Source of the DNA: Adineta vaga
Lineage: Eukaryota > Animalia > Rotifera
Reading direction: 5' to 3'
Assembly (NCBI GenBank): GCA_021613535.1
Contig: CP075497.1
Coordinates: 3,596,001 to 3,660,000, forward strand
Length of the DNA stretch: 64,000 nt
Every line of letters begins with the position of its first letter. Within the stretch, counting starts at the first letter, position 1. The position numbers and the translations under genes are program-made. Below, piece after piece: positions 1 through 64,000 of the stretch. Below the pieces are notes generated by a model. The model was given only the letters and a program-made list of their open reading frames with translations. It was not told the DNA's origin and did not search any database.

Positions 1-501
1 CGAAGTTTGATATTGCAATTTCTTGGCGTTTTCAATTTGATTTCGAAAGAGTTTTTCAATAATTGAAGAATTTTCATAACCTTGTTTTTCAAGCCATTCA
101 ATTTGTAATTCTTGTGCACGATTATGTGTATCTAAATGGCAACATTTCAGTATTGTTGTACAAAGTATTTCAGTAAGCTTGGATAATTCACGATATTCAT
201 CAATAATACGTTCACCATCAATACTATGCAATGATGGAATCGTTGCAAATCTTGAAGGTTGAATCAATGTAGCTAGACCAAGATCAGTTGTTGTAGTAGG
301 CGGACGATTAGAACCAACTTTAGCCCATGCTATACCACGAAAAGGACCTTGAAACGTATCAGAAGGATTCGATACAATCACACGTGGTCGAATGTATTGT
401 ATAACTGGTGAATCATATTTGGATGATGGCGATTTTGCTCGATGATATTCACTAGATTTATATTTCGTATCATCAAATTTTACAACACTGTTCGAAGGCA
501 T
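1..501 (-). CDS. Divergent intermediate-filament-like coiled-coil protein (5' part; runs off the window edge)
   Basis: Open frame from ATG at 501 to position 1: MPSNSVVKFDD...DEYRELSKLTEILCTTILKCCHLDTHNRAQELQIEWLEKQGYENSSIIEKLFRNQIENAKKL. An S/P-rich head is followed by a segment whose spacing resembles the cytoplasmic IF coil 1A/L1/1B start (EL..LN.RL..YI.KV..LE..N..L...I..L). Missing from the ORF track because it has no stop inside the window. Confidence 0.5.
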   Translation of the reverse strand, partial: MPSNSVVKFDDTKYKSSEYHRAKSPSSKYDSPVIQYIRPRVIVSNPSDTFQGPFRGIAWAKVGSNRPPTTTTDLGLATLIQPSRFATIPSLHSIDGERIIDEYRELSKLTEILCTTILKCCHLDTHNRAQELQIEWLEKQGYENSSIIEKLFRNQIENAKKLQYQTS

Positions 502-1242
502 CTTTTTTTTGTCAAATAAACAGATTCGAAATTACAGTTACTCGACAATTTTCCCTTTTATCAAAAAATTGATAACGATAGACCGATCCTTTTTGTTTTA
601 GTTTTAATGGTAAATGAAATACCGCAGATAAGTTTATTTTTATTTTAAATATTAAATTGTCTTTTCTTGCGTTTTTATTTGGTCTACTATCAACTCACTT
701 TACTACGAAGATAATATTCTGTTTGACTTGTATTTGCAAACTTGAAAAGAAAAAAAGATATTTTGACGAGTAATGTTTCGGTGTTACTTAAGATTCTTCT
801 ACGTTTTCTGATATTATCTACATTAAAGTATTGATAAAAATATTTATTCCGAAGTAAAGATATCATTTAACGTATAATCGATCATCTCAGATGAAGTTCT
901 TGATATTTAAGGACATCGTACAATAATCTGTTGTCATCAAATAGCAACAGACATAGTTGATAACCTTCAATAGATCTTTCCATAACATTTTGTAGAAAAC
1001 TGCATGATCTTAGGGATTCTTTGACATTCTGATTCTCATTTTGTTCACTTGATAAAAAATTTTGAAAATAAATAGCTCGAATAAGAAAAATGAAGTGTTA
1101 ACAAAACAAAATTCCTTTCGAGTTAATAAAGAAAAAAAAATTGCCTACAAAAAACAGAACAAAGAAACTGTTTCTAGTACTACTAGAAAAACACACACAC
1201 GCACACGCATTCAAGCTGAGATAAGGCATATTTTGTAGAAGA

Positions 1243-2650
1243 TCAATTAGATATATCGTCAAAAAAACGACATTGAGGTAACGAATCAATGCTGAGAAAT
1301 TGTTTAGCTAGAAAACATTACGATCAGAAATATTATCACCAATGAAAATATCTTACATTTCGGTAGTTGTTTTGCTGCAATATGTAATTTTTCTACAAAA
1401 TTTGGAATACCTAAACAAAAGTAAACAATAAAATTCCTGATTTATCTACGAAGAACAAATGTAATATTACCACTCTGTGCTAAATATGAATAAGTCGATG
1501 TCGGCATGGAAGCTTTAGCATCTTCATGATATGTTAATAAAAATTTTATTCCTTTCTAGAAGAAAACAAGAAAAAAAAGAAATGAAATAGTAAAAACATA
1601 ATCTTGTCTGTTCCTACTTCATCAAGTTTGGTTTTTGATTGAATTATCATTGATGATTCATATTTATTCACTCGAACACATTTTTTATCATCATGAACAT
1701 TCGGATGATTAATTGAATGACATTTAATAACAATTTTTGGTGGAATATTCGTTGATGTATCGAAACAATAACGTCGAACATAGAGATAATCACGATGATT
1801 AAATGGAAATGGAAATTTTTGTATCCAATGAACAATATCACTTTGAGTACTTTCATTCGCATCAACTACCGATAATCTTAATGCATGATCATCCCAATTC
1901 ATTCGATAATCAAGATCAAGCTATTCATAGAAATGAAAAACAAATGATTCATTTCAAGAAATTTTACTTACTTGTACTTGAAAAAATACTAATGCAGATA
2001 TGTCATTGAATGTTCCAAAAACTACAAAAAATCAAATGAAAATTTGATCATTGGAAATATTTATTCTATATTCTTACTTTTATATGAATAAACTTGTAAT
2101 TCATCATCATATTTACGAAAAAGCATCAAATGATCTTTACGAAGAAGTTTTTCCCAACCTAATGAAGTCAATACATCATTCACTTGACTATTCGTCATAT
2201 TTAATAGATAATCATCAGAACAGGCTTCTTGTCTAAACAAATCAATTTTGAAAAAGATCGTCTATCTTGTTTTTCTTCTACTTACAATTCTCTGTCGCTA
2301 ACTCCATCATTTTCCCATGAAAATACTGTAGCTGCAGCTGTTAATGCTCCAATAACTGATGATGCAAATAATGTCGATGGTATTCGCGATTTTTTCTTTG
2401 AATATTTCCATCTCTCATCTTCTGTTTTCTTCCAATCGAATTTCTTCAATGAAATCTGATCAATTTTATGATTATTAATGAATAATAGTGGACTAAACGA
2501 GAAAATATAACGATGTCGTTTACATTCATTGCAAAGCATTTTCAACGGCCATTTATTCATCGATGTAGAACATCGAATAAACCATTCAATCCACATCTGT
2601 TCTTTTCTAGAAAAAAAAGGGCGGAATCGAAAATTACAAAAGCACATCAT
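1243..2650 (-). CDS. STARD7: START-domain phosphatidylcholine transfer protein, STARD7/PCTP-like (multi-exon; start at 2650 or 2596)
   Basis: WDDHAL..., DIVHWIQKFPFPFNHRDYLYVRRY and CVRVNKYES match the STARD2/7 START domain. A basic N-terminal extension ending in AAATVFSWENDGVSDREL resembles the STARD7 presequence region. The last exon ends ...DDISN-TGA at 1243. Confidence 0.8.
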
Positions 2651-2750
2651 TTTTATCTAACGAATTTTAATAGATTAAAAAAACAAACAAATAAAATTAT
2701 TTCGTATCATTACTGTTCACACATATTACAAAATGAGCAGAAAACGTTTA

Positions 2751-5208
2751 TCAAAATCGAACTTTTTCTTTTAAAATTAAATCATGAATTTCTCGGGTTA
2801 ACTCTTCGTAACTTTGTTTTTGTTGATTTAAATAATAGATTGGTTCATTAATTCGATTCAGATCATAAGCTTCTTCTTGAAAGACAGTTTTTTTCACTTT
2901 AAATGTTCCAGTTAATTCAATATGTTTTGTTAAACGTATAAAACATGGACGAGCATACGAAGGTAAACCTTGTTTCTTCAATTCATTTGCTAATGTTGAC
3001 ATATCAATCGAAGACGTTAAATCATCAAGAATAACAGCCATTCCTGCTTTTCCTTCCGATTCTAAATCAAACGTAGATTAGATTTGATCATTATCTCGAG
3101 CAAAATTATAATCAAACCTGGTACAGAAACACCGAAAACAACAACATCATTTCGTTTAAGAATATTCATCAGAATATTTTCAACTTCTACAGTCGAAACA
3201 TTTTCCCCTTTCCATCGAAATGTATCACCCGTTCGATCACAAAAATAAAAATATCCATATTTATCTGCATAGATAACATCACCTATTTATATCAACAAGA
3301 AAATAATGATCATTTTCAATCTTATTCATTCTTACCGGTATTAAATGCTTTATCACCGATTTTATAAACATTCTCGATAATTTTTCGATTTGTACCTGAA
3401 GGATTATTTACATAACCATCAAATTCATTGAAGACACTTTTCTTAATCATTCCTATTAATAAACCACGTTCATCTGTTTTACATGGTATACATAGTTGAG
3501 TTTTTTCATCACGTAATGGTTCCATTGTTTCCGGATCAAATCGTACAAGTAAGGAGCCAAGAATTCTAGGAACAATAACAGAAAAAAATCCACAAGCACC
3601 GGGATGACAATCGATATTAACTAGAAAAATGAATCAATTTATATGAACTTAATTTTTTAATAAGAAATTCATTTACAAAAATAAGCATTGCTTTCAGTAG
3701 CACCATAGAATTCATAAATATTTCGTATATTAAATCGTTTGGAAAATGGTTTCCAAAGATTTTGTCGAAGACCATTACCCGAACAAAATTTTATGGAATG
3801 TTTTTGATCATATTCACTTGATGGTTGAGCAAGTAAAAAGCGACATAATTCTCCTACATAAGTAAAACCCTTTTGAATTAGAAAGCACAAGCAAATATTT
3901 AATAGAAATCCTGTTAAAATAGAACATACGGTACATTGATATTTAACACAATCTTTCCAAAAATTTGATGCAGAAAATTTTTTTCGTAATACAGTTGTAC
4001 ACCCACCGAGCAAACTAAATTATTAAACAGAAGTTGACAATCTTTTGTTGGATATTTATTTAAACATACCTATAGGTAATACAGACCCAACCACCTGTAA
4101 AAAGTTGATTTGATGTGACAACATGAAAAATGATTTCGAGAATAACTTACCGAGTGAATGGTAAAGTGGAAGTGTATTGTACATGATATCTTCAGGTTTG
4201 ATACCTGTTGCACAAAGAAAACCATATGAACCAAGAAGGAATCTAGAGGAAGAGTATTCAATTCATACAAAATCATACTTGAAAGTACGCTTGACAAACC
4301 GTGCATGTTTAATTACTGCTGCTTTAGGTAAACCTGTTGTACCAGAAGTGAATATATAAAAAACTGGATCTACGAAAAGAATAAATTAATATTTCGATGA
4401 AAGAGAATCAATCGATTGTTTGTTAGTATACATTTAAAATCACATGGAAGAGGATTAGGTGGTTGAATTGAACATACTTGCAATTGTTCATATAATTGAA
4501 TTGTTTCAAAAGATGTTGATATAGATTCGGAATTACTATTATGAATTTTCGTTGTTGATGATTCTTTTGGATCAAATAGATATACTTTTTTTATATCTAA
4601 TTCTTTCAATTCCGCTTCAATTTCTATTTGAAATTAAAAAAAAGTAATTTCGAAATTCTTTAAACAAAAATAATTCATCTTACCTGGAAGAATTTGTTTT
4701 GATGTAATGATACTTTTAGCATTAACTGTACGAATTGAATGTAGAAGTGGTTTTGCACGAAGATTGGTATTGATTAGAGCTGTTATACAACCAATTTTAC
4801 TCAATCCAATCCATACACATGGATATTCAAGTGAATTTTCAAGTACAAGTGCAATCACATCACCACGTGTAAAACCTTCCGCAGAAAAAAAATTCGCCAA
4901 TTGATTGGTTAAATCTTCAATCTAAATTTATGAAAAATAAAACAACAAAAAATATGTTTTTTCTTTCAACTAACTTGTTGAAATGAAAGTGATTTGTCTT
5001 CGAGGATAAAACATGGTTTTGTTTGATAGCGTTTGACATTTTCACGAAAAATATGTATAAAATCTCGTTTCCGAAATGTATTGTATTTGATTATAAGATG
5101 ATATTTAGTCAATACACATAAACCAGTAAGATCACGTGTTAAAGTTTTAATAACAATAAAGAAAAATTTCAATGTTTGTACAATGGAAGTCCAAATTCTA
5201 TCAAACAT
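2751..5208 (-). CDS. Long-chain fatty acid transport protein / acyl-CoA ligase (SLC27A1/4-like), multi-exon
   Basis: AMP-binding motif [39 protein letters not shown], and C-terminal [20 protein letters not shown]. Confidence 0.93.
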
Positions 5209-5762
5209 CTAGAATAATAAAGATTCTAATTGAATATATATTTTGCGATGTATACATATATGAGGGCAAGTCTATAAAGGTAAATAAGTGTACGCATGAC
5301 TATTACACAAAGTGACAGATTGAATGAAATTTTATTCGTCGATATTTTCATTAAGGAAAACGTTGTACTAGTAAGTCTTTATATAAGTTTTCATTTGAAT
5401 AAACAAATATATCTATAATACTATGATCATCTCTAAGTTCGTACTTAATTACTGAGAAAGAAAAGAAAAATTCTTTATTCTTCGAAAAAAAACAAGAGCA
5501 AAAGCAAAAAAGGACGTACGAAACGTATGCTGATGATATATTCAGGGTCAAAGTACAACCACACAGTTCGAACCTTTTTTTTTCAAAGTCGTAAAATACA
5601 GGCACAATGTGTGTTTAATATGTTTACAGAGAGAGTGAGAAAAACGAAACGAGAGAGAGAAAGAAAGAAAAACAGTATGATAATAATAATAGTAATAAGC
5701 AAAAGAGATAAGTTACACACAAAACATATAAAACACTGTTGTTAACGTATGATTTTCTTCAT

Positions 5763-8280
5763 CTAACAAACATAATCGCCAAAATCTCCTCGAAAATCAA
5801 TATCAATACGACAGATTGGACATCGTTTACTTTGAGTTAACCATCTATCCACACATTCAATATGAAATAGATGCATACATGGTAAACGACGAACATCATC
5901 ATTATGATCGAATTCACATAGACATATAGTACATTTTTCATCGGCTAATATCGTTCGTTTTTCATATTTATATGATAATGTTCGAGCATTAATATGTTCT
6001 TGATTTGCGCCTATATTACCACCATTATTTAAACCATTTAGCTGTTCTTCCATACGTAATAATTCTTCGACGACATGTTCAGCACGTTCACTATTTAGAA
6101 ACGGATGATGATGATGGTGATGATGATGACTACGTAGTAGAAGTGGATTACGAAATGGACGAAATAATAAAGGCGTCGATGGCCATTGATTATTTTGTGT
6201 TGTCGTATTTATTGCTACGTGCATACTCGGATTAGTTGTGCCTAATGTTAAATTATATGTATTCGCCGATGATGATGCTGCAGTTGCTGGTTGTATTGTT
6301 AAATGAGCATGAATATTATTGTTTGTTGTTGTTGCTGTTGGATGAGTTAGAATAGCATGTAATTGTTGATTAGCAGTGAGTATTGTAGTCGTAGGTGAAG
6401 AGGCAGAAGATAAAGTTTGATGTTGAAATGAACTAAGTCGTTGTCGACGCAATTCAGATGTTAATTGTTGACGATATTGATGACGTAAATGAGCAGGATT
6501 GTGATTATGATTATGATTGTGATTATGATTATGATGATGATGATGAAAATGAAGATGTTGAACGGGTGGAGGTTGCGGAAGAGAGGCAAGTGCAACTAAA
6601 CAAATTCATATTGGAAAATATTGATCTTTCCAATTCTAAAAACAAACAAAAAAACGAACTTACCGGCACTAGCAGCAGCAGCAGCTAGAGCAACAGTTTG
6701 TTGACTTGTTGCTGTTAAAGTTGGAATAGCATTAGGTGTTTGATTAGGAGGATAAACAATAAAAGGTGATATAGATGCAGTTGAAGATGAATTTGATCCG
6801 TTTGATGGAGTTATTACTGTAGAACTATTTGGTGTACGATGTGAACATGAACACGAAGAATTTGAAGGAATTGGTGTTGGTAAAGGATGTCTCCTGGAAG
6901 ATAAAAGTTGTCGAGGAAAGGTTGACGCTACTGTCGGAGTCGTTGACAATGTTTGTGATTGTTGTTGCTGTTGATTAGAATATAATGTAGGATAATAGGA
7001 AATCGATCTTGATTGTTGTTGTTGTTGCTGCTGCTGCTGCTGCTGTTGTTGTTGTTGTTGTTGTTGCTGTTGAATAGATCGAAAATGATTTGTATGAGCA
7101 GTTATATTTGATGGTAATAATGAATCTTGTTTTGTTTGATCAACAATAAGATTATTACTATTTGACAATAATGATGATGATGGTCTTTGACTAAATAGAG
7201 CACTTGATGAATCATCATCATCATCATCGTCATCGTCATCTTCATCATCATCTTCTTCATCACTATCGTCACTTGATTCGATACTTGTTGTTATTGTTGT
7301 TGTTTGTCGTCGTTGAGTATCCATTGCATTCGATTCATCATACAATGAAGCAGTAACAGCAGCAGCTATACAAGCTGCAGCAGTAGCACGTGATGACGCT
7401 AAATCATTTGTAGTTGTAGATGCTGATGAAAAAATTCGTCGAGCAGAATTACTAAATGTATCATTTTCATCATCATCTGACGAACATTCTTGAACTTGTA
7501 ATTGACGAGAAGATACTATATATACATAGAAAGAAAATGATTAATTTCTAGTTATTTACTCTTTCTTTTCTTTTATAAAATAATGTACCTGTGGATGACT
7601 GTATAGGACGAAAACGTTTCGGTAGACTACGACCATCATTAATTATTGAATTGGATGAAGAAAAATCATATTCATTTGATATAGAACGTCTTTTTCGATT
7701 ATTCGTAGATGCTGAAGATGCTATTGAATTCGATGTTGATGAATTATTACATAGATTTTCATAATAATTACGAATAAGTGTATTACTATTTGATACTATC
7801 GAAGCAGCTGTAGTGGCAGCAGTCGATTGTTGATCATTTGTAGGTAGAGATGAAGGCATTGTGGGATTAAATTTATCAAGTAAAGTTTTATATCGTGGTA
7901 AAGTTGTTGTTGCTGCTGCATTTGTCATTGTAGACGATGACGAAGTCGATGAAGAAGGTGAATCTAATATAATAAATAACATTTTTATTTCTTTCAAAAT
8001 GAAGAAAAATCAGATTTTTACCACTGTATGTATGCGTAGTAACGGTATAAGGTGTTGGAGGTCGACTATTTCTGGATAAATCATTATTATTATGCGTAGT
8101 TCCATTAGTAAGAAAATCATTTAATGTCGTTTGATTAACATTTTGTTGATGATGAATAAGAAGAGCAGCGGCTGCAGCAGCTGGTTCAACAGCAAGAAAT
8201 TCAGCAAATGCAGCATTCATTGCGGATGCGACTTCTTCAGGACTAACAATCGATGATTGATGTTGTTGTACGGCACTCAT
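5763..8280 (-). CDS. RING-H2 E3 ubiquitin ligase, Arkadia family (RNF111/RNF165-like), with a long low-complexity N-terminus
   Basis: C-terminal [10 protein letters not shown]...[19 protein letters not shown]...[47 protein letters not shown] matches the Arkadia RING region. PolyQ, polyD, polyA and polyH tracts lie upstream. Short introns near 8020, 7530-7585 and 6600-6660. Confidence 0.85.
7012..7070 (-). repeat. CAA/CAG polyglutamine tract in the RING E3 gene
   Basis: (ttg/ctg)n on the + strand encodes about 20 Q in ORF 6596..7345. Confidence 0.9.
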
Positions 8281-9823
8281 ACGTAGGTATAAATATCTCG
8301 ACGTATGTATATATGTGCACGCTCTGTTTTATTTTTTGTTGTTTTTCTTCAATGAAAAAAAATGGAATCGTAAAGCTTTGGAAATAAATAATAAAATAAT
8401 AATTCAGTCTTTGTGGTTTTTTCCTGTCTTTACATATATATATTCTCTTGTCTTGTTTACTGCATCCAGAAATATACGACGAACGATTCACTCAATCCTT
8501 AGCCTTGTTGCTCGATTTTCTCGTCCAGTACAAAATATAACGACAACGTTCGCTTGCTTGGTTGCTTGCCCTCGTTACTATTGCTGCTTCTCTTTTTCTT
8601 CTTTTTTTTTCTTTTTTTCTTTTCTTTCGCTCGTCGCCCGTTGCTCGGAGAATGAGAGTGCATAGCACACTAGCGCGTGCGTGTGCACATACTCGCCCTC
8701 GCGCTCGCGATAACAAATGTTTTTCTTCGATGTACTATGCGTCGATGTGTGTGTGTGTGTGTTGTTCATCTCTAAAATCTATTTCTCGACCGTCGTTGTG
8801 TAGCCTCGTTCTTTCTCCCCTTTTTCTTTCTCCATCTCTCTCTCTCTATTCCTATTTCTATGCCTTTCTCGTATGCACATACGTTCGAGAACAATTTTGA
8901 CAAAAAATTGGAGAAGAACATGAGTGAGAAAAAGAAAAGAGGCCATATGGTGCCGGGACCCAATTTTGTTTCTCTAAAATAGGTACGAACACTCCATTCG
9001 GTTGAAGAGAGAACAAGTACGAACGACAGAACGAAAGGAGAAGCAACTGTGATGAACATACTATCATAATTTGACTATTTTGTTCGATCTATACGAAGGA
9101 CATTCTTGTAAAAAGTATGGAATGATAAGAAAAACGAGAAGTAGCAGTAGTAACAGAGAGAAGAACGTGAAGTTTTTCTCGAGAAAGCCTATATCTATCA
9201 ACGACGTCATGATGACAACAATGTTGCAAGTGCAAAAGAAAAACGATCAATAGACGGCTAGAGAGATATTTAGTACAAGAGAATGTAAAGAAGAGGCAAA
9301 GCAAGAAAGAGAGTAGGGATAAACGACTGATGAGGAGAACAACCTTTTTATAACACACATACACACACATTCGGCTCGAGCACGCATAGCCATGAATGTC
9401 GAATGCGCCGCAAGTAGAGACGACGACCGTCGAGCAAATCATGAATGATGAAGGGAACGAGGATGTATGTATGTGTGTTTGTCACAAGGAGAGAAGAGAA
9501 GAAAAAAAACGAGAGAAAAAAGACGCGCAAGGAAGATTTTGGAGGCGTGTACACGGTGAGAGAATCACACATCAATATATTTCTCATTACGGTTTCTTTT
9601 TTCAAACAAATTTTGTCTATTCAAACACGCATTATCAATAAATGAAAACACTAAGAAAAAAGATCATATCAACACATTTTTCTTTCTTTCTTCTATTTCT
9701 ATTTCTTTTTTTTTCAGTTTCGATAAACTAGATTAGAAAAAACAACACAAACAAAAGAAGAAAAAAAAGTGAACAATTAAATTAATAGAAAATTTTTCGT
9801 TCAGTTTGAAATTTTTCAATACA

Positions 9824-12800
9824 TTAATTTCTCCGCCGTTGCTGTTGTTGTTGAGGGTGCTCAAGACTTTCTTGATATTGTTGAATAATTTTACTTGAAA
9901 TATCTGATCGAACTGGACAATAACGAGTATATTCCATAGAAAATTCACCTTTGCCTTGTGTATGTGAACGGATATCAGTTGAAAAACCAAACATATCATT
10001 TAATGGAATCTTTCATGGACAAAAGAAAAACGAAATATAATAAATTAGAATTCTTTTGAAATCAAATTCATTTTACTTCTGCTAACATTGTAAACCAATC
10101 TTCACGTGGTTCAATCGCTGATATAATACCAAAACGTTTGACAACTAATGAACTTACAGAGCTTTGAAATTCGATTGGTGCATTGATTTCAACTAACATG
10201 ACTGGTTCGATTAATTGCCATTGACCATACTCTTGTGCTAGATAAAAACGAATAAATCTATATAGAATTCAATATTCTGAATTATCAAATTTACTTTGAC
10301 GTATTGCTCCTTCAGCAGCTAACATAAATGCAAGTTCATTTGAATCAACAATGTGATTATCCCCTAAATCGAGATAATCAAATAGAAATTTGAAATAGAA
10401 ATTCTTTTCTTATACCATCTAATAAACGAAATTTAAGACCACTAATTTTATTTCCACTAAGAGAACCTTTCTCATAGGCACGCATTAAACCCTACGAAAT
10501 AGAAACATAACAATAGGAAAATTCTTCATTATAATGGTATTTTAAAGACAAACCTTTTTAATAGCTGGGATAAATTGTGATGGCACATTTGTTCCAGATG
10601 TTTCATCAGAAAATTCTTGAAAAAGAAAAGAATAGTCTGTGACCATTTTCAATACACGGACGTATTTCAATACATACCAACTGTAGCGAATTTTTCGGGT
10701 GATAATGGCTAGAAATAAAGTACAAATGGATCTTGAATGCTAACTTAATATCTATTAATATACTTCAAGAATGCCAATGACTCGAGCATATTGACCTGCA
10801 CCACCGGATTGTTTCTTATGAAGATAATCAAATCTTTACAAATATAAATACAATGAAAAGGATACATTATTTCTTTTGTTCTTACTTAATAGGACCAGCG
10901 AGAGATTCTCGAAAAGAAACTTTTGGTTTACCCATTTGAATTTTTACACCATATTCTCGTTGAATACGCTAAACAAAAACAAAAAGAGTGTTTTTCAGCA
11001 ACGTTTTCTTCTTCAAAATAAAATCATACTTGTGCATAAATATCTAATTGTAATTCTCCCATACCCATAGCGATTGATTCTTTGTTATCTTCATCATAAA
11101 CAATACGAAATGTTGGATCTTCTCGTGTAAATCTTCAAGAATAAGACAGTTTTATATTATTTAAAAAAAAGAAGAAACTTTACCTGGCAAGAGCGGCAGC
11201 AAATTTTTCGACATCATTCGTTGATAAACATTTGATCGACATCGATATAACTGGATCAGGTACAAAAATTGATTCCTATTACACATTTAAATATCGTCTT
11301 ATTGAATAAATGCTTTCAATATATTTACCATACTGATTTGATATGCTTTATCATTCACAAATGTGTCACCAGTAGCACAATCAAGACCATAAAACGCACA
11401 TATATCTCCTGCATAAGCTTCATCAACTTCCTAGAAAAGATGGAAATAACATTTAGTCTGTATTGAAAAAAACAGATAAGTGTAAGTTTATACTTCGGCT
11501 TTGTTCGAATGCATACGAACAAGTTTTGATACTCGTGCTCGTTTCATTGTACGTATATTATAAAGTGTATCACCACGTTTGACACCACCTTGATAAACAC
11601 GTACGTATGTTAATTGTGTTGCACTAGTATTACGACCACCAGCCTATATGAAATTCAGAAAATGTCTTTACTTGCATTATTTCTAAGATTTACTTCGATT
11701 TTAAAAGCAAAACCAACAAATGGTGCACCAAATGAACGTGTCGGATCAAGTTTAATTGTCTTTTTTTCTTTTCTAATAAATAATTGATAAAAAAATTCGA
11801 TAAAAAAACTATACAATTCATTCTCTACCCTAGTTCATCCAATGCAATATTTTCAACTTCAGCTGGATTTGGTAAATAACGATTTACATTATCAAGTAAT
11901 GGTTGAACACCTTTATTTTTCAAAGCTGATCCAACAAAGATCGGGTGAAATTTACGACTGATTACGCAACGACGAACTGCATCCTTTACAAAAAGAAAAT
12001 TTTCGTAAAAACTATTCGGAAAATATGTTGTCTACATACATGAATTTGTTGTTCATTCGGTTGTTCTTCATTCAGAAACATTTCACCAAGTTCATCATCA
12101 ACACCGGAGATGGTTTCTATTAGATACGACTATGATGATGATCAATTATAACTGATAACAAATTTTTTACCAATCAGATCGCGTCGTCTATCTTCACTTT
12201 CTTTTTTATATTGTTCAGGAATTTCTTCTACTGAGATTTCTTCTCTAAAGAACAAACATACGAATATTCATATAATAAATGTCATTTTTATGAAGATTAA
12301 AATCTTACCCATGTGGACCATTAAAATAAATTGCTTTACGTTCAATGAGATCGATAATACCTTTGAAATTTCCTTCTAAACCCATTGGGATTTGCACAAA
12401 AGCAGCATTATGACCAAGTTTTGATCTGATATACAAAACAAAAACAGATTTTAATCAAAATAAAAGAAACATTCAATACTTTAGTTGATTCATTGCACGA
12501 GTTGGATTAGCATTCATACGATCAAGTTTATTGATGAAAGTAAGAAATGGTACACGATATCGATTCAATTGTCTATTTACTGTCATTGTTTGCGATTGTA
12601 CACCACCAACACCACAGACAACAAGTATGGCACCATCAAGGACACGTAAAGAACGTTCAACTTCAACAGTAAAATCGACATGACCTAAAAAATAAATGAT
12701 TCATTCATAATTATGTGAAATAAGATGCTTTATGTACCAGGTGTGTCGATAATATTAATATTATGACCTTTCCATTCGACATAAGTTGCAGCCGATTGAA

Positions 12801-13282
12801 TAGTAATACCACGTTCACGTTCGAGTTCCATAGAATCCATAGTTGCACCAACAGCATCTTTGCCTTTAACCTAAAATGACGATCATCGTTAAGTTTCAAA
12901 GAAATCATAATACGAATGATATTCACTTCATGCATTGATTGAATACGTCCAGAATAGAAAAGAACACGTTCAGATAAAGTAGTCTAAATTGAATGATTAT
13001 GATTTTAAAATACTATGAAGAAAAAACATTGCATACTTTGCCAGAGTCAATATGTGCAGAAATTCCAATATTTCGAATTTTTTCCAAAGGATAATGTTTC
13101 TGTGAAAATAATCAAAAGTAATCGATCATGTCATTTTGAATAAAAATTTACCGATTCCCGTTTGACAGCATAGGTTCGAAATGGTATCCATCGATACTAA
13201 TACAAGAAATTCAGATCGATTTTTATGAAAAATTCACAAGATTTACCTGTTTGAGAAGATGAGAAAGTAATCGAGGTGTCAT
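9824..13282 (-). CDS. GFM1: Mitochondrial elongation factor G1 (about 20 short introns)
   Basis: [101 protein letters not shown]. The N-terminus is short and presequence-like; TAA at 9824. Confidence 0.95.
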
Positions 13283-14066
13283 TGTTGTTTACCTGGTTGA
13301 AATGTTTCTTTCCTCTAGAAAATAAAAGGATAAAGGAAAATCAATCAGTTGCATTGCAGATGAAGATCAGAAGCAAAGTCCAGTCTATGGTAAACTTCAT
13401 GCTATCCACAGATAAGTAGTCGAGAACCTCCTCCGATAGTTTATGCGATGATAGATGACGCTATTTGTTGGCATTATTCTGTAATTGAGACCTGTCCGAA
13501 CTCGTGAGAGATCTTCAATTCAAGATTATAATTTTGAATGACTATGATGCATCACATAATTATGACAAGGCCAAGTCCAAGGATATTCGCTGGCGAGAGT
13601 GGGATATGAGTTAGAATTAGATTGTTTCGAAAGAAACATCTTAATTTAACAGCATAAGTGGAAGTATGAAACAACTTTATCTTTTTTGCGCTCGTATTAA
13701 TAGAGATTGGTTCAAAACACATACACAATAGTTTGCTGCTATTTCAATAGAAAAATCTCGATATTACAATGCATTGCTAACTAATTTGTTTGTTTTAATC
13801 ACTTAACATATATTTATACTTTAGAGATATTTATCCATTGTGAAAAATCGGCGAAAACTAAGAATATTCTATATACTATTGAAAGATATATTCTTCGCGA
13901 TTTCTGTTTAATATACAACTGTTCAATCGTCATTCTTTGAGTTTTAATGACGCATCGGATGATATGTCTGCAAAATGTATATACAATATTCTATTTTTTA
14001 ACTGATGCAATAATGACGCAGCGTTTTTTCTTTTCATCTTATGTACTCGACAGAAGAAAAAACAAG

Positions 14067-14287
14067 TATATAAATAGAGGCAACAGAGTCGATCGCAAGA
14101 CACGTGTTAGTTTTTTATTCTGTTACATAACAAAAGTAAGAGAACGAGAGGAACCCCTCTATTACTTTTCAAATCTATAAATGAAACGATTACCGATAAA
14201 TCTGCTATTTTTATTGGTGAGAATAAAATATTTCTGGAAGGAATTTTTAGGAAACAGAAATTATTTCTCATTCATCGTCTATTTCAG
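14067..14287 (+). promoter_or_regulatory. Core promoter and 5'-UTR intron of the aldo-keto reductase gene
   Basis: TATATAAA at 14067, Inr-like TTAGTT near 14107, donor GTAAGA at 14136, and acceptor TTTCAG directly before the ATG at 14288. Confidence 0.5.
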
Positions 14288-15284
14288 ATGTCTCAAACAG
14301 TTACTCTTAGTTCTTCGAAAACAACGATTCCTCGTATTGGTTATGGTACAGGAACGAAATGGTACTCCGGTGATAATTCTAAACCAATTGATAAAGATTT
14401 AGTAAAATCTATTCATGATGCATTATCAATTGGTTATCGACATTTAGATGCTGCTGAAATGTATGGAACTGAAACATCAGTTGCAGAAGCATTACGTACA
14501 CAATCAATTCCACGGAATGACATCTTCATTACTTCAAAAGTATATAAAAATATCGAAAATATTGAAAAAGCGTGTACTGATGTTTTAACACGTTTGGATA
14601 TTGAATATCTTGATCTTTGGCTTATTCATGCACCATATTTTGATCGAAATAAGATTTCACTTGAAAAAGCATGGAGAGAAATGGAAAAATTAGTTGAAAA
14701 TGGTAAAGTAAAAGCAATTGGTGTTAGTAATTTTCAAAAGCATCATTTGGAAGAATTATTGGCTTTGAAACCAAAAATTAAACCAGCAGTTAATCAAAGT
14801 TAGTTGTTAAAAACAAGATTTCTTCATTCAATTTTTCTTCTTACAATCGTTTAGTTGAATTCAATCCATACGTTTATAAAGCATCTCGCGAATTAATTGA
14901 ATATTGTAAATCAAATGGAATTGCAATTGAAGCATATTCTCCTCTTGGACCAATTAGTTATAAACCAGGTGGACCAATCGATGAAGTTATAGAAAAATTA
15001 GCACAAAAATACAATCGAACACCTGCTCAAATTTTACTAAAATGGAATTTGATTAAAGGTTTGATTATTTTTGTTCATTGGCATATCTTTATGTACGTTA
15101 TTTAGGTGATATTGTGGTAACAACATCGAGCAAACGTGAACGATTAGAAGATTTTCTTAAAACCACTGATGAAAATTTCGATTTAACTGAGGAAGATATT
15201 AAAGCTATTGATGATGCAGGTGCAAAATTACATTTTCGTAAATATTGGACCAAAGAAATCGATGGACAAAAAGAAGATTTATAA
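14288..15284 (+). CDS. Aldo-keto reductase, fungal AKR3C (YDL124W/conjugated polyketone reductase)-like; introns 14799-14854 and 15059-15105
   Basis: IPRIGYGTGTKWY, GYRHLDAAEMY, IFITSKV, YLDLWLIHAP, KVKAIGVSNF, NQIEFNPY, EAYSPLGP, VVTTSSKRERL. The catalytic D/Y/K/H tetrad is intact. Confidence 0.9.
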
Positions 15285-15622
15285 ACATTTTATTGTAGTT
15301 TTTTTTTTTCGTATTAGAAAATAAAAGTTTCTACTTTATAAATCTGCAAGTATAATTATTTTGTTGTAATTTGCGTTCGATTTTAAGTACTAATGACTTA
15401 TTTGTCAAGATGATTGACGAGCGCTCTCTATATTATTATGTGCATTGTTTATTGGCCATTTCTAGTCCAGTATTTAAAAAACGCAACATAGAACAGAATC
15501 GAATAAAAAAATCATATCATTCATATTACGTTACTATTAGTTTATGTGAAGATCTTTATCTTCATTAAAAAATAACGATTTTCTACCTATTTCATATCAA
15601 ATGAAATTTCTTATTTAATTCG

Positions 15623-17960
15623 ATGAAAAATAAAAGTCATTATGTCGTCGATTTAGACGATAAATTTCATTCATCAGCAAGATCTTCATCACTCTATCGT
15701 GTAGGAATATTTAGACCATTTATTGTCTTTTGTTTTTGTTAATGTACATCAACTAATCTAATTTAGTATTGGCGGCAATTACACAGACAACAACGGATTT
15801 TTATTATTGTTCTTATTGCGTTACTGATATTTGTTTATTTTGGTTATCGTTCTCATTCTACAGAACCAATCAAAACTCTACCAGACAACTCTATTCGAGA
15901 AGAAATCGATAGAGAAAAACAAGCATGGCAACGAAAACGAATCGAAGTAAATTTGATGAAAACAAAGAAATCTTTAGCGAAAATCTTTCTTCATTTAGGA
16001 AAATCAATCTAATAAACATAAAGTTGAAAAACAAATCTTTTTTGGTCAGTAGAATTTTTGAAACTAATTGATTTAAATTAGTCAATAAATAGATCCTACA
16101 AATGAGCGACAAATAGCAGTTAGAGATGCAATGCGACATGCTTGGAAAGCATATCGAACGTATGCATGGGGTGACGATGAATTTCGAACTCTTTCCAAAG
16201 CACCATCACCATGGTTTGGACTTGGTTTAACTATTGTTGACAGTATCGATACATTGTATATTATGAATATGACTGAAGGTATGTGAATAGAAAAAGAAAT
16301 GAATCTACCGTTTTATATTATGCAAAGATTTTCATTTTAGAATATAAAGATGCTCGTGATTGGATTGAAAAATCTCTGGATGTTGATTCGAATTCAGTTG
16401 ACAAATTTAATTCACATTTTGAAATAACAATACGAATTCTCGGTGGTTTACTTAGCATATATCATTTATCAGCTGATGAAATATTTTTAAAACGAGCAGT
16501 AAGAAATTTCAGAAAGAAAAAATTATTTGATATTAACAAATTTGTTTTTGTAGATAGAATTAGGAGATCGTTTACTTGTTAATTTCGATACTCCAACGGG
16601 TCTACCATTAGCTGAAATAAATATTAAACGAAAAACTGCTAGTGGTTATCGGTATGTTGTAGACGTTATGATGAAGATTTGTTTTAGAATGTATTTTTAT
16701 TTTAGATGGACTTCTGATTCAGCTCTATCAGAAGTTGGAACTGTACAAGTAGAAATGCGGGATTTATCACGCGTTAGTGGCGATAAAAAATATGAGGTTA
16801 GTTTTTTGTCAAGGAAAAATGCAAAAACTTATTTGTTTGTTTATCTAGAATGCAGCTGATAAATCTTCAGCTGTTCTTCATAATCAATCAAAGAAAGATG
16901 GGCTTGTACCGATATTTATCAGTCCATTAACGGGTCGATTTTCTGGCGGAGTAGTTTCTTTCGGTGCACGTGGTGACTCATACTATGAATATTTGCTCAA
17001 GCAATGGATACAAACAGGACAACAAAAAGCTGTGTAAGTATTGTTTTATCGAACGATAATATAATTTATTAGATTCGAATAGAACTATTCATATGATATC
17101 TATGTTAATACGACATTTTGAAAATTTGAATTTTATTCTAGGTTTTGGGATGATTGGATTGAAAGTATCGGTAAGTGGAGGAACAAAAAGTCTGCTATTA
17201 ACTTTAAAAAAAATTGAATTTAGGTGGTGTACGTAAACATCTTTGGCGTTTAGCATATCCTGAAAAACTTTATTTTGTTGGTGAATTAATGGGTATGTCT
17301 ACATTCTCACCAAAAATGGTACGATCTATAAATTTCTCGAATATTTTGTGACTAAACTTTCTTTTCAAATAGGATCATTTAGTTTGTTTTCTCGGTGGTA
17401 ATATGGCACTTGGATGGTATTTTAAAAAAGATTTAACTTATTTACTTGATATGGCTAAAGATTTAACAAAAACTTGTTATGAAATGTATGCTAAACAAGA
17501 TACAGGACTTAGTCCTGAAATAGCATATTTTAATATTGATGCTCAATCAAATGAACAAACATTAACTGTTCGCGTATGTCTGAAATGAATTATCTTATAC
17601 GAAAACATCAATTTCGTTTTGTTTCATTTGTAGGACAATGATGCTCAAAATTTATTACGTCCTGAAACAGTGGAATCATTGTATTATCTATATTATTTGA
17701 CGGGTGATACAATTTATCAAGAATGGGGTTGGAAAATTTTTCAATCATTCGAAAAATATACTCGTCAACCGGATGGATATGCATCTATTAGTGATGTTCG
17801 ACATAAGGATAATGTTCGACCACGTGATAAAATGGAAAGCTTTTTTCTTGCTGAAACATTGAAATATTTCTACTTACTTTTTGATAAAAAAAATCTATTT
17901 CCTTTTGATCAATGGTTATTTAATACCGAGGCACATCCTCTACCAATTTATACACATTAA
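15623..17960 (+). CDS. MAN1B1: ER mannosyl-oligosaccharide alpha-1,2-mannosidase (GH47), multi-exon type II membrane protein
   Basis: N-terminal [10 protein letters not shown] followed by a TM helix; [105 protein letters not shown]. Confidence 0.93.
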
Positions 17961-18272
17961 TCAATAAAAAAGAAGGATTTTGTTGTGCGTTTTTTTATCA
18001 TTATTATCTTGTCTGATACATGTTATTTTGTTTCTTCTATCTTCTTTCCGGTGTTGTTATAAATGATGTAATCAATATCGATGTAAAAGTGAGAATTAGT
18101 TCCTTTTTTTTTCTCCTCTTGTTTCTATCATTTGGCATCCTTATATTTGAAGACAAAAAAAAGTCATAAAAGAGATTATCATATGTTTACATTCATTTTC
18201 TTATGTCTTTATCGTTTTTCAGAGTACTATAAAGCATTTATTTTTATACTATTTTTAAAAATTCAACTCGTT

Positions 18273-19492
18273 ATGGCAACCGAATCTCAAGTATATACAA
18301 TTATTCATTAAGACTATCATCTATTCACTTAATCCTTTCTTTAGAATGAAACTCAATCAAAATCTCAACCAGTACTGCAACCCTTATTTCCTAAAGCTAC
18401 TGAAATTCTGTTTCATACAGGAAATACGATCTCATCACTGAAATTGTTAAATCAACCAAATTCATCTGTTACTGAACAAGTAATATTCACTTCAAAGTGA
18501 ATGTTTTACTTTATTTTTCAATTAGATTACAACGTATATGTCACAGTTGTTAGAAACAATGAAGACAAATATTGATACGAAATCATTTCAGGTGAGATTT
18601 TTTAAAAGAATATTTTAAAAATAGCAAGACATCTTTATTTTTAGGAAGAAAAATATATCAAATTACTTCCTATTCAAGATGACAATCAACCAATCGCTGA
18701 TAAAGGAGCAGCAGCAACAGCAAGTGTTCCTCCGAATGAGAGTGAACAATTAACCCGAAAAGATTTAAAATTTTCAGTAAAAATCTTTCTTCGTACATTA
18801 GAACCTGAAATTTTAACACATACAATCAATACTAGTTTGTTTCTCATTGACTTCAATAAATCAAAGAAAAAAAATCCAAACTTCTATTTTCTTTTTAGTT
18901 TTTACTGAATTAAAAGAGAGCTACTTGGAAAGTGTAATGATCTCATTACCTAATTATGGTTCACAAATAACCTTGGATCAATTTATGCCTTTATGGAATG
19001 TTATAGAAGATTTTATTGATAAAAAAAAGATTTTATCAGCAGGTGTTTGCGACTTTATGCTTCCACTATTATCGGACATATCTAATGCTGCAAAAGTAAT
19101 TCATTTTCTCAAAATTTTCAATTGCCTATCGTATTCTCTTCTTTAGCATAAACCCTTTGCAAATCAAATCAATCTAGGTGTCTGTTGTTCAATTCCTGAA
19201 GAACTCAGTAAATATGTTAAGGAAAATAATATTCAACTTTTAACTCATAGTGATCCTATTGGTAAAAATCTATTCGAATTTTATATTACGAAATAATTCA
19301 ATTATCATTTTTGTAGATGTGTTAACTGATTCCGATTTTCAACAAACAATTCGAGAATATGGTCATAATTATGATGGATTAAATTGGAGACCATGCTCAC
19401 TTGTTCGTTATAGTTGTGTGATTACTAATCGAGGAATTATTAAAAGTAAAGGTTTTCTTATATATGCTAAACGTGAATTATATATGCCTTAA
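18273..19492 (+). CDS. GCLM: Glutamate-cysteine ligase modifier subunit
   Basis: HTGN near the N-terminus, FSVKIFL, GVCDF, NQINLGVCCSIPEELSKYVKENNIQLLTHSDP, VRYSCVITNRGIIKSKGF. Confidence 0.9.
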
Positions 19493-22400
19493 TATCATGA
19501 ACTTTCCTTTCAAATATTTTTTCACCCTCAACTTTTTCTTAAACAAAATTCTATTTTCTTCCTTCTTTTTGTTTTGTTTTCTAACGAAATCAAACTGACG
19601 ATGTGTTGTTTTTATACATCTATGTAATGATTAGTTGTTACGAAATAAAAATCAATTCATAAATATTTATATGGAACAAATATTTTATTTGAACGTTAAT
19701 AGAACATGTTAGATGAATATATATATATTATTAACTAAATAATCTGTTCCCAAGATCCATAGAAAAACATCTGTTGAAATAAAGTTTAGCTTTTAATCTT
19801 TCTTTTTGATAAAAAAAAAAGAACCCGAATAAAATCTTTCTTTATATTCTTCGAATAATCCTATGATCTCAATCGACTATGACAAATTCATTTAATAAAT
19901 AACAAATTTCAATTGAGACACTCTACAAAAGCGAATAAATGTCAATAGATAAAATAGGTAAGGTTTAATGTCAAATACGTGTCACAATCGTATATCATCG
20001 ATAGATAGAGAAGAATTTCCGTCATATGATTTGAACAAGAAAATTTCTTGGTGACATTGTGTTCAAGGTTATGTTTTTGGTAATGTCTTGTATTATCATC
20101 GAGAATATTCGGAAATTGATCGGTTTTGACATGATTTTAACAACCAGATGGCAGAAACATAAGCTGTCATGTCTGAAGTAAACCGGATAGAACAAAACAT
20201 AGAATATCAATGGAAAAAAGAACTTTCATTCGACATGTTAAATATTATCAACGAACAACAAGACAAGGTGAGTTACAGTCAAAATTGATCGGTCGATCGA
20301 TCGATCGAAAACAACTGCTTGGACATTTTAATAGTATTACAAATGCTTGACGATCGTTAATCGATCCGAGTAATGAAATTTGTTAAGTGTCAACGACTAA
20401 TAGAAGAAAGAAAATCTAAGTCAATTATTTCGTTCATGATAAATGTCAATTTCTTACGCAATAGAAATTTCTCCCTAAATCTATCTATCTATCTGGTAAT
20501 AATTCCCTAATGACCTTGTTATTAGAAATCAAAGAGAGAAAATACTAATATTATTCATATTATTGACTCATCTGTTCAGATATTCTCAATTTAGGTCAGA
20601 TGCAATATGCTCAACAGATTATTCTTTTATTGTCTTTGTCTTTATCAGATTTGAGATTTATTTTTAGGATCATTGAATAATCTTCTCATTAATATATGAA
20701 TTTATATGACATCAGTCAATTCTTAACTGATATAAATTGAAAAATTCTCAAAGTGTTTTATAGATGTAAGTATCATAAATATATTTCGATTCAAAGAACG
20801 ACGAAAAACAAAAAAAAACGTCATTGAGTTTGTTTCTTTTGTTTATTTCATTCTGTTATTATTCAATAAAATATGATTAAAGTAAGATAGAAGAAATGTT
20901 ACTGTCAATCGATGACATGAAAAACAACGAGGAAAGTATATTGATAGAAATTTTTTGTTTTCCATAGAGATTCGAAATAAGGCATCTGCTTTTATCTATT
21001 TAATCTGATTAAAATAAACCAAGGAAATACTTCTCAGAGGTAGATCTATTTCGAAGAGGGAAGAAATAATCTAAATAAAACAAATTATTTGATATTTTTC
21101 TCTTCCAGAACATGTTGTTTTTTTCATTCCGAGTGATAATTAAAGCGATAGATACAAATAAACAAAAATGGTGTACATTACTGATTTCGAGTGTTTTTGA
21201 TCAAAGAAGCAATACTAATGTTATAAAAGTAATTATTTTTCGTACGTAGATTAGTGCAAAAACACATGAAATGATTAAGAAATCTTTGAAGTATTTAAGT
21301 ACTTTTTTTTTGGATGAAAGTTTAAATTGTCAGTGAGACTAGAATAGAGACTTGTTTCTTTTATCGTCGTTGTCAACAGAGATTTTCTTATTAGCACTTA
21401 CTACGCTTTTTGATGTTTAATATTTGCTTTTGGACGAAATAGCATTCTATTTATGGTATTTCTTATCCAGTATGACACCATTGAAGTGTAAACAATGTCA
21501 TCAAAATAAAGATGAGTTGTTATTTTTATTGGTACCATAGATGAATGTTACTAATTCATACACTTCAGATTTTTTTTCTGTTTTGAAGGCAATTTTTATC
21601 TTCTATGAGAAAGATGTCTTTCGACAATAGAAACGATGAAAAAGAAAACGAGGAAGAATAGAAGAGAATACATTTTTGCAAGTCACAATGGTTCTGTTAC
21701 TTTTTCTTTGCAACAATTTTCGCTGTATACTTACTAGACCCTTACTAGTTCTTTTGTATCTCTTCTAGTGTTATTATGTGTAAACCTAGAGATAGAAAAG
21801 AAAAAGTCGATGATTATTATGTCTTTTTCTCTCTTACTCAAACTCTATAACATATATACATACATAATACATAGAGTTGTAATCAAGCACTCATCAAATG
21901 TCATTGCTCGTCATCTATCATCATTGCCAATCGAGCATAGATAGATCTATCTATACATATGTATGTAAAGACACAAGAGATCATGCTAAATGAATCGAAA
22001 TTCTATGGTGGTAATTTTCTGCCTAGTTTCTTTTAATTTTTTTTCGTTACTAAATCAGTGTTGACACTCTATTAGATGATTTTATACAAGCCATTTTATT
22101 TTGTTATGTTTTTTCTTTCTTAGATCGACGAGTATCACTATGCGATTTGCACTGACTTCATTTATTTTGTCTATCAACTAGACTAACTATATGTTTGTAT
22201 ACTCATCATGAAACGTCCGTCTATCGTCATCACTCTACTATCCATCCATTGATAAACAAAACTGCACATAGTAGGCTTCATTTGTTTGATTATTGGAAGA
22301 GTCAGAATAAATCTGAGCAAGTAAACAAACGTTCGTGTGAATTTATTTTTTAGAACAAATGTCTTCTTGGTAAGCTGTCAATAGTGTTTTTCTTTCTTAT

Positions 22401-23376
22401 TATATTTCTATGTTGCTGACGTTATTTCACGGATTTCTCTTCTTGACATCAACACGTTTGAATAGGTGTGCATATACATTATTCTCATAGTAGTCAGACT
22501 TTGTCAATATGAAAGGAAAAATGTAAAAGTGGATGACTTGTCTCTCATTTGTCATTTGTTAAGAACTAGTTCAAAGAAGGGAGAAAAAAGGAGGAAATCA
22601 TTGCAAATACTTGATTCTCAGTTGGTTCATCATCAACATCACTTCTGGATTGGCTCATAAGTAATAAATATAATAAGTGTGTTAGAAATCGTCTATCTCT
22701 CTAAGCGCATAGATGTCTTCTTCACAGCGTTCTAATTATCCTTCGTCGTCTACTCTCTAATGTTACCCATATGGTACTAACAGCAATGATAATGATGATG
22801 TTATAAGCGAGACAAAATAAATTAGAGAAGTAGGACTAAATTTATTTTATACATCGGTCCTTTTTTTCGAATATCTAACCCATTTCGATTGATGAAGAAT
22901 ATGTACGCAGTGTTATTGTTGTTGCGAATGAAAGAATGAAGAGAAATCGATCTGTTTTCTCTCTGTTTTTTTTTTCTTATCTCATGACAAAAGAAAAAGT
23001 TAATAGAAAAAACTTGTTCTTTGCGGTTTAGCTAAATGTAATGATTGTCATGGTCTACAATTTCAACTAAGGAAAAAAAGACTAAGATGATTGAGACTTG
23101 AAATGATAACTTTTTCGTGTAAAAGCTTGAGGGCATTGATTTTCTCTGTATTAGAAGTGATTGTCAATGCTTGATTGTTATTTGCTCTGATTTTTTCCTT
23201 GCGCTATGAGAAAAAAAATCGGAGTAAAAAGCAACAACACCCTCAAAAAAAATCGGTGCCTAACGGAAGAGAACTGAGTGAAGGCGAGAAGAACTTGAAC
23301 AACAACGATCAAAAACTAAAACAACAATTCGCTATTGTCAGTAAGACAGTACTTGTTTTTTTCCTCTAAATTTTTT

Positions 23377-23395
23377 ACACACACACACACACACA
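23377..23395. repeat. (AC)n microsatellite upstream of the PKA-RII gene
   Basis: An (ac)n run is directly visible. Confidence 0.8.
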
Positions 23396-24000
23396 TCGTT
23401 TTACCTCGTTTCAATCCAAACTCAGTCTTGGGTAAAAATCAAATTGAAGACATTGAAACGAAAAAACGCCAAACAGGTGAGATTCAAAAGAATTTTTTTA
23501 TATAAGAAAGAACCAAATTAACACATGAATGTATAAACAAGTACTTATATATTTGATTGAAGACGGTGAGTACTTTTTCTCTATTTGAATTCAACGAACC
23601 AAAATTATTATTAATGCAAACAGAATTCGAAAACAACATCACATACGTTTTCTTTTTCAGATATTAACAAAATGTGCTGTGATTAGATATTGATTCGTGA
23701 TTTCTTTCTTTCTCTTCTTCTTCTTCTGTCATTCGAATTATTCAAACGGTAAAATACTTCTATCGACTCTAACCTGAATACTAAGTCATATATGAAATAT
23801 GTTTCCTCTAGAGATTAAATATACGGACATAAATGTCTATATCAAATAGAGAAAGACGACATGATCATATAGTAATAATGATAAAAAATGTTCTTTTCTC
23901 TACATTTTTTTACTTCAAGTGATAATATAAAATCTGTATGTGTCTTTTCTTTTCATTCGTATGATTTTTTTCAGATATATTCATTCTATATTATCAACTA

Positions 24001-26488
24001 ATGACACAAATTGAAATACCGAGTGAATTACCAAATATTCTTCGAAATTTTACATTAAGTGTATTACGTACTAAACCTCGAGATATTATCGATCATGCTG
24101 TTGATTATTTTACTCAGTTACAACGTCAACAGAAACAATCTATAACCGGCAACAATTCAGTTCCTCCTTCCCCTTCTTCTTCTTCTACTGCTCCTACATC
24201 GTCATCGAAAACCAGTCAACAAGTTAAATTACAACATCAAACATCGAATCACAATGTTATATCATCAGGTCTATAGCTAGTTAGCTAAAAAGAATTTTTT
24301 TTGATTCTGTTAATGGGTTTCTAAGGCATTTCCTGATGTGCAGAAAGCTCCCTAAATCACACAAGAAAAACATCATTATTCTCACATCTCGTTCGTTGAG
24401 GTTTCACTATTTTTTGGACGTGAAAGAAAAAAGTAAGATTAACAAATATTTCATTCGTTTTGATGAAGTAAACAGCATAAAATAATAGAAAACATCTATA
24501 CATACAGATTCATTCATTCGATTATTGCTTTGAAATAGAAAACAGGTAACGTTAGTTTTCGTTTTTCTCTTTTCATCTAAAATCACCATTTTAGATCTGA
24601 TACAATCTATTCTATATAAGTACTTCGAGATTTATGTATCCGGTGTCTCACTGTCGATAGAATGTTCATTGAAGGACATCATTGTTTTAATATTTTGAGT
24701 TAGACATAACAAAAAGAAAAATTCAAACTTCGAAAAAGATAAGCAATCGTTTGCTGCCTGACATGCATATGCAATAAATATATTTTTATTTCGTGTTTGA
24801 CTCTGATTAACGATAAGAGTTACATTAGAAGAAAACAATATATCTTTTTTCTCTAACCTCATCGACCATCCATTGCATTACAATCGATCCTTTGAGACCG
24901 ATCAATGAATGATTTTACTGCTTATAAAAACAGATAGATTTTACAATATTCTAGTCATTTTCTTTTTCTTTATCTTGACAGTTAGTCTCGAAAGACTAAA
25001 GGAGAATTTCGAAAAAAACAAAAGAAGATGACGTAAATTAATAAGCGAGTAAAGCAACTAAATATTATTCGAATAGAAAAATATTTTATTGATCTTTTTT
25101 TATCGATTGACTTAGTTAATCTATTCGTCTTTCTCGTACTAACTAGATTATGATCGACAGTAAGATAAAACAGTAGTCACAGTACACATAACAAAAAATG
25201 AGAATAAAATATGAATGTTATCTAACGATTATTCTTTAGAAGACGTTCCAAATACAGAAGTCAATCAAATAACATCGGAACAAGAGAAAGCAATGATAAC
25301 AACAGACAATGGTGATCTAGCGAATTTATCCGTTGATCGAACGTCATCTGGATCAATTGGAGAAAAATCAGATCATGAAAATCGATCAAGTGGAGAAGAA
25401 GAACAAGAACAAGAAGAAGAAGATGATGATGAAGATGATGATGAGAAGAACAATACCGTAGATGATTTAGCACATGAAGAAGAAATGCGTGTACGTATAG
25501 AATTGATTTAATCAAAAAAAAATATATATGAATTCTTTTCTTTTTTTTAGCGTCATTATGTGAAAAAGAATGAAAATCGTCGAGTATCTGTTGCAGCTGA
25601 ACGATATAATCCTGAGGATGATACTGATTCTGATAATGAACAGTCTCATGTTTATCCAAAGACGCCTGAACAACGACAACGTTTGAAAGATGCTGTTTGT
25701 CATAATTTATTATTTCGTACATTAGAAGCAAAACAAATCGATGAAATTCTCGATGTAATGTGGGAAAAAACAGTTAAAAAAGGCGAAACAATTATTCAAC
25801 AAGGTAAAGTTACAATTTTTCTTTCTTTTCTCGTTTAATAATCTGTTTCTAAAAAGGTGATGGCGGTGATAATTTTTATGTTATTGACAGTGGTATCTAT
25901 GAAATTTTTGTATCAAAAAAAGAAGATTTTAGTGATCCATTTAAAGTTGGCGAATATAATCAAACAGGTTCATTTGGTGAACTTGCTCTTATGTATAATC
26001 AACCGCGTTCGGCAACGATTATTGCAAATACAGATGGTATTTTATGGGTCATGGGTCGACAAACATTTCGTAAACTTGTTTTAAAACATGCATTTCGTAA
26101 ACGACAAATGTATGAAAATTTCTTACGTGATCTTGCTATATTACAATCATTAACTGATTATGAACGATCGAATGTTGCCGATGCATTAATACCTGTTGAA
26201 TACAATCAAGATGAAGTTATTATTAAACAAGGTGATGAAGGCAATCGAATGTTCTTCATTGAAGATGGAGAATGTGATATCTATATGAATGAAAAGTTCC
26301 ATAAACGTTTATCCAAAGGTGATTATTTTGGCGAATTAGCATTGCTAAATCATGAACCTCGATCGGCAACAGTTATTGCTGCTAGTACAAAAGTTAAATT
26401 AGCGTCATTAGAAGTCGAGTCATTTGAACGTTTATTAGGATCATGTATGGATTTAATACATCGAAATACGTCCAAATATTTAAAATAA
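24001..26488 (+). CDS. PRKAR2: cAMP-dependent protein kinase type II regulatory subunit
   Basis: RIIa docking/dimerisation domain (IEIPSELPNILRNFTLSVLRTKPRDIIDHAVDYF), substrate-type inhibitor site RRVSV, and two cNMP cassettes (FGELALMYNQPRSAT and FGELALLNHEPRSAT). Confidence 0.93.
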
Positions 26489-27783
26489 ACTATCCAATGA
26501 GTACCATGATCATTACCATCTGTTTCTCTTCTTCTTCTTCTTCTTCATCATCATCTTGTTTTATATTATAATAACATTTAGAAAAAAAAGAGATTATACA
26601 CATGATAGAATATTAGTATTTCGATGTTTTCTTTTTCTTTTTCTTGCTTTTTTTAATTAAAAAGGAGAAAATATATACTTGGTCGAAATGAAAATATTAC
26701 CGATTTATATGAACGACAAATTCTTAAACGAAAGGACCATTTGATATATATATATATATATATTTATACGAACAATCGAAATGTTATTTGACGATCGGAT
26801 TTGATTAATCAAATTCGATTGGTATCGTCATCGGATTAAGACTAAAATGATTATAACCTGATTGCAGATAGATGAAACATATTTGTTATTGGAGAAAATT
26901 CACAACAGGATGTTACTAATGCAGAGCGAAAAAAAAGCAATCGTTTCTAAGCGTTTTCTATTGTAATACTTATTGAATCAAAATTTCATTGTTTCCTACA
27001 CATTAATGTATAGTTATTCAATTGTCTATCTTCCTTCCCTTTGTCGACGTTTATATATGTTAGAAAACATGAAGACCTTGAAGATTTTAAAAGTTATTTT
27101 TATACAAGATAGCAAGTACAAGAGTCAATTAATGTCAATTTCGATTATAGTTAAGAAGAACTTTGATATATTAAATTGTTGATCTGACAAGAGTAAATTA
27201 GTAAACAAATGATCGGCAAGGCCATATTAACATCATGTTCAACTTGATTTGTATCGATTCAGTGAAATGAACTGCTCGATCTTTTTTTGTTAACTTAGAG
27301 ATTAAAATTAATTCAAGCATTCTGTTTTCTTCTAATTATTTATGCCATATGTGAGTTTTGAAGAGATAAGATGCAAGTTAGATTTCTTTTCTTTTGCAAT
27401 ATATGTGCATAGACAAAAACGAAAAATGAGAATATATAATGTTATCAGTTTTGAAGAAAAAGCAAAAACGACTTTCTTCAAATGAGATCACAGTGCATTA
27501 GCTAATGAGAAAATTCTACAACAATTAATAAACAAAAAATACAAAAACAACCGGTTGCCCTGTATATGAGCAGAACAATAGATGTCTTACTCATTTGCTT
27601 ATATTGGTACAGATGTGCTAGAGAGATATCAGTCGTGATAGATGCAGAGAGAAAGAGGGAAAACTGGGAAGAGGTTCAAAACTTTTCTCGAATAAATACT
27701 TAAGAGATTGCTAGTGATATGACAAAGACGGATTAGAGATTTATAAGACAATATTAAGCTCTATAGGAGATATTCGCGTTTGA

Positions 27784-29617
<1,834 letters not shown>

Positions 29618-31980
29618 GAGTTAAATATGTTCTAATAATAGATTTGATCAAATAAAAAAAGGCAAACAAATATTCAATATTTTCTTCTCTCTATGTACTT
29701 AATGTCAAAAAGATGTATTACATCTAAGAAAACAACAATAATCTGATCCGATATAAGTAGTGTTTTTACATGTATGTTGCTATGCAACTACCCATAGGGT
29801 ATAGTTTGTAAAAATATTCTATAATTTATTGAAAAATTGATTCTTTAGTGTGAATTCCTCAACATGAAAATACAGATCGGTAAGTTCATTTTCGAAGTTA
29901 TTTTTCGGACGATCTATAGAGGACGCTCACGGACCAAATTGAAAAGGAACATCAGATTTCATCGATAATACTCTATTAAACATAATTACAATATACTTTT
30001 GATTTGATATTCATTTTTTTTGTTCAATTATTTTGAAATAAGTAATTAAACGAATAGAAATATCTTCGTTGTACTATCTGTCGTGTATTTTTTTATGATT
30101 TCTTTCTACCATATATCTTTGTTGAACAAAGTTGATGATGACAAACGAGAAATGATTGAATACATACATTTTTTTTCATCAAACTTGAATTTATCTTTCG
30201 AAAAAGAAAAGAAAAGTATGATATGATGTGTATCCTTAAACTAAAGGTTAACAAATCTTCTATTGATTCGATTCCTTGAATTTCTTGTTATTATACGGTA
30301 AACTATTGATTATGTGGTATGTAATTATTTTCTCGTTGAAGAAAAATCGATGTCATTAAGTGAAAATAGGTTGCATTCATATATTACAATACGTTTGTTT
30401 AGCTCATTATTCATATGTATATATTTACTTATTCTAAGTATAGTCTAATGACAGAATACAATCGTGCAATCAACTGCAGTAAAATTTATATGTATAGAAT
30501 CAATCCAGAATTGTAATTCTATAGATATGTTCGAATCGAAAGTAAATAATCGATAGAGAAATGGATATATCGTTTTCAATCAATTCATAACAAAGACATG
30601 CTGATCTAGTTTCTATTCTTCTTATAAAATAATGTTGGATATCTTATTCTCTTTTGTTATATCTACTATTCGTGTGATGCCATAGATTGATATTTATTGT
30701 ACAGTTTATATGAAGATAAATGTCAGAAGATAAATCATTGATCCCGCGACACAATGTTGACAAGTAAATATCGATATTTAAAACAAATTCTTTCTTCAAT
30801 AACCTATGTCTACAAAAGTAACACGTAAGTATAAGTTGTATTGATAGAAGACATTATTTGTTCGATTTGTAAGATGAAATATGCATTTATATCGATTATA
30901 TGACAATTTTGTATGGAAGAAAAGGGCACTTTTAAAATAATGGTATTCTTTATATATTGAAATATATTCATTGAATTTTAGATGAAAATGGAAAAAAATA
31001 ATACCATTAGAAATAGAATCGATGCCATGAAAAATGGCAAACATAGTACAAACGAGCGAGGGAGAGAGAAAGCGAAAGACAGAAGGTGAAGGTAATTGTA
31101 TATTCATATTCTGTTGTCAATCGATTCGCTCGAACTATAGATGTATACAAAAGACTTCAACAAACATTTCACATATATTTCTACACATCATATATTGGTA
31201 AGTCATTGTTCTGTCCAGTAGAACGATATCGTCAAAACTCCGTGTTATATATCAACAATAAAGTGTTGATATTCATCTTTCCGTTTATTGTAAATGACCT
31301 TTTTTTTCTCGATATCTGTTTTTTTTCAAATATCCAGACAAATGATGATCTATTTTTGTTAACTAGTCAATCTTATCTATTATCATAAAAAGAAATCGAA
31401 ACTTATCATCATGTAAGATAAGATAATTGTTCAGATCGTATAGATGACGGACAGTCTTCATTTTGTCTCTTCTAGAAACTCAATAACGTAGGTATCATTT
31501 AGATGAATAGTATGTCTATCTATTGCTTGTGTCCTTGCATATAGAAGACGTATCATCATTCGACTGATGACATCTCAACTGATCAGTCTTATGTAATGAA
31601 TGATTGGCAATGTGTTAATCCGAAATAAACGACTTTTCTTTTTGTATTCTTATTGAACCTTCTTCAATATCAGTAAGAAAAAAAATGACATTAAGTAGTA
31701 CTTCATACATTATTTCGGTATCTAATTTAATGATTGATATATGTACGACCTATTTGATGTTGGATGAAGGTTGATCCTTTTTCATTCAATGTGTATAGGA
31801 CATATATGTGTAAATGAATATATATATTTTTTTCTCATTCGTTTACATCTGTACTTGAGTTTTAGATTTTAACACATTTTGATATAGACATATATACACA
31901 TACATACATATATATTAATAGTCGTCGATATTGCAAAGAACAACTTTGTCAGTAGTTCATATTCATACCCCTGTTATTCC

Positions 31981-32607
31981 ATGGTGAAGATGGCCGGTCA
32001 ACAGCATCAATATTCTCCACGATATCCTAGTCTCTTAGTTACACTTAAACATAAACCAGAAGAAAGATCATTTACAGATACTTATTCAACTTCACGAACA
32101 CGTCGTTCAAAAGATACTTATTATCCATCATTACTTCAAACAAAAAATGTCTATATCAATGCAAATCAACGTTATCAACCACAACAACAAGCACAACCAC
32201 CACCACCACCACCTCTTCAGTTATCGCAACAACAATATCCTCATCGACTGCATACATCTCCGCGTCATCAATCGAAACAAACAATTTATAATTCTGATCG
32301 TATTCATCAACAATATCCACAACAATCGATTCGACCATTAATGGAAATCAAAGATAATTTATTTTCATTACATAACGATATTGAACCCGATATTGACGAT
32401 GATGATCTTGACAAACAATCTCCTCGACTTCTCCAACAAAAAGATACAAAACAACGTGTTCAGTATCGAAATCGTAAAGTAGAATTAGATTGGGATCATG
32501 CATTTGATCTAGATCTAATTGATTTATATACCACACATATCGATACTGATAGTCATTCGTTAACAAGTACAATCAGTTCTACTGATACATCATATTGTTC
32601 TTTTTAA
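31981..32607 (+). CDS. Uncharacterised intronless Q/P-rich protein (208 aa)
   Basis: Long ORF in AT-rich DNA with codon usage like neighbouring genes. No recognisable domain. Confidence 0.65.
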   Translation: MVKMAGQQHQYSPRYPSLLVTLKHKPEERSFTDTYSTSRTRRSKDTYYPSLLQTKNVYINANQRYQPQQQAQPPPPPPLQLSQQQYPHRLHTSPRHQSKQTIYNSDRIHQQYPQQSIRPLMEIKDNLFSLHNDIEPDIDDDDLDKQSPRLLQQKDTKQRVQYRNRKVELDWDHAFDLDLIDLYTTHIDTDSHSLTSTISSTDTSYCSF

Positions 32608-32855
32608 TTCAATCTCTTTCTTCTTCTTCTTCTTCTTCTGATTTAAGACAATACCAAACAATTCTAAGTTCATGAAGGAAAAAAAAAGCTTTCTTTTTTT
32701 TTTGTATATTTCTTTTTCAAGTGATCTTCGAAAATTTTCGAAGAAAAAAAAACACTCAATCAAGTGAATACAAACACTAAAAGCGTATCACAAAAGACAA
32801 CGAATTTTCATTTTTTGCTTCTTCTTCTATCACAGATTGTTTCTTCTTTTCTTTA

Positions 32856-35800
32856 TCACTTCAGATTTGCAAACATTTTTACTAATAAATCAAATGAATG
32901 ATAATCATTTGTTGTATCATTAACACAACCAAGTGATTGTAATTTTCTTCGTATACATGCATTTAATTTCGTTCGTAATTTCAATAAATTATTATCTGAT
33001 ATAATCAATTGATAATCATTCAATTTCATTGTTTCATTCATTGGTCCAAAGAATAAAAGAATAAATTCATCGACGATCGTACAACATTTTGCAAGAAATA
33101 AACCTTTATTCGAACGGATTAAATCATCACAAATAGCAAAATGAATGTTTTCTCCGTTCAATTGCGTGTTATTTAAGACAGATGTGAGGTCAAGTTGAAC
33201 TAATTCATTTCGACTAAGAAAAGAAAAAGAATTTTTGTTATCATTTCTAATGCTCTTACTTTGATAACCATTTTTGTTCGTAAGTAATTAAATTTTGTGG
33301 TAAACAATGAACAATTATTGCTTGAATCAATAGCCAACATGTAGCATTGACATTTAAATCAATATTATCGTGATTATTTGAATAGAAAAATTTGGAAAAC
33401 TTGATATTAATCAGAAAATTACTCAACCATTTTCTATGAAAATCACCTAGATTGTATAATTACTTGAAAGAACAAAATAGATTCTTACTGAAATCGATCA
33501 ATTTGTTTCATTCGAAAATATTTCACATTCCAATTCAAACAAAATTGTTTTTTATCAAGTGATTGTTCCCATTGCTAAAAAACAGATTGACATTTACGTA
33601 TTTATTATACAAAGAACTCTACAATTCGTACTTGATATAATTGATAAAAGATGAAATGATCAGAATTTTGATTCAATGCTAAACGTTGTTTTAATTCTAA
33701 TAAATGTTGAATATTTGTTATTGATTGAACTATGAAAATGAAAGAAGAAAATTTTTAGTCTGATTTAAAATTATTGATAAAAATATACAATGAACTCTTT
33801 TTTCGAGGTCGTATTTGTCACGGTTTATCATGGGTCATGATCATCATGTCTGTTACGCTTTTCTTACCGAAACATAACTGAAAGAAATGCGTTCTTTCTC
33901 TATTCAAAATTGCTTGTTAGCAAATGATATATTCTTTTTATTTCATTACTAATTAATGATCGATTATTTCGAGTAATTTACACTTGAGATTATATTGATT
34001 TTATCTAGTTACTATGATATATCCGTATGAAAGGTCATCAATGTGAATCTAGAAAAAATCCTCGAGTTTTTTTTTTACTTACAAGGATCGCCAATGATCA
34101 GTGTAGAAATAATGATTAAAATGGGTTGTAAACATTTGAATAGATGACCATAAACGATCATCATTGCATAGGGTAATTCAACAACCGGTAAAGCTAAACA
34201 ATAAGCTCCTAAATCGACGAGATCTTCCCATTTATCAAAGAGATCAAGATTCTACAAAGAAATGAGCAGTTGAATAAAAATAAATAAATTAATGAAGATT
34301 AGATTTCTTTACTTTCAATTGAGAAATACCAGCACGAACAACTGCGAATGGTGGAGGAAATGGTAATTTCAACATAAACTCTGCTACTGAACAATTTGTC
34401 CATGCAAATAATTTCGCTTGCATGATATTTTCCTAAATTAATGTACAAAACGAAGAAGGAATTATTTAACAGTAAATAAAAGCAGATCTTTCAAAACTTA
34501 CAAGTAATGGTTGTCGAGCCATTTCCGCATTGACATTTTCATTGATTTTCTCGTCGAATAACGATTGAGGATAAAGTCGATAACAAACACCACCTTCTCC
34601 AATATTTGCTCTACAAAAACGAATTCAAATGGAATTTCTTGTAAATCAAACAAACTACATATATATTCCATATCTTACCGATGTTTTCTTTCAGTCGCAC
34701 TTGTTTGATTTATCCAGTTATATTTTGGTAACAATTTCGACGTAGTTGTATGATAGCATCTCTAAAATACTCTTATAGATCCAATCCATCTTTCAGCTAA
34801 CTTACCTCAAGATTGATACCTGTATCAATAACACAACGAATATTACAAAAAGGTACACCTGTTTCACCGCTCGCATCACAAAGAATCTAGAAGAAGGTAA
34901 TTATAAACTTAATAGAATAGATAAAAATAGATTTACCAATAATCGTGAAGAATGATTGTTCATTAATAGCCATGATGATGAATTCAAAATCATATGAATT
35001 TCAATTCCAAATCTATATATCACGATATTCCAACTAGTTGTTTGCTTTCGTAATCAAACTTACTCTTTCGAAATGTTTGAATTTGAACAAATATCATTCA
35101 TTATTGATATTTCATCTATTCCTGGTAAAAATACGAGTATATGTCCTATAAGAAACTAACATTGATGAAAAAGATTTTCTATAAATATATCCTTCTACTT
35201 ACCCGAACATATTTGACATATGTATTTAACAACTGCTAAGATTAATTGATAATCAATAACATCATTAAACTTTCGTGTTTGTAAATAATATTTCATTAAT
35301 GCTATCATTGGTGTAACATTTGAATTATTATTTGTTAAACTCAATAATTGTTCCAAAAGAAGAGAATCCTGCCTATAAATAATCGAATATTTAAAAATTA
35401 CATTTGATTTTTAAGAGAATTAAAAATAAAAAAACTATTTCATGCAGATTAATCAGTAAATTTTTTTCCTCATATAAACATGCATATCCCATTAATCGAT
35501 GTACTCTCTCTCCCTTCTCGAGCAGTTTGATAAGCTAATCATGCGAATGAACTATTTTTTAACGAAATTTTATTCTTACCGTCCAAATCCTATATTAACT
35601 GTTGATAAAATACATATATGTATTTAATAACAAACATAAATGTAAATCTACACTTACGTTGTATATGATTCAAGTAAATCGATGGTTTCATGAGTTGCAT
35701 ATTTTCGTGCAAAATCAACGGCAGAAAAGTTATTTACAGCACGAAGATTAAAGAACAAACTATTGTTTGATAATAAATGTTCAATCGATAATTTAATACT

Positions 35801-38039
35801 CCACATCGACAAACACATCAATGGACTAACAAGTGTTAATGGATGTTGATGATTACCTTAAAAAGAAATATATCTACATAGAATGATTAGAAAACATTTG
35901 ACTGCATAATCGTTTAACATAGTAGAACTTCGATAATTTAGAAAGATATCATGGTTGTCTATCATTCTAACGGTGTCGATGTCTGCAAACGAGTTTAATT
36001 TCTTCTTGATTCTTACATTTGTCTGGATATTGATTAATAAAATTCATCAATAATTGAATATCTTCAATGAATCCATTCACAAAACATCGTCCAATTAACT
36101 CATTCAAATAACGTTCAGCTGGTATCATATTTTGTTCCTAAAAATATCAATGTATGAAAAATAAAAAAACAGAAAAGATTCATACTAATAATGAATAGAT
36201 ATTTTGACATGAGTCACATATGATTGATGGAGAAGTTTTATGATGAATTGAAGATTGTTCTGCTAAACGACACCAATACTCTAATAATTGCATTCCATAA
36301 GTATCTAAAACGAAAACCTCTAGAAATCGAAGTAATCATAGAAAAAAAGAGTTTTTTACTAATTGATAAACATTTATTTGGATCTATTCGTTGAATATCG
36401 ATTAGAATTTTTTCCAGAAATATTTCATCAATCTTTTCATTCATTATTTCATTTGTATCAACTATAAATAATAAATGATAATAACAATCATTTTCAATTC
36501 AAAAGAAAATAACATTTCATACTTGTATATGTTGCAACATTTCCAAAATATTTCACTAATGTATCATATTGTATTGTTGTTTGAAGAAAAATCATTTTCA
36601 AATATCGAAATTTATGTTGAGTATCTTTCAAATATGCTAAGATCATGTCAAGTGTATGAGATCGTTTATGAACATCATCAATAATCAAATGTGTTACAGA
36701 GGATTTCAGTAAATAATCACCACAAATTAACGTACGTAAAAGAAGTTCATGCGTTGTAATCGTAATCAATGATGTTATATCATTAGTTGATGACCTAGGT
36801 AATCAGAAAAGAGTTATAAAACGAAATTTCATTTGTTTTTACATATTATCAAAAGTAAGACAATCGCTTGATGGAATAAATGATGATAATGCATAGGCAG
36901 ATAAACTTGTCGTACAACTATGAAGAATTCGAATAGGCCATTGTTTATCAAAATGATCATCATTTAAATATTGACAAATCTAATAATAGAAACAAAAATG
37001 AATGTTATAATATAAAGATATAAACTTACTCGAATAGATTTTCCAATTGCAGGTGGACCACTAATAAAAATCATTTTATTATCTAAATAAATGAGGATGT
37101 TTAATGACGATTAAAATCAATTGATTCTTATCTACTTTCAATCAGATGAAGAAGATTATCTCGTGTTGATGTTTTATCAATTGGCAAGAATTGAATGGAA
37201 TGTTCTGGAGAAATAAATCGTTGATCAGGTATTCGTGGTTTAATATCCGATGATTTAAATAACGAATTACCCGATCGTAATAATGTACAATAAAACCAAT
37301 CTAAAAGAAAAATTCTTTGATCATGAATTCGAAAATGATTTCATTTACCATTGAGAGAACTTGGTGTCTTTTGAATTTTAGCTTGTAGAAAATCATTATC
37401 ATCCGTTGAGATTGGACATGATTGAATATATGTATGAATTTCGTCTGTTAATTGAGGATTAGTCAATGATATTTGTAATTGTTTTGATGAATTAGTCACA
37501 TTGTTTAAAACAGATTCATTCGTTGATTTCGAAACAGCAATAATACGTGATGCACCACGTCTAAAGATAATTTGTAATTTTGGATTTGAATAGAAATTCT
37601 TTTTACCCTAAAGTTCGACAGATAAGATTCCGTTGTTGTGCTTGTTGACGAACAAATATTCGTTCATGACAAAATAATGATGATGGAAATTCAATTTCTC
37701 CATTTGTTTTTCCTTCATTTAGATAATCATCAAGCATTTGACAAATAACTTGTCGAACAGGATTTAAAACATCCAAATTCTACGTACGAAACAAGACAAA
37801 ATATTTATCTCAACAACGAAATATCACGAAATTTACATATCCAACAGGTATTTCTGAATCCGATTCATCATCACTTAAATAATCAATCATTGAATCTACA
37901 TTTGTATTATTCATTCGATACGATACATTCGATACAAACTTTAAAAAAAACAACATTTTTTCACTCTTTCAATCCTACACAAACATACTTGATCATCGTC
38001 TCCACCTGTTGAATATGTTTCATAATCATTCGGTTTCAT
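32856..38039 (-). CDS. YTHDC2/Bgcn-like DExH helicase (R3H, RecA1, ankyrin insert, RecA2, HA2) with degenerate motifs and no YTH domain
   Basis: R3H-like EFPSSLFCHERIFVRQQAQ..LICRTLG; GPPAIGKS; LLRTLICGDYLLKSSVTHLIIDDVHKR; ankyrin-like YQHPLTLVSPLMCLS..NFSAVDFA; ILVFLPGIDEI; CVIDTG; WINQTSATERKHR; HA2-region LDLFDKWEDLVDLG...FKCLQPILII...DPF. Confidence 0.8.
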
Positions 38040-38185
38040 CGAAAATGTTTTTCGATGATATTGTGGATGCATATCTAGAATAAGAACAATCTTTTTACAA
38101 TGTTGACTAGCATATTTATTGATTTTATAGAAGAAATAAAGTTTTATCTGACATAAAGAGAAAAGAAAAAAAATAGAAGAAGATT

Positions 38186-39020
38186 TTATTCAGTTGACAT
38201 GATCTTGTTCATTTGAAATGCATCGGTCACATACATGGAAATTTCATCTTCAATTGATCTCTGAAATAAAACATATTTTGAAGAAAATAATGAATGCATA
38301 TCGATTGATCTTACAAGTTCATCTCGAACACTTTCGACTTTTAATGTCAAACTATCAATTGTCTAAATGAAATATAGAATAAGAATAGTTGATTAATATT
38401 TAAATAGATAGTTACTGGTTCATCACAAGGCATCCAATGTGCCATTTGTTGTTGAAGAATTTCATATTCACATCGTGTATTTTCAACATCCTGAATAAAG
38501 GTGATTGATTTTTCTTTAGATTAGTTTATTCAAATGAATACTTTTTGTAATTTTTCAATATCAGTATATGTAACTGATGGTTTAGCATTGATATCAAATG
38601 ATTGTAATTTATTTTCAATGAATTTCATTTCTGCCATTGTGGTCATTCGTGTTGATTCATATTCATCGAATTTTTCATTTTGTATATTCACAATTTTCTG
38701 TTGTTTTCTAAATAAATCGAAGGGTAAGAACTTTTGTAATCATCTTTCAATATGATTTACTCATTTAACACTTTAGCTAGATTAGAAATTTCAAGATAAT
38801 TTTGTTGAATTGTTGGTAGAATAACATCGAATGTATCCAAACGATTCTGTGTTGTAGAAGAAATATTTTGTAATTTACGTAATTTGGTTAAAAAGATTTC
38901 TCCATGATCAATATGTGATGAATCAATTTCTAATAATCGTCCGATATTATTCAATAATTGTAGATTTGAAAGTAATTGATCGGAATTAAATGATGATGAT
39001 GATGATTCAGATTGAGGCAT
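38186..39020 (-). CDS. HAUS1 (augmin subunit 1)-like coiled-coil protein, 5 exons
   Basis: The spliced product ends MKFIENKLQSF..PSVTYTDIEKLQKDVENTRCEYEILQQQMAHWMPCDEPTIDSLTLKVESVRDELRSIEDEIS. This parallels the HAUS1 C-terminus (MDFLKAK..SLSHQSL..LKKKLESYLDL.P.PSLA.VKIEEAKREL..IEAEL). Aligned by eye only. Confidence 0.55.
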
Positions 39021-39231
39021 CTGAAGATAAAAATCATGTTTGTTTACATTTTATTTCTTTATTTTGAAATTCATTAAATAAAAACGATTGATAGGTTTTT
39101 TTTAGACAAAGACAAATAAAACACAAAATTCACAGAAATATAGATTGTATAACACGAGATTCGAAATTAGAAGAAGTTGCATTGTATCTGAACATGTATG
39201 CCTCAAGAATAGAAGTTTTTCGACGAAATAC

Positions 39232-41078
39232 TTATGCATACGAACCATTTGCCAAGAAACGTAATACATCAACAAGAAGATACGGTCTGAAATAAATGAC
39301 GATATTATCAATAATATCTTCTACTATGAAACTTACTGTGTTCGTTCTAATTGTTTCCATTGTTCGGTTGCAAATACTTCTTTACTATATGTTTTGATAA
39401 ATACAAGTAAATTATCTTTTAATAATTTTGAATTATAAATATTCGCTCGTACAAGCATTTCTGCTGCTGTTTCATATGTAAATGTATCGATTAATGATTC
39501 TATACATAAATGTTTTAAATTTTCAATAACATATTTATCTGCTGCATATAAAAGATCTAATGCATGAATATCTAAATGTTTAATTTCATTATAATAAATA
39601 AATCGAAGCATTTCTTCACAAATATCTTCGGATATATCATTTATTTCAATTGTATTTAAACGTGTTTCTAACATATCAGATAAAAACATTCGTTCAAACA
39701 CTTCACTTGCTAATGAAAGTATACAACGATGAACATTAAATTCTTTAAAACCAACTTTAATTTTGATATCTGAAAATTTTCCTGTATGAAATAATTCTTT
39801 TGTTAAAGAAGAATTTTGTTTGAAATTCTTAGAAGAAACATTTTCATCTAAGATATTTAAACATAATTTTGAAGTATCTTGTTGTCCATAGAGTACAATT
39901 CGTGCAAAGAAAACCAAACATGGACTAGAATTATATTGTTGTGTACAATCACTTAATTCTTTACTAGTAAATGGATCAAATTTGTATTCATCAATTGGAT
40001 CAAGTATATCACTTATTTTTAATAAACGTGTGGAGAAATTTGCACGAACGAAAAATTCTATACGAAATTTATATGGAATATGTTTTTTCATACGTAAACT
40101 TAGATGATATAACATTAAAATCATATTTTGTTCACGTTCAAGTGTTAAAGATAATTGAAAACAATTACTTAAATGAACATAATGACGATCTAATTTATGT
40201 TCAAAGGTAAAGATTGAACTTTCTAAACATTCATCTTCGTAACATAACTAAAAATAAAATTAACGATTGAAAATTTTTATCGATTGAAAATTAAAAGAAA
40301 TACTTTAGTTTTGGTATTAAAATCATCAATAATCCATTGATATGTAAATGATGGTTCATCAATTGTTGTGTTACCATTTCGAACTTTAATTAAACGTAAA
40401 TCATCACATCCTGATGCATCACACATAGGACGAATTTGTAAAGTTATTGTTAATGATGGACATGATAATAAACGATCACGTGATGATGAAATATATGATT
40501 TTAAAAAATTTGATATAACATAATTGCCTATGATGATGAAAAAGAATAAAAGAAGTTTTTCTTGAAAATTATTTACGTTTTATATCAAATGATTCACTCG
40601 GATCACAATAAAAACTTGCATTTGACCATGTATATTTATAGATTTCTTCGCCATTATATTCACATGTGACAATAACTTCTGCTTTAATTGTTCGTAATTT
40701 TGGCTATGAAAGAAAAAAAATGAGAAAATTATTTTGTCTAATAAACTTCAAATTTCTTACTGTTATCATAAACACATAAAATTTCACAAAAATACTGTTA
40801 CGTTCACAATACGATGGATATAAACGCATGATCCAACTAGAAAAGCGAAGCAAATCAAATTTTAAGGAAATTTAATATTCACATCTTTGTTACCTTGTTG
40901 AACAATTTGTACATGGAAATAATTCACTTGTATATTCATCACCATCACGACTATGTTGAACATTTTTTATTAACCAATTATGTTTGATTTCCACTAATGG
41001 TTCAGCTATCGATGCTTGTTGTGAAGGTCGTATTGCATTATTCGTGTCACTTGTCATTGAAGGTGATCCAGCGGACAT
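39232..41078 (-). CDS. MATH-BTB-BACK protein (SPOP/TDPOZ-like Cullin-3 adaptor), apparently with two MATH-like units
   Basis: BTB: FSDIKIKVGFKEFNVHRCILSLASEVFERMF...LLYAADKYVIENLK. SPOP-like end: WKQLERTQPYLLVDVLRFLA (last exon after a short intron; TAA at 39232). MATH-like starts HNWLIKNV...SELF...WIMRLYP and YQWIIDDF...SSIFTF. Confidence 0.85.
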
Positions 41079-41483
41079 ATTATCTTTTTTTGCTCTAGAT
41101 CATTGAAACATTGATGGCAATCGATTGATACAGACAAGTAAAAAGTTTTAACTTTTCTCTATGAATGCTTGTTCCTAGAGACGCGTTCGTTCTTTTCTTC
41201 TTCTTCTTCTTCTTCTTTTTCTTTCTTTTTTTTATTTCTTTTTCAGTCTTTAAAAGAAGAACAATATTGATTGGTTAATAAATATAACAAATGAAAAATT
41301 GTTCATGTACCTTTCTGACAGCTGATATTCAGTTCTTCATTGGCGGAAAGATTAGTATTACATATAATTGTCAAATTTCCTATAAAAGAAAGAGAAAAAC
41401 AAATAAGTGGACATATATATAACGTTCACACATTCGATTCTTAGTTCTATTCTTTATTCGTTCGTTTCGTCTAGTGATATAAA

Positions 41484-42740
41484 ATGCCAGTACAACGTGG
41501 TCTTGCCAAAGAATGTCAGCAATATTTTCAAACATCTAATCTCTATGAGATATTTTCTGTTCAACGAACAGCAACTGAGGCACAGAGTAGGATCTAATTA
41601 ACGAAATAATGAATATGAGTTTTTAGTTTTTCTTGTTTAGTTAAAAAGGCCTATCGTCAATTAGCTCTTCGTTATCATCCAGATCGTACAGATATCGATC
41701 AGAAAGAAGAGGCTAAAATAAAATTTCAAATCATTGGAAAAGTTTATACTATTCTTTCTGATGAAGAAAAACGAAAAATTTACGATGATACCGGTAAGTT
41801 AAAAAAAAAGTCTTTCTCTTATTCACTGTCTACATCATAATCATTTCTAGGTGCAATGGATGACGATGATTTAACAATGGGTGTCAATGATTGGTATGAC
41901 TATTGTAAAAAGATGTTTCGAAAGGTGACAAAGAATGATTTGATTGAATTTGAAAACAAATATAAAGGTAAATAGTGAAATGAAGAACGTCATTTCTTCA
42001 AATTTATATTTTCATAGGTTCTGATGAAGAAAGAAAAGATTTGAAACGGATTTATCTTGAAGTAGTTGGTGATATGGATCAAATTTTTGAAAGACATCTT
42101 CTAACATGTCTCGAAGATGAAGATCGTTTACGTACGATGATTGATCAAATGATTGAAGATAATGAAGTACCAGCATTTGATGCTTATACAAAAGAAACAA
42201 AGGCAAAACGAAACAAACGTCATAAAAAGGTAGAGAAATTCGATTTTCATTTGTTTTGTTAATCTAAATAAATCTTTTTCAAATATATAGTTAACCAAAG
42301 AAGCAGCAGAAGCTGAAAAATTAATGAAAGAACTCAATATTGGAAGTGATACTGAAAGTCTTGAACGTGCAATACAAATGCGTCAACAACAACGTGCTGG
42401 TACGAGTTTTTATGATCAACTTTTAGAAAAATATGGTTCAAAAACAAGTAATGGAAATAAAAAACGAGGATCAAGTTCATTAAATAATAATAAATCGAAG
42501 AAAACTTCGGTGAATAATCATGGTAAACGTACAGCGAAAACTGATGATGAAGAAGAAGATGATCATGATGACGACGATAATGATGAAGATATTGATAATG
42601 ATGATGATACAAGTGAAACATTAACTGACGATGAAGATAAGAAACCAAAACGACGTAATTTATCGAAAAAGCATGGAACAACTATGAAGAAAACTCGTCG
42701 TCCTGCAGCTGGACATAAAAAGCGCAAGATCTCACATTAA
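41484..42740 (+). CDS. DNAJC9: DnaJ homolog subfamily C member 9
   Basis: J-domain with HPD (KKAYRQLALRYHPDR), YFQTSNLYE, DWYDYCKKMF, YKGSDEERKDL, EAAEAE, FYDQLLEKYG, then an acidic and basic tail. Confidence 0.9.
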
Positions 42741-42792
42741 AAATCTAAAACTACAATTGACGATAGAAAGTGTATTAAAACAATCAATCGAT

Positions 42793-42819
42793 ATTATTAT
42801 TATTATTATTATTATTATT
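42793..42819. repeat. (TAT)n microsatellite between convergent 3' ends
   Basis: tattattattattattattattattt is directly visible. Confidence 0.8.
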
Positions 42820-42899
42820 TTTGCTAGTGGTCAGATGAACACAAAGCCCAAATAAAAAAATCGAATAGTTCTTCTTTTTCCTTTATGTATATTCTTTAT

Positions 42900-43417
42900 T
42901 CATGAATAAATAGATATAAGTAAGAAAATGCAAACAAGATACATTTTCTTATTTCTTGGTATTGCCAGTAGTTGTGTGTTTAAACGTTGAATAATATCAT
43001 CAGCTTCAAAACGATTTATTACGATTAAATGATTGATTTCTTTTGTATTTTCATTCAGACATGCAACATAAAGATGACCAGTCGTTGGAATTTGAATTTG
43101 TGCTCGACGAATTCCACGATAAATATCATTCGTTGCAGGAAGAATTCCTTCTCCAATCTATTTCGAAACGAAAGATTCTATCAATAATCATCATAACAAT
43201 GAATATTTACTTGAGAATAATCAAAATCAATCATTGTATCATAGACACGTCCACGTAAAGTACGCATATCATTATGATCAAATTGAATACTATAATGATC
43301 GCGTGGTGGCATTGTAGCTGACGAAATTCCACGTTGAACAGACGTTATTTTACTAATAAATGCAATTGAAGATTTTGAAATATGTTCAAGAGCTTTATCC
43401 TTGCCATGTAGTACCAT
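42900..43417 (-). CDS. Uncharacterised small protein (about 155 aa, 2 coding exons) with a hydrophobic C-terminus
   Basis: MVLHGKDKALEHI...DFDYSQ splices through a short GT-AG intron (about 43159-43210) to IGEGILPATND...IPRNKKMYLVCIFLLISIYS-TGA. Confidence 0.55.
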
Positions 43418-44801
43418 ATTATTTCTGCTTAAATGATATAACAAATATATGTCTCAATCTAATATATGATGCATATATGTATATGTATATATATACATTT
43501 ACATACTGCTAGTTCTTCTTTCAGGTTTTTATCTGACAGACGATGAAAATATTATGCACCTAATCTTATTTTCAATAGATCATTCATTCTTCAAATGACA
43601 TTATTGTCATGAATATATCGAAATTGATCGATGGGATAAAGAGACATTATTAGTCTAGTATTCTATCCGAGATTGATTAATGTATTGAAACGAGTCAATG
43701 TGAGAAAATCTTCACGAGATATAACCAATAGAAGTACTCGAATCTTCCTTGCATTTTGTTTTTGAATTCAATCAAATATATTCTTTGTTGTAAATATGAT
43801 CAAAAAAGAATAAAAAACGATACTTAACTGAAGATAAACTTGAATAAATTTCTCTGTGAAAAGACAAAGTAAAATAAAAATCTATTCAATTGATTGATTA
43901 TCATATATAATGTTCGTGTGGATGATGAGATCTGCTGGCATATGAAAATCTAACTTCAATCCAATGATCAATTATTCTATCATAGGAAAAGTTTTGACAA
44001 TTAATAATAGTATAAGGTTTGTTTATTTTTCTCAATCACATAGTAATACTAATCTATAATTAGTTTGTGTATAATGTTCATCTGACTTCTTCTTACTCTC
44101 TTTTTCTATCACGCAATTAATTGTTTTTTCTTCTCACAGAAATCCACACGAAATATAATCAATCTATAATAGACTATATATATATATATATAAACTCGTC
44201 ATCATATATTCTCAAGTTATGCGTGAGAAATAAACGATGAGTACAAATTTCCTTTCGCAAACTTCAACACATGCAGCTAAGTTTCTTCTTGGCGCCAAGT
44301 AGTTAAATTTGTTTTGCTAATTATTAAAATATGTCTAATAAAAAACTTCTTTCTTGTTGTCAGAAGTGAGGATATTTGTCATGAACATGTTAGAAAACAG
44401 TTGTCAAAGTTTTTTTATTTGTTCAGTTTATAAAACATATAAAGAAGAGGAGGAGGAAGAAGAGAAGAAGAAGAAAATCATTAGCAAAATAATTTGCTTA
44501 GCTATATATAAGTAACGAACACTCACAATCCGAGTCGATAATCTCTTCAACGTAAAAAAAATATTAATACGAATATTGTCTTTTTTTTGTTCTTTTTCAT
44601 TCGTTTAACTTATGGCGATGAAAGAGCGAAAAGAAAAGAGATGTAATTTTTGGTTTCTCACGTGGTTACATGTTTCATTACATTAGTAAATATTCTCTCT
44701 CGTTTTAGTCAATGTAAAAAAAAAACAACATTAGAAAAAAAACTATTTATTCGTTGAAAATTCTTTTTTTGTTCAGATTACTTTTGCGAACTTAATCTGT
44801 T

Positions 44802-45597
44802 ATGTCTCATGTAAGTATATCTATATATATATATATGTAACAATTGTATGAATAAATAGAATATGTTTTCATTAGAATAAAAAGATACGGAAATTATCCT
44901 CCAGTCAAATTCGAGGTGTGTATATGATTTAATATATTGATTTTTGTTGTTAATGATTGTATGATTTAGAACTTCGACAAGCATTTGATTTATTTGATAC
45001 AGATCATAGTGGAGGAATATCTGTGATGGAATTGAAACAAGCCTTGACTGCATTAGGTGTCACTGTTACCGATCAAGAAGCACGTCAGATGTTTTCAGCA
45101 ATTGATATTGATAGTAAAGATATTTATTTCATTGGTTTATATTCATGCGTTTTCTATTGTTCTTTCAGGAAATGGTTCGTCATTTGAACGTGGTGATGAT
45201 GAAGTTTTTTGTTCTCTTTTGTTTTCAGGTCGCATTGAATTTGATGAATTTGTTGAAGTTGTTGCTGATTCGTATTTTAAAAAGTTTTCACGTGGAGAAA
45301 TTCTCGAAGCATTTCGACGTTTTGATCATAATCATGATGGTTATATTGAAGCTGATGAATTGAAAAATATTCTATCAAGACTTGGACGAAATTTTACGAA
45401 TGATGAAGCAAGTAGAAAAAAAACAAAGAAAAATCAATTATCCATGAATTATTTTAGATTCGACGCATGATTGCACAAGTCGATCGAGATGGAAATGGAA
45501 AAATATCTATTGAAGGTAAAAGATTAATTATTTAGTACATTGGATTCTTTTCATTTTTCTTGTAGAATTTGCTGCACTTGTCGAAAGAGAATCGTGA
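44802..45597 (+). CDS. Calmodulin-like EF-hand protein (4 EF hands), with a 6-nt microexon and a GC-AG intron
   Basis: MSH|NKKIRKLSSSQIRE|LRQAFDLF. The four loops are DTDHSGGISVME, DIDRNGRIEFDE, DHNHDGYIEADE and DRDGNGKISIEE. Divergent from canonical calmodulin. Confidence 0.88.
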
Positions 45598-46536
45598 TAC
45601 AAGAAAAGAGAGAAACAATTTAATATAAAACGTGTCGTTATTTTTCTTTGTTAGTTTTGTTAATTTCTTAGATTTTAACCAGCAGTTGAAGATAAAAAAG
45701 AAAGAACATTGTACACTTGACTTTTTTGTTCATTTTGTATGTTGTATCAATGTATGTGCCCTTGTAAAATGTTTCCTATTCGATTGATTAACAATTCGGT
45801 CTTTTTCGTTTTTTTTCCTCAATTTATATTCTCGATTCTTCCGTTTTTCTTTGCCTGTAATCATATAAAACAAAATACAGAACAGGGAGAAAAGAAATAT
45901 GTAAAAGCACATCATAATGGGTTGTGAGTGTACGCTCAAGCAACACTCTTTTTACTTATAAGAAAAGAAAAAAAAAGAATGACGTATATATATATATATA
46001 TATGTAAGTTTTTCTTTTGCCTTGTCAAAAGAATGAGGTCGACAATACGAAGAGAATAGCGTGGGTAACTCATTTTCTCGTCATCTTTTTTCCGTCTGCC
46101 AAATACAATCGTTCTCATATTGCACTGTTATCGTTTCGGTCGAGCCAGAAGAAAATATTTGACTTCTCTCTCGCTCGCATTCTGTGTATATTTAGTCATC
46201 GCTGCATCTCCTATTCTCTCTCTCTCTTTCTCTCATCGCGTCTTCTCTTTTCCTAGTTGCCTTAACCACGATGACAACCAACTAAAAAATAACAACAATA
46301 AATAGTAAGCAGATCCATCATCGAAAGAAATATTCATTAGTTTCTACTAGCAAGAAGCAGAAGTAATCGAACGAGTGAATCTTCAACGTCATCACATAAT
46401 AACGAAGGTGAAGTGAACGAGTGTTCGTAATCATTATAAAAAAAAGTGTGCGTTTATATACATACATATATAAAGATAAAAAAACGAAGCAACGACAATT
46501 GCTAAGGTAAAAGATAACGAAGAGAAGAAGAATAAG

Positions 46537-46921
46537 ATGAAGTTTCAACGTCGTATTCTTCCTCCACATTCACCAACTTATCTCGAAATGGAAGAATACA
46601 CTACTCCATCGTCTTCGAGACACTCAAGTAATGAATATAATTTTATTTCGATAAGTAAAGCTAAATATTCTCTTTCATTTGTTAAGTATCAATCACTGGA
46701 TCAACAAGTGATTTAAGTGAGTTAGGAAGTGTTTATTGTTTATCAACAATGGCAAAACAAAGATCTGATTCATTAACAAATCTATTTCATATGTCTGAAG
46801 ATAGTACATCATTATCAAATTTAAGTATTGCATCATATTCATTATCCCAACATTCCTGTGAAAATGGATCTTATACAAATCCAACAACATATTCAACTAT
46901 ATCACCTGTAATGATATCTAC

Positions 46922-46956
<35 letters not shown>

Positions 46957-47528
46957 CCACATCTAACAATCATGGATCTGATAAAATATCTCGTAAACAA
47001 TACAGTTCATCCTATCGAAGTTTAACGGAAGAACCATCATCACCGATAACGATTCGTAAAGTTAATCCAAATCTAAATCATAGTTCTCGTCGTAGTGGTG
47101 ATTCAACACGTCATTATCATTTTTGTTCATCAAATCTTAGTGGAAGTTCATCAACGACAAGTAGTCAAAAAAGTTTTCCAATTAAAACAGCTGAAACAGT
47201 TTTAAATACGATTGGAATTAATACATCAACAGTATTAAATGATGATTTAACTGATAAATGTGGTTTAATTGCCCATGATGCTAATGATATTGAAAATAAT
47301 GATGATGATCATGACAATAACAATACTAATAAAATTAATCTACATGATGATACTCAAAGTTTTGGTGACAGTCATTATGTTGATAGTTCAGATGAAAATG
47401 ATTTTGATATGATTTCATCTCGAAATGCAACGTCAGGTACAACACAAACTGGTCGAGGTTTACGAAAAACAGTTTTGAATAATGTTGATCGATTATTGAA
47501 TTCTGGTAATAAACAAATTAAACTTTGA
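46537..47528 (+). CDS. Uncharacterised Ser/Gln/Asp-rich low-complexity protein
   Basis: The 259-aa ORF 46749..47528 extends upstream through a short intron (about 46628-46686) to ATGs at 46588 and 46537. PolyQ tract; no recognisable domain. Confidence 0.6.
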
Positions 47529-47804
47529 GTATATATATATATTAAAATCAACAACAGACAATATTCAAGAATAAAATATTTAATTGTGATTTGTTCATAG
47601 AACTAAAGATTTTCATTTTTGTTTTGCTTTGTTTATTATTTGTTATCAAAAAACTTCAGAGAACATTGTGCAACAATCTGTATAAAATCGTTTTGTTGTT
47701 TTCAATTAAAATTTATTAATATTACAACGAAATGATAAGAATTACTTTTAAGAAGATTATCTTTGTTTTCTTCTCTCTTTCTATTTAGTTAATGCAAACA
47801 AAAC

Positions 47805-48818
47805 ATGACAACGAACACATCTGAACAATCACATGAAACGTCAGATTTATCATTGATATCGAAACCCATTGGTGATCTATTTGGACAATTACCAGTTGAT
47901 CCAGATAATTATTCTCGCTATTTATTATCAGAAGATCAAATTGCATTCTATAAAGCTAATGGTTATTTAAATCAAGTGCGTGTCTTAACCGATGAACAAT
48001 GCAATCGTCTTATCGATGAATACAAACGATTTCTACTTTGGAATGATCATCATCATACGTCTTATGGGAAAAATGATGCACATCGTTTAGATTTTCCTGG
48101 GAAACATCTTCTCTACGAATATCATTCAAATCAAAGTGATGATCCAAATCATGTTCTTACACATATGTTAGGTCATTGGAGAGTATCACCTTTATTTCAT
48201 GATCTTCTATTTATACCAACAGTTACAGTACCTACATCACAATTACTTGCTGCTGTTCATCCATCGCAGCAAACTTTACTTCCTGTTAGATTTTGGCATG
48301 ATCAATTATTTGCTAAACCACCGTATCATGGTGGACACGTTGCATGGCATCAAGATTATTCGTATTGGATACGTACAGAACCGATGCAACATATAACTGT
48401 TCATATTGCCTTAGATGATCAAACAGAAGAGAATGGTGCAGTACATTATGTTCCCGGTTCACATCGTTGGCATCGAATTGAAGATGGTAAAGAAGTACCT
48501 TTACCCGTTACTGATCTGGATTTTAAAGATATGGAAAGTATTAAACAAATTCTCAATGAAGAAGAACTCGCTCAATTTCAACCATTACCTGGATTATTAA
48601 AAAAAGGTCATGCATCTTTTCATCATCCACTTACTGTTCATGGTTCATATGCAAATCGTTCATCAGAACCAAGACGTGCAGCTGTACTTAATTATTTTGT
48701 TGAAGGTACACGAAGTGACACTGATGAGCCACTTTTACAAGGTATACCAGCTATTCTACGTGGTCAACCATTAGACAGTCAATTTTTTCCGATAGTTTTC
48801 GATCCGAAATGGATGTAA
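47805..48818 (+). CDS. Phytanoyl-CoA dioxygenase (PhyH) family Fe(II)/2-oxoglutarate dioxygenase, bacterial-type, intronless
   Basis: VRFWHDQLFAKPPYHGGHVAWHQDYSYW, IALDDQTEENGAVHYVPGSHRW and GHASFHHPLTVHGSYANRSSEPRRA give the HxD...H triad and the 2OG-binding Arg. No introns in 1 kb. Confidence 0.92.
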   Translation: MTTNTSEQSHETSDLSLISKPIGDLFGQLPVDPDNYSRYLLSEDQIAFYKANGYLNQVRVLTDEQCNRLIDEYKRFLLWNDHHHTSYGKNDAHRLDFPGKHLLYEYHSNQSDDPNHVLTHMLGHWRVSPLFHDLLFIPTVTVPTSQLLAAVHPSQQTLLPVRFWHDQLFAKPPYHGGHVAWHQDYSYWIRTEPMQHITVHIALDDQTEENGAVHYVPGSHRWHRIEDGKEVPLPVTDLDFKDMESIKQILNEEELAQFQPLPGLLKKGHASFHHPLTVHGSYANRSSEPRRAAVLNYFVEGTRSDTDEPLLQGIPAILRGQPLDSQFFPIVFDPKWM

Positions 48819-50074
48819 AATTTTCTTTCATATTATCCTTCCTTTCTACAACCTCTTTTATTAATGATCATCGTGCAATGATTTTTCTTTGCTTTTTTTT
48901 CAAGTAAAAATATATAGAGAATAACTCAATTCATAATAACTTTCTATAATATGATTATATACATTCTTATCATAGATTAATGAAATCATGAATAAATTGA
49001 AAAATGCGTTTGATTTTATTCTATTACCAGCTGTTAGCCGTTCACTATGTTTTCCATTAATCAATAAAAATTGTTTGCTTAGCTGATATCGCCAATAGAC
49101 TTATTGAGAAGTATAAGCAAGAAAAAAGTGTCATTATAGCCATACATTTGTTTCTCTCATCAATGAAACTAATAATAATAATAATAATAATGGAAAGTCA
49201 AGGATGATTACATTTTTTCAAGAACATCTTTTATCTTAATTATAGCATTTGCATTAATTACATTGATTTTACCTTGAAATTTTATTGTATGTTATTGTTT
49301 GAAGTAAATGTGATCGTGTCACATTATCTATCGTTATTTGATCGAAAACATAATTGAAATCAATAAACAATGGTAATTTACGCTATGTAAACAACACCCA
49401 TGGAGTCAAGTGTGGACTGGAATATTTGATATCTTGAGAAAAACAATCGATGAAATTTCCATAGGGAATTCAAGTCAATTTTGAATCTTTAATCAAATCA
49501 AACAAAAATCGATCCAGTCACATCTCAAAGATCATGTGATAAATCTTTTTTAGATGATAGAACAGCAATCTGTCGTAGTCTATTATTACAGATTTTTTAA
49601 ATTAAAGAGTGGAAATAAATAATTGTCGATCGAAATGATCGAGAATAATAATTATTAAGAAGTCACAGAAACAAAATATACAGCTGTCTAATACAACCCC
49701 TCGATGTTCTATAGTTCGTATTGTCACTATTATTATTATGCAGCAAATTCTATAGAAAGTACTACATGGTCGTTTGATAAAAAGAGAACGACGAAAGTTA
49801 TTCGTAATTCCATTTATTTCAACAAAGCAAAGAAAACTGATAAAAAAACAAACATATATTGCGTAAAAGAATGAGAACAATCGAAGACTAATAATACTAA
49901 ACTATCATAAATAAAATTCAAAACAAAAAGAAATGTATGGCCTAAAGAATTCAGTTGCACTGCTCATATCATTGTTGATTTGTCTTCACTCTGAGTATAC
50001 ACCGAAAATCAAATAAGATTCTACCATTAAAACACAAAAAGTTAAAGAGAAAAAGAAAAAAGAACTTCAATTTT

Positions 50075-53059
50075 TTAAGCCATTGGATCCAGTGAACATG
50101 GACGACGAAATTCTTGACCACGTTCATGTATCCATTTATTTCCAACCCATTTATTACCAATCAATACTGGACAAGCTAAAGAGAAACAAAACAAAAAAGA
50201 CATAGAACAGATCTATGAATAGAAATCAATACTTACCAGCATGACGTGTTGTGTAATCACCTAAAGATTTATTTACATAATAAATATAGAATAGAAGAAA
50301 GATAGGATGAAAAACAATACCTTCGCCTGATGCATATAGATTGTACCAAAATGCTGCACTACCTTTTTTGGGTTTGATATAACCACCACAAGCTGGAAAA
50401 ACAGTGGCACCACCTTTTTCAACATCACTTAACTACAAAGGAAATTTATTTATAATATGAACTTCATATATCGTTTCGATCAAACTTACATAAGTCAACC
50501 AAGTTGCCATTCGATTACCTAGAATATCAAGATTTTCATCAAGAAAATTTTAAAATAAACTTCTCTATTTACCAGCACCAAAACTTGTAAATGCATCTTT
50601 TTCAGTTTTCTAAAGATTATATATTCATATTTTTATTTATAGTTACACAAATATGATAAACTTACACGTGCAAAATCAAAATGTGGTTCATAATGACCAC
50701 CAATACCATAATTTGCAACCTAACAAATATATCTTTTGTATAAATTTCCTGCAATTATCTTCCAACACATACCTGAAGATCTTCAGCAGTTAACATACTT
50801 AGATTAGTTAAAGCTTCTACTAGCCGAGATAGACGAGCAATTACTGGTGATTCTTCATTTTTCAACCATGCACTAAAATATTCAAACAAAGTAGTATCTT
50901 AAATATTTTCTAAATACTACATAAATGTATCTAAAACTAAAACTAAAACTAAAACTATTACATGCATAGACGATAAATAGATATATATATGTGTATAAAA
51001 GACAGACAACATAAAAAAACATATATGTATGCAATAGAGACAATCACTAATCAACATGCATTTGGTGCAAATTGATAAAATTATTACATAGGTGTTTATA
51101 TAGATCAATCAAAGTACCTTTTGCTAACTCTATAACTGGCAGGCTCAAGTTGTGCCGTTTTAGGATTTTGTACAACGGCTCTGCTCAGCTATAATCATAA
51201 GAAGAGAAAACATTGCAGACATTCCCGAACATGATGTATCGATTAAAGTAAAATTATAAAGATTAACAATGTATAGGTCACTTTTATTCTCTTTGAGTTC
51301 GATAATTTTTAATGCTCTCCCTTTTCTTTTCTCAAAAACATTCAGTTGATTAGAAAAATCAAACACAAAGTGCATTTAAGGATGATTAAACACATAAGGA
51401 TAAATAGCTGTTAGTATTCGTAAAGAAAATCATATGTACATATTATAATACCTCTTGCTAGTCCTATATTCAGCCGCTTTGAGAGAATTAGTCCCAGAAT
51501 CGCGTACAACAGCTCGTTGTAACTATAAAATGTGAACTGATTCTAACTGTATCGAATAGACCCGATCTTCTACTATGTTCTCTGTTTATAAATACGTACT
51601 CTTGGTGAAGCAATTGATTTAATTTCTTCAATATCACTATCACTAACTACATCATGAAATAGATATAGAGCTGGTTCATCCAACAATTGTTCTTCTTTAA
51701 TCGGTCGTAAGATCAAATATGGATGATTATTATGACGATAGCGACAGAATAATTTAGCTACTCGTTTTGGACTTAACTAAAATAAATAGAAACGTTTAGT
51801 TTGTATTTCATTTGAACATTTTAGTTTTTCACTTTGGATTCTGTTTGTCGACAGAGGTGTTCATAATTTTCACGTTCTTCTAAATAATCTTTAGGACGTT
51901 GATTTTTTATATTGACATTGTCAAGTTTTTTAAGATTTGGTATCGAATTTAAATCGTCTGATTTATCTCCATTTGTCAATGTTCTATTTCGAAGAAGATC
52001 AAGATAATATTGTTTATTATTTTGTGCTCGAACATGTTCCGGAGCTATTCAAAAAGAAAATTATTAACAAATTATTCAAAATGTTTCTTTTACCTATTGC
52101 TAATATTTCTTCTGTTACTGCCAACGCATGTTCAATATTTCCTTGCTAAAAAATGATTAAATAAAATTAATATGGCCGCTGAAAACAAATGAATTCTTTT
52201 ACTTGAGATGTAGCATAGGCAAGATGATCAAGAATATCAATTTTATTTGGTATTGTACTATTTGTATCTGTATTTAAATGATCAAGAGCTTCTTGCATCC
52301 ACATTAATGTATGATAAAAATCACCATTTGTGTAAGCAATACGTCCCAAATCAAAACATTCCGAAGCTAAAGAAAAATGAATTCCGAAATAGAAACTTCT
52401 ATCTACTTTTCTACTCACCACTTAATTCTCGTGATTTAAAATTCTCACTAATTTTTCCATTTGCTAAATCACTTGTATTCAATTTATATGTATCTTGTAA
52501 ACGCATTAAACCAATAGCAGAACCTACATTTAAATTTAATTAAGCGATTAATCAATCGGCAAATTTACAGTTCTCGTACCTGTATAATCTTCATAGGAGG
52601 GAAATAACCAATTATCACCCATAGTTTTCGATATTTCTAAAGAAAGAGAAATAGCTGATTTTGAGAAAATCAAATAATAAGTTATACCAGATGAAACGAT
52701 TTCTTCTACACTGTACCATTCAACTGTCAGATGTTTTATAAATAGATATGCATTGACAGGATTACCAAAATAACGATCGGTATCGCCTTGTGCTTGACGA
52801 ATTTCATCTTTAATAATATTGAGAAATCTTTTCAGAAAAACAAAACAGTCATGTTAAGAGAAAGAAGAACAAATCGTTATCTATACTTTTCAACTTGATC
52901 TAATCGTTCATATTCTGTCTTAAGATAAGTTTCTAATTGTTTCGATAATTCAATTTCGGTATTTAATAAATGCGTTAAATGTGTTGTCGATGTAAATAAT
53001 TCGCTTTGAACGGATATTGAATTGAGAAGAATAAAAAAGGTAAGGTAGACGAGAGACAT
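50075..53059 (-). CDS. P4HA: Collagen prolyl 4-hydroxylase alpha subunit, with two mutually exclusive 71-nt exons
   Basis: Signal peptide MSLVYLTFFILLNSISVQS|ELFTS; GNPVNAYLFIKHLTVEW; AIGLMRLQDTY; ECFDLGRIAY; VANYGIGGHYEPHFDFA; GNRMATWLTY; GGATVFP; TRHAACPVLIGNKWVGNKWIHERGQEFRRPC. Confidence 0.95.
50931..50957. repeat. (CTAAAA)4 tandem repeat in a P4HA intron, read as (TTTTAG)n on the coding strand
   Basis: ctaaaactaaaactaaaactaaaacta is directly visible. Confidence 0.85.
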
Positions 53060-53537
53060 CTTCGACTTTGCCAACAAATGATCTACAAGAGTATTAAAAT
53101 AAATAATAATCAACTATTCTTGTTAAATGACAGAAAAATATTGATGATATAATGTACGAAGAATATTTCTCTTTCGACAAGATTACCGGTCAAAGATATG
53201 AACGCAACATATTCCACTGTTACAATCGTTGAGAAACATCTAGTAAGTACTATGACCTCTTATGTTCTCCGCGAAGAATTTCCTTCAGACAGAACGGAGA
53301 GAGAACAAACATGTATAGGTTGATATCAGAGCGTAGTAGGAATATCTAACTGTCTACACGGTGCTAACGAGCAGTTATTGGATTGAACAAATGTCAACCA
53401 ATCAATACGAATAGCTAACCTCTATGATGATGGCTGATGAAAGGATTTTTCGAAAAAGGATAATCTTAGTAATACAGCGACCGAAAATTTCTAAATGATT
53501 CAGAGAAAATCTTTCTCTCTAGTTATGCAATTTAATA

Positions 53538-53551
53538 ATCTAGAACATTCT
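53538..53551. promoter_or_regulatory. Candidate heat-shock element in the P4HA/polyubiquitin divergent promoter
   Basis: aTCtaGAAcaTTCt resembles alternating nGAAn pentamers. Polyubiquitin genes are established HSF targets. The motif is short and could arise by chance. Confidence 0.4.
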
Positions 53552-53660
53552 TTTTTCCTTTTTAGGGCATCTACCAGTTTCTTTCTTATTCTCGTCGGCC
53601 ATTACTGTTATTGTGCGTCATTGTCAATAATCTTGTGACGTGGACGAAGGCAATTACCCC

Positions 53661-53774
53661 ATTGACTAGTCGCGTGATTCAGCATCATAAAACAGTATAT
53701 AAAAGTGCACATTTTCAATTGACTAGTCGCGTGATTCAGCATCATAAAACAGTATATAAAAGTGCACATTTTCA
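53661..53774 (+). repeat. Exact 57-bp tandem duplication containing the polyubiquitin TATA box
   Basis: attgactagtcgcgtgattcagcatcataaaacagtatataaaagtgcacattttca occurs at 53661-53717 and again at 53718-53774. Inr-like TCAGTT follows at 53775. Confidence 0.95.
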
Positions 53775-53849
53775 TCAGTTGAATTCATTTTCATTGCGCC
53801 AAATCAACTAGTTATTTATTCTCATTATTTACTTCGTATTCAACGATAA

Positions 53850-55073
<1,224 letters not shown>

Positions 55074-56076
55074 ATGTTCAATAGGGCATCCAGGGCAATC
55101 GATTTTATCGACATTTCTTTTTTCATTATTGTACACTGTATAATGCAGTTAGTTCCGATATTCTACTGAACGGAGTGTTTTCTTTTTCTTTGTATTACTT
55201 ATTTAACCAACATAGCCATTCAATGCATTGTTGTATCTACTCATTTATTGAACAAAGTGCATAAATAAAATGATTTGTCGATATATTAAATCCATAATAG
55301 TTTATTCGATAATATACAAGCTAATAACTGAATGAACAAAATCCAACATAATCACATGTATTTCAGTTTTACCATTGAAAGTCAACAGGAGTGTGGAAAT
55401 ATGAGTCTTTTTTCGAGAAACTGGAAATGCTTAAATTGAAATAAAACAATTGAGTTATACGTATTTTTCTAGAATAATGAAAATGTAATAATTATTAACA
55501 AGTCTTATTCAGTGGAAAACATAGGTATGATACAAGATATTTTATCGTATAGACATAATGAACCCATCTTATGTAATGCTATCGCCTATCACTAATAGAT
55601 TCAAATCTTTTTTTGACAATAATCAGCATTTATTTCTTTAATTTCATCTTATTGCTTTGTAAATAATATCCTCCAGATTTATTAATCGCTAGAGCTGGTA
55701 ATCTTGATGGTTATGAACTAATTAGTGATTATCGGTATTATTTATTCGATGATGGTTGAAAAGGTCATTCATTCGTTTCTAAATGATCAATATTTTATAA
55801 TTGTCTTATGAGTTATACCTTTACTTAAACACATATTGTGACCTTTATCAATAAATAAACATTTTATATACTATTATATTTGAGTATTGTATATATTCTA
55901 GAAACATCTAAGTAGCGTTGATTGTCTATAACGTACTTATAAAAAGTGTACTGAATCATTTTCAACTATTTATTTCTAATAATGAAATGCCAGGCTATTT
56001 ATATAAATTAGAACGTAAAATAGATGTTTTTATATACTTAACAAGTTTTGCAATAATGTTGATCAATTTCTTTCAT

Positions 56077-56277
56077 TTATTTTGCAGGTACACATTGTAT
56101 TTTACTCGTTGTTTCATTTAATCGATCTTTGAAAGTGAATGCTTTCGGTGCCATCATTTGCATTAGAAGAACAATACTTTTCTCTGGTGTCTTTGGTTTT
56201 CTTTCATGTTGACGTAATTTAAATAAATTGAACAATTCATTTTCTTCGTCGTTCGATACCGATACTTTTTGACCCAT
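56077..56277 (-). CDS. Candidate 66-aa microprotein beginning MGQKVS
   Basis: ATG in an A-rich context (AATAACAATGG), less AT-extreme than its flanks, with an MGxxxS myristoylation-type start. No homology recognised. Confidence 0.35.
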   Translation of the reverse strand: MGQKVSVSNDEENELFNLFKLRQHERKPKTPEKSIVLLMQMMAPKAFTFKDRLNETTSKIQCVPAK

Positions 56278-56515
56278 TGTTATTTTTGTTCTTGACGTCA
56301 CTTCGATTGATTACGTATGAAATACAATTGTTTCTATACGTTATTCAGATTTCTACTTTTATATATACAAATGTGTATATGTCGACATTAAATATACACG
56401 TGGGAATTATCATGCGTATCATTGATAAACATCATTAGATCAGTGCAAATGCAACAATAGTTTCCTTTATATATATTTATTGATAGTAACAATGAAAAAA
56501 AAGTCACTTTTCGTT

Positions 56516-59147
56516 CTATATCCTTCGATAAAAAAGAACATAAGCATCAGCTTCGAGCACCTTGCTTTCGGGAACTTTATGTATTGTATTATCACTGATA
56601 TGATACCACGCAGGTGGTGGAGATGATGGATCGATTTCTTTTGTACTATTAGTGGTTTGGCATTGATCGACTGTTGTTGAAGTTTTAAATAAATCTGCTA
56701 AAAGATAATCAATAGGTTTCGAATAATATTTAGTTAATAAATCTGTATCAGTTGTTGAATGTTTGATATATGCTGTATAATGTCCACTGCGGAGTGTACC
56801 GGAATGTTCAACGACAGCATACAATGAATATTGAAATGTTGCTGATGTTATTTGAGTTGAGCACCGGTTAGTTAGATCAAATTGAAGAGGAAATTCAATA
56901 AATTTATTGATTTTTTCACTATGTGAACCATACTAGAAAGAAGATACGTAGAATTATTCAATAGAAAATATTTACAAACCATTTGAAATCGTTTGAGAAA
57001 TAATGGTAAAACAGGTGGAAGTTGGAAGAATACTGTTTGACGAACTGCTTCTGTTAATACTTTTTCTAAATGAACTTTTTTTAATTAAAATCAAAATTAT
57101 TCTTAATCTATCTTACTTTGTGTTCGATCAAGTGATCGACAATAATAACAGTCGAATGAATTCTCTCCAGAAAGAGTTTCTGATTTAAAATATCTTTGAA
57201 AACACTGTTCTAACGTTCTAATATCATCTGTTTCACTTGTTGCTACTGATTCTTTAACTGTTTTAGGACAATTTAAAAATTTTTGCGAAAGATTTTCATC
57301 AACAAATGGTAATGGACGCGAAGTTGTTTCATGAATTAATGTCAGTTTTGAAACCATATCAGCAAGCATACAGGTTGATTCCACTGTTGTTAAAGGTTTC
57401 TCAGTTTCGTCATCTTCTTCTTCATCGTCCTTGTCGTCGTCGTCGTTGTCATTTTCATTTTCACCTTTTTCGGCTTCATTTTCTTCAACAGCTGTTGTTT
57501 CATCTTTATCTTCATTAAGCATATCAGTTTTGACATCATCTGGTTCTTTTGAAAATAATGAAATCAAACAAGAATGATCAAAACTATTACTGATAGTTCT
57601 TACTAGTTTCATTGTCTACATTTGTAACAACTGTTTCATCAGTGGGTGGCAAAGACGGTGAGTCTTCAAGTGGTAACTGTTCTTCTACTTGTTTCTTAGT
57701 TGCTTGTCGTCCTTTAATTTTACCAGTTCCTGCACTTCGTCTGCTCTATAATATGAATAGATTTTGAATGAGAAAAAAAACTAAAATGTCATTGAGAAAT
57801 TCCTTTACGTTTTTCTTCTCTTGTTTTTGCAATGCTTTTTGTTGTTTTCGAGATAAAATTTTGGTATCTTTCTTTGATTTATTTCCCGCATAATCTTCAC
57901 GTTTTCTTCGATTACGATAATTTTCACCTGGTGTCATCTATTAAAGAATGAAATCAGTTTACTAAACATTCATTTTCATAAATTTACTCGATCAGTCAAT
58001 GGTAATAATAAACCAAGAAACGGTTCAAGTTTCATTAAAGACTAAAATAAATAATGAAATATTTTTCTTGAAGAGAATTATCTATTAACCTTTCCACATT
58101 TTGTACACGTAATTACATCAAGTAAATGACCACCAAATACTGAATCATATGTTGTATAGGGTTCATTGCATCCGATTACTAGAAATTCACGAAATATATC
58201 TTTTGAATTATCAACGATTCCTACTTACAACAGAACATTTTCGATGGATCATCATCATTGTTCTCTGAATGAACAGATGATTTTGATTCAAGTTTTCTCA
58301 ACTAAAACAAGTAACATAATATGAAATGTTGCATTTAATATTCGAATATACTTGAGTTTCTTCTGCACGTAAGATTGACATTAAATTCATAAATAATTCA
58401 TGACTATCATGTTGATCATATCCTTTATAAGCTGGTATTCTAAATAGAATCGATGAATCACAAATACTTCTCAAATTAAATCTTATTCTACTTTTGTATC
58501 AGACTATTAAATAATGGTTTTGGATCAATACTTGGTTTTTTTCGATCATTTGAAAAGAATTCATCGAAAATATTTAATAATTGAGCAGTTGTTGTCGATG
58601 AATATTTCTTTCCATTTTCTTTCATGATAAGAAATATTGTTTGATACATTGTATCCGTCAATAAAGATGTATGAGCAAGTGACTTGAAAAGAAAATTAAA
58701 TTCAAATTAAATGAATTGAAAATTCGTCTTGAAATACCAACTTGAATAATGACATTGAAAAAACAAGTATTACCAATGTTATAAAGACCTTTAATTAATG
58801 ATTTTCGTTTGAAATTTCCTTCAGATTCATCTTGTTGTTCAGATTGAATGACTTTTAGTGAATCTGTTGAAGTTATAATACTACTTCCATGACCAGAATC
58901 AGTATCTGATGCTAAATAGAAAATATAGTAGAGCATCTTCCTAAATTGAAATCACTCAGTTACATGTTTCAATTGATTTTTCATTAATTATTCGCTCATC
59001 ATCTTGTTGTTTTCCTAATCTCTGTTCGGCAAGTTTCTTTTCACTTTCTTCTTCAAGTTCTTGTTTTAATAACTGTGTATCTTGTTCACGTTCTTCTAAG
59101 TCACGAGCTCGTTTTTCTCGTCGACGATCTTTATAACCTTTACCCAT
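56516..59147 (-). CDS. Ubiquitin-specific protease, USP16/USP45-like, multi-exon
   Basis: Cys box GLYNIGNTCFFNVIIQ, YDQHDSHELF, SVFGGHL...CTKC, ETLSGENSFDCYYC, LKRF, His box YAVVEHSGTLRSGHYTAYIK, and WYHISD...VPESKVLEADAYVLFYRRI. Confidence 0.88.
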
Positions 59148-59435
59148 CGAAGTTTTAATGAATAAATTGCTAATAAAAAGTGATTTTTATACTTTCGTAA
59201 TCTTACTCAATTAAATCGGTAATACTCGATATCCAATAGAAATCTAATCAGATATACTGACATCTACATAAGAAGATTCATTCGTTAGAGTTTTGACAAA
59301 TCAATCATCTTAGTTACCTACTTCAATTTGTTTATTATCATTCTACTCGATTACATTCGAACAATTACAAACAAACTCACATGTACATAATTTTGATGAG
59401 TAAACGATTGCAAAGACGTATATAGTAAATAAAAT

Positions 59436-62400
59436 ATGCGTACTTCACTATCAAACGTAGAAAATATACATGATCAGTCGAGAACACCCAATCATGAGAA
59501 ACCTTTACGAGAAATTCCTCGTCGATCTCAAAAAGTATTTGATTTAACTGATGCTAAAACATTAAAAGTAATCAAAAATAATCTTTGTAATGTGATTTTG
59601 ATGTCTAAAGCAATCTTTTTTTTTGTTATTCATTTTATAGAATGAAATTGATCAATCTTTCAAAACGACAGTTGGAAAATTAACGATTTTTGATCAACGT
59701 GATGAAATAGCTGGTAAAAAAAAACATTTAGAAAATAATGTCTTTATTTAAAGTTCAATGTAATATTTAATAATTAGAATCTATTCAATCACTTGCAACA
59801 CGACTTCAACCTGCACGACCAATTACTCCTCCTGATGTGAGTAGTTTATGTTATTTTTGATTAAAGAATGCGATTAAAACATCAACACGAAGAAGACAGT
59901 GACTACACTATCATCTGCGATCCTTTATAAAGTTTCGCTTTTGTTTAAAATGAGTAAAGAACTATGTGTCATGAGATGTTGAGTAGGTCGAAAAGTTCCT
60001 ATCTTCACAGATCAAATTAAGTATCACTCTAGAATGTCTTATGCATTGTACGTAAATAATATGTCTATCTAACTATTTATAGAAAAATTAAGAGGCATTC
60101 TTGAGTGCGACTTTTTTTGATAAGTTCTAATTGATGTATTGCATGCTTGGATAATGTTATAAAGGAAAGAATCTTCAAGATAAAGAGTTCAACTAAAGAC
60201 ATCTGGTTGGTTTTGACACATTTCCTATATAAATTCTTTGCATTACACAAGGGATTACAACGAGAATGAATCCTATCAATGTTGTTGTTGTTGTTGTTAT
60301 TGAATTCATTGAATACTAATACTTATTAACCTCCAAAGACATATGATATTTATCAAGTTGTCTTGTTTTCGACTATAACCATCATTTGAATAAAATTTAC
60401 CATATGGTTTCGTGTCTCGTTACTAATACAAGAAGAAAGTTAAGAAGTTATTAGAAAACCTACAAATAATTTCCGGCAGATGATTGACTTTGAAATGAGA
60501 TAAATGAAGGTTTTTTTCTTCGTTCTACAATCAACGCGTCTATCAGAATCCTAATTTTCAGGAAGAAAAACACATTTTTCTATCAATTCTTTTGAGATTA
60601 TAAAGTTATTTTTTTAATAACACAGGAAGAAGTAACAAATGATACAGTTCCACGTGATGTTGAACAATTATTAGCTATGGTTCGACGTCGTCTTGACATC
60701 CGACAGATTCCATTAGATACAACTCGCTTAACATCCGATGATTTATCTCAACTAGCATCCGTTATTTTGTCTCAAATGCGTTCGAAATGGCTTGATATTG
60801 AAGATATATGCGTTCAACATCCATTATTAACACCAAAACGAAATCATGAATTAGTTCGTCGTGTATTTGTCAATGTTGTTTTAATTTGTACAAATATTTT
60901 TGAGCATACTATTCAAGAAGCACAAGTTTTTCATGATCGATATGTCTTTTCACATGCAGCTAATATGACTCGATTACGAACATTACTTGCCGATAAAATC
61001 AATGCCTTGTAAGTACAACGGAAAATATAGATTTTTCTTTGAATTAGTATTGAATTCGAATAGAATAAATATTCATTCGTTACGTGAACATCTTGCTGCA
61101 GAAATGATTGAAGAAGAACGATTAAAAAAGCATTTAATATTTGAAGAATCAACTACGAAAAATCCTCGAAAACGTTTAAATAAATCGACTATTCTATCAC
61201 AACATCGACCAGATATTCGCGATGTGGTAACTAAATTCATTCTATTATCTATAGCCTCTTCTACAAAGACACATTTAGATTGAACATGCAGGTAAAAGTT
61301 ATAGATATATACCACCTAATTCGAATTATGATTCAAAACGATATCTTCGTCAAGTAATTGATTTCATTTCTCATTTTCAATCTTTTTCTCATTTGTCTTT
61401 CCGATAGATGATGGCAAGTATGCCGGATATTCCTCATTCACGTCGTCTACCTAATCTTCTACCACCAATGAATAGAGATGTAGATTCACCAAGATCATCA
61501 ATAGATTCCTTTACTCCAACAAAAACTACTAGACTAATATCAGCTGAAAAATTGAGTGAATCTTCGTTAGAAAAACGACAAGAAAAAGATCATATTCACA
61601 GGTATTTCATTTGTTATTATCTTATAAAATTATAACTTCTTATTGATAGAATTCTAAGACGTAAACAATATGGTTCATTACCTAATATTCATGAAAAATT
61701 TCTGTCCGAAGAATTTGATTTTAATTTTGATAATATCAAAACATATAAATACAAAACAACAGATCTGATGCGTGAACAATATTGTGTAGTTGAAAGACAG
61801 GTAACTGACAATTCTAATCTTTCATATATTTCTTCTTCATATCTACTCTATCATTCGTAGAACGAAGATCTCGAACCAGCAAAACCAATTTCAAATCGAG
61901 ATGATCTAATGCGATTATCAATACGAGTAACAACTGATGAAGATGATGCAGCTGATGCAATTCCACCGTTAATTAAAGTTAGTTTTTCGGGTATATTCTA
62001 AATTGTTTTAGTTGATAACAAGTCTTTGGAAATAGGTTCTAACATCATCACCCAATACTCAACAACGTATCAATGAATGTAAACAGACAGTTTTAGCTGT
62101 AGCAAAAAGACGAAAAGATTTTCTTGATGAAATCAAGTAAAGAATTAATTACCATTGAATTCAATTATAATTTATTATTTATTCGCTAGAGAAAATGCTC
62201 GAGATGAACCATTGTATCCTCAACCAGCTTCAATTGAAAAAGCATTTCAAAATGTAAAAAAAAACCAACCATTGTTTTCAACTTGAAAACTATTTCAATT
62301 TATTCTTTTTAGTTAACATTTCGAATATCTGATATAACATTAGCAAATTTTCTATTTCAATCTTCATTTCTTCTCACAAATTTTACTACGATATTCAATA

Positions 62401-64000
62401 ACTATTTTGGTGATATTGATGATGATACAGTTGCATATCTTGATCGAAATCTTCATATTGGACAACAAGTGAAAGAAGTTTATGAACAATTATTAACAAC
62501 TATCGATACAGATCATTGTTTTAAATTAGATATGGTAGGTAAAAATATGACGAATATCTTCCATACAGATTTGGTTGAGAACATATGCAACGATCGTAAA
62601 CATTGAATAAATCGTAAAAACTATAGTTATCTGTTTTATGCAAATCTCACGAGGATTCTTTGGTTTTCTGAGCTGATTTATGTCACGACATTAGAAAGAG
62701 AACCTGTGACCTCGTGTTTGATTGGAGGAAAAATGAATAATTGTAATAAAAACTATCGTTCTATTTATTTTGATCTAGGATAAATATGTTATCCAATGTC
62801 CTGATCGTCTTGATTTACGATCTTCTCAAGCATCAACAACATTGACGAAACCTTTTATTCAACAGATTAATAATAGATCTCTTGCTAAACGTTATGAACC
62901 ACCTTGGAAAGAATTCGATAATAATCGTCAACGTTGGATTCAAACACCTGATCCACGTCGTATCGAAGAGGAAGCGGAAGCAAAAAAGAAGCGTAATCTT
63001 AAAAATAGAAATAAAGGTTTACCTGAACCAACAGTAAACATGAGTCTTATACCTGATCCACAACTAATTACTTCATATAAACCTCGTAATCCTCGTCAAA
63101 CACGAGATTTTCAACTATGGAAAGATTATTGGTCACATGTTTATACAGAAAATGACTATTTGAAGTATTTATGTACGCAATCAACAGATTATCTTCATCA
63201 TGTATTTCATTTACATGATAAATTACCTGAAGATAATCGTCTTAGTGAAGAAGATCAAGCATTACTTGATGAACGTAATCGTGCCTTAAAAGAACGTGAA
63301 GAAAAGATTGCACAATTAAAAGAACGAAAAAATAAATTTGAACAAGGTATTTGGAATGCAGAAAGTGTTTTTCTCGGTGGTCTTGGATATGAACCGACAT
63401 TGAATCCTGTCGATGATCCAATTGTACGATTTGAACAAGATTTAGAAAATCGTAAACCAAAATCAAAACGTATTGATCTATTCGATCCGACTGCTCATGA
63501 AAAAGCTCTGTCTAACAAACGTTTATTAACAACAATTATGGATAATGTTAAAAATATCAATGCACAAAAACGTTTGGAACAAATTTGGAAATTAGTTAAA
63601 ATGACTGATCATGATCGTTTACATATGGCTGTTAAATATAGTACTCTTGAATATGAAACAAAAGTCGAAGCGGTATGAAGAAAATGAAAATGTTTTCTAT
63701 GAGAAAATTTTGTTTTAATTAGGCATTAGAAGCTTGGGAAGCAATTGCACAATTAATCCTTCGTCGAGAGAAGTTTATAGTTGATCTGGAAAATTTTGAA
63801 CGAACAGCGTCGGATGCCAATCGATTTTTCGAATCAGGTATGAGTATTTTTTTTTCTTGATAAAATCAGACAAAAGATTTTATTCATCTTCTATAGGTCC
63901 TATGGGTGGTTCGAAAATGCGTTTAAGCGAATCTCGTCGTCGAACTTATCTCTATAATCAATTGTCTATACTCGAAAAACAGATAACTGAACAGTTCAAT
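59436..64000 (+). CDS. CCDC87: CCDC87-like coiled-coil protein (runs off the window edge)
   Basis: DYLKYLCTQSTDYLHHVFHL, GIWNAESVFLGGLG, QKRLEQIWKLVKMTDHDRLHMAVKYS, AWEAIAQLILRREKFIVDLENFERTASDANRFF. These recall the conserved CCDC87 C-terminal region. Confidence 0.7.

Follow-up and report, generated by a model that had tools for sequence, protein, structure and literature searches.

The question raised by this locus is whether closely packed genes of a bdelloid rotifer can be expressed together as an operon. Spliced-leader (SL) trans-splicing in rotifers has been known for about twenty years, and according to the searchable literature, a 2021 methods paper included, no rotifer operons have been reported. 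The 64,000-nucleotide stretch of DNA analyzed here (the window; positions 3,596,001 to 3,660,000 of contig CP075497.1) comes from the Adineta vaga genome of 100.8 Mb in 6 contigs. It contains three genes that follow one another on the minus strand, and both spacers between them hold a poly(A) signal and a splice acceptor. We infer that the three genes probably form an SL operon of the tunicate type, in which genes 2 and 3 would each receive the SL and gene 3 would be co-transcribed with the two genes upstream of it. All coordinates below are positions in the window.

The three genes and their divergent neighbor

The genes and the region upstream of them are arranged as follows:

41484-42740, plus strand: DNAJC9, the divergent neighbor, with an HTH_DNAJC9 match (3e-19) at 42041-42259
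41218-41412, no strand: likely bidirectional promoter, no longer than about 196 bp, between DNAJC9 and gene 1
41079-41217, minus strand: gene 1 5′ UTR, collinear with the genome and without an SL, entering a (GAA)n repeat at 41185-41247
39232-41078, minus strand: gene 1 coding sequence for an SPOP-like MATH-BTB-BACK protein of 525 amino acids; the frame stays open and the introns are confirmed by spliced RNA contigs; exons 41078-40894, 40836-40761, 40703-40576, 40526-40304, 40247-39337 and 39286-39232
38186-39020, minus strand: gene 2 coding sequence for a coiled-coil protein of 207 amino acids; the frame stays open and the introns are confirmed by RNA; exons 39020-38761, 38707-38541, 38489-38416, 38362-38315 and 38260-38186
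32856-38072, minus strand: gene 3 coding sequence for a DEAH-family helicase-like protein with many exons, those from 36200 to 37779 confirmed by RNA

All cis introns of the three genes between 36200 and 41600 are confirmed by spliced RNA contigs and measure 48-61 nt. The four introns of gene 2 are all present as joints in three RNA runs.

Gene 1 has a BTB domain match (4e-23). Its full-length orthologue P0058 matches BACK_BPM_SPOP (28.5 bits against a cutoff of 27.4), and residues 194-525 of this orthologue align to residues 32-358 of human SPOP, MATH region included. The original prediction had called the protein MATH-BTB. The BTB part of that label stands and is joined by an SPOP-type BACK domain; no Pfam MATH match was found in gene 1 or in P0058, yet the SPOP alignment spans the MATH region. 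Gene 2 belongs to a family with three representatives among 1.8 billion proteins, and its relatives by sequence are all bdelloid. Sequence-level searches of Pfam, PDB sequences and the Atlas, together with a PDB profile search (A2), found no similarity to HAUS1, and the earlier “HAUS1-like” label is dropped. The suggested functional link between a Cul3 adaptor, a spindle factor and a germline RNA regulator depended in part on this label.

Gene 3 ends with a TGA stop codon at 32858-32856, beyond which lies a convergent plus-strand gene. Single exons gave matches to HA2_C (4e-4, at the cutoff) and OB_NTP_bind (1e-6; 28.9 bits against 29.5). No scanned open segment matched YTH, DEAD or Helicase_C in an exon-wise scan, which is an insensitive approach. 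Of the proposed likeness to YTHDC2, the DEAH-type HA2 and OB fold are thus retained, and the YTH domain and an intact helicase core were not detected.

The leading gene of a tunicate-type operon is driven by a promoter of its own and can do without trans-splicing, and the 5′ end of gene 1 is of this kind. RNA contig X10:7 from A. vaga covers 40894-41184 and continues for 33 letters within the skipped repeat, to about 41217, and the orthologous RNA contig L034 begins with a 66-nt 5′ UTR; neither leader is an SL. On the other side, the DNAJC9 contig X1:4 begins at or before 41413. The predicted divergent upstream region of gene 1, facing DNAJC9, is borne out by the non-SL 5′ UTR and the HTH_DNAJC9 match.

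Poly(A) signals and acceptors at the two junctions

The two junctions contain the following features:

39021-39231, minus strand: junction 1, 211 nt between the stop codon of gene 1 and the start codon of gene 2, mostly gene 1 3′ UTR according to RNA contigs
39063-39058 and 39055-39050, minus strand: two AATAAA hexamers; the AG ends 37 and 29 nt downstream of them
39021-39037, minus strand: pyrimidine tract and AG (39022/39021) abutting the ATG at 39020, TTTTTATCTTCAG, which ends in AG; candidate SL acceptor of gene 2
38073-38185, minus strand: junction 2, 113 nt between the stop codon of gene 2 and the start codon of gene 3, as placed by motif positions
38115-38120, minus strand: AATAAA of gene 2; the AG ends 40 nt downstream of it
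38075-38090, minus strand: pyrimidine tract and AG (38076/38075), followed by AT and then the ATG at 38072, TTCTTATTCTAG, which ends in AG; candidate SL acceptor of gene 3

The hexamers, both AGs and the stop codons of gene 1 (TAA, 39234-39232) and gene 2 (TAA, 38188-38186) lie on the minus strand where they had been placed originally, and the expected spacing of roughly 30-40 nt between AATAAA and AG was measured as 29-40 nt. Each acceptor AG follows a pyrimidine tract and is 0-2 nt away from the start codon, with no possible cis donor within the 113-211-nt spacer. The predicted near-coincidence of a poly(A) signal with a donor-less acceptor is therefore present at both junctions, and it is conserved across bdelloids.

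One coordinate had to be corrected. The gene 3 start had been assigned to an ATG 35 nt past the AG, at 38039, which gave a gap of 146 nt. An in-frame ATG at 38072-38070 sits only 2 nt past the AG, and the arrangement TTCTAG-AT-ATG-C is conserved in three other genomes (L010, L011 and L037), so gene 3 starts at 38072 and the gap is 113 nt.

For gene 2, RNA contig X5:8 extends 23 nt past AATAAA, to 38092, where 15 nt are left before the AG; across the data sets, gene 2 contigs stop 13-16 nt short of the gene 3 acceptor. Gene 3 RNA contigs of A. vaga start at 38041 and 38053 (positions derived from record lengths and bin depths), downstream of the acceptor, and none reaches upstream of it. With RNA contig ends taken as proxies for poly(A) sites, the distance to the acceptor is 15 nt for A. 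vaga gene 2, 13 nt for RNA contig L033 placed on genomic contig L037, and 0 nt for L034 placed on L036. Together with the hexamer spacing, these ends give the short distance from poly(A) site to acceptor that is typical of tunicate and SL1-type operons.

Conservation among bdelloids

Eight bdelloid genomes share this layout, which is more than chance would explain. The check on gene order found DNAJC9, divergent from gene 1 and followed by genes 2 and 3, wherever contigs were long enough. All four genes occur in this order in four other genomes (L010, L011, L032 and L036) and parts of the order in three more, down to a relative with only 39% gene 2 identity.

An AG directly precedes the gene 2 ATG in all eight genomes, and an AG lies 0-2 nt before the ATG at every one of the 12 tabulated junctions and in L039. 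The poly(A) hexamer is 20-58 nt upstream of the AG at 9 of these 12 junctions, 70 nt at one, and 27 nt in L039. In the junctions orthologous to junction 1 in L011, L009, L037 and L039, A[AT]TAAA occurs 25-33 nt before the AG. Spacers from stop to ATG measure 67-247 nt in seven genomes, and 865 and 418 nt in the most distant genome, L032.

A genome-wide score of the spacing between AATAAA and acceptor had also been suggested as a check. A crude test counted AATAAA 834 times at 15-40 nt before TTYAGATG and 807 times at 75-100 nt; the first count is effectively no higher than the second, so no genome-wide coupling is visible at this level.

RNA evidence at the junctions and the spliced leader

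That the organism is a bdelloid with a spliced leader, as predicted, is confirmed by about 59 SL RNA gene copies in the genome, in which the bdelloid SL is followed by GAG|GTAAAT. They constitute one SL family with minor variants.

RNA spans junction 1 in a related species. Contig L033 (run SRR5248462) comprises the spliced 3′ part of gene 1, the whole 180-nt spacer and spliced gene 2. Of the introns present in the matching genomic contig L037, one from gene 1 and all four from gene 2 are missing in L033, which stops 13 nt before the gene 3 AG; this speaks against contaminating DNA as the origin of the bridge. L034 (run SRR22100214) contains full-length gene 1 and terminates exactly at the homologous ...TTTCAG, the sequence that precedes the gene 2 ATG in the close relative L036. 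No RNA contig across junction 2 was found in any data set searched. For the putative polycistronic unit, RNA bridges the first junction, in a relative, and no RNA contig spans the second.

The RNA evidence from A. vaga consists of contigs that break at heterozygous sites around both acceptors. These contigs, which have holes at 38915-39095 and 38054-38091, contained no SL joined at 39021 or 38075. No junction of SL and gene 2 was found in the JGI contigs, and two look-ups for 5′ partial products found none.

Under the operon reading, RNA polymerase II would start at the single, compact bidirectional promoter shared with DNAJC9 and would produce one continuous precursor, about 8.4 kb long, that covers genes 1, 2 and 3. 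Cleavage and polyadenylation of the upstream message would take place at both junctions past A[AT]TAAA, about 0-16 nt from the AG acceptor. The AG (ending at 39021 or 38075) would then receive the 22-23-nt bdelloid SL, 0-2 nt before the next start codon, and the outcome would be three capped monocistronic mRNAs. If this is correct, 3′-end formation and SL addition would be coupled or in competition, because the poly(A) site and the acceptor fall within the same 0-16 nt.

Alternative explanations

A possible, though unlikely, explanation is that the genes are three tightly packed separate units, with the promoters of genes 2 and 3 located in the upstream 3′ UTR or last exons. In that case SL addition would remove no more than a short outron, and genome compaction would account for how close poly(A) signal and acceptor lie. 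Junction 1 contains sequence blocks, conserved from Adineta to Rotaria, that might act as promoter elements. However, these blocks lie in the expressed gene 1 3′ UTR, and they are missing in species with 90-95-nt spacers that have kept the same AG|ATG layout. The longer spacers of L032 provide room for separate promoters, whereas the junction 2 spacers of 67-113 nt are filled by the 3′ UTR, poly(A) signal and acceptor, with no free DNA. The bridging contig is compatible with separate units as well: a contig assembled over both genes is no proof of one continuous RNA, and outron-bearing precursors from an internal promoter would also yield a contig such as L033. Separate units would likewise fit a junction 2 that is crossed by no RNA contig, but they are harder to reconcile with a gene order held down to 39% gene 2 identity.

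A mature bicistronic mRNA of genes 1 and 2 seems improbable. It would arise by read-through of a weak poly(A) signal, and gene 2 would be translated by re-initiation or internal entry, with no SL. L033 has exactly this form, ending near the gene 2 poly(A) signal, and the gene 1 signal in its species is the variant ATTAAA. In such a message, however, the strictly conserved pyrimidine-tract AG abutting the ATG would have no role, and the gene 1 contig L034 halts at the homologous AG. Re-initiation after a long upstream ORF is unlikely in eukaryotic translation, and the upstream ORF here has 525 codons. Moreover, L033 is no argument against SL-bearing forms, because assembly tip clipping would hide an SL branch of 22-23 nt.

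Cis-splicing from the GT that follows the gene 1 stop (TAA|gtattt) to the gene 2 acceptor (39231 to 39021), offered originally as an alternative that would yield a TAA-ATG bicistronic mRNA, can be dismissed: the GT is present at 39231/39230 in A. vaga, but the corresponding bases are CA, AT, AT, AC, TG and CT in L010, L011, L009, L036, L037 and L039, RNA contigs read straight through it (X5:9 runs without splicing from 39286 past 39231 as far as 39096, and X1/X10 extend to 39178), and L033 retains the whole spacer.

Comparison with known operon systems

The proposed operon resembles those of the tunicates Ciona intestinalis and Oikopleura dioica, in which one SL is used for monocistronic and operonic genes alike. 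Tunicate intercistronic regions are minimal or missing altogether (median 1 bp in Ciona; about 31-33 bp in Oikopleura; PMC7986045), and the upstream gene is often not trans-spliced; at the rotifer locus, contig ends fall 0-16 nt from the acceptor. The locus differs from the tunicate cases in its phylum, in the putative nature of the SL addition and the precursor, and in the 418-865-nt spacers of one distant bdelloid.

SL1-type operons of Caenorhabditis elegans are rare, SL1-dependent and without an intercistronic region (PMC7986045). They share with the rotifer locus an upstream poly(A) site that adjoins the trans-splice site, such that both processes would act on nearly the same nucleotides. 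Nematodes also have a specialized SL2, whereas A. vaga shows one SL family. The more familiar SL2-type operons have intercistronic regions of about 100 nt (median 99-105 bp; PMC7986045). The likeness to these lies in co-oriented, unrelated genes with one putative upstream promoter and in the proposed combination of 3′-end formation with trans-splicing, but contig ends put the rotifer intercistronic distance at about 16 nt or less, and the SLs found belong to one family.

Among animals known to have SL operons, the closest group is the chaetognaths, which belong to Gnathifera. Operons hold 18% of chaetognath genes, an operon being counted where genes have an SL and are separated by less than 250 bp, and there is no operon-specific SL (PMC12460157; PMC2481426). 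One of these papers takes trans-splicing and operons to have arisen independently among animal lineages and contains no rotifer operon data. Chaetognath SL sequences differ from the bdelloid SL.

On balance, we lean toward the view that bdelloids have true tunicate-type SL operons, and that this locus would be a three-gene case predating the split of Adineta and Rotaria. Rotifera would then join the phyla with operons, against the 2021 methods paper, as a second gnathiferan lineage beside the chaetognaths. A conserved, RNA-supported operon would strengthen the evolutionary link between SL trans-splicing and operons. Operons would also have to be considered in bdelloid gene models, in assigning promoters and in work on the expression of horizontally acquired genes. 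The locus alone is no proof, and the phenomenon is of more interest than the single instance. Because poly(A) site and acceptor almost coincide, direct tests could establish in what order cleavage and trans-splicing occur and whether the two are coupled.

A motif in the gene 1 3′ UTR

Comparison of the orthologous sequences also revealed a short motif in the gene 1 part of junction 1:

39185-39193, minus strand: GTTCAGATA motif, 38 nt past the gene 1 stop

The sequence TTCAGATA is invariant across all of the orthologous gene 1 3′ UTRs seen.

Gene content of the cluster

The window maps to C6:3596001-3660000 of the six-contig, 100.8 Mb assembly, and includes three tandem minus-strand genes (gene 1, 39232-41078; gene 2, 38186-39020; gene 3, 32856-38072). 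The divergent neighbour of gene 1 is DNAJC9 and a convergent plus-strand ORF lies beyond gene 3, thus the cluster comprises exactly three genes. An apparent tight junction after DNAJC9 (ATG 43061) was a false candidate, as the stretch reads by eye as minus-strand coding sequence of a convergent gene.

Three of the sequencing runs placed on the window (X1, X5 and X10) contain spliced contigs, indicating that they are RNA, and X8 is DNA. Contigs from the RNA runs back five introns in gene 1, all four in gene 2, and those of gene 3 within 36200-37600; the confirmed introns are 48-61 nt each. Local exon joining gave open reading frames of 525 codons (gene 1) and 207 codons (gene 2). Exons were joined only for this frame check, and database searches of the window genes were conducted exon by exon.

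The label MATH-BTB, originally given to gene 1, is supported in its BTB part (4e-23) and accompanied by an SPOP-type BACK domain. No Pfam match to a MATH domain was detected, though a full-length Rotaria orthologue aligns with human SPOP residues 32-358, which covers the MATH region. For gene 3, labelled YTHDC2-like, HA2 and OB-fold matches typical of DEAH helicases were recovered, and scans of single exons matched neither a YTH domain nor the helicase core. By eye, helicase motifs I and II of gene 3 (36660-37070, minus) read GPPAIGKS and DDVH, versus the usual GxxGxGKT and DEAH. These altered motifs suggest that gene 3 encodes an inactive ATPase.

Gene 2 is a coiled-coil gene with no Pfam match, and its full-length orthologues have no likeness to HAUS1 in Pfam, the PDB (single sequence and profile) or the Atlas, leaving the HAUS1 identity unsupported. 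A search of 1.8 billion proteins with its first exon yielded just three representatives, and the ones traced derive from bdelloid-like contigs. All members of the family that were found are on bdelloid-type contigs, many of which come from environmental metagenomes, activated sludge among them. The haploid assembly has a single copy of gene 2 and no ohnologous one, and an ohnologous copy of the cluster is rejected on this basis.

Anatomy and conservation of the junctions

Junction 1 extends from the gene 1 stop to the gene 2 ATG and junction 2 from the gene 2 stop to the gene 3 ATG. All of the motif positions in the original prediction are exact on the minus strand of the window.

Junction features read from the sequence
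39234-39232, minus: gene 1 stop codon, TAA
39063-39058 and 39055-39050, minus: two AATAAA hexamers, junction 1
39022/39021, minus: final AG of TTTTTATCTTCAG, touching the gene 2 ATG at 39020
38188-38186, minus: gene 2 stop codon, TAA
38120-38115, minus: AATAAA, junction 2
38076/38075, minus: final AG of TTCTTATTCTAG, junction 2

The stop-to-ATG gap of 211 nt reported for junction 1 holds. That of junction 2, reported as 146 nt, is corrected to 113 nt, because an in-frame gene 3 ATG occurs at 38072, only 2 nt past the AG, and the sequence TTCTAG-AT-ATG-C at this start is kept in other bdelloids. The distance from polyadenylation signal to acceptor is short at the cluster, as in tunicate and SL1-type operons. 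We found no RNA fold conservation or known RNA family in the junctions.

Orthologous loci were collected by a word search with the first exon of gene 2, followed by look-up of the encoding contigs. Beyond the window, this recovered seven bdelloid genomic loci: L009 from Rotaria sp. Silwood1, four from environmental assemblies (L010, L011, L036 and L037), L032 from GCA_905249995.1, in which gene 2 identity is only 39%, and L039 from the DNA contigs of a Logan run. Every locus with a long enough contig has DNAJC9(-), gene 1, gene 2 and gene 3 in this order.

In every junction examined an AG lies 0-2 nt ahead of the downstream ATG. The hexamer A[AT]TAAA is 20-58 nt before the AG in 9 of the 12 tabulated junctions and 70 nt before it in one more, and the distance is 27 nt in L039. 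Spacers from stop to ATG measure 211, 90, 221, 247, 95, 180 and about 200 nt for junction 1 and 113, 67, 84, 98 and 89 nt for junction 2. Those of L032 are about 865 and 418 nt, respectively, so tight packing is not universal in bdelloids. Judged from these sequence comparisons, the recurrence of the junction arrangement is far above chance and shows it to be under selection. The last intron of gene 1 in L009 (5080-6699) is ~1.6 kb, versus 50 nt in the window, and junction 1 of this locus is still compact (247 nt).

RNA evidence

An RNA contig of gene 1 (X10:7) is collinear with the genome at 40894-41184 and continues for 33 letters within a (GAA)n repeat, and a DNAJC9 RNA contig begins at or before 41413. 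Together these ends limit the candidate bidirectional promoter to about 196 bp or less, in agreement with the divergent promoter region that gene 1 was predicted to share with DNAJC9. The (GAA)n repeat (41185-41247) is within the transcribed 5′ UTR of gene 1, adjoins the presumed promoter, and was skipped as a repeat in contig placement. In another species, the 5′ leader on the full-length RNA contig of gene 1 (L034) is 66 nt long and differs from the spliced leader (SL). The 5′ end of gene 1 is ordinary and non-SL. Like the first gene of tunicate and SL1-type operons, gene 1 has a likely promoter of its own.

An RNA contig from a related species (L033; Logan, SRR5248462) includes the 3′ part of gene 1 without its last intron, the whole 180-nt spacer and the full gene 2 ORF. 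All four gene 2 introns are absent from L033 but present in the matching genomic contig, L037. The contig ends 13 nt short of the gene 3 acceptor, which speaks against a genomic origin of the bridge. RNA spans junction 1 in this relative. The last letters of L034 (SRR22100214) are ...TTTCAG; in its close relative L036 this AG is the one ahead of the gene 2 ATG. In A. vaga, the end of a gene 2 contig (X5:8) is at 38092, 23 nt past the AATAAA and separated from the AG by 15 nt. Gene 3 contigs start just past the acceptor, at 38041 (X10) and 38053 (X1) based on record lengths and bin depths, and none reaches upstream.

Contigs of the three RNA runs and of the DNA run were placed on 36200-41600, with short pieces excluded. 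Holes at 38915-39095 and 38054-38091 take in both acceptors (39021 and 38075); because contigs break at heterozygous sites (38877, 38165, 41054 and probably 39177) and short pieces were excluded, these holes have no bearing on SL addition either way. No RNA contig in any data set crosses junction 2. Exact look-ups for a 5′-terminal RNA contig, made with the N-terminal 35 and 47 residues of the gene 2 protein, gave no record, and neither the L034 3′ end nor the joint of SL and gene 2 (CTTACCAAGAG+ATGCCTNNNTCTGA) had a match in JGI metagenomes.

Compared with the reference, the X8 DNA has A/T-run length polymorphisms (A8 versus A12; +AA) and SNPs at 39096-39103, 38164-38165, 38877, 38913 and 41054. 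RNA contigs break at the 38164/38165 indel and at SNPs 38877 and 41054, the behaviour that heterozygous sites of a clonal diploid should show.

Spliced leader genes and genome-wide spacing

The bdelloid SL (3′ end ...ACTTACCAAGAG) has 59 genome matches with two or fewer mismatches, and its reversed control has 0; most of the matches form head-to-head pairs. A GT donor directly follows the leader in the one SL gene copy read (CCAAGAG/GTAAAT). The matches and the donor uphold the premise that this is an SL trans-splicing bdelloid. The paired SL RNA genes are ~154 bp apart and mainly on contig C5 (e.g., C5:9884356-9925969 and C5:10912931-10934587; locus L001, 1500-1680). Two leader variants (..TTACAAC.. 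and ..TTAAAAC..) often occur one each per pair.

Across the whole genome, AATAAA-N(15-40)-TTYAGATG occurs 834 times versus 807 for N(75-100), without a peak, and each count is roughly double that of the reversed control. Because internal intron acceptors dominate the pattern, the count neither supports nor refutes a genome-wide operon class; a 264-kb sample contained too few candidate starts.

A candidate SL-resolved transcription unit

We consider it reasonably probable that the cluster is one SL-resolved transcription unit; SL joining, the single promoter and co-transcription of gene 3 are the steps we infer. All three genes would be transcribed as a unit from the promoter common with DNAJC9. 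At each junction, AAUAAA would direct cleavage and polyadenylation of the upstream message, and the SL would be trans-spliced to an acceptor only 0-16 nt beyond the cleavage site. The branch point for trans-splicing probably coincides with the cleavage site or lies upstream of it, in which case cleavage and trans-splicing would be coupled or in competition.

The anatomy resembles that of tunicate operons and the rare SL1-type operons of C. elegans, both with little or no intercistronic sequence, and is unlike that of SL2-type operons, where the spacers are ~100 nt and the leader is a dedicated one (PMC7986045). The SL1-type likeness proposed originally is thus borne out in anatomy, with SL-joined downstream RNA and a polycistronic precursor presumed here. 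SL operons are present in chaetognaths, the other gnathiferan group studied (PMC12460157), and our literature search found no paper reporting operons in rotifers.

The main rival, which we regard as unlikely, is that the downstream genes have separate promoters embedded within the upstream 3′ regions. In its favour are conserved blocks of the junction 1 spacer common to Adineta and Rotaria, and the long spacers of L032. However, the blocks sit inside the expressed 3′ UTR of gene 1, and they are missing in species with 90-95-nt spacers, where the AG/ATG layout is unchanged. Very improbable is a mature bicistronic gene 1-gene 2 mRNA lacking the SL, which is compatible with L033 but would leave the conserved acceptor without a role. 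The cis-splice from the GT after the gene 1 TAA (39231), raised originally as an alternative, is rejected, as RNA contigs read through this GT, it is not conserved, and L033 retains the spacer.

Conserved motifs in the 3′ UTRs

All orthologues examined carry the motif TTCAGATA (mostly GTTCAGATA) at 7-45 nt past the stop codon of gene 1.

Positions of TTCAGATA
Window: 39185-39193, minus
L009: about 6791-6799
L010: about 6922-6930
L011: about 5421-5429
L033: 909-917
L034: about 1662-1669
L036: about 3913-3920
L039: about 1610-1618

The motif and blocks have no conserved RNA fold or Rfam match, and a 264-kb genome sample shows no enrichment of the 9-mer (7 versus 5 in the reversed control). The longer blocks of the gene 1 3′ UTR common to Adineta and Rotaria are AACTTCTATT and GAATCTCGTGT..TATACAATCTAT..TTGTGAATT. 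A sequence similar to the motif, GTCAGATA, is found in the 3′ UTR of gene 2 in L011, L036 and the window (about 38152-38145, minus).
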